A DNA stretch of 64,000 nucleotides from Myxococcota bacterium. Its GTDB lineage: Bacteria; Myxococcota_A; UBA796; GCA-2862545. The stretch spans positions 14,707 to 78,706 of the forward strand of contig JBIKWC010000004.1 of NCBI GenBank assembly GCA_044356535.1. Direction: 5' to 3'. Each line of letters starts with the position of its first letter. The stretch's first letter is position 1. The notes below the pieces were generated by a model. The model searched no databases. It had not been told where the DNA came from and was given only the letters and a program-made list of their open reading frames with translations. Below, piece after piece: positions 1 to 64,000 of this stretch. The translations under genes were made by a program, and so were the position numbers.

Positions 1-193
1 CAATGCCACTTCGTCGGCGGCTGTTGTGGGGTGGGTCCCGACGTGACGTCGATCCAATGGGGCGCCAATCAATGGCTGCGACGACCGGGAGACTCTGCCG
101 AGGTGACCCGGCGGCTGATCACCATGAGGACTGCCTGATGGCGAGGCGCGGCACGCACGTTGCATGGGGTGATGATGCGAGTGTAGACAGACA

Positions 194-532
194 ATGAGTC
201 GATACCAAGGAGTGACCATGAATTTCGAACCGCTCGAGTCGATGAACAAGGACCACCTGCTGCGGCTGCTGGGACTGCAGGAGCGCAGGAGCTACTCCGC
301 GGTCCTGGCGCCCGCGCTGGGGGTGTTCGGGGTGGGGCTGTTGGTCGGGGCCACCCTGGGCTTGCTGGCTGCGCCGCGTCCTGGCCGTGAGCTCCGGAAC
401 GACCTCGCCCGGCGCGTGAAGGGCGCACCGTCTGCCGTCGCGAAGCTGCCCGAGCGGGCGACCGAGGCGTACCACTGGATGACCGACAAGGCGGACGTGG
501 ACCGTGAGGACCACCAGGAGGTCAATTCGTAG
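194..532 (+). CDS. small membrane protein, hypothetical (one predicted TM helix; alternative start at 218)
   Basis: Protein-like composition. Hydrophobic stretch LAPALGVFGVGLLVGATLGLLAA followed by charged C-terminus. Lies convergent to a DUF883-like gene. Confidence 0.45.
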   Translation: MSRYQGVTMNFEPLESMNKDHLLRLLGLQERRSYSAVLAPALGVFGVGLLVGATLGLLAAPRPGRELRNDLARRVKGAPSAVAKLPERATEAYHWMTDKADVDREDHQEVNS

Positions 533-617
533 CCAGCTCGCCCTCCGGAGCGTGCCCACCCCCGCCGTCCACGAGAGACGGCGGGGGCCCGGGCCCCCGG
601 GACCACGGTCGCTGGTG

Positions 618-1019
618 CTATCGGCGGTGACCCACCACGAACCCGAGCGCCACCGCCAATCCCACACAGACCACGGTGTGTTCTCGGAGCACGGTTCGCC
701 AGTCGATCCGGCGGGTCGCCTCGGCCTGGGCCCCGCGTTTCAAGTCGGCGAGAGCGGCACGGGTGCGGGCGCGGGCTTCCGTCAGGCGGAGCTGCAGGGC
801 CTCGATCTTCGGGGCGAGGACCAGGGCGGTGTCGGTCGTGGGCAACGTCTGCCTCCGGTCGGGTAGCTCTGCAACGGCCGTGCCGGGTCCGCGGACGTTC
901 TTGGACGGCCTTGTCGGACGGAGACCGACAGGTGGATGCGGCCCCCTGATGACACGGGAACAGGCATCCGCGACGACACCGCCCGGGACCTCATTCGGGG
1001 ACGTTGTAGCTGTCGACAC
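618..1019 (-). CDS. DUF883/ElaB-YqjD-like C-terminally membrane-anchored protein (start uncertain)
   Basis: C-terminus ...WRTVLREHTVVCVGLAVALGFVVGHRR matches the DUF883-family tail (TM helix ending in RR) after a coiled-coil-like region. The only in-frame ATG (1019) lies inside the left edge of the 946-2020 tandem repeat; no ATG/GTG/TTG downstream of the repeat boundary. Confidence 0.4.
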   Translation of the reverse strand: MSTATTSPNEVPGGVVADACSRVIRGPHPPVGLRPTRPSKNVRGPGTAVAELPDRRQTLPTTDTALVLAPKIEALQLRLTEARARTRAALADLKRGAQAEATRRIDWRTVLREHTVVCVGLAVALGFVVGHRR

Positions 1020-1051
1020 GGTCCCGTGTCGCGTTCCCCACGGGGGTCTTC

Positions 1052-1447
1052 ATGTCCTTTCAGCCCAGCGGTTCTCTCCTGCTCCTCGACGGAGATTCGA
1101 GCGGACTCCACGACCTCGGTCCGGTCCTGCGCGACCTCGGCCGCGGCCTGGTGCGGGTCTACGACGTGGAGGCGGCGCTCCAGGTGATCGCCAGCCTCCG
1201 CGTGGCCCTGGTGGTGGTGTCCCCCCCCCTCCAGGCCGACGGGTCACCCGACCTGTCCTGGCTCCACTCCCTGCACGACTGGGACCGGGGTCTCCCCGTG
1301 GTCCTGGTCTCGCGGGACGGCTCTCCAGCCGCGCCGAACGTGCGGGCGACGGTGTCCCGTCCCGTGGCGCCCGCCGCGCTGGTCGAGGCCTGCAGGGACG
1401 TGTTGGCCGCTGGACGTCACCTGGCCCAGGAGGCTGCGCAGGCCTGA
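1052..1447 (+). CDS. response-regulator receiver-like (pseudo-receiver) domain protein, copy 1
   Basis: Aligns to the CheY fold (LLLLDGD ~ acidic pocket, VVVSPP in place of the phospho-acceptor D-x-x-M-P, LPVVLVS ~ T-loop region, SRPV ~ KPF). The phospho-Asp is replaced by Ser. Confidence 0.6.
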   Translation: MSFQPSGSLLLLDGDSSGLHDLGPVLRDLGRGLVRVYDVEAALQVIASLRVALVVVSPPLQADGSPDLSWLHSLHDWDRGLPVVLVSRDGSPAAPNVRATVSRPVAPAALVEACRDVLAAGRHLAQEAAQA

Positions 1448-1581
1448 ACGTGGCGGTGGTTCTGGGTCCTGTAGGACGGTGACCGACACGCCCCGCGGGC
1501 CCTGACTACGGCGGAACAGGCATCCGCGACGACACCGCTCGGAGGCCCATTCGGGGAAGTTGTAGAGGTCGACACGGTCCC

Positions 1582-2016
1582 GTGTCGCGTTCCCCTGGGG
1601 GTCTCATGACCATTCAGCCCACGACCGTTCAGCCGAGCGGTTCCCTCCTGCTCCTCGACGGAGACTCGAGCGGACTCCACGACCTCGGTCCGGTCCTGCG
1701 CGACCTCGGCTGCGGCCTGGTGCGGGTCTACGACCTGGAGGCGGCGCTGCAGGTGATCGCCAGCCTCCGGGTGGCCCTGGTGGTGGTGTCTCCACCGCTG
1801 CTTTCGGACGGGTCACCGGACCTGTCCTGGCTCCGCTCCCTGCACGACTGGGACCGGGCGCTCCCCGTGATCCTGGCCTCGCGGGACGGCTCCGCGTCCA
1901 CTCCGTACGTGCGAGCCCCGGTCTCCGGACCCGTGGAGCCTGCCGCGCTGGTCCAGGTCTGCAGAGAGGCGCTGGCCTCCGGGCGCCACCCGGCCCTGGA
2001 GTCGGCGCAGGCCTGA
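1582..2016 (+). CDS. response-regulator receiver-like (pseudo-receiver) domain protein, copy 2 (alt start 1606)
   Basis: Paralog of 1052-1447 with the same degenerate receiver motifs, plus a 12-residue N-terminal insertion. Confidence 0.6.
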   Translation: MSRSPGGLMTIQPTTVQPSGSLLLLDGDSSGLHDLGPVLRDLGCGLVRVYDLEAALQVIASLRVALVVVSPPLLSDGSPDLSWLRSLHDWDRALPVILASRDGSASTPYVRAPVSGPVEPAALVQVCREALASGRHPALESAQA

Positions 2017-2023
2017 GCGGAGG

Positions 2024-2080
2024 TCAGGTGACGAGCCCGCGCATCGTGAGGTTCGTCACCTGGTACCCAGGACCGGGACA
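2024..2080 (-). pseudogene. remnant of a GNAT acetyltransferase 3' end (duplicate of the 3600-3660 region)
   Basis: 22-bp identity cgcatcgtgaggttcgtcacct with the 3' end of the GNAT gene at 3600-4082. Encoded tail GYQVTNLTMR versus GYEVTNLTMR; no upstream coding body. Confidence 0.5.
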
Positions 2081-2170
2081 CCGGTGTCGCGGATCGGGCC
2101 GCGATACCCGCGATGTTCGGCGTTGGAGCGTATGGCCCGGTTGTTGCTGTTGGGTCGGCAAGGAGTGACC

Positions 2171-2896
2171 ATGCGCCCGACCCTCGCCCTCGTCCTCACC
2201 TTCGCCGCCTGCAGCAGCCCCGACCCGGACGCGCAGGCGCTCGCCGACCAGCAGCTCGAGTCCGCCAGCGTGGTGTCGCCCGCGTGCACCGACGGCGTGT
2301 GCGACGGCAGCGACCTGGCCACCGGCGCCCTCGCGGTGACCCGCAGCGCGGGCGCGTCTTCGGTCGAGCTGGAGCTGACGGTGGACGCCGTCACCGCGGC
2401 GGTGCACTCGCCCACGGGCGTGGACCTCTCGGCGTTCGACGGGACCGAGGTCACCCTGGCGGTGCGGAGCGACTGGATGGTCCCCGCGAGCCTCGCGCTC
2501 CGCGACGCGGAGGGAGTGGTGTACGTCGTGGAGTCCGGCCAGGGCGACGCGTTCGGGGTGTTCGACGTGCAGTACGGGAAGGAGCTCGGGCGGCTGGTGG
2601 ACGACGCGGACTACGAGCTGACGTTCCGCGCGCTCGACGTGGCCACCGACGACGGCGTGGTGTCCGTGGAGCCCGGAGAGGTCGTCACGGTCCGCGTCGA
2701 CGGGGCGAGCTGGCGCTTCGCGGCCATCGCGGCGTACGAGGTCGGCACGATCCCGGGCGGCGAGTACGCGGACTGCGGCGGCGAAGCCCCGATGGCGAGC
2801 TACGAGGCGGTGCGCCTCCCCGAGGAGGCAGCGTTCGACCCGATCGTCCGCCCCGCGGGCCTGCCGATGGCGCTGTACAGCGGCTGCGGGGGCTAG
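2171..2896 (+). CDS. lipoprotein, hypothetical
   Basis: Signal peptide plus lipobox MRPTLALVLTFAAC. Acidic, Cys-containing mature region. Stop TAG at 2894-2896. Confidence 0.7.
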   Translation: MRPTLALVLTFAACSSPDPDAQALADQQLESASVVSPACTDGVCDGSDLATGALAVTRSAGASSVELELTVDAVTAAVHSPTGVDLSAFDGTEVTLAVRSDWMVPASLALRDAEGVVYVVESGQGDAFGVFDVQYGKELGRLVDDADYELTFRALDVATDDGVVSVEPGEVVTVRVDGASWRFAAIAAYEVGTIPGGEYADCGGEAPMASYEAVRLPEEAAFDPIVRPAGLPMALYSGCGG

Positions 2897-2900
2897 GCAG

Positions 2901-3046
2901 CCCCTCACCCCGACCCCTCTCCCCGAAGGGGAGAGGGGGTAGCACCAGGCGGTTCCCCTCCTGCGGTGCGAGGGGGTGGATGGACGGCCCGATCCCTCAG
3001 CGCATCCCCCTCCCCAGCATCGGGGGAGAGGGTCGGGGTGAGGGGG
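2901..3046. repeat. GC-rich compound palindromic intergenic element (REP/MITE-like; includes a terminator-like hairpin directly after the 2171-2896 stop)
   Basis: Local hairpin CCCCTCTCCCC-GAA-GGGGAGAGGGG (2914-2938). Second hairpin at 3006-3032. Long-range inverted repeat cccctcaccccgacccc (2901-2917) pairing with gggtcggggtgaggggg (3030-3046). Confidence 0.6.
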
Positions 3047-3088
3047 CAGGAAGGGCTACAGGAGCGGGCTGCGCGTTACCCCCCGCGG

Positions 3089-3625
3089 ATGCGTCGGGTC
3101 CACGTCGTCGGCACCTCGGGCAGCGGCAAGTCCACGGTCGCGGCGGCGCTCGCGCGCAGGCTCGGGGTCCCGCACGTGGAGCTCGACGCGCTGCATTGGC
3201 TCCCCGGGTGGCAGGAGCGACCCGTCGCCGAATTCCGCGCGCACCTGTCCGCCGCGCTCGTCCAGAGCGGGTGGGTGGTCGACGGCAACTACGCGGCGCA
3301 GTCCCGCGATCTCGTGTGGGCCGCGGTCGACACCGTCGTGTGGCTCGACCTGCCGCGGCGGACCGTGATGCGCCAGGTGGTGCAGCGGACGGCGCGTCGT
3401 TGGCTGCGGCGCGAGCAGCTCTGGGGCGGGAACCGGGAGTCCCTCCGCAAGACCCTCCTCAGCCGCGACTCCGTGGTGTGGTGGGCGTGGTCGACCCACG
3501 CGCGGCGCCGGACCGAGTACGGCCAGGCGCTGCGCTCCGTGCCGTTCCGCGTCATCCACCTCCGCAGCCGCGCCGAGGTGGACCAGTGGCTCGCCACCGT
3601 CAGCCCACCCGCTTCCGCATCGTGA
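3089..3625 (+). CDS. P-loop NTPase, adenylate-kinase-like / topology modulation protein family
   Basis: Walker A VVGTSGSGKST at the N-terminus. Small (~178 aa) AK-like fold with aromatic-rich C-terminus. Confidence 0.75.
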   Translation: MRRVHVVGTSGSGKSTVAAALARRLGVPHVELDALHWLPGWQERPVAEFRAHLSAALVQSGWVVDGNYAAQSRDLVWAAVDTVVWLDLPRRTVMRQVVQRTARRWLRREQLWGGNRESLRKTLLSRDSVVWWAWSTHARRRTEYGQALRSVPFRVIHLRSRAEVDQWLATVSPPASAS

Positions 3626-4082
3626 GGTTCGTCACCTCGTAGCCCGCCCGTTCGTAGAGGCGACGGGCGACCACGTTGTGACCGAAGACGTGGAGCTCGA
3701 CGCTGCTCGCTCCCCGCGCACGCGCCTCCTCCTCGGCGAGACCCAGCACCCCCTCGCCGTAGCCGCGGCCCCGGTACGCGGGGTCGACGATGATGTCGTA
3801 GATCCACAGCCAGGTCCGCGCGCCCTGCGTCTTGCGGGCGAACCACAGCAGCCCTACGCGGTTCCCGGAGGCGACCTCGCGGACCGAGAACAGGAACTGG
3901 TTCTCGGTGCGGAGCCCGTCGGGCAGGAGCCGGGCGTACGCCGCCACCGCCGTCCGCTGCGCCTCGTCGGGCGCCAGGTCCTCGCTCCGCGCTGCCTCCC
4001 GGGCGTAGTCCGGCACCGCGGAAGCGAGGTACTCCGCGAGCTCGGGGTCGGTGAAGGGGACGAGGTGGAGCGGGTGGGCCAT
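3600..4082 (-). CDS. GNAT family N-acetyltransferase
   Basis: Motifs IYDIIVDPAYRGRGYG (acetyl-CoA-binding R/Q-x-x-G-x-G/A), HVFGHNVVARRLYERAGY. 160 aa. Confidence 0.85.
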   Translation of the reverse strand: MAHPLHLVPFTDPELAEYLASAVPDYAREAARSEDLAPDEAQRTAVAAYARLLPDGLRTENQFLFSVREVASGNRVGLLWFARKTQGARTWLWIYDIIVDPAYRGRGYGEGVLGLAEEEARARGASSVELHVFGHNVVARRLYERAGYEVTNLTMRKRVG

Positions 4083-4143
4083 GGGCGGAGCCTACCCCGC
4101 GGAGCACCCGGGCGGCCGCGGTCGCTGGTCGTTAGGGACGCGC

Positions 4144-6009
4144 ATGAACCGACGGCAGCTGTTGGCGTTGGGCGCCGTCGCGGGTGGCGCGGTCCTGGGC
4201 GGGGGCCTGTGGGGCATCCAGCCTCGCGGCACCACCTGGCCCGCCGTCGGAACCGGTCGGCGCGCGCGCCCCGAAGGTGAGCGACGGGTCGTGATCGTGG
4301 GGGGCGGCCTCGCGGGGATGTCGGCCGCTGCGGTGCTCGCGGCCCGGGGGTACCGGGTCACGTTGTGCGAGGCCGGCGACGCGCTCGGGGGCAAGCTCGC
4401 GGGCTGGCCCATCACCGTCGAGGGCGTCGAGGTGCCGATGGAGCACGGGTTCCACGGCTTCTTCCGGCAGTACTACAACCTGCGGTCCCTCCTCGCCGAG
4501 GCCGGCGCCGACCGCGACCTCGTGCCCCAGTCGGCGTACGAGATCCTGTTCCGCGACCGCCCGTCCGAGGGGTTCCGCGCCGGGTGGACGCCGTTCCCCT
4601 TCAGCCTGCTCGAGGTCCTCGCCCGGTCCCCCACGCTCTCGCTCGGCGACGTGGCCGGCGACCGGCCCGGCATGAACGCGCTCCTCGCGTACGACCCGGT
4701 CGCGACCTTCGCGAAGTGGGACCACCTCGACGCAGCGGCGTTCGTGCGCGAGGGCCAGCTGGGCGGGCCGTTCGACGACCTCGTGTTGCGCCCGTTCGGG
4801 CAGGCGTCCATGAACGCCCTCGACCGGTTCTCCGCCGCCGAGCTCGTGCGGTTCTTCCACTTCTACATGCTCGGCAACCCCGAAGGCCTCGGGTTCGACG
4901 CGCTCGGGCGCGGGGTCCACCTCTCGGTGCTGGCCCCGTTGCGGGCGCACCTCGAGCGGCTCGGAGTGGAGATTCGGACGGGCGCGCGCGTGCGCCGGGT
5001 GGTGGTGCGCGGGGGTCGCGCGGTGGGCGTGGTCCTCGACGCGCCGGGGGCGGGACCGACTGCAGCGGCACCGGTGGCGGACATCCCGCCGGCTGGGTGG
5101 GTCGCCATGGCCGACGGCGCGGTCTTCGTGCGCAGGGCCGGCGCCGGGTTCGAGGCCCGCGACGCGCGCTGCACCCACCTCGGCTGCCGCGTGGCGCTGG
5201 AGGGCGCAGGGTTCCGTTGTCCCTGCCACGCCGGCCGCTACGACGCCGACGCGCGGCCGGTCTCCGGGCCTCCGAAGGCGCCGCTGGTGGCGCTGCCGGC
5301 GACGGTGGTGGGCGACACGGTCTCCATCGGCAGTGGGCCGGCGGACGAGCTCCTGGCGGCCGACGCGGTCGTGCTCGCGACGGAGGTGCGCGGGTTCCGG
5401 GCGCTGGTGGCGCAGAGCGAGCTGGACGACGTGGACCCGGCGCTGGTGGCGTCTGCCCGCCACGCCGGGGAGGCCGACCCGTACGCGGTCGTCCGGTTCT
5501 GGTTCGATCGACCCACGCTCCCGTCCCGGGCCCCGTTCTACACCGTGGCAGGGTACGAATGGACGGACTCCCTCGCCATCTATTCGGCGTTTCAGGAGCC
5601 CTTCCGGTCCGACCCGGGCCGCGCGGTGGTGGAGACGCACGCGTACGGCATCCCGCCGGCGCTCCAGGGGCCGCCGTCCACCTACCGCGACGCGCTCCTG
5701 CGCGAGCTCCGCGAGGCGTTCCCCGAGCTGGCGGACGCGAAGATCCGCCACGAGGAGGTGATGGCGCAGTCGAACTTCACGCGGTTCGGGCCCGGGGACT
5801 TCGCCCGCCGACCCACCGTCGCCACCGCGGTGCCGAACCTGTTCGTCGCCGGCGACCACGTGCAGCTGCCGTTCCCGGCGTTCCTGATGGAGGCCGCGGT
5901 GGCGTCCGGACGGCTCGCCGCCAACCACGTGTGTGCAGCGGACGGCGTCACCGAGGAGCACATCCCGACGGTGGCGCTGCGCGGGCCGCTGGCCGACGTG
6001 CTGGGGTAG
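4144..6009 (+). CDS. FAD-dependent oxidoreductase (amine oxidase / phytoene-desaturase superfamily) with embedded Rieske [2Fe-2S] motif and Tat signal
   Basis: Twin-arginine signal MNRRQLLALGAVAGGAVLG. Dinucleotide-binding VVIVGGGLAGMSAAAVLAARG. Rieske-type CTHLGC-(16)-CPCH in the middle of the fold. Confidence 0.8.
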   Translation: MNRRQLLALGAVAGGAVLGGGLWGIQPRGTTWPAVGTGRRARPEGERRVVIVGGGLAGMSAAAVLAARGYRVTLCEAGDALGGKLAGWPITVEGVEVPMEHGFHGFFRQYYNLRSLLAEAGADRDLVPQSAYEILFRDRPSEGFRAGWTPFPFSLLEVLARSPTLSLGDVAGDRPGMNALLAYDPVATFAKWDHLDAAAFVREGQLGGPFDDLVLRPFGQASMNALDRFSAAELVRFFHFYMLGNPEGLGFDALGRGVHLSVLAPLRAHLERLGVEIRTGARVRRVVVRGGRAVGVVLDAPGAGPTAAAPVADIPPAGWVAMADGAVFVRRAGAGFEARDARCTHLGCRVALEGAGFRCPCHAGRYDADARPVSGPPKAPLVALPATVVGDTVSIGSGPADELLAADAVVLATEVRGFRALVAQSELDDVDPALVASARHAGEADPYAVVRFWFDRPTLPSRAPFYTVAGYEWTDSLAIYSAFQEPFRSDPGRAVVETHAYGIPPALQGPPSTYRDALLRELREAFPELADAKIRHEEVMAQSNFTRFGPGDFARRPTVATAVPNLFVAGDHVQLPFPAFLMEAAVASGRLAANHVCAADGVTEEHIPTVALRGPLADVLG

Positions 6010-7414
6010 GGGAGCGGCCCAGGAACCCCGGAAGCGTGACGGGCTCCACGTGGTTCACGTTGAACTCCTCGGTGTCCGAACACGACACCGTGGCCTCCCA
6101 GCGCGCGGTGGTCTCCCCCGGCCCGTACTCCCGAGCGGTCCGCTGGTCGGCGCAGGTCACGAGGGCGCCCCCGTCCGGCAGGCGGTAGTGGCTGCCGATG
6201 ACCCGGCAGTGCACACCGAGATCGATGGCCTCCACGAGGGTCGCCACGGAGGTGGCGAGGTCGAGCCGGTACGTCAGCGCGCGGGAGTTCTCGTCGTCGG
6301 GGCCGTTGTCGAACAGCGTGAGGGTGCCGTCCGCGTGCAGCACGGGGTGGTGCTGGCCGTCGAAGTCGGCCCGCTGGCCCGGCAGCGCCGTGGTGAAGCG
6401 GAAGGTGGAGTCGAGGGTGGAGCCCCCCGCGGCGAGGATCCAGTCGACCGCGCCGGCGTCGGGCCGATCCGGGCCCGCGACCTGGAACACGGCGTCGAGG
6501 TACCGGAACGAGATCACCACGTCGCCCGCGGGCGTCCACGTGATCCCGTTGGCGTGTGCCCAGTCTCCGCTCCCGGGGAACTCCCTGCGCCAGAAGTTCT
6601 CGTCGGCCCGGGTGGGGGGCGGCGCGTCACCGAGGTGGTCGACCAGGCTCCACGTCGAGCTCACGGCTCCGGCGCCGTCGAGCACGTAGAAGCCGTCGAG
6701 GACGTAGCTCTGGCCGTTCGACCACGGGTACTCCTCGGCGTTGAGGACCAGCAGCCGCTCGCCGCCCGGCTCCCGCGCGAGATCGTGGTGGACGGGTCGG
6801 TCGAACGGGCCGAGCCGCACCCGCGCCCCGTCCACGCCCACGTCTTCGATGATCTGGCGTTGGACGGAGAACAACACCGAGTCCGGCGGATCGAAGGCGT
6901 AGCCGCTGCTCTGGGTGCCGGAGGACTCGATCCAGCGGATGGTGCCGTCGGGTGACGCCAGCAGGACCCACACCAGGCCCCCACAGGTGCCGTTCAGCAG
7001 CAGGTGCTCCGTGGAAGGCTCCCCGACGACCGCGATCGACAGCGGCACCGGCAGGGGACCGGTGCGGAACCGACCGGACACGCTCACGGTCTGCTCCGTC
7101 GCGGTCCAGGCCACCTCACTGCTCGGGGCCAGCCCCCACAACGTGACCGCGTCCGTCTCCGTCCCGGTGGTGAACGTCTCGCCCGCGGACGACCACGTCA
7201 CGGAGACGGTGCCCGGGGTGTCCCGGAGGAGCGTGCAGTCCCACCGCAAGGCGTTGTCGGCCTGGGGGCTGCAGTCCATCCCCCGGAGGCTCGGCGTGGT
7301 CGCGGTGGTCGTGGTGTGGGTGGACGGGGTGGTGGACAGCGGGAGCGGCAGCGGCGCGGTGGGCCTCGTGGACGGCTGCGGTTCGTGGCAGGCGGCGAGG
7401 ATCCAGGAGAGCAT
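5948..7414 (-). CDS. beta-propeller lipoprotein, arylsulfotransferase (ASST)-like (family assignment tentative)
   Basis: Lipobox MLSWILAAC; Pro/Thr-rich linker; ...HANGITWTPAGDVVISFRYLDAVFQV... reminiscent of the ASST family. Its 3' end overlaps the convergent oxidoreductase by ~60 bp. Confidence 0.65.
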   Translation of the reverse strand: MLSWILAACHEPQPSTRPTAPLPLPLSTTPSTHTTTTATTPSLRGMDCSPQADNALRWDCTLLRDTPGTVSVTWSSAGETFTTGTETDAVTLWGLAPSSEVAWTATEQTVSVSGRFRTGPLPVPLSIAVVGEPSTEHLLLNGTCGGLVWVLLASPDGTIRWIESSGTQSSGYAFDPPDSVLFSVQRQIIEDVGVDGARVRLGPFDRPVHHDLAREPGGERLLVLNAEEYPWSNGQSYVLDGFYVLDGAGAVSSTWSLVDHLGDAPPPTRADENFWRREFPGSGDWAHANGITWTPAGDVVISFRYLDAVFQVAGPDRPDAGAVDWILAAGGSTLDSTFRFTTALPGQRADFDGQHHPVLHADGTLTLFDNGPDDENSRALTYRLDLATSVATLVEAIDLGVHCRVIGSHYRLPDGGALVTCADQRTAREYGPGETTARWEATVSCSDTEEFNVNHVEPVTLPGFLGRSPTPARRPAARAAPPSGCAPR

Positions 7415-7443
7415 TCGGGCAGCATAACGCCAGTCCCGCAGCG

Positions 7444-8571
7444 TCAGCCCAACGCGCGCAGCGCCGACCGCAGTCGCGCCGCCGCCTCACCGTCCCACGC
7501 CGGGAGCGCCCGCTCCACCAGCGGACGCAGAGCCTGGACCACGTGGACCGGGCCCTGCGCGTCACCCAGCGCATACACCGCGAGCGTCGCCTCTTCGCGG
7601 ACCCGCGGGTCCGGGTCCGACAACGCGAGGCCGAGGTGTGGTGCCGCCGTCCGCAGGTCCACGAGGTCCGTCGACCACGCCGGGAACCGGTGGATCGCGG
7701 CGAGGCGCGCCCCCGGGTCGGCGGCGAACAGCGCCGCCCGCGCGGTGTTCACCTCGTCGGGCGCTTCGACCCCGGGCTCCATCCCCGCCGCGATCGCGTC
7801 GGCGACCGCGTGGCGGGTGGGCAGGTCGCCGTCGACCGCCAGGAGGAGCGTGCGGCGCGCGACCACCGGATCCCGCGTCGACACCGTGTCCGCCGCTGCC
7901 TTCCGCACGGTCGCGTTCGCGTGGCAGAGCAGCGTCCCCAGCGCCGCCGCGTCGCCCGTCGCGAGCGACTGGCGGGTCAGGAACCGCGCGGCGAGCGTGC
8001 GGGTCGCGGCTTCCCGGTCCGCGAGGCGAGGCGTCAGGAGCTCCGCGAGGCGCGCCGACCCGTCCCCTCCCGCCGCGAGCAGGATGGCGGCTTCGCACTG
8101 CGCGCCGATCGTCCGGTACGCGCCCGTCGTCTTCCGGCGGTCGACGCGCCCGTCCCACACGAGCCCGAGGAGCTCCTCGAAGGGCTCGCGGCCGTCGCGC
8201 AGCCAGCGCGCGAGCAGGTAGTAGCCGAGGAACACCTGCTGCGGGTCCGCGTCGGCCAGAAGGGCACGGGCCGCGTCGAGCGAGCCTGGGGGGAAGAAGC
8301 CGCCGTTCGCCACGTCGAGCAGGAGCGCGCGGCGATGGTCGGACGGAGCGCCGGCGAGGACCGCGGTGAACCGAGCGTCGTCGCCCCGGTGGAGCGCGGC
8401 CAGGCCGTGCAGCGCCCGCAGGATCCAGCGGTTGTCCTCGACGGCGTCGTCGACCGGCGGCAACGCGAGCACCGCGCCCTCGCGCACCCGCCGCCGCAGG
8501 TGCTCGGCGCCGTCACCGCGCGATCGGGCACCACCGCGCAGGACCTTGTCGAGCGCCTGATCGTCGGTCAC
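7444..8571 (-). CDS. HEAT-repeat domain protein
   Basis: Repeated alpha-helical units with DPDPRVREEATLAVYALGD-type HEAT/PBS-lyase motifs. Upstream of and co-directional with the ASST-like gene. Confidence 0.7.
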   Translation of the reverse strand: MTDDQALDKVLRGGARSRGDGAEHLRRRVREGAVLALPPVDDAVEDNRWILRALHGLAALHRGDDARFTAVLAGAPSDHRRALLLDVANGGFFPPGSLDAARALLADADPQQVFLGYYLLARWLRDGREPFEELLGLVWDGRVDRRKTTGAYRTIGAQCEAAILLAAGGDGSARLAELLTPRLADREAATRTLAARFLTRQSLATGDAAALGTLLCHANATVRKAAADTVSTRDPVVARRTLLLAVDGDLPTRHAVADAIAAGMEPGVEAPDEVNTARAALFAADPGARLAAIHRFPAWSTDLVDLRTAAPHLGLALSDPDPRVREEATLAVYALGDAQGPVHVVQALRPLVERALPAWDGEAAARLRSALRALG

Positions 8572-8674
8572 GGGTCCCCCCGGCCCGGAGGATACCCGCG
8601 GTGCGGCCGGTCTGCTCGTGCCTCGGACTGGTGGACGGTCGGGGTCGGAGGTGGTCGAGGACCGCGCGAAGCCC

Positions 8675-8992
8675 TCAGGACCCGCCGGACGTCACCAACC
8701 GCAGCGCGAGCCCGAACGCGATCAGCCCGCAGAGCGCACGCAACGCAGCGATGACCCGGGCCGGTCCCGCACCGAGCGGGAGCCCACGCACCACCACCGT
8801 CCCGGCGCGGAGGTCGCGGGCGGCGCCGAACACGAGCCATCCTCCTGCGGCCAGGAGGATCAGCACCCGGAGGGTCACCGGCAAGGAGAGCGCTCCCGGA
8901 CGTGAGGGTCGGCCGCAGTGTACCCCGCGCGACCACCGGTCCGACCGCGCTTCGCAGGTGGTGGCAGGTCGTTCCCGCTGGTGAGTTCGCAT
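8675..8992 (-). CDS. small two-TM membrane protein, hypothetical
   Basis: Two hydrophobic helices (LRVLILLAAGGWLVFGA; VIAALRALCGLIAFGLALRLV). Weak coding evidence. Confidence 0.3.
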   Translation of the reverse strand: MRTHQRERPATTCEARSDRWSRGVHCGRPSRPGALSLPVTLRVLILLAAGGWLVFGAARDLRAGTVVVRGLPLGAGPARVIAALRALCGLIAFGLALRLVTSGGS

Positions 8993-9010
8993 AGGCTGGG
9001 CGGGGAGTGG

Positions 9011-9628
9011 ATGGTGACGAGCGTCACGGCCATCTGGACCATGAACTTCGTGGGCTTCGCTCCCATGACGGTCGAGCAGGGGGCGGTGTGCGCGCACACC
9101 GTGCCCGAAGCGGGGCAGGTCTCTCCGGAGATCGGATTCCTCCACCTCACGGACCCAGCCGATGGATCGCGGGTGGGATCTGCAGGCTTCTCCGACGATT
9201 GGGCCGTCGCGCTCGGGTTGAATCCCGCGCGCTACGTCGTGGATGTGTCCTTTCGGCGGGAGCATCCGGTCGCGGTCGACGTCGTGGCGGGTCACTGCAC
9301 GTTCGTGGACGTGGGGCCCCTTCCCGTGCCTTCGGGCCTGGATTGGAGTGAGCCGGTTCGACGACGGAACACGGTCAACGTCGTGTTGGTGGAACTGGAC
9401 GTGGACCGGTGGGATCGGATCACCGTCACGTGCCGCGGACCACACCGGCCGGATTGGACGACACCGGGGTCGGCGGCCTGGCCGGCGCTCTCACCCCGCT
9501 GCACGCCGGCTCTCCGCCTTCGGCGCCATGGGGAGCCGGCGGTTCGCCTGCATCCCGAACGACTCGGGGTGACGAAGTGGGAGGTCGACGATGTCGATCC
9601 AGCACCTGCACACCGGCCCGAGCGTTGA
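9011..9628 (+). CDS. hypothetical protein
   Basis: Non-repetitive composition with W/Y/F/H/D/E (MVTSVTAIWTMNFVGFAPMTVEQG...). No recognisable domain. Confidence 0.35.
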   Translation: MVTSVTAIWTMNFVGFAPMTVEQGAVCAHTVPEAGQVSPEIGFLHLTDPADGSRVGSAGFSDDWAVALGLNPARYVVDVSFRREHPVAVDVVAGHCTFVDVGPLPVPSGLDWSEPVRRRNTVNVVLVELDVDRWDRITVTCRGPHRPDWTTPGSAAWPALSPRCTPALRLRRHGEPAVRLHPERLGVTKWEVDDVDPAPAHRPER

Positions 9629-9667
9629 CCGTGACGCCGCGCCGGCTCGCCCGGTTAGTCCCGCCCC

Positions 9668-11269
9668 GTGCGCCGGCTCGCGTGGGGACTGCTGACGATC
9701 ACCCTCGGCCTCCTCGTCGGAGCGCCGCTGGTCCGGCTGTTCGCCGAGCTCGATGCCGCTGCCCTCGCCGCGCTGCTCGACCCCCTCGAGCTGCGGGCGG
9801 CGAAGCACACCGTCGTGCTCGTGCTCGGCACCACCGGGGCGTCGCTCGTGGGCGGGGTGACGCTCGGCGTGTTGCTGGCCCGCACCGACCTGCCCCACGC
9901 CGACCGCCTGCGCACGGCGCTCGTGATCCCGTACGTCCTGCCGCCGTACGTCACCGCCCTCGGCTGGCTGCTGCTCCTCAACCCCGCGACGGGCTGGTTG
10001 TACCGGGGCCTCGACCCCTACTCGCTCGCCGGGATGGTGTTCGTCCTGGCCGTCGAACACACGCCGCTCGTGTTGCTGGCCACCGTCGACGCCCTCGGCC
10101 GGATGGACGGCTCGCTCGAGGAGCAGGCGCGCCTCGCCGGCTGCGGCCCCGTGGGCACCCTCGGCCGGGTCACGCTCCCGCTGGTGGCGCCGGCCATCCT
10201 GGCGTCCGCGTCGTTCGTCGCGTCGTCTTCGGCGGCGGCGTTCGGGGTGCCGTACCTGTTGTCCACCGGCAGCGCCGACCCCACCTTCGTGTTGACGACG
10301 CGCATCGCGCAGGCGCTCGACCTCGACCCGGCGTCCGGGCGGCCCCGCGCGGTGGCGTTGTCGCTCGTGTTGCTCGCCATCGGCGTGGTGCTCCCGGGGC
10401 TCCTCGGGTGGTGGCTCCGCGGCCGGTCGTACACCACGGTGCGCGGGAAGGTGGTGCGCCCCTCGGTCCTCGCGCTCGGGGCCTTCCGGTGGCCAGCGTT
10501 CGCGGCGGTGGTCGCCAGCCTCGCCGCCACCACGGCGCTCCCCCTCGGCGCCATCGCGCTCGCGTCGCTGCGCCCGAACCTCGGCGCCGACGGCTTCACG
10601 CTCGCGCACTACGCGCGGCTGGGCTCGGGTCCCGCGGCCGGTGTGTTCCTGCGCTCCACGCTCACCGCGGGGGTCGCTGCGGCTGCAGCGGTCGGGCTCG
10701 GGTCGCTGGTGGCGTTCCGGGACGTGCGCGACGGGCGGGACCGCGGGCTCCTCGCCACCGTGGCGCGCCTGCCGTACGCCGTGCCAGGGACCGTCCTCGC
10801 GCTCGGGATGTTGCTCGTGTTCTCGCAGCCCGTCCGCCTCATCCTGCTCGAGCGGGTCACGTTCGAGCTGCGCCTGGCCGACACCGCCGCGTTCCTGGCC
10901 CTGGCGTGGACCATCAAGTACCTGGCCCTGCCGGTGGGCACGGTGGGGGCGGCGCTGCAGGCCATCGACCCCGCGCTCGAGGAGGCCGGGCGCATCAGCG
11001 GCGCCGGGCCCTGGGCGGTGGCGCGGCGGATCGTGGCACCCCTGCTCGCGCCGAGCCTGTTGTCCGCCTTCGCGCTGGTGTTCCTGCCCGCGTTCTCGGA
11101 GGTGACGATGGCCTCGCTGCTGGCGGGGCCGCGCACGCCGGTCGTGGGCACGTTGCTGTTCGAGCGCCAGACCTACGGAGACCCACCCGGCGCCGCAGCG
11201 CTCGCGGTGGTCGTGGTCGTGGTCGTGCTGTCGGTGCAGACCGGGGTCCGGAGCCTCAGCCGGGCGTGA
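9668..11269 (+). CDS. ABC transporter permease, two-domain Fe(III)/thiamine-type (FbpB/ThiP-like)
   Basis: 533 aa with two repeats of a ~6-TM permease module; EAA-like loops; Pro/Gly-rich TM helices. Confidence 0.8.
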   Translation: MRRLAWGLLTITLGLLVGAPLVRLFAELDAAALAALLDPLELRAAKHTVVLVLGTTGASLVGGVTLGVLLARTDLPHADRLRTALVIPYVLPPYVTALGWLLLLNPATGWLYRGLDPYSLAGMVFVLAVEHTPLVLLATVDALGRMDGSLEEQARLAGCGPVGTLGRVTLPLVAPAILASASFVASSSAAAFGVPYLLSTGSADPTFVLTTRIAQALDLDPASGRPRAVALSLVLLAIGVVLPGLLGWWLRGRSYTTVRGKVVRPSVLALGAFRWPAFAAVVASLAATTALPLGAIALASLRPNLGADGFTLAHYARLGSGPAAGVFLRSTLTAGVAAAAAVGLGSLVAFRDVRDGRDRGLLATVARLPYAVPGTVLALGMLLVFSQPVRLILLERVTFELRLADTAAFLALAWTIKYLALPVGTVGAALQAIDPALEEAGRISGAGPWAVARRIVAPLLAPSLLSAFALVFLPAFSEVTMASLLAGPRTPVVGTLLFERQTYGDPPGAAALAVVVVVVVLSVQTGVRSLSRA

Positions 11270-11993
11270 GGAGCCCCAGCACGGCCTGCTGGCGGTCCGC
11301 CACCACCCCGAACCGGCCGATGCCCGGCACCGCCATCACCTCGGAGTGCACGGCGCCTCCGTGGTTGCGGACGCGCACCAGGGCCTCGTCGGCGTCGTCC
11401 ACCGTGAGGTACGGCAGCCACATCGGCGGCGCGGCCGCGAGCGGCGAGGTCATCGCGCCGGCGACCTGCTTCCCGTTCGCCAGGAGCAGGTGGTACTTGC
11501 CGTTCGGCATCGTCGTCTCCTGGGCCTCGAGGCCGAGCACCTCCTGGTAGAACTTCACGGCGACCGGCGCGTCCTTCGACCACAGCTCCATCCACGCGAT
11601 GGCCGGCTGGGCGGGCTCCGGCATGCCGGCGTTGGCGCTCTTGAACAGCGCCACCGTCGCGCCGTGGGGGTCCGCGACGATCGAGAACCGGCCGACGGTG
11701 GGGATGTCGGCGGGCGGGACCACGACCTTGCCGCCGGCTCCGGCGACCCGGGCGGTCCGGGCGTCGACGTCGTCCACGCCCCAGTAGGCGAGCCAGTGCG
11801 GCGGCACGCCGGGCATCTGCGGGGTGACGACCCCGGCGAACGTGTGCTCGCCGCGGCCCAGCATCGGGTACTGGAACCCGCTCATGTCCATGTGCGAGAC
11901 CTTCAGGCCCGCGACCTCGGACCAGAACGCGGTGCCGGCGCCGACGTCGGGGGTGACCAGCTCGAACCAGGCGAAGTGACCGTGCGTGCTCAT
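11256..11993 (-). CDS. VOC (glyoxalase/bleomycin-resistance/PhnB-like) family protein, two-domain
   Basis: MSTHGHFAWFELVTPD... ; duplicated halves each ending ...GRFSIVADPHGATVALF / GRFGVVADRQQAVLGLL. Start codon cat at 11991-11993. Confidence 0.8.
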   Translation of the reverse strand: MSTHGHFAWFELVTPDVGAGTAFWSEVAGLKVSHMDMSGFQYPMLGRGEHTFAGVVTPQMPGVPPHWLAYWGVDDVDARTARVAGAGGKVVVPPADIPTVGRFSIVADPHGATVALFKSANAGMPEPAQPAIAWMELWSKDAPVAVKFYQEVLGLEAQETTMPNGKYHLLLANGKQVAGAMTSPLAAAPPMWLPYLTVDDADEALVRVRNHGGAVHSEVMAVPGIGRFGVVADRQQAVLGLLTPG

Positions 11994-13224
11994 GGGTGTG
12001 CTCTCCGGTGGTGGTGAAGTCGGGGCCCTCGCCCCGTCCGCCTGGTTGACGGGCGAGGCCCTGGCCCGCCAGCTCGGCCAGGTGGTGTCGCGCGAGGCGC
12101 TCGTGGGCGACGTGTGGCCCGGGATCCGGGTGGTCGACAACGCGCTGAGCCAGGCGTTGAAGCGGGCGCGTGCGGCGCTCGGCGAGACCGCGGAGGCCCC
12201 GGTGCACCTGCTGACCGTCCCACGCCGAGGCTGGAAGCTCGTCGACGGGCCGGGTGCCGCGTCCGGGAAGGCCCCGGAGGACCGCTCCGAGGGAGCCGCT
12301 GTCGAAGCCGCCTGGTCCAGCCACCACGTCACGGCGATCGTCGGGCCGGGCGGAGTGGGCAAGACGACGCTCGCGCGCGCGTTGGCGAGAGCGCGAGGCG
12401 CGCTGGTGGTCGACCTCTCGCACGTGCGTGAGGTGACGCTCGCCCAGAGCGCGCTCGCGGAGGTGCTGCGATGTGCACCCACCCCGGCCGCCATCGACCG
12501 GGCGCTGACCCTCCGGGGACGGACCTGGATCCTGCTCGACGACATCGACGGGCTGGGCGGGGCGCACGCTGGCGCGCTCACGTCGCTCGGTCGCGACGCT
12601 CGGGTGCACTGGCTGCTGACGGGGCGCTCGATCCCCGCGGAGCTCGCCGCGGTCCGGGTGCCGCTCGGCGGCCTCTCGGAGGACGACGCCGTCGACGTGC
12701 TTCGCCGGGCGCTCCAGCGACCCGAGGACGACGCCGACCTCCGAGCGCTCGCGCGCGCCGTCGCGTGCTGGCCCCTGGCCCTCCGGTACGCCGGACAGCG
12801 ACTCGCCGCCGTGCGGGCCCGCGAGCTGGCTGCGCGGTTGACCGGCCCGGAGCTCCTCGCGCTCGGAGACGGCAGCGGCGCCCTCGCGACCTGCATCACC
12901 GACGCGGTCGGGGGCCTGGACGCCACCGCGCGCGCTGCGCTCTCGGCGCTCGGTGCGTGCGCCTGCCCCGCCACCCTCGACGCGCTGGTCCCCGCCACCA
13001 ACGCGCCGGTGGAGCTCGTCAGCTGCGGGCTCGCCACCTGGGACGGCGTCCGGTATCGGCTCCCCTTGCCCGTGCGGGACTGGGTCCATGCAGCGCTGTT
13101 GATCCCGCCCTGTGCGACCCGGAGGTTGCTCGTCAGGGGACGGCGACGGGTTGCTCCCGCTCGGTCGCGGCGTGCGCCAACCACAACACCACCCCCGCGC
13201 CCACACACACGTCCGCGACGTTGA
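11986..13224 (+). CDS. STAND/NB-ARC-type ATPase with partial OmpR/CadC-type winged-helix domain (short paralog of 29084-32440)
   Basis: wHTH remnant LTGEALARQLGQVVSREALVGDVW...VHLLTVPRRGWKLV. Walker A IVGPGGVGKTTLA; Walker B ILLDDID; sensor-1-like WLLTGRS; GxP-like ACWPLAL. GTG start overlaps the divergent VOC gene start. Confidence 0.55.
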   Translation: MLMGVLSGGGEVGALAPSAWLTGEALARQLGQVVSREALVGDVWPGIRVVDNALSQALKRARAALGETAEAPVHLLTVPRRGWKLVDGPGAASGKAPEDRSEGAAVEAAWSSHHVTAIVGPGGVGKTTLARALARARGALVVDLSHVREVTLAQSALAEVLRCAPTPAAIDRALTLRGRTWILLDDIDGLGGAHAGALTSLGRDARVHWLLTGRSIPAELAAVRVPLGGLSEDDAVDVLRRALQRPEDDADLRALARAVACWPLALRYAGQRLAAVRARELAARLTGPELLALGDGSGALATCITDAVGGLDATARAALSALGACACPATLDALVPATNAPVELVSCGLATWDGVRYRLPLPVRDWVHAALLIPPCATRRLLVRGRRRVAPARSRRAPTTTPPPRPHTRPRR

Positions 13225-13636
13225 AGATCGGCCAGGTGGCGGTGCCGAACCGCTCCACCAGCCACGGCGCGAGCCGCGGGTGGGTGGTGTAGACCCGGAT
13301 CATGTCGGTGACGGAGCCGTCTCCCACGCGATCGAGGAGGTTGCCGAGCGCCCCCGCCAGCACGGTGGCCAGCGCCGCCGCCTGCATCCGGGCGTCCCGC
13401 GGCAACCGCCACAGGGTCCAGGACAGGCCCACCACCGCCAGGACCCCGAAGGCCACGATCGCCGGCAGCGGCACGGGCATCGAGAACGCGACGTACGGGT
13501 TCTCCGCGTGGAACCACGAGAGCCAGCCGGGGATGAGCTGCACCTCGCCGCCGACCGGGAGCGACACGACCGTGGCGCGCTTCGTCGCGAAGTCGAAGCC
13601 CAGCAGCAGGGGCAACACGAGCCCGAACACCCACAT
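13133..13636 (-). CDS. lspA: lipoprotein signal peptidase (signal peptidase II)
   Basis: MWVFGLVLPLLLGFDFATKR..., conserved NxGxAF-like FNVADVCVGAGVVLWL. Four TM, 167 aa. Confidence 0.85.
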   Translation of the reverse strand: MWVFGLVLPLLLGFDFATKRATVVSLPVGGEVQLIPGWLSWFHAENPYVAFSMPVPLPAIVAFGVLAVVGLSWTLWRLPRDARMQAAALATVLAGALGNLLDRVGDGSVTDMIRVYTTHPRLAPWLVERFGTATWPIFNVADVCVGAGVVLWLAHAATEREQPVAVP

Positions 13637-13739
13637 CCGACGGTCGCGCACGAGGTGCCTCCCGAGCCGCAGGCTACTGCCGCCAGCGGGTCGCGGTCCG
13701 TCACGAACCGTCGGGTATGCTCTCGGCGGAGCCGCCCTG

Positions 13740-14693
13740 ACGCCTGCCGAGCTGGTCCCGTACGGAGAACACCGCGCCCCGGACGACTGCGCCGGGTGCC
13801 ACGCCGAACAGACGGCGGCGTGGGCGCGCTCCCGGCACGCCGTGGCCTCGGAGAACCCCATGTTCCGCGCGTCCTGGGACCGCGCGCCCGACGGCTGGTG
13901 CCTGGAATGCCACGAGCCGCTCCCGGCAGGCCAGGAGGCGCTGATCGGAGCCCTGGCGCGCCCGGGGGTGCGGCGCCCGGCCGAGGGGGTGGGCCAGGGG
14001 GTGACCTGCGCGGTGTGCCACCTGGTGGACGGCGTGGTGTTGACGGGCCCTGCACCGTCGCGGGCGGCGGCGGCAGCCCACCCGGTGCGCGCGGAGCCGG
14101 GCCTCGGGAGCGAGGCGTGTGCGCGGTGCCACGAGTTCCCGTTCCAGAACCACACGCGGCTCGCGCCGTTCTCCCTGGGCGACGAGCCTGCGCAGTCCAC
14201 GTTCTCCGAGTGGGCCTCCTCCGACGCTGCTGCGCGCGGCGAGACCTGCGCCTCCTGCCACCTGCCGGACGGCGACCACCACTTCGACGGCAGCCACGAC
14301 GGCGCGCTGTGGCGCGGACTCCTGGCGGTCACCCTGGAGCCCCAGCCCGGTACCGCCGTGATCACGCTCACCGGGGACCTCCCGCACGCGGTGCCCACGG
14401 GGGACCCGTTCCGGCGCCTGGAGCTGCGGCTGTGCGCCGACCGCGCGTGCCGCACCCTCGCCGGGGAGGCCGAGCTGCGCCGCGTGTTCGCGCCCGACGC
14501 CACCACCTGGCGCCTCGCGTCGGACACCACGCTCCCGGCCTCGCGCGGGGGCCCCACCGAGCGGCGGCTCGAGGTCCCGGTGACCGCGCCCGCGGTTGCG
14601 TGGGAGCTGTGGCTGATGTACGGCGAGCGGCGGTTGGAGCCGCTCCTGCCCCGCGACGAGGTGGGGCGGCGGGTGGACCGGGGGAGGTTCTGA
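13740..14693 (+). CDS. multiheme c-type cytochrome-like protein (5 CxxCH motifs); start and signal peptide not identified
   Basis: CAGCH, CLECH, CAVCH, CARCH, CASCH spaced 20-60 residues apart. No in-frame ATG/GTG with a hydrophobic N-terminus downstream of lspA. Stop TGA overlaps the ATG of the next gene (TGATG). Confidence 0.55.
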   Translation, partial: TPAELVPYGEHRAPDDCAGCHAEQTAAWARSRHAVASENPMFRASWDRAPDGWCLECHEPLPAGQEALIGALARPGVRRPAEGVGQGVTCAVCHLVDGVVLTGPAPSRAAAAAHPVRAEPGLGSEACARCHEFPFQNHTRLAPFSLGDEPAQSTFSEWASSDAAARGETCASCHLPDGDHHFDGSHDGALWRGLLAVTLEPQPGTAVITLTGDLPHAVPTGDPFRRLELRLCADRACRTLAGEAELRRVFAPDATTWRLASDTTLPASRGGPTERRLEVPVTAPAVAWELWLMYGERRLEPLLPRDEVGRRVDRGRF

Positions 14694-15394
14694 TGTGGTT
14701 CGTCGTCCCAGCGTTCGCCATGGCGCCCGTGACCGGGGACTTCGATGGGGACGGCAAGCCCGAGACCGTCGTCGTCGCGAAGGAGAAGCTCCGGGTGCCC
14801 CCGCTCGAGGACGTGTACTGCGAGGAGGGCACCTGCGAGCTCGAGGTGGTCGACGTGGTCGCCGACAAGCCTGGCCAGGAGCTCGTGGTGTGCCAGCTCG
14901 GGCCCCGCGACGACCGCTCGTGCGAGGTCCTGACGAAGCGCGCGGGCGCCTGGTCCACGGTGAAGTTCCCGGAGGCCCTGGGCACGCCGAGCTGGGTGTC
15001 GGCGTCGGGGAACGGAATCGTGCTCGGCTGGTACCAGGACCGCTGGTACACCCGGCTCGAGAAGTTCACGTGGAACGCCGGGACGGTGGCCCACGTCAAG
15101 CAGCCGCTCCTGTCGACCACCACGGAGCGCCACCCGGAGCCGTGGACCTTTCCTGTGGACCGCGTGTTCCCGATCTACGATCAGCCCGGGGGCAGCGTCG
15201 TCGTCGCGAACGTGGCGACCGGGCGGTCCGCGACCCTGGTGGGCGAGTCCCCCGAGCACCTGTACCGCTCGGGCTGGGACGACGGCAAGCGCTGGTTCCT
15301 GGTGCGCACGCAGTCGGGCCTCACGGGCTGGGCCACGCTCGCGTCCATCGTCGCGGCATCGGACGAGCTCGTGATGCGGGCCTCTGCGGGCTGA
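14693..15394 (+). CDS. hypothetical protein with FG-GAP-like DFDGDGKPE motif
   Basis: MWFVVPAFAMAPVTGDFDGDGKPE...; translationally coupled to the upstream CxxCH gene. Real-protein composition. Confidence 0.55.
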   Translation: MWFVVPAFAMAPVTGDFDGDGKPETVVVAKEKLRVPPLEDVYCEEGTCELEVVDVVADKPGQELVVCQLGPRDDRSCEVLTKRAGAWSTVKFPEALGTPSWVSASGNGIVLGWYQDRWYTRLEKFTWNAGTVAHVKQPLLSTTTERHPEPWTFPVDRVFPIYDQPGGSVVVANVATGRSATLVGESPEHLYRSGWDDGKRWFLVRTQSGLTGWATLASIVAASDELVMRASAG

Positions 15395-15415
15395 CCGTCG
15401 TGGTACACTGACCCG

Positions 15416-16821
15416 GTGGATACCTGCCCGACCACGCCCTTCGCCGAGGTGGCCCCCGAGGCCCTCACCGACGTGGACTCCGGGGATTTGTGGCCGATCG
15501 AGGGGGGGCGGTTCGTCGTGCGCGGCAGCTACTGGGTGCTGGTAGACCCGCTCCTGGGCCGGGTCGCCTCCCGTCCTCACTACCTCGGCCGGTCACCGAC
15601 GCCGGACGGGCGCTGGCTCGTGGGGGGAGGCGCGGCCCGGCTCGACCCCACGCCGGCGCCGGACGGCGTGCGGACGGCGTGGGTGGGTGGGTACGGCGGA
15701 AGTGAGCTCGCTGCGTGGTCCGAGACGGCCGCGGTGGTGCTCGCGACCGACCCCGACTGGCTCTCCGCGGGGGGCGCGGTCGACCCGGACCGATCGCTGC
15801 GATCCGCGCCGCTCGCGGGATCGCTCTGGGTGACTCACGACGACCGCTGGGAACTTGCGTTCGTCGATCTCCTCGACGGGCGCCTCCTCGGGGGAGCGTG
15901 CGCAGACCGTCCGTGGTTCGAGAAGGGCCCGCCGGTGCGCTGGTTCGCGGTGTACCACCCCACCGCTGCGGAGCCGGCGCAGTGGTTCCTCGAGGTCGAC
16001 GCTGGCGGCCGCGTCGTGGCCAGCGCGCCTGACGGGTGGTGGTGGTGGCTCGATCCGGCCACCGGAGACGCGGATCTCCACGACCCGTCCACGCCGCGCC
16101 CGTCCATTCCGACGCCGGACCCGTGGCACCCGGGCCACCTCGCCGCCGTGACCGACGACGGCGTCCCGATCGTGCGGGAGGGGGCTCGCTGCCTGGCCCT
16201 CCTGGGGGACGCCCAGTTCCCGTTCGACTGCCCACCCGACGACCAGCGGCCACCCCCAGCAGCGCCGGTTCCTTTGCCGCTGCCGGACCTGCCCGCGGGG
16301 GCGGTCGCCGTCCTGGGGATCCCCCTCGGTGGCGGGTTGTGGCGCGTGCGCTCGGAGGAGGCCCTGGTGGCGCTCCGGCCCGACGGTACGCCTGGGTGCG
16401 TGTTGCCCGACGGGGACGTGCGGTGGTCGTCGGACGGCCGGATCGTGGCGGTGGACGGTCGCCAGGGCCTCGGCACCTGGCAGCTCGACACGTGTGCGGC
16501 TGTCGTCGAGCCGGAGCTCCGAGAGCTGCCGCCCCTTGCGTCTGTGGTCCACCAGGGACCGCCGGACGGGAGCGCGCTGCAGGGGCTCGGTTGGTGCGGC
16601 ACCGGCATGGAGCAGCTCCTCCTGCGCTACCGGACCCACCCCGGTACGGGAGGCCGGACGCGACGGGCCGGCTGTTGTGGTCCAAGGGCCGCACCGTGGC
16701 CGGGTGGCGTTCGGGGGTGGGCTGGTCAGGAGCGGTCCGCGCCGAAGCCGCCGCGTGGGCGGTCGACGGCGGGGCGTGGCTGGTGGCGGGGGACGTGGTG
16801 CGCTGGGACCCGCTCCGGTAG
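15416..16821 (+). CDS. hypothetical Trp-rich protein (possible frameshift near 16640-16660)
   Basis: Protein-like composition through ~16650 (GDLWPIEGGRFVVRGSYWVLVD...PDGWWWWLDPATGD...). A plausible C-terminus ...DVVRWDPLR* is in another frame ending 16821. The annotated frame runs on into the lgt gene. Confidence 0.4.
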
Positions 16822-16833
16822 GCGGCGGACGCG

Positions 16834-17694
16834 TCAGGCCGTCGGCGTGGGCGCGATCGCCGGGGGCGCGCCCCAGATGCGGGCCGGGCCGATCGGGGCG
16901 TCCGTGCTGCGCAGGCGGTACACGAGGGCGCCGATGCACACCAGCGTGAGCACGGTCGACCAGTACTGGCCCGGCGTGAAGCCCAGATACCGCACGTCCG
17001 TGACCACCGGGCGCAGGTAGTCCATGCCGAAGCGCAGCGGGCCGTACAACACGCCGAGGGTCAACACCAGGGTGCCGGGCTTGAGCGCGCGCGCGTCCAG
17101 CAGGTTGAACAGGCCGAACATGCCGAGCGACCACAACGCCTCGTACAGGCCCATGTCGTGGCACGCGATGTTCTTGGCACCCGACGGCTGGCAGATGCCG
17201 TACACGCCGAGCCAGAAGTTCGTCTCCGTGCCCGGGTGGTCGTGGGCCACGAAGCAGCCCATCCGGCCGAAGAACCACCCGAGCGACATCCCGAGCGCGA
17301 GGCAGTCGAGGAACGGCCAGAGCGGCACCTTCTCCTTGCGGAAGAACCAGATCGAGATCGGGACGCACACCAGGAAGCCGCCGAACGACGACAGGCCCTG
17401 CCACATGTACAGGAACTGGATCGGGTCCGCGAGGTACTCGCGCGGCTTGTACATCAGGCCGTAGCCCACGTGCCCGCCCACGAACGTCCCGAACACGAGC
17501 CAGCCGATCAGCCGGTTGATCACCTCGGGATCTAGGCCGAGGCGCCGGGCGCGTGCCATCGCCGCCCGCCCGCCGAACACGAACCCCAACGCCACGAGGA
17601 ATCCGAAGCCGTGGAGCGGGAAGTTCACGATGGGGACGTTGAAGATCGGTTCCTCGAACCCTCGGATCAACGGGTGCACCAGCGCCTCCAGCAC
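16834..17694 (-). CDS. lgt: prolipoprotein diacylglyceryl transferase
   Basis: Polytopic; Lgt signature region GRMGCFVAHDHPG and conserved H/Y/R residues; 286 aa. Confidence 0.85.
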   Translation of the reverse strand: MLEALVHPLIRGFEEPIFNVPIVNFPLHGFGFLVALGFVFGGRAAMARARRLGLDPEVINRLIGWLVFGTFVGGHVGYGLMYKPREYLADPIQFLYMWQGLSSFGGFLVCVPISIWFFRKEKVPLWPFLDCLALGMSLGWFFGRMGCFVAHDHPGTETNFWLGVYGICQPSGAKNIACHDMGLYEALWSLGMFGLFNLLDARALKPGTLVLTLGVLYGPLRFGMDYLRPVVTDVRYLGFTPGQYWSTVLTLVCIGALVYRLRSTDAPIGPARIWGAPPAIAPTPTA

Positions 17695-17768
17695 GCGCAG
17701 GTAACCGCGTCTCCGACGCAGCGCCCCGGCCCCGCTTCCGGTAGACTGCCGGTCCGGAGCCCGCCGCG

Positions 17769-18932
17769 ATGGCCACCCTCAACTTCGCCACCCGCGAGCT
17801 GACCGCGAAGATCGTCTTCTTCGGGGCACAGGGCGCGGGCTGCAACACGAACGTGGCGCGCCTGTTCCACCTCGTGGGCGGCACGCGGCGCAGCGCGCTG
17901 CTCAAGCTGTCGAGCGAAGGCGAGACCGAGCACTCCTGGTGCTTCGAGTTCTCGGACGAGGAGCCCGCCCCGGTCACCGGCTTCACGATGGTGTTCCGCG
18001 TGTACTCGCTGCCGGGCGCGATCGGGCTCGGTGCCCACCGGGAGGAGGTCGTCGAGGGGCTCGACGGCGTGGTGTTCGTCGCCGACGCGCGCCCCGACCG
18101 CAACCAACGCAACGTGGAGGCCCTCCTCGAGCTCGAGGGTCGGCTCGGCCGGGCCGGGCACGAGCTCGCGCACACCCTCGTCACGCTGCAGGTCAACCAC
18201 ACCGACGCCGACGGCGCGCGTCCGGTGAGCGACGTCACGTTCGACCTCAACCCCTACGGCTTCCCGGTGTTCGAGGCCGCCGCCCACGAGGGCCGCGGCG
18301 TGCTCGAGACCCACCTCTCCGTCGCCCACCGCATCCGTGAGGCCGTGTCGGCGGCGCTGACGGGAGCGCCGTCTCCGCTGCTCCTCACTGCCACCCACGA
18401 CTCCGAGCGCTCGACCGACGTCGACCTCGTACGCGCCCACGTGGCCGCGATTCACACGCAGATGCGGACGCCGCCGCTGCAGGAGGAGCGAGCGCCCGAG
18501 GAGGAGCTGCCGCCCGTCGAGCTGCAGGAGGGCCCGACGGTGGAGGTGCCGTTCCAGCCGCGCGAGCTCGCCGGGTTCCACCCCGTCCGGGTCCTCGGCA
18601 CCATGGTCGACGGCGACCGCGTGTGGGTCGAGCTCGCCATGGAGCGCATGGGCGGCGGCGAGGTCCGGCGGGTGGCGCTGGTGCTGCAGAACCGCCCACC
18701 CGACACGGCCCCGGTGGCGCTGCCGCAGGCCTCGCCGGTGCAGCAGGCTCCGGTGTTGTCCGAGGGCTCCGGGGCGCGCTCGGTGTTCGACTTCCTCCCG
18801 GAGTCCGTGGTGTACCCGGAGGCCCCGACGGGCCCGCGGACCGACCTCCCCGGCGTCTGGTACGGCCTCCTCGGGGTTGGGGGCGGCATCCTCATCGGGC
18901 TCCTGTCGGCCTATGTCCTCGGCGCCGTCTGA
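17769..18932 (+). CDS. MglA-like small Ras-family (pseudo)GTPase with C-terminal extension and tail TM anchor
   Basis: N-terminus aligns to MglA (NFATRELTAKIVFFGAQGAGCNTNVARLF vs [29 protein letters not shown]). P-loop Lys replaced (GAGCNT); NKxD degenerated to NHTD. ~200-aa extension ends in VWYGLLGVGGGILIGLLSAYVLGAV. Confidence 0.7.
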   Translation: MATLNFATRELTAKIVFFGAQGAGCNTNVARLFHLVGGTRRSALLKLSSEGETEHSWCFEFSDEEPAPVTGFTMVFRVYSLPGAIGLGAHREEVVEGLDGVVFVADARPDRNQRNVEALLELEGRLGRAGHELAHTLVTLQVNHTDADGARPVSDVTFDLNPYGFPVFEAAAHEGRGVLETHLSVAHRIREAVSAALTGAPSPLLLTATHDSERSTDVDLVRAHVAAIHTQMRTPPLQEERAPEEELPPVELQEGPTVEVPFQPRELAGFHPVRVLGTMVDGDRVWVELAMERMGGGEVRRVALVLQNRPPDTAPVALPQASPVQQAPVLSEGSGARSVFDFLPESVVYPEAPTGPRTDLPGVWYGLLGVGGGILIGLLSAYVLGAV

Positions 18933-19040
18933 ACCCACCCACGCTGGAACGTGAGGGGAGCCTCCGGGGTTGGTGAGAACGAGCTGTGAGGCCTCCCCAC
19001 CGGGAGCGCGCTCCGTTATTTCTCGCCAGTGGAGGATCAC

Positions 19041-19598
19041 ATGCGCTGGTTGCCCAACGTGTCTGTCGCCTTGTTGTTCGCCGCCATGGCCTTCGCGCCC
19101 GCGGGCGCATCCGCGGGCACCACCATCGAGGGCAAACCGAAGCTGACCTTCTACGCCACCGGGTCTCCGGGATTCATGAGCATCGAAGGTGTGACCAGCA
19201 CGGTGAAGCTCACCGACGACGGCACGAAGCTCGCATTCACCGTCCCCATGGCCACCGTCGACTCGGGCATCACGCTCCGCGACGAACACATGAACAAGAA
19301 CTACGTGCAGATCGACCAGTTCCCGGACGTGGTCCTCGAGTTCGCGAAGGCCGACGTCAAGTGGCCCACCGAGGGTTCGACGGAGGCGACGGTGCAGGGG
19401 ACCTTCACGCTGCACGGCGTCACGCAGCCCACCACGGTCGGCTACACGATCAGCAAGACCAAGACCGGCTGGCGCGTGAAGGCCCGGTTCGACTACGACA
19501 CCAGCAAACACGGCATCACGATCGAGCCCTACATGGGCATCTCGTTCGACTCCAAGATGTACGCCACCGCCGTCGTGGACCTCGTCGATGCGCCCTGA
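19041..19598 (+). CDS. YceI-like periplasmic polyisoprenoid-binding family protein
   Basis: Signal peptide MRWLPNVSVALLFAAMAFAPAGASA. YceI-like beta-barrel motifs (TFTLHGVTQP, KARFDYDTS). Confidence 0.8.
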   Translation: MRWLPNVSVALLFAAMAFAPAGASAGTTIEGKPKLTFYATGSPGFMSIEGVTSTVKLTDDGTKLAFTVPMATVDSGITLRDEHMNKNYVQIDQFPDVVLEFAKADVKWPTEGSTEATVQGTFTLHGVTQPTTVGYTISKTKTGWRVKARFDYDTSKHGITIEPYMGISFDSKMYATAVVDLVDAP

Positions 19599-20766
19599 GC
19601 TCCGCGGCGCGGTCGCAGCGCTGGCGGCAGTGTCGGCAGTGACCCTGGCGCTCCGCGAGGAGCCGGCGCGCGCGTACCCCTGGATGATCCACCACGGGTA
19701 CACGGGCTGCGCCCAGTGCCACGTCGACCCGTCCGGCGCGGGCGTCCTCACGGACTACGGTCGGGCGCAGGGTGAGATCCTCCTCCGCACGCACTACTCG
19801 GGCGAGGTCGCCGAGAACCCGGGCAAGATCAAGGACTTCCTGTTCGGCGCCGTGCCGCTGCCCGAGGTCCTGCACCTCCAGGCCGACGTCCGCGGCCTGC
19901 TGATCCCCGACCCCGCCAACCTGCAGGCGATCCTGATGCAGTCGGACCTGCGCGGAGCCGTGCAAACGAAGCGCTTCTCGGCCTCGGCGAGCGTGGGGAC
20001 GGTGTCGCGCGGCGCCGAGGAGGCCTGGGTCTCGTCGGGTGACGGCTGGAACCTCGTGTCCCGCGAGTACTGGGCCGGCGTGTCCCCGAGCAAGGCCGTC
20101 ACCGTGCGGGCCGGGCGCATGAACCTGCCGTTCGGGCTGCGCACCGAGGACCACATCCTCGACGTCCGCGGCGCCACCCGCACGACGCTCAACGACGAAC
20201 AGCAGACCGGCGTGTCGGTCTTCTGGAACAACAAGAAGTTCCGTGGCGAGCTCATGGGCATCGCCGGCAACTTCCAGGTTCGCCCGGACTCGTTCCGCGA
20301 CCGCGGATACAGCCTGTACCTGGCGTGGGCCCCCGAGACCACCCTCGAGCTCGGCGTGTCGAGCCTGTTCACCACGGCTGCGACCGACCTCGTGACGCTC
20401 GGCCCCCGCACCCGTCTCGCCGAGGGCGTGTTCGGGCGCTGGGCCCCGGTCGACGAGCTGGCGTTCCTCGCCGAGGCCGATGTGTTGCTCGACAACCAGG
20501 ACGGCGCGGCCGCAACCGGGCTCGTGACCACGGCGATCGTCGACTACGAGCCGGTCCAGGGGCTGCACCTGCAGGCCATCGGCGAGACCTGCGACGACGC
20601 GTTCGGCGACGACGCGGGCGCCTCGGTGACCGGGACGGGCGCAGCGCAGTGGTTCTTCTTGCCGCACGCTGATCTCCGGCTCGATGGCGGCTACGGCTCC
20701 GTGTTCTGCACCCCCGGGGTGCCTGGCTCTCCGTTCGGTCTGTTGCAGGCGCACTTCTTCCTGTAG
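19588..20766 (+). CDS. Cyc2-like fused monoheme cytochrome c-porin (outer-membrane beta-barrel with N-terminal CxxCH)
   Basis: Signal peptide. Single CAQCH immediately after the predicted cleavage site. Then ~340 aa of alternating amphipathic beta-strand-like segments ending in aromatic ...LQAHFFL. Overlaps the YceI gene end by 11 bp. Confidence 0.65.
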   Translation: MRPELRGAVAALAAVSAVTLALREEPARAYPWMIHHGYTGCAQCHVDPSGAGVLTDYGRAQGEILLRTHYSGEVAENPGKIKDFLFGAVPLPEVLHLQADVRGLLIPDPANLQAILMQSDLRGAVQTKRFSASASVGTVSRGAEEAWVSSGDGWNLVSREYWAGVSPSKAVTVRAGRMNLPFGLRTEDHILDVRGATRTTLNDEQQTGVSVFWNNKKFRGELMGIAGNFQVRPDSFRDRGYSLYLAWAPETTLELGVSSLFTTAATDLVTLGPRTRLAEGVFGRWAPVDELAFLAEADVLLDNQDGAAATGLVTTAIVDYEPVQGLHLQAIGETCDDAFGDDAGASVTGTGAAQWFFLPHADLRLDGGYGSVFCTPGVPGSPFGLLQAHFFL

Positions 20767-20774
20767 GAGCGTCG

Positions 20775-21263
20775 ATGTCCACGCTGTTCGCCGCCATCGC
20801 GTTGTTCGCGCCCGGCGCCCTGGCCTCCCCGGGGTACCCCGCCGACCTCGAGAGCGAGCTCGGGATGCCGTGTGCGCCGCCGTGCACCGTGTGCCACGAC
20901 TCCAACGTGGGCGGCGCCGGCACCGTCACCGCGGCGTTCGGCGTCGCGATGGAGGGCGCGGGCCTGGCCGGGGGCTCGCAGACCGACCTGCTGGTGACGG
21001 CGCTCGGGCAGCTCGACGCCGACAGCGACGGAGACGGCACTCTGGACGTCGACGAGCTCGCCGCCGGGGACGACCCCAACGGCGGGCCCTCCCTCTGCGA
21101 TGCCGTCGCGCCCGAATACGGTTGCTTCAACCAGGGCCAGGGCCCCGCCGGCCTCGTCGCGGTAGCCCTCGCCGCCCTGGCCGTCAGGCGCGCCCGGGCG
21201 CCGGGTAGGTCCCCGCGAGGAACCGGTCCCACATCCGGTCGGACATCCAGCCCCGCAGCGTGA
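20775..21263 (+). CDS. small secreted monoheme CxxCH protein with MYXO-CTERM-like C-terminal sorting tail
   Basis: Signal peptide MSTLFAAIALFAPGALA. CTVCH. Acidic DxDGDG segment. C-terminal ...YGCFNQGQGPAGLVAVALAALAVRRAR (Cys, Gly-rich, hydrophobic helix, Arg cluster). Confidence 0.6.
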   Translation: MSTLFAAIALFAPGALASPGYPADLESELGMPCAPPCTVCHDSNVGGAGTVTAAFGVAMEGAGLAGGSQTDLLVTALGQLDADSDGDGTLDVDELAAGDDPNGGPSLCDAVAPEYGCFNQGQGPAGLVAVALAALAVRRARAPGRSPRGTGPTSGRTSSPAA

Positions 21264-22044
21264 CCATCACGTGAGCTGACGGCGTGACGAGGTACCGCGT
21301 GCGCGGGCGGTCCGCGTCCAGCGCCGTCTCCACCACGCGCGCCACGTCGTCCGGGTCTCCACCGGCGTACCGCCCGAGCGGCCCCTTCTCGTAGGCTTCC
21401 AGGGTGACCTTCTCGACGGTGCCGTTGAACGCATCGTACGGGCCGGGGGTGGCCGAAGGGGGCGCCATCTGCTGCGAAACCGCCTCGGCGAACCCCGTCC
21501 GGATGATGCCCGGCTGGATCAGGACCACGTCCACGCCGAAGCCCGCGAGCTCGAACCGAAGCGCGTCGGTGAGGGACTCCACCGCCCACTTCGTCGCGTG
21601 GTACGCGCCGCCACCCGGGAGCGTGAACCTGCCGCCCATCGAGCCGATGTTCACGATCCGCCCGTAGCCCTGGGCGCGCATGCCGGGAGCGCAGAGCTGC
21701 ACCATGCGCACGAGCCCGAACACGTTGGTCTCGAACTGGCGGCGCAGCTTGTCCATCGGCAGCGACTCGACCGCCCCGGACTGGCTGTACCCGGCGTTGT
21801 TCACGAGCGCGCCCACGACGCCGTGTTCGCGCTCGATCTGCGCGACTGCGGCGGTCATCGACGCCTCGTCGTTGACGTCGAGCGACACGACGGCGCACCC
21901 GGCGGCGACGCAGTCCTGCAGCGCCTCCACCTTGCGCGCCGTCGCCACCACCTTCTTGTCCGCCTTCGCCAGGCGGATGGCCGTGGCCTTCCCGATCCCG
22001 GACGAGCACCCTGTCACCAACACCACCTTCGACACCTGGCTCAC
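21184..22044 (-). CDS. short-chain dehydrogenase/reductase (SDR)
   Basis: TGCSSGIGKA Rossmann motif, NNAG, catalytic Y-x-x-x-K (YHATKWAV). GTG start overlaps the tetR stop (GTGA). Confidence 0.85.
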   Translation of the reverse strand: MSQVSKVVLVTGCSSGIGKATAIRLAKADKKVVATARKVEALQDCVAAGCAVVSLDVNDEASMTAAVAQIEREHGVVGALVNNAGYSQSGAVESLPMDKLRRQFETNVFGLVRMVQLCAPGMRAQGYGRIVNIGSMGGRFTLPGGGAYHATKWAVESLTDALRFELAGFGVDVVLIQPGIIRTGFAEAVSQQMAPPSATPGPYDAFNGTVEKVTLEAYEKGPLGRYAGGDPDDVARVVETALDADRPRTRYLVTPSAHVMVTLRGWMSDRMWDRFLAGTYPAPGRA

Positions 22045-22682
22045 GACGACCTCCGGGCAGCCCACAGCAGGTCCCGGAACAGGGACCGCAGCGCGGGCGA
22101 GAACTCCACCACCAGCGGCCAGAACTCCGGCCGGGCCAGCACCTCCGCCACCAGCGGCGGCGGCTGCGACATCGGGCGGTACGCGACGATCGCCGCGTGG
22201 GCCCGCAACAGGAACCTGGCGGCGGCCTCGGGCGACAGGCCCTCGAGGTGGGCCGCCAGCGCAGCCGAGGTCTCGAGCCCGCCCTGGAGGAGCGACGACT
22301 TGAACGCCCACACCGCATCCGCGCTCGCGTGCACCTCGAGCACCACGTGGAGCAGGCCCGCCAGCGCCAGCAGCACCTCGCGGGGCAGCAGCGTGTCCAC
22401 GAGCAGGTCCGCCACGGCGTCGGGGGTGCGGGCCACGCTGGGGAGCCCGGCCACCACCTGCCGCCACCACGCTGCGTACTCGCGGGCGCAGAGCTCGAGG
22501 AACAGCGACTCCCGGCTGTCCCAGTACAGGTAGGGGGTGCCCTTCGCCACGCCGGCTGCTGCCGCCACGCTCTCCATCCGCAGCGACGACCACCCCCCAC
22601 GCAGCAGCGAGACCCCCGCCGCCTGCAGGATCTGGGTCCGGCGTTCCTCCTTCTGTTCGGGGCTCCTGGCGCGCACGTCCAC
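22041..22682 (-). CDS. TetR/AcrR family transcriptional regulator
   Basis: N-terminal HTH (RTQILQAAGVSLLRGGWSSLRMESVAAAAGVAKGTPYLYW). 213 aa. Translationally coupled to the SDR. Confidence 0.85.
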   Translation of the reverse strand: MDVRARSPEQKEERRTQILQAAGVSLLRGGWSSLRMESVAAAAGVAKGTPYLYWDSRESLFLELCAREYAAWWRQVVAGLPSVARTPDAVADLLVDTLLPREVLLALAGLLHVVLEVHASADAVWAFKSSLLQGGLETSAALAAHLEGLSPEAAARFLLRAHAAIVAYRPMSQPPPLVAEVLARPEFWPLVVEFSPALRSLFRDLLWAARRSS

Positions 22683-22777
22683 TGGATAACTGACTGGTGG
22701 TCAGTTGCAAGAGCCGCTCCTGCGCCGGGGCTGTGGTAGCGTCGCGAGCCACGTGTCGCGCCCACGCCGGAGACCCC

Positions 22778-23140
22778 ATGAGCGAGCGGTTCGTCGTCAA
22801 CCTGACCCACGCCAACGACAACCCGGACCACGCTTCGGTGGCGTTCCTGCTGGCCAACGCTGCCGTCGCCTCGGGCAAGGAGACCGTCGTGTTCCTGTCG
22901 GTCGAGGGGGTCCGCCTGGCGATGCCGGGGTTCGCCCACACCGTCCACGAGCCCGGCTTCCAGGCGCTCCCCGAGCTGATGAGCAACTTCGTGGAGGCCG
23001 GCGGCCGGATCTTCCTCAGCGCGCCCTGCTTCAAGAAGCGCCGGCTCGACCCCACGAACCTGGTCCCGGGCGCCTCCCTCGTGAGCGCCGCCCAGCTCCT
23101 GGAGTTCATGTCGCCGGGCGCCAGCAGCCTCAGCTACTGA
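22778..23140 (+). CDS. DsrE/DsrF-like family protein
   Basis: MSERFVVNLTHANDNPDHASVAFLLANAAVASGKETVVFLSVEGV... typical DsrE-fold N-terminus. ~120 aa. Confidence 0.65.
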   Translation: MSERFVVNLTHANDNPDHASVAFLLANAAVASGKETVVFLSVEGVRLAMPGFAHTVHEPGFQALPELMSNFVEAGGRIFLSAPCFKKRRLDPTNLVPGASLVSAAQLLEFMSPGASSLSY

Positions 23141-23149
23141 CGGGTCCGG

Positions 23150-23989
23150 TCAGTACTCGTAGAAGCCCTTCCCGGCCTTCTTGCCGAGCCGCCCCTCGGC
23201 CACCATCGCGCGCATCAGCGGCGGGGGCTCGAACGCAGGGTTCCCGAGGGCGCCCGCCAGGTACTCGCCGATGTTCAGCCGCACGTCCAGGCCCACCAGG
23301 TCGGTGAGGGCGAGGGGCCCGATCGGGTGGCGGTACCCGAGGACCATGGCCTTGTCGATGTCTTCGGCCGAGGCCACGCCCTCCTGCACCATGCGGATCG
23401 CCTCCATCCCCAGCGCCACGCCCAGCCGGCTCGTCGCGAACCCGGGGCGGTCCTTCACCACGATGACCTGCTTGCCGAGCCGCTCTCCGAGGCTCCGCGT
23501 GGCCGCCAGCACCTCGGGCCGGGTGGAGTCGGAGACCACCACTTCGAGGAGCTCCATCAGGTGGACGGGGTTGAAGAAGTGGGTGCCCAGCACGCGCCCC
23601 GGATCGGGCACTGCGCCAGCGATGGCCGCGATCGACAGCGAGCTCGTGTTGGTGCCCAGCACCGCGCCCGCGGGGGCGATGGCGGCGACCTCGGCGAGGA
23701 GCTGCTGCTTGAGGGCGAGGCGCTCGGGGACGGCCTCGATGACGAAGTCTGCTCCCTCTGCGGCCAGCCGGAGGTCTCCGAGCCGCAGGTTCGCGAGCGC
23801 GCGGTCCCGCACCTCGGGCGTCACCTTGCCCCGCTCCACGCCCTTGTCGAGGTTGCTGCGGATGGTCCGGTTCGCCCGCTCGAGCTGCGCGGCGTCCGCG
23901 TCCGCCAGCACCACCACGCAGCCGGCCATCGCGGCCACCTGGGCGATGCCGAGCCCCATCGTGCCTGCACCGATCACGCCGAGCCGCAT
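23150..23989 (-). CDS. 3-hydroxyacyl-CoA / 3-hydroxybutyryl-CoA dehydrogenase
   Basis: MRLGVIGAGTMGLGIAQVAA NAD-binding motif; conserved HFFNPV, catalytic region. Confidence 0.85.
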   Translation of the reverse strand: MRLGVIGAGTMGLGIAQVAAMAGCVVVLADADAAQLERANRTIRSNLDKGVERGKVTPEVRDRALANLRLGDLRLAAEGADFVIEAVPERLALKQQLLAEVAAIAPAGAVLGTNTSSLSIAAIAGAVPDPGRVLGTHFFNPVHLMELLEVVVSDSTRPEVLAATRSLGERLGKQVIVVKDRPGFATSRLGVALGMEAIRMVQEGVASAEDIDKAMVLGYRHPIGPLALTDLVGLDVRLNIGEYLAGALGNPAFEPPPLMRAMVAEGRLGKKAGKGFYEY

Positions 23990-24202
23990 GCCGTAGCCTC
24001 CGGCGGCCGCGTAACGCCCCACCGCACCGCCGACCGGGGCCGTGCCCATCGCGTGTGCACACGCCATCATCACCCGGTCTCTGCGATCGCCGTCTCGTGG
24101 TCGAAGAACCGGCGTTCATCCCGAATCAACCACCGAATCAGTCCTGCATCGTGGTCATGGCGCCAGGTGGGCCGCGGTCGCGACGACCACGTGACGGAAG
24201 CG

Positions 24203-25957
24203 TCACGGAACCGCAGCGACCGCCGGTCGGACGTCGCGCACGTCGAGCTGGAGGCGCGAAGTGCCGTTCCAATGGTGCTCGCCGAGGCCACACAACACGT
24301 CCACGGGCCCCGCCTGAAGGGCCTCCGCGTGTTCGGCCTTGCGCCACCAGACGGCTTCGATCGCGCGATCTCCTGCGCCCCGGATCAGGAACTTGAGGAG
24401 GGCCTGCGACTCGCCCTTCACCTGCACGCTGAAGGGCCGCACGCCCGGCACCAACAAGGCGGGCGCGGGGTTGCCCATCCCGAACGGACCGAGCCGGGCG
24501 AGCTCGTCGGACAGCGGCTGCCCGAGCTCGTGCGACGCCACGACGACGTCCACCCGGCGCTCCGGGAGCGCGCCGTCGACCGGGGCCGCGCCGTCCGCGA
24601 AGGTGGAGAGGCGGTCGCGGAGCCGATCGAGGTCGGCGGTGCGGACGGTGAAGCCCGCGGCGGCAGGGTGGCCGCCATACTTCAGGAGCAGGTCCGCTGC
24701 GGTGTCGAGCGCATGGATGGCGTGGACCCCGGGGATGGAGCGCACGCTGCCCACGGCGTACTCGCCCTGGACGCTCACGATGGCGACGGGGCGCTCGACC
24801 TCGTCCTTCACGCGCGCGGCGACGATGCCCACGACGCCGCGGTGCCAGCCCTCGTCCTCGCGGCCCGACAACACCACGAACGGCGGGGGTGGGTCCGGGA
24901 TGGCGGCGAGGCAGCTCTCGACCAGGCGCTTCTGGATGTCGCGGCGCTCGGTGTTGAGCGCGTCGAGGCGCTCGGCCAGCGCACGGGCCTTGGCGGGATC
25001 GCGTTCGCCCAGGAGCTGGACCACGAGGTTGGCTTCCGCCACCCGGCCCGCGGCGTTGATGCGCGGCCCGATGCGGTAGCCCAGCGCGACCTCGTCGATG
25101 CGGGCGTCGTCGCCGGTGAGGCCGCTCACGTCGAGCAGGGCCTGCAGCCCGGGGTGGTGGGGCCCCCGGTTGAGCTCGCCGAGCCCCAGGGCCACGATGG
25201 CGCGGTTCTCGAGGGTGGCGAGCGAGACCATGTCGGCGACGGTGCCGATGGCGGCGAGCTTGAGGAGCGACCGCAGGACGCCGTCGCGCTTGGGGTGGTC
25301 CCGCAGGAGGGCCTGCGCGAGCTTGAGCGACACCCCACACGCCGCGAGCGAGCGGTTGGGGTACGCGTCGCCCTGCTGCGGGGGGCACAACACGATCGCG
25401 TCGGTGGGGACGGCGGCGCCGGCCGGCAGGTGGTGGTCGCACACCAACACCCCGAGCCCCCGGGACCGCGCGGCCTCCACGGCGGCGTGGTCGCGAACGC
25501 CGATGTCGGCGGTGACGACGAGCCCGATGCCGTCCTCGGCGGCCTGCTGGGCGGCGCGCACGCTGAACCCGTACCCCTCGTCGAAGCGGCTCGGGATGTG
25601 GTAGCTGACGTCGACCTGAGGCTCACACAGCTTGAGCACGGCCTGCAGGATGAGCGACGACGTGGTGCCGTCCACGTCGTAGTCGGTGACGACGCGGATC
25701 TTCTCCTTGCGGCGCAGCGCGGAGCGCAGGCGATCGACCGCGGCGTCCATGTTGAGCATGCGGGCCGGGTCGTGCAGGTGGTCGAGGGAGGGCGACATCC
25801 ACCGGGCGGCGGCGGGGAGGTCGTCGCCGTCCCAGCGCAGGGCCAGGATCTGGGCGGCGGGCCGGGACAGGCCGGTCTCGCGTTGCAGCGTGGCGATGCG
25901 GTCGGTGGGGACCGCGGCGGTGGTCCAGCGGGCGCCGGTGAGGGAGGCTTCGGCCAT
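24203..25957 (-). CDS. recJ: single-stranded-DNA-specific exonuclease RecJ
   Basis: DHH motifs (VVTDYDVDGTTS, LVVTADIG, VCDHH) and DHHA1 region. 584 aa. Confidence 0.9.
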   Translation of the reverse strand: MAEASLTGARWTTAAVPTDRIATLQRETGLSRPAAQILALRWDGDDLPAAARWMSPSLDHLHDPARMLNMDAAVDRLRSALRRKEKIRVVTDYDVDGTTSSLILQAVLKLCEPQVDVSYHIPSRFDEGYGFSVRAAQQAAEDGIGLVVTADIGVRDHAAVEAARSRGLGVLVCDHHLPAGAAVPTDAIVLCPPQQGDAYPNRSLAACGVSLKLAQALLRDHPKRDGVLRSLLKLAAIGTVADMVSLATLENRAIVALGLGELNRGPHHPGLQALLDVSGLTGDDARIDEVALGYRIGPRINAAGRVAEANLVVQLLGERDPAKARALAERLDALNTERRDIQKRLVESCLAAIPDPPPPFVVLSGREDEGWHRGVVGIVAARVKDEVERPVAIVSVQGEYAVGSVRSIPGVHAIHALDTAADLLLKYGGHPAAAGFTVRTADLDRLRDRLSTFADGAAPVDGALPERRVDVVVASHELGQPLSDELARLGPFGMGNPAPALLVPGVRPFSVQVKGESQALLKFLIRGAGDRAIEAVWWRKAEHAEALQAGPVDVLCGLGEHHWNGTSRLQLDVRDVRPAVAAVP

Positions 25958-26042
25958 CCGTCCGCCTTATCTCCCGCGCGGGCCAGAATGTGTCCGGCTG
26001 CTGGTCCACGCCGGGCGACGCTCGTTCCTGGCTTCGGCGGCA

Positions 26043-27314
26043 GTGTTACTCGCCCGCGTGCCTGAATACCGTGGAAACCTGCAAGAGGTGATGCTCCGGA
26101 TCCTCGAGATCCTGGTGTCCGAGGGTGCGTTGCAGGGGCAGCTGGCGCAGATCCACCACGAGCTGTGGTCCGTGATCGACGCCAGCAACCTGTACGTGGC
26201 CCTGTTCGACGAGGCCTCCGGGCTGTACGTGTTCCCCTACAACGCCGACCCGGACGACCAGGACTTCGCCCCGCAGGCCCTGCGCAAGAGCCTCACCGAC
26301 TACGTCCGCCGGACCGGCGAGGCCCTGCTCTGCCGCGAGGCCGACATGGACGCCCTCGCGGCGGCGGGCCACATCGAGCAGATCGGCCTGCCGTCGCCCG
26401 TGTGGCTGGGCGCGCCCCTCATCACCCCCACGCGCTGCATCGGCGCGGTGGTGGTGCAGCACTACACCGACGCTGCCGCCCTCGGGCCCGACGACGTCCC
26501 CACCCTCTCCGCGGTGGGCCGCTGCATGGCGGTGGCGGTGGAGCGCGCGTGGCTCGAGGAGCGGCGCCGCGCTGACCACGAGCTGCGGCTGCGCTCGCTC
26601 GTGTCCTCCCGCGACGAAGCCGTGCGCGCCAGCCGCGCCAAGAGCGCGTTCCTGGCGAACATGTCGCACGAGTTGCGCACGCCACTCAACGCGATCCTGG
26701 GGTACACGGACCTGCTGCTGGAGGAGCGCGAGGACGACACCGCGGACCCGCGCCTGGTGGCGGACCTCGGCTCGATCCGCAGCGCAGCGCGGCACCTGCG
26801 GGAGCTGATCGACGGCGTGCTCGACCTCACCCAGGTGGAGTCCGGCAACTACGAGCTCACGCTCGGCGACGTCGCCGTGGACGCCGTGGTGGACGACGTG
26901 TGTACCCAGGTGGCGCCGCTGGCGGCCCGCCGCGGGAACCAGCTCCTGCGCGTGGGGACCGGGGGCACGGTGGTCACGGATCGGCGCGCGCTCCTGCAGA
27001 TCCTGCTCAACCTGGTCGCGAACGGCTGCAAGTTCACGGAGCGGGGCCAGATCGCGATCCGGGTGCGACGCGGCGACGACGGCGTGATCATCGAGGTCTC
27101 CGACACGGGGATCGGCATCGACCCGAGCCGCCTGGCGGAGGTGTTCGAACCGTTCGTGCAGGTGGACGCCTCGAGCACGAAGGAGCACGGCGGCACGGGC
27201 CTGGGCCTGTCGATCGCGGCCCGCCTGGCGGGCGAGCTGGGGGGCCACATCGAGGCGGCGAGCGTGCCGGGCCGCGGCACGACGTTCACGCTGTTCGTAC
27301 CGACCCGGACGTAG
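26043..27314 (+). CDS. sensor histidine kinase with N-terminal GAF domain (orphan, no adjacent response regulator)
   Basis: H-box SHELRTPLNAILGY; N, G1 (DTGIGI), G2 (GGTGLGLSIA) boxes; GAF-like N-terminus. Confidence 0.8.
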   Translation: MLLARVPEYRGNLQEVMLRILEILVSEGALQGQLAQIHHELWSVIDASNLYVALFDEASGLYVFPYNADPDDQDFAPQALRKSLTDYVRRTGEALLCREADMDALAAAGHIEQIGLPSPVWLGAPLITPTRCIGAVVVQHYTDAAALGPDDVPTLSAVGRCMAVAVERAWLEERRRADHELRLRSLVSSRDEAVRASRAKSAFLANMSHELRTPLNAILGYTDLLLEEREDDTADPRLVADLGSIRSAARHLRELIDGVLDLTQVESGNYELTLGDVAVDAVVDDVCTQVAPLAARRGNQLLRVGTGGTVVTDRRALLQILLNLVANGCKFTERGQIAIRVRRGDDGVIIEVSDTGIGIDPSRLAEVFEPFVQVDASSTKEHGGTGLGLSIAARLAGELGGHIEAASVPGRGTTFTLFVPTRT

Positions 27315-27329
27315 CCTCCGGCGCGAGCG

Positions 27330-37189: not shown

Positions 37190-38428
37190 CTACCGGCCCT
37201 TCCAGGCTTCGAACGCCTGCTGGAGCTCGACGAACCGCGAGGTGGCGCCCGGGTCCGACTTCGTCCGATCGGGGTGGAACCGGCGCGCGAGCTCGCGGTG
37301 GCGGCCCTTCACGAGCTCGGCGTCTCCGAGCTGATCGGGGTCCAGCTCGAACACGGCGGCCACGTCTTCGCGGGTCAACACCGCCCGCGGCCCGAACCGG
37401 GGGCTCACGATCTGGGGCTCCGGGAGATCGATCGCCCAGCGCCCGAACCCGATGCGGTGCCCCGGGCCCTTCAAGCGGAGCGACGCCCCGCGCTGCAGCC
37501 ACACCACCCGCTCTCCGCGCGCCAACACCCAGAAGTCGGGGTCGGGCTCCTTGACGAACAGCTCGTACCCCCGGTCCGGCTGGTCGACGTTGCGGAGGAT
37601 CGCCACCCGGAACTTCGTGAGCGCGGGGTCCGGAAGGTACACGACCGACGTGGGGTCACCGCCGAACGTGACGAGGCTGTACTTCCAGTGGAGCAGGGCC
37701 GCGCGGAGGCGGGCGTCGTACTCCCGGCTCGGCAGCGCGGGCGGCTGCTTGGACGGGGGCGCCGAGTGCCGCTCCGCACCGGGGGGCGTGGCCCGGCGGT
37801 CGGCGCCGGGGGGCGTGGCGCGCGGGCGACCGTCGGGCGGCAACGAGTGCCCGGGGTTGGTGCGGTACGGCGCGTGCGGTCCGAGGGTGGGGGGCGTCAC
37901 GGGGGTGGCGGAGCTGGGTGCGGGACCGTCCGGTAGCCGGAACCCAGCGGGGCCGCTCGGCGACGGCGTCTGGAACTGGGCGTGGCGGGCGCTGCGCGGC
38001 GCCTGCCCGGAGAGGAGCCACGGGCCGTCGGGGAGCGCGACCTTCACCGCGTCGGCGGGGGTGGAGCCCAGCCCGACGATGGTTCCGGCCGGCAGGTTCC
38101 GGAGCTCTGCGCCCTGGTTGATGCTGGCCCAGTGGGCGGACTGCTTGACGTAGGTCCCGAAGTTCGTGAACGGCCGCTCGACCGTGTAGCCTTCGGGCTC
38201 GGCGCGGATCGACGCCACCACGAGGTCGCGCTCGGTCACCCGCAGGCCGGCGGTGTCGAGCTCTGCCGGGAGGAGCGGCAGGTCCACGCCGGGGCCCAGG
38301 CCGATCGTGATGCGTCGTCGGCCACGCAGGAACAGCTCGTACAGCTCACGCTCGAGGGTCTGGCTCTGGGCCTTCGTCTCGACGAGCTGGGCGAGGGCTG
38401 GAGGGAGGAACGTGCCCCGCGGGTCCAT
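37190..38428 (-). CDS. FHA-like domain + C-terminal J-domain (DnaJ-like, HPD motif) protein
   Basis: J-domain ...ELARRFHPDRTKSDPGATSRFVELQQAFEAWK. N-terminal FHA-like segment (RRRITIGLG...YTVERPFTNFGTYV). Pro-rich linker. Confidence 0.65.
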   Translation of the reverse strand: MDPRGTFLPPALAQLVETKAQSQTLERELYELFLRGRRRITIGLGPGVDLPLLPAELDTAGLRVTERDLVVASIRAEPEGYTVERPFTNFGTYVKQSAHWASINQGAELRNLPAGTIVGLGSTPADAVKVALPDGPWLLSGQAPRSARHAQFQTPSPSGPAGFRLPDGPAPSSATPVTPPTLGPHAPYRTNPGHSLPPDGRPRATPPGADRRATPPGAERHSAPPSKQPPALPSREYDARLRAALLHWKYSLVTFGGDPTSVVYLPDPALTKFRVAILRNVDQPDRGYELFVKEPDPDFWVLARGERVVWLQRGASLRLKGPGHRIGFGRWAIDLPEPQIVSPRFGPRAVLTREDVAAVFELDPDQLGDAELVKGRHRELARRFHPDRTKSDPGATSRFVELQQAFEAWKGR

Positions 38429-38504
38429 CGCCGCATCGTAAGCCAGAACGTTTCCTGACGCTCGGTGGCGAGGGGAGTGGATAGGTTGTCGGACTGCGAG
38501 GTCG

Positions 38505-39905
<1,401 letters not shown>

Positions 39906-39929
39906 CCCGGCGGCTGGTACCCTGGCGCC

Positions 39930-42137
39930 GTGAGCCTCCACCGCCTCCGACTGATCGCTGGTGCCCGCGCGGACTTCGACGCGGACTGGGCCGAGTTCGG
40001 TCGGACGCACTCCGACGACGATCCGATGGCCTTCGCGGTGTGGCTCACCGAGCGCAAGAAGCTCACGATCGAACAGCTCCGCGCGTACCTCCTCGACGGT
40101 GACCTCCACCTCCGCTCGCGCGTGAACGCCGCCCCCTCCGCGTTCGACCGCCTGGCGCTGCTCGGGAAGGGCGCGATGGGCGAGGTGTACGTCGCGCGCG
40201 ACCGCCAGCTCAACCGCAACGTGGCCGTCAAGCAGATCGACCCCTACATGGCGAGCGACCCGGTGCTCCTCCGGCGGTTCTACACCGAGGCGCAGATCAC
40301 CGCGCAGCTCGACCACCCGGGCATCGTGCCGGTGTTCGGGCTCGAGGTGCAGGAAGACGGCACGCTCGCGTACGCGATGCGGATCGTCCGCGGCCGCACG
40401 CTCCGGGAGTTCATCGACGAGACCCGCGCGTTCTACGAGAAGGGCCAACGCCCCGACGCCCCCCACACGCTCCAGGCGCGGCTGTTGCTGTTCGACGACC
40501 TGTGCAAGGCGCTCCAGCACGCCCACGAGCGCGGGGTGCTCCACCGCGACCTCAAGCCGCGCAACATCATGGTGGGGCCGTTCGGCGAGGTCCTGGTGAT
40601 GGACTGGGGCATCGCCAAGGTGCTGGGCCGCAAGGACGAGCTCCCCGCGCTCGGGAACGACCAGACGGGCGACGCGACGGAGACGGGCGCCACGATCGGC
40701 ACCGCCCGCTACATGTCCCCGGAGCAGGCGGCGGGAGAGAACGAGCAGCTGGACGCGCGCTCCGACCAGTACTCGCTCGGGCTCCTGCTGTACGAGCTCG
40801 TGACGCTCAACCAGGCGAACCCAGGGAAGAACGCGGATACCTGCCGCACGGCGGCCGCCCGGGGTCACGTGGCCCCCGTGGTCCACTTCAAGAACGAGCC
40901 CATCCCCCGAGACCTGCAGGCCGTGATCGGCAAGGCGACGGCGCTGCGTCGCCAGGACCGGTACGCGGACGTGGGCGCGCTGGCCGCGGACGTGCGGCGC
41001 TACCTCGCGGACGAGGAGGTGAAGGCCCGCCCCGACGGCCTCGTACAGCGGGTGGTGCGCATGGTCGGGCGGTACCGCCGGTCGGCGCTCGTGGCCATCG
41101 GCGGGCTGTCGACCACGCTCGTGCTGGTGCTCGCGGGGTTCGTGGTGCTGGTGGCCCTCGGGCTCACGGTGTGGACGGTCCGCGCCCGCGCCCGCGAACA
41201 GGCCCTGGCCCGCGTGCTCTCCGCCGTCTCCACGCAGGCCCGCCGCATCGACACCACGCTCGCCGGCCGGGCGGCGCAGGTGGAGGGCATGCGAGGCGCA
41301 GCGGCCTGGGCCCTCACGCACCCGCCGGGCGCCGAACACGCGGTGTACTTCGCCGAGCAGTTCGACGGCCCGCCAGAGGAGCGTCCCCCCGATCTGCTGG
41401 CGTCGCCGGTCTACGAAGACGACTGCTCGCTCGACCACGCGGACAACGTGCTCGCCCCCACCGCCAGCCGCGAAGCCGTCGCCGCCCGACTGCAGCAGCT
41501 CCAGTCGCTGCAGCCGGAGCTCCTGCGCGTGTTGCTGGACGCGATCGACCCCCAGCTCGCCGCCGCGTCGAAGACGGAGCAGCGCGCCCGGCTGTTCGGG
41601 GAGGGCGGCCCGGTGATCTGGACCTACGTCGCCACCGAAGACGGCATCCTCACGGGCATGCCGGGGGTGGGGGACTACCCGGAGGGCTACGACCCTCGCA
41701 CCACCGTCTGGTACCAGCTCGGGCGCCGGGCGGAGGGCGTGAAGTGGGAGGCGTCCATGGACGAGAGCGGCGGCGGGCTCCTGCTCACTGCGGTGTCTTC
41801 GGTGCGCGACGAGGCCGACCGCACGCTCGGCGTGGTGGGGCTCGACCTGAGCGTGGATCAGGTGGCCCGGGAGCTCCTGGTGCCGGACGGGCTGCCGGGG
41901 GTGCGCGCGCGGCTGGTCGACGCCGAAGGACACGTGTTGATCGACACCCGCGACCCGGACGCCGCGGAGACGAAGCCGGCGCTGGACTACCCGGCGGTGC
42001 TCGAGGCGGTGGCCGCGGGTCGGTCCACGGGCCTGCTGGAGCAGGGCGGGGAGCTGGTGGGCTGGACGACGATCGACCAGGTCGGCTGGCTGTACGTGGT
42101 GGCGGGCGACGCGGACCCGCTCCTCGCCGCTCCCTGA
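39930..42137 (+). CDS. Ser/Thr protein kinase with single TM and periplasmic sensor (Cache-like) domain
   Basis: Kinase subdomains (LGKGAMGEVYVA, VAVKQI, HRDLKPRNIMV, DWGIAKV, SPEQ). TM ALVAIGGLSTTLVLVLAGFVVLVALGL. ~330-aa extracytoplasmic domain. Confidence 0.9.
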   Translation: MSLHRLRLIAGARADFDADWAEFGRTHSDDDPMAFAVWLTERKKLTIEQLRAYLLDGDLHLRSRVNAAPSAFDRLALLGKGAMGEVYVARDRQLNRNVAVKQIDPYMASDPVLLRRFYTEAQITAQLDHPGIVPVFGLEVQEDGTLAYAMRIVRGRTLREFIDETRAFYEKGQRPDAPHTLQARLLLFDDLCKALQHAHERGVLHRDLKPRNIMVGPFGEVLVMDWGIAKVLGRKDELPALGNDQTGDATETGATIGTARYMSPEQAAGENEQLDARSDQYSLGLLLYELVTLNQANPGKNADTCRTAAARGHVAPVVHFKNEPIPRDLQAVIGKATALRRQDRYADVGALAADVRRYLADEEVKARPDGLVQRVVRMVGRYRRSALVAIGGLSTTLVLVLAGFVVLVALGLTVWTVRARAREQALARVLSAVSTQARRIDTTLAGRAAQVEGMRGAAAWALTHPPGAEHAVYFAEQFDGPPEERPPDLLASPVYEDDCSLDHADNVLAPTASREAVAARLQQLQSLQPELLRVLLDAIDPQLAAASKTEQRARLFGEGGPVIWTYVATEDGILTGMPGVGDYPEGYDPRTTVWYQLGRRAEGVKWEASMDESGGGLLLTAVSSVRDEADRTLGVVGLDLSVDQVARELLVPDGLPGVRARLVDAEGHVLIDTRDPDAAETKPALDYPAVLEAVAAGRSTGLLEQGGELVGWTTIDQVGWLYVVAGDADPLLAAP

Positions 42138-42156
42138 CGCCAGCCCCCGTCCGAGC

Positions 42157-43239
42157 TCAGCCCGGCAACGACATCGTCTTCCACAGCTCGCCCGGGGCGG
42201 CGATCACCGTGACCCGCTCCACCTTCGTGGCCATGCGCTCCATCGACTCCAGCTCCTTCAGGCGCAAGAGCGTCGGGTTCTGCTCCAGGAGCTTCGCCGT
42301 GTTCGCGAGCGACCGCGTGGCCGCGACCTCCTCGCGGCGCAGGATCACGTTGGCGGCTGCCCGCTTCTCGGCCTCGATCACCTGGTTCAGGATCGTCTTC
42401 ATCTCGCCGGGCAGCACCAGGTCCTTGAGGTCCAGTGACACCAGCTCCACGCCCCAGCCGAGGAGCCGCGGCGCGATCGACGCCACCAGCTGCGCCGCTG
42501 CGCCCGTCCGGGCGTCGAGGAGCGCGTCCAGGGCGTGGTTGCCGACCACCGCGCGGGCCGCGAGCTGGCTCGTGGCGTACAGGCCGTCGCGCAGGTTCGT
42601 GACCTCCGACAGCGCCTTGACCGGGTCCACCACGCGGTACCGCACCAGGACGGTGACCCGCAGCGTGACCTTGTCCGCCGTCATCAGCTCCTGGCCGGCG
42701 ATCGTGAGCTCCTGCTCGCGCAGGTCCACCTTCACCGGAGCGACCGCGCGCCCCTCGAGGTGGACGCCGTACCGGCCGGGGCCGAGTACGCGGTCCAGCG
42801 CGCCGTCGACGTAGAGCAGGACCCGCTCGTGCGGCAACACCACGACGTCCTGGAGCAGGCCCGGGGGCAACAGCGACCAGTACACCTCCGGGAGCGTGGC
42901 GAGCAGCGGCTCCGTGGAGAACACCTTCACGTCCACCACGCGGCCCGCGTTCCACGCCAGGTACCGGCCCGGCGCCACCGCGCGGGTGGGGACGCCGTCC
43001 AGAAACACCACGCCGACCGCGCGGAAGGGGACCTCGACCACGCGCGCGGCGTCGGCCGGAACCAGACCGTGCTCCGGAGACCACGGCGTGAGGCCGGCGG
43101 TGAGGTCGAAGACGTCGATGCGATCCCCGAGGCCCGGGAACCAGAGGCGGTGCACACCCGGCTCGAGGAACGCCGTGGCCCGGCCGGCCTGGAAGCGGAT
43201 GGCGCGCTGGTCGTCGGCGACGAGGATGGTGCGGAACAT
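42157..43239 (-). CDS. SPFH/band-7 (stomatin/prohibitin/HflK-C-like) domain protein
   Basis: SPFH core (VKVDLREQELTIAGQELMTADKVTLRVTVLVRYRVVDP...) followed by coiled-coil. Confidence 0.8.
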   Translation of the reverse strand: MFRTILVADDQRAIRFQAGRATAFLEPGVHRLWFPGLGDRIDVFDLTAGLTPWSPEHGLVPADAARVVEVPFRAVGVVFLDGVPTRAVAPGRYLAWNAGRVVDVKVFSTEPLLATLPEVYWSLLPPGLLQDVVVLPHERVLLYVDGALDRVLGPGRYGVHLEGRAVAPVKVDLREQELTIAGQELMTADKVTLRVTVLVRYRVVDPVKALSEVTNLRDGLYATSQLAARAVVGNHALDALLDARTGAAAQLVASIAPRLLGWGVELVSLDLKDLVLPGEMKTILNQVIEAEKRAAANVILRREEVAATRSLANTAKLLEQNPTLLRLKELESMERMATKVERVTVIAAPGELWKTMSLPG

Positions 43240-43684
43240 GGGGGTCTCCAGAGGGAAGGGCGCCCCGCGCGGGGCCGCGGGTCGGGTCGACGGGGGTGGG
43301 TGCGCGGTGGGTTGCCGGCCCCGGAGGAGCAGGCAGCGGTCGGCGCACGATCCACCCGCAGGTCGGGCCCGCCGGGTGCGGTCCGGCGCGAGGCGTGGGT
43401 TGTCGAACAGTCGCGGTTCAGGCGATGGGTGCTACCAGCAGTCCTCTCGGACACCCGCAGGAATCGAACCTGCGGGCAACGGCCCCACCGAGGGGAACCC
43501 GCCACCCGATCCGGAGCGCCGAACCACCGAAGTGGGCGGCACCGGAGGGCGCGGCTCGTCGGGAGCCACCCCGGATGACTGCGAGGCCCGTGCCATGGCA
43601 CCCCCGGTGGGGCGAACATCGACGTAGATGCTTGCCTGTCTTCGGGCGATGCGGCAGCCTCGGAGCACGAGATGCCCTCGATTC

Positions 43685-45982
43685 TTATCTTTTCGGCGCG
43701 TGTACGAGCGCCCCAGCGCGTCGACGCTGCCACTGCTGGAAGAGGTACCCGGGAAACACGCAGTAGCCGAAGGTCGTCAGGCCGGTGAGCCCGAGCAGGA
43801 GGACTCCGACCATCCGCCCAGCCCCGAACACCTGGTCGATCACCGTGAGATCGGGTGTCCCTTCCCCCCGCAGGGGCCCCAGGTTGGCGGTGACGATCGA
43901 GGCCCCCCCCACCGCGAGTCCGACACCCCCCTGGACCACCGCCCCCACCAGCAGCGCACCAGAGACGAGTCCCCCCGACGCCAGCTCCGGCCAGTCGAGC
44001 GGAGCGTGGCCGGGGAGCGCGTTCCGGAGCGCGTACCTGCGCCCGGCCGCCAGGAGCGAAGCCGACCACCCCACCAACGCCCCCGCGCCCAGGAGCGGCA
44101 CCGGGCCGCTCGCCCCGAACGCGATGGGGAGCACGGCGTCGGCCGCCACCGCGAGCGCCACCACGGCGGTCGCGGCGCGGAGCTCCGACCGCTGGTTCTG
44201 GTGGTCCTGCGAGCGCGCGAGCTGCGTGGCGCCCAGCGCGAACACCCCCACGCTGAGCGCCACGAGGACGAAGCCCTGGACCACCGGCGCGTCGACGACC
44301 CCCGCGAGAAGGAGCCCGGCAACCGGGTTGCCCTGGAGTCTCTGGGCGACGTTCGCCGTCAGCTCTACCGTCGCTGCGGACACGGCCGCGTGCACGATCA
44401 CGGACGCGACCACGAGCTGGAGGCCGGTGGACGCGAACACCCGCAGGGAAAACGCGGAGAGGGGAGGCGCCTCGTCGGCGCGGGTCGACTCACCCAGCAC
44501 GGCCGACAGCGCGCCTACCGCGGCTGCGCCACCGACGAGCAGGCCCCCCCCGCCGAGCCCGATCCAGAACAGGTTCGAGAGCACGGACGGGAGGACCCTC
44601 GCCTGGAGCGCCTGCCCGCCAGCCTCCTCCGCGAGCGCCCGGTACAGGGGACTGGCGCCCATCGTCGCCACAAGAGGGAAGCCGACCACGGCGTTCGCCA
44701 CCACGCCCGCGAACGCACCGATCGCGCCCCCCGTCACCGCGCTGTGCGCGTGCGTCCGACCTGCCCGGAGCCCAGCGCCGACGAGCACGACCGCCGCGAG
44801 CGCGTAGCCGAGCCACCCCACCCAATCGGGCGCAGCCGCCCTGCCGGGCACGAGCTGCGCGGGGTGCACGAGCGTGAACGGCAGGGCCAGGCCGAGCGTC
44901 ACGCCGACCGCAGCGAACCACGCGAGCCCCACGGTACGCAGGAGCGGGAGGCCGGAGGGCTCGCGCGGGAGCGCCGGGAGCGCAGGCGCCACCTCGTTCG
45001 GAGCCGGTGGGGCCATGGACGGGGGCGCGGAGTGGGAAGCGGTGCTGGACGCAGCACCGGACAGATCGAACGTGCCGGCGCCTGCGTGGCTCGGGGCTCC
45101 CGGGGCGGATGGCGCGAGGGAGCGGAGGACCTCGAGGTCCCAGGTGCACTGGGGCGCGGGGCTGTCGGCACACCACTGCGCAGCGAGCGCTGCCACCGAG
45201 GGAGCCCGCGCTTCGCGGTCGGTCACCAGCGCCGCGGTCACCGCCTCCCGCATCCGCGCCGGTGCCCCGGGTGCGGCCTCGTCGATCGGCGTGTAGCGAC
45301 CGTAGGCGACGGCCTCCATCGTCGCGAACGAGTCGCCTCCGCTGAAGGGCCGCCGTCCGGCGATCAGCTCGTACAGGATGGCGCCGAGGGCGAACACGTC
45401 GGCGCGGGCGTCGACGTCGCGGCTGCTGCGCACCTGCTCGGGCGCCATGTACGCCGGGGTGCCCAGCGTGGCGCCCGATCGCGTGGCGGTGTCGCCCCCA
45501 TCCGTCAAGAGCTTGGCCAGACCGAAGTCCGTGACGCGCGGGGTGACCCCGTCACCCACCGCGAGCAGGATGTTCCCCGGCTTGAGGTCGCGGTGCACCA
45601 GCTCGGCGTCGTGGGCGGCCTCCACCCCGGCGAACAGCCCACGCGCGAGCTCGTCCACCTCGGGCACGGTGAGGGACCCCCGCGCCAGCACCTGCTCGAG
45701 CGTGGGACCCTCCACGAGCTCCATGACGAGCCCGGGGGCGCCGTCCACGCGCACCACGTCGGTCACCGCCACCACGTTCGGGTGCCGCAGCGCGGCCTGG
45801 GCCCGCCCCTCCACCAGGAGCCGCCGCTCGAGGTCGGGCGAGGTGGAGTCCAGCACCTTGAGCGCGTGGACCGTGCCGAGCTCTGCGTGGCGCACGCGGT
45901 ACACGGTGGCCATCGCGCCCCGGCCGAGCTGGCCGGTGACGACGTAGCGCCCGTCGATGGCTGTGCCGGTCGGGAGGTCCAT
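43685..45982 (-). CDS. Ser/Thr protein kinase fused to a C-terminal polytopic membrane domain
   Basis: Kinase motifs (LGRGAMATVYRV, HRDLKPGNILL, DFGLAKL, APEQ). >8 predicted TM helices in the C-terminal 400 aa. Confidence 0.85.
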   Translation of the reverse strand: MDLPTGTAIDGRYVVTGQLGRGAMATVYRVRHAELGTVHALKVLDSTSPDLERRLLVEGRAQAALRHPNVVAVTDVVRVDGAPGLVMELVEGPTLEQVLARGSLTVPEVDELARGLFAGVEAAHDAELVHRDLKPGNILLAVGDGVTPRVTDFGLAKLLTDGGDTATRSGATLGTPAYMAPEQVRSSRDVDARADVFALGAILYELIAGRRPFSGGDSFATMEAVAYGRYTPIDEAAPGAPARMREAVTAALVTDREARAPSVAALAAQWCADSPAPQCTWDLEVLRSLAPSAPGAPSHAGAGTFDLSGAASSTASHSAPPSMAPPAPNEVAPALPALPREPSGLPLLRTVGLAWFAAVGVTLGLALPFTLVHPAQLVPGRAAAPDWVGWLGYALAAVVLVGAGLRAGRTHAHSAVTGGAIGAFAGVVANAVVGFPLVATMGASPLYRALAEEAGGQALQARVLPSVLSNLFWIGLGGGGLLVGGAAAVGALSAVLGESTRADEAPPLSAFSLRVFASTGLQLVVASVIVHAAVSAATVELTANVAQRLQGNPVAGLLLAGVVDAPVVQGFVLVALSVGVFALGATQLARSQDHQNQRSELRAATAVVALAVAADAVLPIAFGASGPVPLLGAGALVGWSASLLAAGRRYALRNALPGHAPLDWPELASGGLVSGALLVGAVVQGGVGLAVGGASIVTANLGPLRGEGTPDLTVIDQVFGAGRMVGVLLLGLTGLTTFGYCVFPGYLFQQWQRRRAGALVHAPKR

Positions 45983-46023
45983 GCGCCGGTCTACCACACC
46001 AGCCGACCAGTTATGGTCTCCAG

Positions 46024-46977
46024 ATGCCGTTCTTGTGGGCATCGTTCGTCGCGTGTGAGCGGGAGGTGGTGCTGCGGCCCTCCACCACCCGGTCGCCCGA
46101 TCCGCGTTGGGAGCCCCTGGCCCCGGTCCCCGAAGCGCGCCAGGAGTGTGGTGTCGCGGCGTTCGACGGCGGCGTCGCGCTCGTCGGGGGGTACGGCGCC
46201 GACGGCGTGTTCGTCGACGACGTCTTCTGGTACGACCCGGGCGTGGATGCCTGGAGCGCGCTCCCGGACCTGCCGCGCGCCGTCCACCACGCCAACGTCG
46301 CGGTGCTGGACGACGGCCTGCACGTCGCGGGCTCGTTGATCGAGGGGTTCCGGGAGCTCCGGGACCACTGGCTCCTGGCGCCCGGCGCCGACCAGTGGGT
46401 GTCGCTGGCCCCGCTCCCGGCCGTCACCGCGGTGGGCGCGTCGGGGGTGGCTGTCGTGGCGGGGCAGCTCCACCTGGTCGGCGGCCAGCACCAGACCCGC
46501 AGCGTCGCCTTCCACCAGGTGTGGGACCCCGCCACCGACACCTGGGACGTGCTGGTCTCCGCGCCCACCGCGCGCGACCACTTCACGCTCGCAGCCGCCG
46601 GAGAAGGCCTCGTGGCGGTCGCCGGCCGCGCGGACGGGCTCGAGGCGTTCACCCCGGAGACCGACCGGTGGGACGGCGCGCAGTGGACCGCGGGGGAGCC
46701 CCTCCCTACGCCGCGCGGGGGCGGCATGGCTGCGCTCGACGACGACGGACTGCTCCACGTGGTGGGCGGCGAGGGGAACGTGAACGTGCCGGACGGCGTG
46801 TTCGGAGCCCACGAGGTCTACGACCCCGTGTCCGACACCTGGACGGTCCTCGACCCCATGGTGGCGCCGCGCCATGGGACCGGCGCCGCCTGGCTCGATG
46901 GCGCGATGTACGTGCCCGGCGGGGCGTCCGTGCTCCGCCTGGGCGCGGTCGACACCCACGACCGCTGGGTTCCCTGA
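46024..46977 (+). CDS. Kelch-repeat beta-propeller lipoprotein
   Basis: Lipobox MPFLWASFVAC. Repeated Kelch units with GG doublets and W/Y (VALVGGYG, LHLVGGQH, LHVVGGEG). Confidence 0.75.
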   Translation: MPFLWASFVACEREVVLRPSTTRSPDPRWEPLAPVPEARQECGVAAFDGGVALVGGYGADGVFVDDVFWYDPGVDAWSALPDLPRAVHHANVAVLDDGLHVAGSLIEGFRELRDHWLLAPGADQWVSLAPLPAVTAVGASGVAVVAGQLHLVGGQHQTRSVAFHQVWDPATDTWDVLVSAPTARDHFTLAAAGEGLVAVAGRADGLEAFTPETDRWDGAQWTAGEPLPTPRGGGMAALDDDGLLHVVGGEGNVNVPDGVFGAHEVYDPVSDTWTVLDPMVAPRHGTGAAWLDGAMYVPGGASVLRLGAVDTHDRWVP

Positions 46978-46994
46978 GCGGGAGTAACGCTCAC

Positions 46995-56718: not shown

Positions 56719-58158
56719 ATGCCCCGTCGTCAGCGCCTCCGCCGGCTGCAAGCCGCCCTGGGTCGCGGCTCCGAAGCCGCCGGTCCCGTGAGCCAGATCC
56801 CGTCGTCCAACAGCGAAGAGCTCGAAGCGCTTCCTGCGCAGGTCCCCGCACCCGCTGGGGTGCTCGCAGCCGCCGCCGCGCAGGAGACCATCCTGCCCGC
56901 CCAGCTGCCCGCCGCGGCCGCGCCGGTCGCGCAGGCTGCCGCTCCGGTCGCCGAGGCTGCCGCTCCGGTCGAGAAGCCGTTCCTGCAGCGCAGCGCCGCC
57001 GACAAGATGAAGGTCATGGCCAACGTCATGCAGGACGCCCGCGGTCTGCTCGACGCGAACGAGGTCTCCAGCAAGGTCGAGCAGCGCCTCGCCGCCACGA
57101 TCCCGCAGGAGCTCAGCGCCAACGACGCCCGCCGCGGCCTCGGGTACACGTTCCTCAAGCAGGCGCAGGGGCTGCAGGGGGCGCTGAAGGGCGTCGACCA
57201 GAACGATCCCGCCGCGATGGCCAAGGCCACGAGCAAGCTCACCGAGGAGCAGCGGTTCCTCCTCGCGCGGCAGCAGGCCGGAGACTTCGACGTCTCCACG
57301 CTCCCGAAGGACGTGTCCGACACCCCCGCCGCGCTCCGCGACCAGATCACGACCGCGGGCGTGTCGCTGCGGTCGGCCCAGTACGGCGAGATGGGCACCC
57401 TCCAGGAGCGTGCCCGCTCCGAGAAGCTCGGCAAGGACGACGCCGCCCGGCTCGAGAAGCTGAAGGGCATCAAGGGCCTCGGCATGAAGTACAACGGCTA
57501 CGACCCTTCGATGGGCGACCTCTCGGGCATGTCCGCCGATCGCTTCGGCGAGATCTTCGCTCCGGGGAACAGCCGCTTCGAGCCCGTGCAGTACAAGAAG
57601 CTCCGCGACTCCTACAGCAAGAACAAGGCCGCGAACGACAAGACCGCGGCCGCGTACGCGAAGGACCCGGAGAACGCCCGCGCCCCCTCGGAGACCGTGC
57701 TGGCCAGCGCCGGCATCGGCGACTTCGAGGTCAACGCGCTCGGTCAGCAGCGCCTCGGCCAGAACATGGACCTCGTGGCGGACATGGCGACGAGCTACGG
57801 CCCGGGCCAGATCATGGGCGGCTACGCCCAGCAGGACTACTGGCAGGGGAAGGCGAAGGCCGAGCGCCTCCCCGCCGTGAAGCAGGCGGACGGCACCTCG
57901 CGGGCCAGCACGTTGACGGAGCTCAAGGCGTCCGGGTCGCGGATGGAGCCCACCGCCGCCGACATCCAGCCCATGCTGGGCCTCGTGCAGATGAAGGGCA
58001 TCGACCTCGACAGCTCGCCGTCGGTGTCGGAGTGGATCTCGGCGTACAACGGCAACCCGAACGCGACGCAGCGGGCCCAGTACACCAACAGCCTGAACAC
58101 CAACGGTCCCCTCTACGACGCCGCGAAGGCCGCGCTCCCGAAGCCCACCAACGGCTGA
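56719..58158 (+). CDS. hypothetical protein, compositionally atypical (Lys/Gln/Asn/Ser-rich, no signal peptide or TM)
   Basis: 479 aa with Ala/Pro-rich N-terminal repeats (AAAPVAQAAAPVAEAAAPV), then a polar K-rich body. No recognisable domain. Confidence 0.55.
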   Translation: MPRRQRLRRLQAALGRGSEAAGPVSQIPSSNSEELEALPAQVPAPAGVLAAAAAQETILPAQLPAAAAPVAQAAAPVAEAAAPVEKPFLQRSAADKMKVMANVMQDARGLLDANEVSSKVEQRLAATIPQELSANDARRGLGYTFLKQAQGLQGALKGVDQNDPAAMAKATSKLTEEQRFLLARQQAGDFDVSTLPKDVSDTPAALRDQITTAGVSLRSAQYGEMGTLQERARSEKLGKDDAARLEKLKGIKGLGMKYNGYDPSMGDLSGMSADRFGEIFAPGNSRFEPVQYKKLRDSYSKNKAANDKTAAAYAKDPENARAPSETVLASAGIGDFEVNALGQQRLGQNMDLVADMATSYGPGQIMGGYAQQDYWQGKAKAERLPAVKQADGTSRASTLTELKASGSRMEPTAADIQPMLGLVQMKGIDLDSSPSVSEWISAYNGNPNATQRAQYTNSLNTNGPLYDAAKAALPKPTNG

Positions 58159-58173
58159 CCGCCGGAGGTCGAG

Positions 58174-58581
58174 ATGCACTGCGCCCCGATGCTGCAGGTG
58201 AGCGACGTGGAGGCCACCAGCCGCTGGTACCAGCAGGTGGTGGGACTCGTCAGCGGCCACGGTGGACCGGACTACGAGATGTTGTTCGGTGGTGCCCCGT
58301 TCGCTGCGCCATTGGCGCTCCAATTGCACAGGTGGGACGCTCACGAACGCGGCATCATTGGCGCACCGGATGCAGCGCGTGGCCACGGTGTGTCCCTGTG
58401 GTTCGAGGTCTCGGACGAACGCGCGCTCGAGGCCGCCTTCCGCCGGGCCGGTGAGGCGGGCGCCACCGTGCTCGCGGCGCCGGCGTGGAACCCGCAGGCC
58501 CACCACCACGAGCTCTCCCTCCGCGACCCGGACGGCTACGTGGTGGTGCTCTGCACGCCCTTCGAGGCCGCGGGTCCCTGA
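58174..58581 (+). CDS. VOC/glyoxalase family protein
   Basis: MLQVSDVEATSRWYQQVVGL...; small betaalphabetabetabeta module; 135 aa. Confidence 0.75.
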   Translation: MHCAPMLQVSDVEATSRWYQQVVGLVSGHGGPDYEMLFGGAPFAAPLALQLHRWDAHERGIIGAPDAARGHGVSLWFEVSDERALEAAFRRAGEAGATVLAAPAWNPQAHHHELSLRDPDGYVVVLCTPFEAAGP

Positions 58582-58781
58582 GTCAGGGGAAGAAGAACCT
58601 CGAGATCGAGGAATACCGCCCGTGGGAGCGGTGGCGCCGGTCCGGACGGGGTCGTCGACCGCGGGTGGAGCAGCGGCCGCTGCGAGCGCCAGGATCATGG
58701 TTCCCACCGCCCGGAGTGTACCCGAGCAGCTCCACCCGGATGGGTGGGTGGCCGAGGGGTCTGCCGGGTGTAGGGAGGGGC

Positions 58782-59507
58782 ATGTCACGCGGCGCTGGTC
58801 GGTTCCTCGAGCTCGGGCACTTCTCGCCCCCCGGCGCGCCGGCGCGGGCGGTGCGGTTGTACGTCCCCCCCGGCGTGGACCCGGAGCGTCCGCACCCCAC
58901 GTTGTGGCTGTTCGACGGGCAGAACGTGTTCGGCGACGAGGGGAGCTTCGCTGGCGGCTGGCACGCGCACCAGACGATGGACGACCTCGGGGACAAGCGC
59001 CACCGCCGCCCGGTGGTGGTGGCGATCGAGAACGGGGGCGCCCACCGGATCCGCGAGCTCGGGCCACACGTGGGCGACTTCGTCTCGGCGGTGGTCGAGG
59101 ACCTCGTGCCGCGGGTGGAGGGTGTGGTGCACGGGCGGGGGCCCCGGATCGTCGGGGGAGCTTCGCTCGGCGGCCTGGGGGCGTTGCACGCCTGGCTGGC
59201 GCACCCGGAGGTCTTCTCCGGGGCGATGGTCATGTCGCCGTCGTTGTGGTTCGAGCAGCGCCGGCTGCTGCGCGCGATCGAGCGAGGGGACCTGGCCCTC
59301 CCCGCGCACGGCCGCATCTACGTCGACGCCGGCGGGCGGGAGCGGGGGCGGATGTTCGCCGACGCCGAGCACCTCGCTCGGGTGTTGAAGGAGGCCGGCC
59401 TGGGAGAGGATCGGCTCCTGTGGCGTCCGGACGCGCGCGGCACCCACCAGGAGCGCCACTGGCGACGCCGACTGCCGAAGGCGGCGCGGTTCCTGTTCAA
59501 GCGCTGA
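58782..59507 (+). CDS. esterase (alpha/beta hydrolase, putative esterase family PF00756-like)
   Basis: LYVPPGVD...PTLWLFDGQNVF...; nucleophile elbow GASLGG; start could alternatively be 58740. Confidence 0.7.
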   Translation: MSRGAGRFLELGHFSPPGAPARAVRLYVPPGVDPERPHPTLWLFDGQNVFGDEGSFAGGWHAHQTMDDLGDKRHRRPVVVAIENGGAHRIRELGPHVGDFVSAVVEDLVPRVEGVVHGRGPRIVGGASLGGLGALHAWLAHPEVFSGAMVMSPSLWFEQRRLLRAIERGDLALPAHGRIYVDAGGRERGRMFADAEHLARVLKEAGLGEDRLLWRPDARGTHQERHWRRRLPKAARFLFKR

Positions 59508-59579
59508 GCCGAGGGGGCAGCGGATCGACTGGCGCCGGCGGGAGTCGAGGCGGCGGCTACACTGCACCCGGGAGGACGC

Positions 59580-60827
59580 ATGGTGTTCGGGTGGTGGCTC
59601 CAGCTCGCGGCCGCAGCCGCGCCCGACCCGGAGGCTGCCGTGGTCCAGGCCACCGAGCAGTTCCAGCAGGGAGATCTCGACGCCGCGATCGCGACCCTGG
59701 AGGACGCGGTCCAGAGCTGGCCGACCGCACCGGAGCCCCGCCTCGCGCTCGCGACCTGGCTGCTCGCGTCGGGGCGCCTCGACCGGCTCGGCGTGGTGCT
59801 CGCGGAGGCCCCGGCCGACCAGCGCGAGGCCCTGACCCCGCACCGGATGGTGGGCGCGCTCCTCGCTTCGTCCGTCGAAGGGGTTGGGCCGGACAACCCG
59901 CTGCGCGCAGTGTCGATCGAAGCCGAGTGCGAAGCGCTCCGCGCCCGCGGAGGTGAGCAGGCCGTGTTCGCCGACACCCTCGCGCTCGTACAGGCGGTGA
60001 TGCGTCGCTCGGAGGCCGGCGTCGACCCTGCTGCAGACGAGGCCGTCGCCGAGCGGGCCACGGCGCTGCTCGTGCGCGCCGAGCCCTCCGTGGCGGCGAT
60101 GCAGGCGGGCGCCGCGGCCCTCACGCTGGTCGATGGGTGGGCGCTCGCGATCGACGGCGTGAAGCGGGCGATGGCGTCGGGGGCCGATCGGTCCGCAGGC
60201 ACGCTGCTCCTCGCCCGCATGCACTTGTTGTGGGGCCTGCGCGACGAGAAGGCCGGCCACCTCGCGACCGCCGAGAAGCTGTTGCGCAAGGTCGACGCGG
60301 TGGACGGGGTGTCCGCGGCGGCGCTCGGCGCGGAGCGGTTCGCGGTCACGCTCGCGCGGACCGACCTCCCCCGGGGCCCGGACGGGAGGGCCACCGAGGC
60401 CCGTGTACGCGAGGTCCTGGGCGCGCTCGACGCCACCCTGGAGGGCGACCAGCGGTGGATCGAGGCGCTCTCCCTCACGCTCGCGACCGTGGCCACCGCC
60501 AACGGGGACGGCAGCTCCGCCGTCGCTGCGGTCCAGGCGGTGGATCTGGACACCGCGGACCCGATCGCCGCCATGGTGGTGGCGCTGGCGATGGCGCGCC
60601 GCGGCTCGCTCGCGCTGGTGGACGTGCTGCCCGGGCTGGCCGATGGGGGGGACCGGACCACCCGGGCGGTGGCGGGGGCCTGGCTCGATGCGGCGCCGGG
60701 GGCCGAGGCAGGTGCGTGGCTCCCGGTGGCGGCGGGGGCGGCCAACGTGGGCCTCGAGATGAGCGACGCAGGCCCGCGCCTGCAGGTCTCGATGCGGCCG
60801 ACGGTGGTGATGGTGCTGGTGCCCTGA
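59580..60827 (+). CDS. hypothetical helical (TPR-like?) protein
   Basis: Ala/Leu-rich helical repeats; N-terminal hydrophobic MVFGWWLQLAAAAAP may be a signal peptide. Confidence 0.45.
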   Translation: MVFGWWLQLAAAAAPDPEAAVVQATEQFQQGDLDAAIATLEDAVQSWPTAPEPRLALATWLLASGRLDRLGVVLAEAPADQREALTPHRMVGALLASSVEGVGPDNPLRAVSIEAECEALRARGGEQAVFADTLALVQAVMRRSEAGVDPAADEAVAERATALLVRAEPSVAAMQAGAAALTLVDGWALAIDGVKRAMASGADRSAGTLLLARMHLLWGLRDEKAGHLATAEKLLRKVDAVDGVSAAALGAERFAVTLARTDLPRGPDGRATEARVREVLGALDATLEGDQRWIEALSLTLATVATANGDGSSAVAAVQAVDLDTADPIAAMVVALAMARRGSLALVDVLPGLADGGDRTTRAVAGAWLDAAPGAEAGAWLPVAAGAANVGLEMSDAGPRLQVSMRPTVVMVLVP

Positions 60828-60830
60828 CGG

Positions 60831-61039
60831 CCGGCTGTATACAGCGACCACGGGTTCGTGTAGGGGTTGCGCCGACATTGCTACAGATAACCGGCGTTTA
60901 TAGTATATAGTTGCAGGCGTGTCGTATGCTGCTGTATACGAGCTGCATACAGTTTGTCGAGGGGAGGACCACAACGCTGGCGATGGGGTGGTGATGGAGG
61001 AGGGGTGAGTCCATCGACCGCCACCGAGGAGAAGCTCCC
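60831..61039 (+). promoter_or_regulatory. AT-enriched promoter/operator region with multiple TGTATAC-type palindromes upstream of the fasciclin lipoprotein gene
   Basis: Perfect palindrome CTGTATACAG (60835-60844); TTTATAGTATATAG (60897-60910); CTGTATACGAGCTGCATACAG (60932-60952). ~50% GC versus ~70% flanks. GAGGAG RBS 9 nt before ATG 61040. Confidence 0.5.
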
Positions 61040-62371
61040 ATGTTTCGTTCGACCCTGACGCTCTCGTTCCTTGCCACCCTCGCTGCCTGCAACGGCGACG
61101 ACGACAAGACGAACACCACCGAGTCGGACACCGACACCGACACCGACACGGACACGGACACGGACACGGACACCGACACCGACACCGAGATGGACCTCGT
61201 CGATCTCGCGCTGTCCGACCCGCAGTTCTCGACCCTGGCGGGCGCCATCGTGGACGCCGGCCTCGAGGACACCCTGCGCGGCGAGGGTCCGTTCACCGTG
61301 TTCGCGCCCACCAACGACGCCTTCGACGCCCTCGGGCTCGACCTGTCCAGCCTCGACCAGGCCGCCCTCGCGGAGGTGCTCACCTACCATGTCGTGTCCG
61401 GCAGCGTGGACTCCTCGTCCATCCCGGAGCGCGCCGACAGCGTCGCTGGCTTCACGCTCTTCTTCGACACGACCGCGGGCGTCATGGTGAACGACGCGAC
61501 CGTGACCACGGCGGACCTCGAGGCCAGCAACGGCATCCTGCACGTGGTCGACACCGTCCTGCTGCCCCCGAACCTGCTCGACGCAGTCGGCTACGCCGGC
61601 CTCGATGGCCTGGCGGGCGCAGTGGGTGCGGCCGACCCCGGCGTCGCCACCCTCCTCGGCGGGACCGACGACCTCACCGTGTTCGCGCCGTCCAACGATG
61701 CCTTCGACGCAGCCGCCGCCATCACCGCCGGCCTCTCCCAGGCCGAGCTCACCGCGGTGCTGAGCTACCACGTGGTGCCCGGCTCCGTCACGTCGGACGT
61801 GGTTCCCGCAGCGGCCGGCTCCGCGCTGGTCAACGACTGGGGCAACAACGTGACGATCCTGTTCGACACCTCCTCGGGCGTGGTCGTCAACGGTGGCTCC
61901 ACGGTCGTGATCGCCGACATCAAGACCACCAACGGCATCGTGCACGTCGTCGACGGGGTGCTGTTGCCCCCGACCGTCGTCGACATGGCCGTGAACGGCG
62001 GTCTCACCGGGCTCGTGGGCGCGATCGGCGACGCCTCCGGCAACCTCGGGTCCGTGTTGGCGACCGAAGGGCCGTTCACCGTGTTCGCTCCCGACAACGC
62101 GGCGTTCACGGCGGCCGCCGGCATCACCGCGACCCTGACGGAGGACCAGCTCCGCGACGTGCTGCTGTACCACGTCGTGGGCGGCGCCTCTCCCGTCGCC
62201 AGCACCGACCTCATGAACGGTCAGGTGCCGACGCTCCTCGGTCAGGACGTGACCGTCGACCTCAGCTCCGGCGTCATGATCAACGACTCGAACGTGACCA
62301 CGGCGGACCTGCACGCGGTCAACGGCGTGGTCCACATCCTCGACGCGGTGTTGCTGCCCAGCGCGAACTGA
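61040..62371 (+). CDS. lipoprotein with three fasciclin (FAS1) domains and a (Asp-Thr)n linker
   Basis: Lipobox LSFLATLAAC. Three repeats of the FAS1 signature (GPFTVFAPTNDAF...LTYHVV...; TVFAPSNDAF...LSYHVVPG; GPFTVFAPDNAAF...LLYHVVGG). Confidence 0.9.
   Translation: MFRSTLTLSFLATLAACNGDDDKTNTTESDTDTDTDTDTDTDTDTDTDTEMDLVDLALSDPQFSTLAGAIVDAGLEDTLRGEGPFTVFAPTNDAFDALGLDLSSLDQAALAEVLTYHVVSGSVDSSSIPERADSVAGFTLFFDTTAGVMVNDATVTTADLEASNGILHVVDTVLLPPNLLDAVGYAGLDGLAGAVGAADPGVATLLGGTDDLTVFAPSNDAFDAAAAITAGLSQAELTAVLSYHVVPGSVTSDVVPAAAGSALVNDWGNNVTILFDTSSGVVVNGGSTVVIADIKTTNGIVHVVDGVLLPPTVVDMAVNGGLTGLVGAIGDASGNLGSVLATEGPFTVFAPDNAAFTAAAGITATLTEDQLRDVLLYHVVGGASPVASTDLMNGQVPTLLGQDVTVDLSSGVMINDSNVTTADLHAVNGVVHILDAVLLPSAN
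61126..61186 (+). repeat. hexanucleotide microsatellite (gacacc/gacacg)x10 encoding (DT)10 linker
   Basis: Direct reading of the sequence inside the fasciclin gene. Confidence 0.9.
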
Positions 62372-62394
62372 CCTGCAGTTGATAAGGAGCCGTC

Positions 62395-63279
62395 ATGGCC
62401 AGAAGCAGGCAGGAGCCGGCCCCCAACGTGTTCGCGTACCTGGACGCCCGGAAGTACCTGGGCGACTACTACGCGCACAAGAAGCGGACGGCGCCGGGGT
62501 TCTCGTACCGGTCCTTCGGGCGCCGGGCCGAGCTCAAGTCTCCGAACTACCTGAAGCTGGTCGTCGACGGCGAGCGCAACCTGACCCCGGAGATGGCCCA
62601 CCGCTTCGCGACGGCGTGTGGGCTCTCCGGTTCCTCCTTGAACTACTTCGTGGACCTGGTCGCGTTCACCCAGGCCCGGACGACCGACGAGAAGTCGGCC
62701 CGCTACGACCGGCTCCTCCGGTTCCGCGAACATCGCTCCATGCACCGGATCGACATCGCGTACGGCCAGTACCACTCCCGCTGGTACGTGCCCGCCATCC
62801 GAGAGCTGGCGTTCCGCAGAGACTTCCGGCCGAGCGCGGCGTGGGTCGGGGCGCAGCTCCTGCCGCCGGTCCCCGAGAAGGACGTCGAGGCGGCCCTGGC
62901 GCTGCTCATCGAGCTCAACCTCCTCGCCGAGGTCGACGGCAGGCTCGTGCCCACCGAGACGCTCGTGAGCACCGGCTCCGAGGTGAAAGGTCTCCACTAC
63001 GTGCAGTACCACCGCGCGATGATCGCCAGGGCCGTGGTGGCGCTCGACGAGCTTCCGCCGGCCCAGCGCGACATCTCGTCGGTCACGTTGTGCCTCGGCC
63101 CAGGCGCCATCCCCAAGATGAAAGAGCGGATCCGCGCGTTCCGGCGCGAGTTGCTGCAGCTCTCCGTGGACGAGGCGACGCCGGTCCAGGTACTGCAGGT
63201 GAACTTCCAGCTGTTCCCATTGAGCGTCGAGCCCTCTCCCGCCGACGCAGCGGACGGAGGTGACCGTGGCGTGGAGTAG
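62395..63279 (+). CDS. hypothetical protein of a myxobacterial paralogous family (resembles TIGR02147-type proteins; assignment uncertain)
   Basis: Protein-like composition with many aromatic residues (YLDARKYLGDYYAHKK...). 20-bp overlap with the following lipoprotein gene. Confidence 0.55.
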   Translation: MARSRQEPAPNVFAYLDARKYLGDYYAHKKRTAPGFSYRSFGRRAELKSPNYLKLVVDGERNLTPEMAHRFATACGLSGSSLNYFVDLVAFTQARTTDEKSARYDRLLRFREHRSMHRIDIAYGQYHSRWYVPAIRELAFRRDFRPSAAWVGAQLLPPVPEKDVEAALALLIELNLLAEVDGRLVPTETLVSTGSEVKGLHYVQYHRAMIARAVVALDELPPAQRDISSVTLCLGPGAIPKMKERIRAFRRELLQLSVDEATPVQVLQVNFQLFPLSVEPSPADAADGGDRGVE

Positions 63280-63976
63280 GGCGAGGGTGCTGGTGCTGGC
63301 GCTGGGTTCGGTCCCGGCGCTGCTGGCGTGTGGGACCGAGACGGGGAACCCCGAAGAGCTGGAGCTCGGCTACAACGCCCGCACGACGGAGCCCGGCGAG
63401 GTGGGCCTGCAAACTCCTGCAGACGGGGCCACTGTCGACGCCGTCTGGCTCCGGCTCGGCCCGGTGACCCTGCTCGGAGACTGTGCGCGGGCGCCGGCCG
63501 AACGCACCTTCGGCGGGCTCGGCTTCGCGGACCACGCTGGCCCGGAGGCGGCCTTCCAACAGCTCCGGGTGCCGTTCCGCAGCGCCTGCGGCCTCGCGAC
63601 CTCGCTGGAGGTGGGACCCGACGCTCCGGCTGATCCGCCCGGATACGCCGGTGTGGCCCTGTCGCTCGAAGGCACGCTCGGCGATGGCCGGCCGTTCTCC
63701 GTCGCCTCCGAGACCCCGCTCGACCTGTACCTCCCGCTGGCGGACGTGGACCTGGCCGACCAGGGGTCGTGGCTCGTGACCTTCGACGTGGCCCGCTGGC
63801 TCGACGTGGACGCGCTCACCGCCCTGCCGGGGGACGAGGTGCGCGTCGCGGCGGACGAGCACGCAGACGAGCTCCAGGCCGTGCTCGCGCGGGTGCCCGA
63901 GGGGCTCGCGGTGCACCACGACGCAGACGGTGACGGGCAGGTGGGGCCCGACGAGGCCCGCCTCGACCAGCGGTAG
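63260..63976 (+). CDS. lipoprotein, hypothetical
   Basis: MTVAWSRARVLVLALGSVPALLAC lipobox; acidic mature region. Confidence 0.6.
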   Translation: MTVAWSRARVLVLALGSVPALLACGTETGNPEELELGYNARTTEPGEVGLQTPADGATVDAVWLRLGPVTLLGDCARAPAERTFGGLGFADHAGPEAAFQQLRVPFRSACGLATSLEVGPDAPADPPGYAGVALSLEGTLGDGRPFSVASETPLDLYLPLADVDLADQGSWLVTFDVARWLDVDALTALPGDEVRVAADEHADELQAVLARVPEGLAVHHDADGDGQVGPDEARLDQR

Positions 63977-64000
63977 CCAGCGTCAGCCGACGAGGCCCTG

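Follow-up and report, generated by a model that had tools for sequence, protein, structure and literature searches.

Two adjacent, similar genes in a 64,000-nucleotide stretch of DNA from a Myxococcota bacterium (contig JBIKWC010000004.1; hereafter, the window) raise two related questions. Firstly, is the duplication that produced them recent and prone to further change, as the original prediction held? Secondly, what might the two encoded proteins do, if they are receiver domains stripped of the usual phosphorylation site?

Extent of the tandem repeat and its immediate surroundings

Comparison of the window with itself (BLASTN) recovers the predicted direct tandem repeat: positions 912–1450 match positions 1470–2019 with 83% identity over 554 alignment columns, gaps included (E 1e-165). 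The mean column identity between the two repeat units is 89% in a MAFFT alignment, in a repeat search of the window the unit starts lie 556 and 569 nt apart, and the repeat period is about 558 nt. Each unit comprises an upstream stretch of about 140–165 nt and a single intact ORF (ORF1 in unit 1 and ORF2 in unit 2; Table 1). In the alignment, weak similarity may continue leftwards as far as about 887 in unit 1 and about 1452, directly after the ORF1 stop codon, in unit 2; on the right, the similarity of unit 2 stops 3 nt past the ORF2 stop codon.

Table 1. Features of the repeat locus and its flanks (coordinates in the window)
Feature	Coordinates	Strand	Evidence
Divergent gene, 75 aa, hydrophobic C-terminal segment ending RR	618–845	-	Public 75-aa gene call; codon-position GC
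Repeat unit 1 (upstream region and ORF1)	912–1450	+	BLASTN; alignments
Block A, unit 1: GGAACAGGCATCCGCGACGACACCG	957–981	+	Invariant in four upstream regions (two paralogs, two lineages)
Block C, unit 1: palindrome CGACACGG-TC-CCGTGTCG (1014–1031), then CGTTCCCC	1014–1039	+	Invariant in four upstream regions
ORF1, 131 aa, single-domain aspartate-less pseudo-receiver (D13-G14-D15, S57, S87, R103-P104; predicted)	1052–1447	+	Codon-position GC; PF06490; AF2; Foldseek; ortholog
Repeat unit 2 (upstream region and ORF2)	1470–2019	+	BLASTN; alignments
Block A, unit 2	1513–1537	+	Alignment of four upstream regions
Block C, unit 2	1570–1595	+	Alignment of four upstream regions
ORF2, 136 aa, ORF1 paralog with Ser and Asp-Gly substitutions, Gly at the Lys-equivalent position	1606–2016	+	Alignments; codon-position GC; ortholog
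15-nt micro-duplication in ORF2	1609–1638	+	Direct sequence reading; alignments
Relic of GNAT gene 3' end, at its ancestral position	2024–2068	-	Colinear L005 match ends at 2068
DNA absent from the orthologous locus, replacing the body of the ancestral GNAT copy	2069–3074	+	Comparison with L005
Kinase-like P-loop gene (3089–3625, +) and GNAT gene (3600–4082, -), in the order opposite to L005	3075–4102		BLASTN blocks

Two further loci, L005 and L006, come from two other metagenome samples and are identical to each other. They hold a 131-aa and a 136-aa gene in matching order, in 1:1 orthology with ORF1 and ORF2, and represent a second allelic lineage.

The two ORFs share 86.7% nucleotide identity over a 390-nt core, and their products are 81% identical. 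Their sole length difference is an in-frame 15-nt micro-duplication at the ORF2 N-terminus (TIQPT/TVQPS), because of which the aligner draws a 13-nt gap between the units; the same micro-duplication is present in the L005 ortholog of ORF2. GC content by codon position follows the coding pattern (0.81/0.50/0.87 for ORF1; 0.87–0.89 at position 3 for both ORFs). Between the two ORFs, dS is 0.28 and dN/dS 0.35 (26.5 synonymous versus 25.5 non-synonymous changes; Fisher p 8e-4), and the ortholog pairs give dN/dS values of 0.35–0.42 (pooled p 0.0075). Both genes are intact and under purifying selection. Divergence between the copies is greatest in strand 5 and helix 5, which form the C-terminal third, a pattern that suggests sub-functionalisation of an interaction surface.

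Upstream of both genes lie two blocks, A and C, that are unchanged across paralogs and lineages. One of the exact runs shared by the units, 26 nt long, starts at block A (957/1513), a presumed promoter or regulatory element. The perfect palindrome of block C stops 20 nt upstream of the ATG and is a candidate operator or 5'-leader hairpin; the 64-kb window contains no further copy of it. Since each gene copy retains its own two invariant blocks, both probably share transcriptional or leader control. The RNA folds of the two 5' leaders are no better than those of shuffled sequences (z -0.6 and -1.8), as is the case for the ORF1–ORF2 spacer, and so no leader structure is claimed. Scans of positions 500–2300 for sigma-70 promoters and T-tract terminators gave no match, nor did an Rfam scan of 500–3200, and inspection of the invariant blocks by eye gave no convincing match to ECF-type or sigma-54-type promoter motifs.

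To the left, the original prediction placed the repeat boundary inside a divergent DUF883 gene, in its only ATG-initiated reading frame (618–1019), such that the 5' end of that gene had been copied too. This ORF contains no ATG codon at all; it opens with GTG. Its coding signal is limited to 618–845, where GC by codon position is 0.75/0.53/0.86, as compared with 0.69/0.66/0.69 in 846–1019, and the latter extension is frame-shifted in L005. On these sequence features, the long 5' extension is a spurious ORF in high-GC DNA. The gene itself has a TTG start at 845, with a GGAGG ending 6 nt upstream, and this start lies 40–65 nt outside the repeat; the part of the ORF inside the repeat is, by codon-position GC and the L005 frameshift, non-coding, and no gene end was duplicated. 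The DUF883 assignment fares no better: at E ≤ 10, the 75-aa product has no match to any Pfam model, DUF883 included, and the gene none to any NCBIfam model, and a 133-aa version of the ORF gives a weak DinB_2 match only. The sole likeness to ElaB is the hydrophobic C-terminal segment ending RR.

Receiver fold and phosphorylation site of the ORF1 and ORF2 proteins

Out of about 15 billion proteins, only five sequences make up the family to which the two proteins belong. With ORF1 as query, a word-indexed search of 5.8 billion proteins returned the two paralogs alone; one further true relative, P0003, came from HMMER, run exhaustively against 1.84 billion representatives. A profile search with three sequences found no further member, and no relative emerged when genome and metagenome contigs were scanned with the REC alignment. 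The L005 proteins recur unchanged as two database entries, P0008 and P0009, which occur in ENA assemblies too. Two other candidates (P0004 and P0005) were rejected as repeat-protein false positives; likewise, a weak tblastn REC match at 29.6–29.8 kb of the window falls inside a 1118-aa ORF that is not receiver-like by eye, and was dismissed. The family is confined to one uncultured lineage, which is itself probably myxobacterial (Myxococcota).

The AF2 model of ORF1 was built from a three-sequence alignment (a two-paralog alignment gave a pLDDT of 44, and that model was not used). It has a pLDDT of 79.1 and a pTM of 0.75, with strands and helices in the order b1 a1 b2 a2 b3 a3 b4 b5 a5. No helix 4 is predicted, and hence the proteins may lack the customary a4-b5-a5 dimer surface. 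In a Foldseek search with this model, nearly all of the best 50 PDB matches listed are receiver domains (TM 0.65–0.77), among them RR468 (3dge_C; E 6e-7), the FleQ REC domain (4wxm), NtrX, HupR, DctD and CheY. The predicted (beta-alpha)5 fold, with its five-stranded parallel sheet, places the proteins in the CheY-like receiver superfamily, to be read with the missing helix 4 and the three-sequence alignment in mind. The prediction of two tandem units that each encode a receiver-fold protein therefore stands, in the repeat comparisons as well as in the AF2 and Foldseek results.

At the sequence level, all matches are weak, and most are colinear with receiver domains (PF06490, PDB chains, and the NCBIfam models GlrR, PgtA, NtrX, DivK and VirA receiver). 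The general receiver model PF00072 (Response_reg) has no match to ORF1 or ORF2 at E ≤ 1, and none to P0003, P0008 or P0009 at E ≤ 10. For PF06490, whose gathering cut-off is 22 bits, scores are 24.0 for ORF1 and 24.2 for its ortholog, 16.1 for ORF2 and 16.6 for its ortholog, and P0003 has no match; only ORF1 and its ortholog exceed the cut-off.

Profile alignments to solved receivers, the AF2 model and an alignment to CheY agree on the active site, and confirm the two predicted substitutions. A serine, not an aspartate, occupies the phospho-acceptor position at the end of strand 3 (S57, in the motif VVVSPP), and LDGD stands in place of the acidic pair (D13-G14), with one metal-binding acidic residue changed to Gly14. 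The lysine position holds R103 in ORF1 and glycine in ORF2, and S87 is retained. In the model, D13, S57 and S87 each close a strand, and R103-P104 comes after strand 5. Three of the five canonical active-site residues—the phospho-aspartate, one acidic residue and the lysine—are thus replaced, and by these modelled and aligned positions the proteins are aspartate-less pseudo-receivers within the ALR/PsR definition, by which a receiver-like domain counts as a PsR if any of the five residues is missing and as an ALR if that residue is the phospho-aspartate (PMC12632262).

Possible roles of the pair

The aspartate is missing from about 4% of receiver domains, serine being the third commonest replacement (PMC4395418), and pseudo-receivers are common, their modes of action being largely unknown (PMC12632262). 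The ORF1 and ORF2 proteins resemble these ALR/PsR domains (PMC4395418, PMC12632262) in that (i) a receiver fold has its phospho-aspartate replaced, (ii) other pocket residues are lost, (iii) the strand-4 Ser/Thr is retained, and (iv) the genes are orphans, no kinase gene lying alongside. They differ in that they go unrecognised by PF00072, are stand-alone proteins of 131–136 aa with no output domain, are predicted to lack helix 4, and belong to a family restricted to one uncultured lineage.

Among individual systems, the N-terminal REC domain of FleQ (PF06490; PDB 4wxm) offers the sole matching Pfam model, with ORF1 and its ortholog above its cut-off. FleQ REC is likewise non-phosphorylatable and acts via dimerisation, and Foldseek matched FleQ chains as well (TM 0.65–0.67). 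However, sequence identity to FleQ is about 22%, the pair lacks both AAA+ and DNA-binding domains, the cut-off is not reached by ORF2, its ortholog or P0003, and canonical receivers of the RR468 type match the AF2 model at least equally well. As single-domain proteins of 131 and 136 aa, the two do not have the architecture of a FleQ/NtrC enhancer-binding regulator, in which a receiver-like domain precedes an AAA+ sigma-54 activation domain and a DNA-binding domain; the JGI name of P0008, 'DNA-binding NtrC family response regulator', is automatic. The single-domain response regulators CheY, DivK and RR468 are of equal size and fold, and RR468 (3dge_C) is the best structural match, but these retain the complete catalytic set of five residues and receive their phosphoryl group from histidine kinases. 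Finally, FrzS of Myxococcus xanthus is an example of a myxobacterial pseudo-receiver that serves as a protein-binding module and not as a phospho-switch (PMC12632262). FrzS differs in having a long coiled-coil and in using its a3-b4-a4 surface; no sequence relationship to it was detected, and the likeness would be one of mode of action only.

With such an active site, phosphoryl transfer from a histidine kinase to the normal site of the ORF1 and ORF2 proteins would not be possible. The proteins are most likely phosphorylation-independent binding modules that would act through partner binding or dimerisation, or be controlled through their amount. A plausible partner would be an NtrC/FleQ-class receiver domain, this being the class they most resemble. 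The neighbouring genes (YtxH, the 75-aa membrane protein, GNAT, the P-loop kinase and Rieske/amine oxidase) offer no functional lead.

A different role for the serine is conceivable: S57 may be the regulatory site of a Ser/Thr kinase, making the proteins phospho-switches under a different class of kinase. The serine does not vary among the five members of the family, even in P0003 with its identity of about 40%, and the surrounding pocket retains D13 and D15 (or Glu) on either side of Gly14, S87 and, mostly, R103; yet a set of five close relatives is too small to tell conservation from shared ancestry. Myxobacteria encode many Ser/Thr kinases, but no kinase gene lies next to the locus, and the P-loop 'AAA_33/SKI' neighbour is of the small-molecule-kinase type. 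Such a site has been raised as an idea for Ser/Thr/Tyr-type ALRs, with no example known (PMC4395418); against this, serine is simply a common replacement, found in 15% of ALRs. On balance, we regard a regulatory S57 as unlikely. Were the site truly phosphorylated by a Ser/Thr kinase, this would be a lineage-specific family rewired from His-Asp signalling, whose paralogs pass one input to different partners, a scenario that we consider decidedly improbable.

Age of the duplication and rearrangement of the right flank

The duplication had been described as recent and its copies as nearly identical. Neither description holds: the copies have 87% nucleotide identity and a dS of 0.28, and both are present in the orthologous L005/L006 locus. 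ORF1 is 94.6% identical to its L005 ortholog at the nucleotide level and ORF2 96.2% to its own; all four paralog comparisons, within and across lineages, give 86.7–87.2%. Paralogs within a genome are no closer than paralogs between genomes, and so there has been no gene conversion. By this sequence comparison, in which synteny is known between two close lineages only, the duplication is old, older than the split of the two allelic lineages. Four additional loci with homologs of the Rieske protein (L001–L004; 61–65% identity, from four MAGs that are probably Myxococcota) contain no REC homolog and none of seven other region genes tested, and are uninformative about the pre-duplication state.

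The right flank has a different history. The predicted GNAT 3' fragment at the right edge of the repeat is real, as comparison with the ortholog demonstrates: the relic reads ...YQVTNLTMRGLVT and the L005 GNAT YQVTNLTMRKLVT, each followed by a stop. Within the window, 27 of 29 nt match between 2040–2068 and 3616–3644 (BLASTN, E 4e-6), and the 22-nt exact core lies at 2040–2061, 2 nt away from where it was originally placed. A strong hairpin, 2023–2063, directly follows ORF2 (-38.5 kcal/mol, z -4.9, equalled by 0 of 200 shuffles); formed from the GNAT relic, it is probably a terminator that ends the transcript after ORF2. Beyond it, the DNA with no counterpart in L005 holds a putative lipoprotein ORF (2171–2896) and a palindromic element (about 2900–3047). 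Further right, BLASTN blocks 3075–3612 and 3611–4102 correspond to L005f 9926–10463 and 9427–9918, respectively, with a new junction between the kinase and GNAT blocks at 3611–3612. The order of GNAT and kinase is swapped; the right flank has therefore been rearranged.

This swap, together with 1 kb of added DNA beside the repeat, bears out the prediction that the GNAT fragment marks a local rearrangement. The predicted active hot spot—recently formed, near-identical copies that still expand and contract by homologous recombination—is hardly probable. The copies do share exact runs of 45, 28, 26 and 23 nt; runs of this length (23–45 nt) could support RecA-dependent recombination, and the rearranged flank also speaks in its favour. 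However, dS between the copies is 0.28, L005/L006 contradict the idea with exactly two copies in each lineage, clean 1:1 orthology and no sign of conversion, amplification or contraction, and searches of the public protein collections returned no single- or multi-copy form, the sole other relative being P0003.

It is scarcely likely, too, that the ORFs are functionless leftovers, in decay, from the receiver domain of a larger NtrC/FleQ-type regulator. The best sequence matches are indeed receivers of NtrC-class regulators (FleQ, NtrX, GlrR, PgtA, HupR), catalytic residues are lost, and the family is almost an orphan. Against decay, none of the four genes across the two lineages is disrupted, dN/dS lies significantly under 1, codon-position GC is typical of genes, the upstream blocks are conserved, and the REC genes are better conserved between lineages (95–96%) than the neighbouring YtxH and 75-aa genes (84–85%). 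An assembly artefact, in which one gene or two strain variants were misjoined head to tail, is very unlikely even for a window from a metagenome assembly, given that 13% of coding positions and an in-frame indel separate the copies, with a dN/dS of 0.35, that the identical two-gene layout recurs in a second allele from other samples and assemblies (JGI 3300050337, JGI 3300045556 and ENA/Logan; 88% DNA identity over 2 kb), that the window's own allele is present in both NCBI and JGI, and that the two alleles lie on contigs of five distinct lengths from at least three samples with two copies every time.

We therefore favor, with good but not full confidence, an old tandem duplication kept by selection, in which the duplicated cassette consists of an upstream control region and a stand-alone receiver-fold gene. 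What this reading chiefly contributes is a correction: rather than a live hot spot, the duplication is an old and stable one, and no neighbouring gene was truncated or copied. Alongside it, the GNAT/kinase swap and the 45-nt hairpin relic fit a change of gene order by duplication and then loss. The importance of the pair itself is modest: stand-alone, of the Ser type and predicted to lack helix 4, it is a compact case for what pseudo-receivers bind, and could serve to ask whether the serine is modified.

Extent, age and stability of the tandem repeat

The two tandem units of the original prediction were confirmed by repeat search, BLASTN and MAFFT. The repeat search returned two in-register families (1051–1350 versus 1620–1919, 89%; 944–1045 versus 1500–1601, 85%), and a BLASTN comparison of the region with the whole window matched 912–1450 to 1470–2019 (83% identity in 554 columns, gaps counted; E 1e-165). 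The tandem repeat is far above chance level. MAFFT extends weak similarity leftwards as far as ~887/1452, and therefore the second unit starts a few bases after the ORF1 stop codon (1445–1447); on the right, similarity ends 3 nt past the ORF2 stop codon. The repeat period lengthens from 556 to 569 nt across a single indel, an in-frame 15-nt micro-duplication in ORF2 (1609–1623/1624–1638; TIQPT/TVQPS). Each unit carries 140–165 nt of upstream DNA and one gene of the pseudo-receiver (REC) pair, ORF1 or ORF2. The two genes share 86.7% nucleotide identity over a common 390-nt core, and 81% protein identity.

Features of the repeat and its surroundings, compared with the orthologous locus L005
Feature	Position	Nucleotide identity to L005	Remark
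Left end	1–217	77%
YtxH gene		84%
Divergent 75-aa gene	618–845 (-)	85%
Block A	957–981, 1513–1537		GGAACAGGCATCCGCGACGACACCG
Block C	1014–1039, 1570–1595		CGACACGGTCCCGTGTCGCGTTCCCC
ORF1	1052–1447	94.6% (REC genes 95–96%)	131 aa, intact; one per unit
ORF2	1606–2016	96.2% (REC genes 95–96%)	136 aa, intact; one per unit
Extra segment	2069–3074	counterpart absent	putative lipoprotein gene, palindromic element
Kinase-like block	3075–3612	90% (kinase gene)	counterpart: kinase-like gene
GNAT block	3611–4102	95% (GNAT gene)	counterpart: GNAT gene
Right block	from 4141	99–99.5%	L005 match returns, 99%

ORF1 and ORF2 are real genes under selection. Their codon-position GC contents (0.81/0.50/0.87 and 0.77/0.52/0.88) resemble those of neighbouring genes, and Nei-Gojobori counts give 26.5 synonymous versus 25.5 non-synonymous differences between them (Fisher p 8e-4; dS 0.28, dN 0.098, dN/dS 0.35). 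Divergence is greatest in the C-terminal third (dS 0.51, dN 0.20).

The orthologous locus was reached through the divergent 75-aa gene, whose homolog P0007 (77% identical) lies on L005 and L006, two loci from other JGI metagenomes that are identical to one another over 11.5 kb. L005 has the window's gene order as far as the REC pair: YtxH, 75-aa gene, 131-aa gene, 136-aa gene. While the orthologs differ at a dS of 0.07–0.10, all four paralog pairs show 86.7–87.2% nucleotide identity and a dS of 0.27–0.29; the duplication is therefore older than the allele split, roughly three-fold in synonymous distance. The description of the copies as recent and nearly identical is not supported: L005 and L006 both carry two, in L005 with one-to-one orthologs of ORF1 and ORF2, and the duplication predates the alleles. 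That an assembly artefact made it is very unlikely, since L-type proteins are present in ENA/Logan assemblies too and the window allele occurs in both NCBI and JGI.

Copy number is exactly two in both lineages, and comparison of orthologs and paralogs in the window and L005 gave no sign of gene conversion. The copies still share exact runs of 45, 28, 26 and 23 nt; recombination between them is conceivable, with no trace of it left. The feature is a pair of orphan pseudo-receiver genes of the Ser type, in tandem, old and stable, from an uncultured lineage. The original prediction observed an ordinary feature correctly and over-stated its interpretation.

The flanking genes

The duplication had been thought to include the 5' end of a divergent DUF883 gene at 618–1019, described as the only ATG-initiated frame. 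That description is wrong, as the frame starts with GTG and contains zero ATG codons. Codon-position GC shows a coding pattern across 618–845 (0.75/0.53/0.86) and is flat across 846–1019 (0.69/0.66/0.69). A GGAGG ends 6 nt upstream of a TTG at 845, and in public gene calls the product is 75 aa long in both alleles. Two indels, one of 2 nt and one of 1 nt, separate the window from L005 in the extension, and therefore the upstream "codons" inside the repeat fall in another frame in L005. The repeat starts at 887–912, 40–65 nt outside the coding sequence; the divergent gene is untouched by the duplication. Its small product has a hydrophobic segment at the C-terminus, ending in RR; neither DUF883 nor any other Pfam or NCBIfam model matches it at E <= 10.

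On the right, colinearity with L005 stops at 2068. In L005, the GNAT gene converges with the REC gene of the second unit, their stop codons being 7 nt apart, and the end of its coding sequence (…YQVTNLTMRKLVT*) folds into a long hairpin. Of this GNAT end, the window retains a 45-nt relic (2024–2068; …YQVTNLTMRGLVT*), whose hairpin (-38.5 kcal/mol, z -4.9) has probably been kept as the ORF2 terminator. From the block correspondence with L005 (see table), GNAT and kinase have exchanged places. Their new junction is a 2-nt overlap (GC, 3611–3612), and both C-termini are altered in the window relative to L005 (kinase ...WLATVSPPASAS* versus ...WLATGGSPA*; GNAT ...MRKRVG* versus ...MRKLVT*). The swap is consistent with [GNAT-kinase] having been duplicated in tandem, after which the first GNAT body and the second copy of the kinase were lost. 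The GNAT fragment thus marks a local rearrangement, as proposed, in so far as the flank is rearranged relative to L005; the REC repeat itself is not concerned.

The ~1 kb not in L005 holds a putative lipoprotein ORF (2171–2896; signal peptide ending ...LTFAAC; GC3 0.98), with no Pfam or NCBIfam match, and a ~150-nt palindromic element (arms 2901–2939/3007–3045; DNA fold -50 kcal/mol, z -3.0), with no second copy within the window. The same 15 nt, CAAGGAGTGACCATG, comprising ribosome-binding site and start codon, precede the YtxH gene (206–220) and the lipoprotein gene (2159–2173); the recurrence could be coincidence or reflect a favoured context for starting translation.

Over the compared range (window 1–11121), identity to L005 climbs steeply. 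Judged from these alignments, the step at ~4100–4140 resembles a recombination boundary, the two strains being otherwise nearly identical. Within the 99%-identical block, 1.2 kb (7463–8662) is missing from L005; this segment coincides with a 375-aa gene in public gene calls, with a faint HEAT match.

Receiver fold and family

At the sequence level, support for receiver identity is weak yet consistent. Pfam yields a single match, PF06490 (the REC-like, non-phosphorylatable domain of FleQ), which ORF1 matches above the 22-bit cut-off (24.0 bits) and ORF2 below it (16.1 bits); the orthologs score 24.2 and 16.6 bits. PF00072 did not match either protein in the Pfam search. A PDB search with a three-sequence profile gave 14 matches, 11 of them receiver domains, colinear over residues 8–120, and NCBIfam gave weak matches to receiver parts of GlrR, PgtA, NtrX, DivK and VirA.

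Structure prediction from two sequences reached a pLDDT of 44; with the distant homolog P0003 added, it reached 79.1 (pTM 0.75). The predicted order is b1(8–13) a1 b2 a2 b3(51–57) a3 b4(83–87) b5(99–102) a5, helix 4 being absent. Foldseek returned 368 PDB matches at E <= 0.001; among the matches listed, nearly all are receiver domains, including RR468 (3dge_C, E 6e-7), FleQ REC (4wxm), NtrX, HupR, DctD and CheY (TM 0.65–0.77).

Model and alignments, among them one with CheY, place D13-G14 at the acidic pair, S57 at the phospho-Asp, S87 at the Ser/Thr and R103-P104 (G-P in ORF2) at the Lys-Pro. The predicted Ser at the phospho-acceptor, rather than Asp, and Gly in the acidic pair were thus correct. 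The Lys-equivalent is Gly in window ORF2 (residue 108, 'VSGPV') and Arg in ORF1, both L005 orthologs and P0003; the position is therefore without strict constraint in the family. Under the definitions of PMC12632262, both proteins count as pseudo-receivers and, among these, as aspartate-less (ALR) ones. The Asp is missing from about 4% of receiver domains, with Ser as its third commonest replacement (PMC4395418).

The family is nearly an orphan: five sequences among ~15 billion proteins, namely two paralogs, two orthologs and P0003, the only distant relative found (123 aa, ~40% identical, Ser at the same site, 'IDPEP' at the acidic pair). P0003 comes from the window's own metagenome (JGI sample 3300059473; 262-kb contig), where the first 4 nt of its gene overlap the end of a gene for a GH6 glycoside hydrolase. 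Two automatic database names mislead: 'primosomal protein N'' for P0007, a 75-aa membrane protein homolog, and 'DNA-binding NtrC family response regulator' for the single-domain P0008 (131 aa).

Upstream blocks and possible mode of action

Aligned across both paralogs in both lineages, the four upstream regions share two invariant blocks, A and C. Given a total synonymous tree length of ~0.44, we estimate that a neutral origin of 25–26 consecutive invariant positions is unlikely. Block C opens with a perfect 8-2-8 palindrome, ending ~20 nt before the start codon and with no further copy within the window. RNA folds of the leaders were no better than shuffles, Rfam gave no match to them, and no sigma-70-type promoter was found nearby. 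They could serve as an operator bound by a dimeric factor, or else as a leader hairpin.

The locus carries two intact, selected and diverged single-domain receiver-fold genes, each keeping its own conserved upstream blocks, whose proteins lack three of the five catalytic residues. Phosphorylation of the invariant Ser57 by a Ser/Thr kinase seems a very long shot; PMC4395418 raises the idea and states that no example is known. The neighbouring genes support no specific pathway. The proteins would not be phosphorylated at the usual site, and would instead act by binding (forming dimers with a partner, or sequestering it) or via their abundance, as described for other pseudo-receivers (PMC12632262). 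Receiver domains of the NtrC/FleQ class are their nearest relatives in sequence, which makes a receiver of this kind a plausible partner.

Follow-up and report, generated by a model that had tools for sequence, protein, structure and literature searches.

A three-gene module of a Myxococcota bacterium, which encodes in a row a secreted lipocalin of the YceI family, a putative fused cytochrome-porin and a small secreted CxxCH protein, appears to form a so far undescribed route for electrons through the outer membrane and recurs in hundreds of Myxococcota genomes. The module lies in a window of 64,000 nucleotides, i.e., the whole stretch of DNA that was analysed. We give about even odds (roughly 0.5) to the reading that it represents a variant of the fused cytochrome-porins and forms a trans-outer-membrane electron conduit. 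Searches of the literature for Cyc2 together with YceI, or for cytochrome-porins together with Myxococcota, found no description of such a module.

The ORF listing places all three genes on the forward strand (Table 1), with an 11-bp overlap at the junction of genes 1 and 2 and an 8-bp gap between genes 2 and 3, exactly as an earlier note on this DNA had described them. For gene 1 the listing allows a start at either 19029 or 19041, with the same end. Genes called independently on public contigs of identical sequence agree with these three, at 185, 392 and 162 aa. The YceI gene is preceded by a Shine-Dalgarno sequence, and an AGGAG read from the sequence overlaps the stop codon of gene 2 and precedes the ATG of gene 3 at 20775. 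A scan of positions 18700-21500 found no sigma-70 consensus promoters or intrinsic terminators, which is uninformative given the G+C content of 72%. Because the junctions are overlapping or only 8 bp long and are accompanied by ribosome-binding sites, the three genes appear to be coupled in an operon-like manner, as a single unit of transcription and translation. The operon-like arrangement claimed earlier is thus backed by junctions, ribosome-binding sites and conserved synteny alike.

Table 1. Features of the three-gene module and their positions in the window (gene coordinates as in the ORF listing).
Feature	Position	Strand	Remarks
Shine-Dalgarno GGAGG of the YceI gene	19031..19035	+	Read from the sequence, 6 nt 5' of the ATG at 19041
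Gene 1, secreted YceI-family lipocalin, 185 aa	19041..19598	+	Pfam PF04264 match
Gene 2, fused putative monohaem cytochrome c and porin, 392 aa	19588..20766	+	Shares its first 11 bp with the end of the YceI gene
Gene 2, signal peptide, residues 1-29, A-x-A cleavage ARA/Y	19588..19674	+	A27 and A29 invariant; AF2 helix 3-21
Gene 2, haem module YPWMIHHGYTGCAQCHVDPSGAGVLTDYGRA, residues 30-60	19675..19767	+	CxxCH at 19708-19722
Gene 2, 16-strand OprP-like beta-barrel, residues ~83-392, C-terminal Q-x-H-x-x-L	19834..20766	+	AF2 model and fold comparison
Gene 3, secreted CxxCH protein with MYXO-CTERM-like tail, 162 aa	20775..21263	+	8 bp past the barrel stop
Gene 3, CTVCH putative haem-attachment motif, residues 37-41	20883..20897	+	C37, C40 and H41 invariant in 24 homologues
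Gene 3, calcium-loop-like motif DSDGDGTLDVDEL (thrombospondin-type-3/EF-hand-like)	21021..21059	+	D83, D87, G88, D91 and L95 invariant
Gene 3, sorting-signal-like tail: Gly116-Cys117, hydrophobic helix, RRAR	21120..21197	+	G116, C117, R138 and R139 invariant (24 homologues)
Gene 3, 21-residue extension past the Arg cluster	21198..21263	+	Runs into the convergent SDR gene (21184-22044, minus strand)

The middle protein starts with a signal peptide (MRPELRG-AVAALAAVSAVTLAL-REEPARA, cleaved before Y), so that the N-terminus reads MRPELRGAVAALAAVSAVTLALREEPARA before the cleavage site and YPWMIHHGYTGCAQCH after it; the A-x-A is invariant in an alignment of 35 sequences. The single CxxCH of the protein (C41-A-Q-C44-H45) is invariant in 35 of 35 aligned sequences and occurs in exactly one copy in each of 80 species-genome homologues, and two residues that are nearly invariant in the same alignment, M33 and H36, are candidate distal ligands. 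In the AF2 model (pLDDT 81.9), residues ~95-390 form about 16 strands and the N-terminal region is of low confidence (pLDDT 46-63), and the modelled fold matches that of phosphate/general porins; a weak match to Porin_O_P was also obtained in the profile search. Alignment, model and fold comparison together support the earlier description of a protein with a signal peptide, an N-terminal CxxCH and a porin body. The beta-barrel body comprises about 300 residues rather than the ~340 claimed, and the C-terminus is aromatic-rich but does not end in aromatic residues: it reads HFFL, with an invariant terminal Leu.

Neither Pfam nor NCBIfam has a model for the gene 2 family, which carries no annotation, and a search of PDB sequences with the family profile gave no match. 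In long-linker variants of gene 2, the same haem module is found 100-200 residues away from the barrel, and it follows that the haem module is separable from the barrel. One apparent natural fusion of YceI with the barrel (P0083) was rejected as a frameshift artefact, its C-terminus being out-of-frame Arg-rich text.

The barrel family comprises 1,777 clusters at 50% identity and is present in 316 species genomes; almost all of these carry a Myxococcota or deltaproteobacterial label. The carriers come from lakes, soils, peat, groundwater and glacier streams, habitats that are not specifically iron-rich, and include the cultured Minicystis rosea DSM 24000. The module is retained while the flanking genes vary between genomes. 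The third gene adjoins the barrel gene downstream in 35 of 35 loci of the close clade (at least 50% identity) and in 31 of 41 loci of the distant clade, and at least 4 further divergent copies of it were found beyond these adjacency counts. YceI is encoded directly upstream of the barrel gene in 36 of 37 and 12 of 43 loci of the two clades, respectively; it has sometimes moved downstream, still adjoining the module, and in one Polyangiaceae locus its position is occupied by a c-type cytochrome. Because YceI is missing from most loci of the distant clade while the pair of barrel and small CxxCH protein persists there, YceI is dispensable in most of that clade and is an accessory rather than a core component. 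Judging from these sequences, the occurrence of two CxxCH motifs at fixed positions across hundreds of genomes is far beyond chance. No periplasmic cytochrome or oxidase was found linked to the module. The 387-aa upstream ORF, lgt and the SDR gene were considered as further members and rejected, given that they adjoin the module in no other locus.

The product of gene 1 matches the Pfam YceI family (PF04264) with 56.6 bits (E=5e-15), above the gathering threshold of 23.7, over positions 27-134 of the 150 in the profile, which supports its earlier YceI-like assignment; its signal peptide ends in ASA and is without a lipobox. YceI lipocalins are a family known for binding isoprenoid quinones. 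For members of this family, binding of ubiquinone-8 and genetic pairing with a haem protein have been described (PMC9113575). A close parallel to the pairing seen here is BcnA-LcoA, in which a secreted YceI lipocalin is likewise genetically coupled to a haem protein and has been proposed to carry quinones; the partner LcoA, however, is a cytochrome b561 of the inner membrane, whereas here it would be an outer-membrane c-type haem porin, and b561 is unlinked.

By analogy with BcnA, for which the pairing comes with a peroxidation phenotype (PMC9113575), the module might be an antioxidant device of the envelope: YceI would carry quinol or capture oxidised lipids, the haem-porin and the small haem protein would replace b561 as its redox partner, and the task of the module at the outer membrane would be to quench reactive oxygen or lipid peroxyl radicals rather than to serve respiration or lithotrophy. 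The tight linkage of YceI in the close clade is consistent with this possibility, and the hosts, widespread and probably aerobic Myxococcota of oxic waters and soils, fit a protective housekeeping function. Nevertheless, we consider it rather unlikely. Most loci of the distant clade keep the pair of barrel and small haem protein but not YceI, a cytochrome b561 gene is absent from all five annotated loci and no aldehyde reductase is linked in them either, and the Cyc2-type architecture has so far been tied to metal oxidation (PMC8406198).

The product of gene 3 also has a signal peptide. Among its same-strand downstream copies at the genome loci, CxxCH is present in 65 of 66 and CxxxCH in the remaining one. 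In the close clade, an additional conserved Cys extends the pattern to CxPxCxxCH; this Cys is lost in the distant clade, and CxxCH is kept. Comparison with solved cytochromes c revealed no structural similarity and no class I (mitochondrial-type) cytochrome c fold. The calcium-loop-like motif of this protein includes DSDGDG; EF-hand matches are weak, and TSP3_bac (PF18884) is present in one homologue.

The tail of gene 3 (YGC-F..-LVAVALAALAV-RRAR) resembles the surface-sorting signal of the MYXO-CTERM proteins, which are sorted by the myxosortase MrtX (PMC11980579). Its Cys, helix and Arg cluster match the tripartite definition of that signal; as in MYXO-CTERM proteins, the invariant Cys is followed by a membrane helix and Arg residues, a signal peptide stands at the N-terminus, and the hosts are Myxococcota (PMC11980579). 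The AF2 model has a helix at 123-140, with R138, R139 and R141 present, and [YF]GC is found in most copies at the genome loci. In contrast to MYXO-CTERM proteins, the signature is Y-G-C-F rather than the generic GCGC, the chain continues for 21 residues past the Arg cluster, which by definition should lie at the extreme C-terminus, and the model scores are below cut-off. The MYXO-CTERM models gave no match to the full-length protein; with the extension trimmed, the tail scores 15.7 on TIGR03382 (cut-off 15.85) and 13.7 on TIGR03901 (cut-off 20). Homologue tails score 8.6-14.6 on TIGR03901, and the tail of one homologue passes a PEP-CTERM model (17.9 vs the cut-off of 16). Of the MYXO-CTERM tail claimed earlier, the three-part build of Cys, hydrophobic stretch and Arg therefore stands, but the scores on TIGR03901 and TIGR03382 do not support the assignment. 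The extension gives gene 3 an overlap of 80 bp with the convergent SDR gene; most homologues end 0-5 residues past the Arg cluster, and the nearest relative has an 11-residue extension.

The earlier note had compared the middle protein with Cyc2, whose known hosts include Acidithiobacillus, Mariprofundus and Gallionellaceae (PMC8406198). Cyc2 is defined by a diagnostic motif upstream of CXXCH, [A-X-]P-X-F-A-R-[Q/K]-[T/Y], which is used as the membership screen, and further by a signal peptide, a single CXXCH, a downstream P-X-L, a 16-strand OprO/OprP-like porin and a length of at least 365 aa (PMC8406198). Gene 2 shares with Cyc2 the signal peptide, the single CXXCH (some 12 residues from the mature N-terminus in both), the 16-strand OprO/OprP-like fold and the length, with a barrel of similar size. 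The FAR[Q/K][T/Y] motif, however, is absent; in its place, the gene 2 family has A-Y-P-W-M-I-[R/H]-H-G-Y-T-x-C, where only A and P and, in most members but not in this window, R match the Cyc2 motif; the A-x-P...C spacing is identical in the family and in 66 canonical Cyc2 sequences. Downstream of CxxCH, the P-x-L of Cyc2 is replaced by DPSG-x-G-x-L (gene 2 itself reads H-V-D-P-S-G-A-G-V-L-T-D-Y-G-R, with P and L five residues apart), whereas L-T-x-Y-G-R resembles the L-[NT]-x-[FY]-G-[QR] of Cyc2. The C-terminus is Q-x-H-x-x-L, not aromatic as in Cyc2.

HMM cross-scores between the gene 2 family and Cyc2, the latter represented by sequences picked with the published motif in a DNA-pattern scan of metagenomes and so not curated Cyc2, do not exceed 13 and 22 bits, i.e., are insignificant. 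In the hhalign comparison, the probability was 94.6% for the complete protein and 95.6% for the haem module (30 columns, score 34.9), but 4.5% for the barrel. Controls sharing only the CxxCH gave 15-66%, with scores of 16-27 vs 34.9; the sequences of horse cytochrome c, Pseudomonas c551 and Rhodobacter c2 among the controls are approximate and provide a rough baseline only. The haem module of gene 3 gave 86-91%. Given that the control profiles score 16-27, part of the haem-module score comes from CxxCH alone. Because the diagnostic motif is absent and the cross-scores are insignificant, gene 2 is, by sequence, not a canonical Cyc2: it has a Cyc2-like architecture and a remote similarity that is restricted to the ~30-residue haem module. 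Of the Cyc2-type claim, then, we retain the architecture but not the family membership. The cytochrome-porin kind already holds very divergent families, since Cyc572 of Leptospirillum, a second cytochrome-porin fusion, shares only about 11% identity with Cyc2 (PMC10654088). Cyc572 and gene 2 both have an N-terminal CxxCH fused to a porin, a likeness that we draw by description only, and differ in host phylum and operon partners.

These comparisons bear on the possibility that the module is a canonical Cyc2-type Fe(II) oxidase, in which the barrel protein would oxidise dissolved Fe(II) at the cell surface and hand the electrons inward to the third protein, a periplasmic cytochrome that would be tethered to the inner membrane by its C-terminal helix and would feed a terminal oxidase. 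The architecture, the OprP-like fold and the remote similarity of the haem module are as expected for Cyc2, and given that the sorting models score below threshold, the tail of the third protein could be a plain C-terminal anchor that obeys the positive-inside rule. We regard this alternative as unlikely, considering that the diagnostic motif is absent, the cross-scores are negligible and the barrels are without sequence similarity. Moreover, none of 120 canonical Cyc2 loci has a YceI-like or third-protein-like neighbour, the invariant Gly-Cys ahead of the helix points to processing rather than to a simple anchor, and the hosts are not known as iron oxidisers. It is very improbable that gene 2 is an ordinary solute porin, that the CxxCH motifs are metal-binding or structural sites and that the module serves uptake, for instance of a metal or of a hydrophobic compound passed to YceI, rather than electron transfer: the phosphate/general porin fold with the weak Porin_O_P match, the third protein without a cytochrome c fold and its CxPxCxxCH pattern in the close clade would be compatible with such a role, but CxxCH is the established motif of covalent haem c attachment and the single strictly invariant feature of both proteins across hundreds of genomes, the distant clade drops the extra Cys and keeps CxxCH, and, as judged by hhalign against the controls, the residues on either side of the motif are more like the Cyc2 haem module than CxxCH itself accounts for.

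We thus return to the trans-outer-membrane electron conduit. The analysis establishes gene structure, conservation, invariant motifs, the predicted barrel fold and synteny; the following scheme infers the rest, from the attachment of haem, the topology and the sorting to the surface to the contacts between partners, the substrate and the direction in which electrons flow. All three proteins would be exported by their Sec signal peptides, and the cytochrome c maturation system would attach haem to the CxxCH of gene 2, 12 residues into the mature barrel protein. The haem peptide of ~30 residues, too short to fold alone, would presumably reside in, or at, the opening of the barrel to the periplasm, a placement also proposed for Cyc2. 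The third protein, also with one haem, might have its Cys/helix/Arg tail processed in the MYXO-CTERM manner and become lipid-anchored on the cell surface beside the barrel, with the YceI lipocalin acting as a carrier on the periplasmic side. Electrons could then be carried through the outer membrane, linking the periplasm to a donor or acceptor outside the cell, for instance iron, oxygen radicals, or humic or dissolved organic matter. Several observations speak against this reading: the N-terminal region of the barrel model is of low confidence, the sorting models score below cut-off and the tail runs on for 21 residues, YceI is dispensable in most of the distant clade, the habitats are not specifically iron-rich, no periplasmic cytochrome or oxidase is linked, and part of the Cyc2 similarity score comes from CxxCH alone. 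The logic of such a module is shared with MtrCAB, PioAB and MtoAB, which combine an outer-membrane barrel with a lipid-anchored surface cytochrome and a periplasmic carrier.

Extracellular electron transfer is documented for Anaeromyxobacter, and the earlier statement that it is not an established myxobacterial trait was overstated. Reports of Cyc2-type matches in lake Myxococcota MAGs (bioRxiv 10.1101/2022.03.26.485925) also contradict it. In a more specific and doubtful version of the conduit, electrons from the inner-membrane quinone pool would pass from a soluble YceI, loaded with an isoprenoid quinol, to the one-haem porin and on to the lipid-anchored one-haem protein at the surface. If this version holds, aerobic predatory Myxococcota would gain a minimal, two-haem route of extracellular electron transfer needing no multihaem cytochromes.

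To our knowledge, fused cytochrome-porins are the simplest devices for electron transfer across the bacterial outer membrane, and Cyc2 is the main genetic marker for inferring iron oxidation in metagenomes. Current surveys probably miss the gene 2 family because it falls outside the Cyc2 motif screen and is without a Pfam or NCBIfam model. Given that a cultured carrier exists in M. rosea, the idea is directly testable. The partners of the haem-porin, a protein with one haem site and a surface-sorting tail and a lipocalin of the quinone-binding type, suggest a complete and very small conduit, which would lie in a phylum that is best known for predation and social behaviour.

The arrangement described in the earlier note, a YceI-family gene (gene 1) followed on the same strand by a haem-porin gene (gene 2) and a small one-CxxCH gene (gene 3), is confirmed because the same three proteins were called independently on identical public contigs. 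Genes 1 and 2 overlap by 11 bp and genes 2 and 3 are separated by 8 bp, with sequences of the ribosome-binding type preceding the ATG of gene 1 (GGAGG) and overlapping the stop ahead of the ATG of gene 3 (AGGAG). The G+C content of the window is ~72%, and the metagenome contigs identical to it over the module region are assigned to Myxococcota.

Features of the module and its surroundings in the window
Feature	Position	Strand	Comment
lgt	16834-17694	-	just upstream of module
387-aa ORF	17769-18932	+	directly upstream of module
Gene 1 (YceI family)	19041-19598	+	ORF listing; 185 aa in public gene calls
Gene 2 (haem-porin)	19588-20766	+	ORF listing; 392 aa in public gene calls
Gene 2 haem module	19708-19767
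Gene 3 (small haem protein)	20775-21263	+	ORF listing; 162 aa in public gene calls
Gene 3 haem module	20883-20960
Final 80 bp of gene 3	21184-21263		overlap with 3' end of SDR gene
Short-chain dehydrogenase (SDR) gene	21184-22044	-	convergent with gene 3

The module is kept in related genomes, as seen in 80 species genomes split by identity to the window barrel protein. In the close clade (at least 50% identity), YceI lies directly upstream of the barrel gene in 36/37 cases and the small haem protein directly downstream in 35/35; in the distant clade (below 50%, mostly Polyangiaceae), the counts are 12/43 and 31/41, respectively. YceI is relocated downstream in three further distant-clade loci. 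No fewer than four small genes counted as "missing" are in fact present, as ORFs of greater divergence that encode a single CxxCH and a tail with a hydrophobic stretch and Arg. The YceI, barrel, small protein order was found in all four distant loci with gene calls, with unrelated flanks. From the clade-wise counts it follows that the barrel and the small haem protein are the core, with YceI as a third member that is frequent and clade-specific. In 773 kb covering 120 canonical Cyc2 loci, there is neither a YceI-like nor a gene-3-like neighbor.

The neighbors of the module in the window (the 387-aa ORF, lgt and the SDR gene) do not accompany it in other genomes. The 387-aa ORF matches nothing in Pfam or NCBIfam; its N-terminus is P-loop-like but degenerate, and there is a hydrophobic helix at its C-terminus. 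A Peptidase_A8 (LspA) gene (L001, 4683-5201, in this genome) lies ~2 kb further upstream than lgt; both are lipoprotein-maturation genes, whose closeness to the module is likewise not conserved, and the enzyme proposed to lipidate MYXO-CTERM proteins is an Lgt-like acyltransferase (PMC11980579). In a Polyangiaceae MAG (L068, 3116-3958), a 280-aa c-type cytochrome with matches to Cytochrome_CBB3 and other haem domains occupies the YceI position directly upstream of the barrel gene. In two unrelated loci (L004, 11572-13182; L007, 9515-11092), a radical SAM/SPASM gene beside a Cu-binding MopE-like gene is located at a distance of a few kb, which may be a coincidence.

No Pfam or NCBIfam family covers gene 2, the sole match in these collections being a sub-threshold one to Porin_O_P (E=0.099). 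A word-indexed search retrieved at least 935 relatives, every one named "hypothetical", and an exhaustive profile search yielded 1,777, 1,075 and 273 clusters (50% identity) at E-values of up to 1e-3, 1e-10 and 1e-30, respectively. When a single genome was scanned for each species, the family was present in 316 genomes, including that of the cultured Minicystis rosea DSM 24000, labeled Myxococcota, Polyangiaceae or "Deltaproteobacteria", along with some obviously mislabeled MAGs. Seven high-G+C module contigs (L011, L022, L023, L031, L033, L044 and L060) are deposited as Klebsiella pneumoniae, Enterobacteriaceae or Actinomycetota, probably wrong MAG labels.

In an alignment of 35 sequences, the A-x-A cleavage site, P31, C41, C44, H45, D47, P48, G50, H189, H327, C335, C374, H389 and the terminal L392 are invariant, and M33 and H36 nearly so. 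All 80 genome loci encode exactly one CxxCH, in the context A-YPWMI[R/H]H-Y--CxxCH-DPSG-G-LT-YGR, and the C-terminal ending is Q-H--L. Six long relatives (P0203, P0214, P0220, P0224, P0234 and P0240; 507-584 aa) retain the same N-terminal module, ahead of a low-complexity linker of 100-200 residues inserted before the barrel, acidic or Lys-rich with recurring DSFDSFD; because the peptide is thus kept 100-200 residues off the barrel, it is a separable unit. An apparent YceI-barrel fusion (P0083, 475 aa) most likely arose from a frameshift or an assembly error and is not natural, its C-terminus being out-of-frame Arg-rich text.

Cyc2 has been defined by a signal peptide, one CXXCH, an upstream AXPXFAR[Q/K][T/Y], a downstream PXL and a 16-strand OprO/OprP-like porin, in a protein of 365 aa or more (PMC8406198, Keffer et al.). 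Scanning metagenome contigs with a DNA pattern encoding FAR[QK][TY]...CxxCH recovered 66 full-length Cyc2-motif proteins (395-581 aa; consensus A-[IV]-P-[AS]-FAR[QK][TY]-xxx-CxxCH-xxx-P-x-L-[NT]-x-[FY]-G), most with aromatic C-termini. The window family shares with them the A-x-P, spaced identically relative to the first Cys, the downstream L-T-x-Y-G-R and, in the majority of members, the Arg of FAR. However, FAR[QK][TY] is replaced by MI[R/H]HGY, and PxL by a longer DPSGxG loop, so that the published screen would reject the family. HMM-to-sequence scores between the two groups were insignificant, with no more than 13 bits in one direction and 22 in the other. Profile-profile comparison gave a probability of 94.6% for whole proteins and 95.6% for the haem module alone without signal peptides (score 34.9, 30 columns), a score tempered by the 16-23 over 10-16 columns of three unrelated class I cytochromes and by those of the gene 3 haem module (27.5 against the barrel family, 24.4 against Cyc2); the barrels do not align (4.5%). 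Thus, of the Cyc2 assignment in the earlier note, the architecture stands, together with a haem module that is probably a remote relative, whereas membership does not: the family is separate, most likely working in the same general way. Highly divergent cytochrome-porin fusions are already accepted, e.g., Cyc572, with 11% identity to Cyc2 (PMC10654088).

Only 24 relatives of gene 3 were found by word-indexed search; translated searches place it next to the barrel gene in most genome loci. Its invariant elements are the signal-peptide cleavage region, Y-P, C37-x-x-C40-H41, G46, G47, T50, a DSDGDG-x-x-D-x-x-E-L loop, G116-C117 and R138-R139. An additional Cys forms CxPxCxxCH in the close clade and is gone in the distant clade, where CxxCH is kept; one copy has CxxxCH. 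In the AF2 model (pLDDT 79.9), a small domain of helices is joined by a C-terminal helix (123-140); the model has no neighbor among solved structures. The haem modules of genes 2 and 3 are alike (CH-x-[DS]-[PN]-x-G-G-x-G-..-T-x-x-[FY]-G; hhalign 91%), which hints at paralogy.

The gene 3 tail fits the tripartite MYXO-CTERM definition (invariant Cys, membrane helix, Arg cluster; PMC11980579), but the native protein matches neither curated model, TIGR03382 or TIGR03901. The 80 bp shared with the SDR gene encode a 21-residue extension past the Arg cluster, absent from most homologues; without it, the scores are 15.7 against a cut-off of 15.85 and 13.7 against 20, respectively, and homologue tails score similarly below threshold. 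"MYXO-CTERM-like" is therefore the defensible wording.

Gene 1 is, as claimed, a YceI-family member (PF04264; 56.6 bits, cut-off 23.7). Since it has a cleavable signal peptide and lacks a lipobox, its product is a soluble periplasmic or secreted lipocalin.

The module thus displays export signals, invariant haem-attachment motifs, a porin fold and tight genetic linkage. One alternative is an outer-membrane antioxidant system on the BcnA-LcoA model; another is Fe(II) oxidation in the true manner of Cyc2, in which the gene 3 protein, tethered to the inner membrane, would be the acceptor in the periplasm. The least likely reading is a plain porin with Cys/His motifs for a non-haem ligand. Most likely, the module functions in electron transfer across the outer membrane, with direction and substrate not readable from sequence. 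Haem attachment would be periplasmic, the short haem peptide of gene 2 would lodge in the barrel, and the gene 3 protein would be lipidated, cleaved and carried to the surface as for MYXO-CTERM proteins. YceI would be on the periplasmic side, and a quinone-loaded lipocalin is a plausible carrier there because YceI-family proteins bind ubiquinone-8, with re-reduction by a linked haem protein proposed (PMC9113575).

Our literature search found no paper joining Cyc2-type proteins with YceI and no description of such a cytochrome-porin in Myxococcota. Extracellular electron transfer, taken by the earlier note not to be an established myxobacterial trait, is known within the phylum in Anaeromyxobacter. 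Since Cyc2-type hits have also been reported from lake Myxococcota MAGs (bioRxiv 10.1101/2022.03.26.485925), the general idea is not unprecedented; gene 2 nevertheless represents a large, unannotated cytochrome-porin family with a signature and a partner set of its own.
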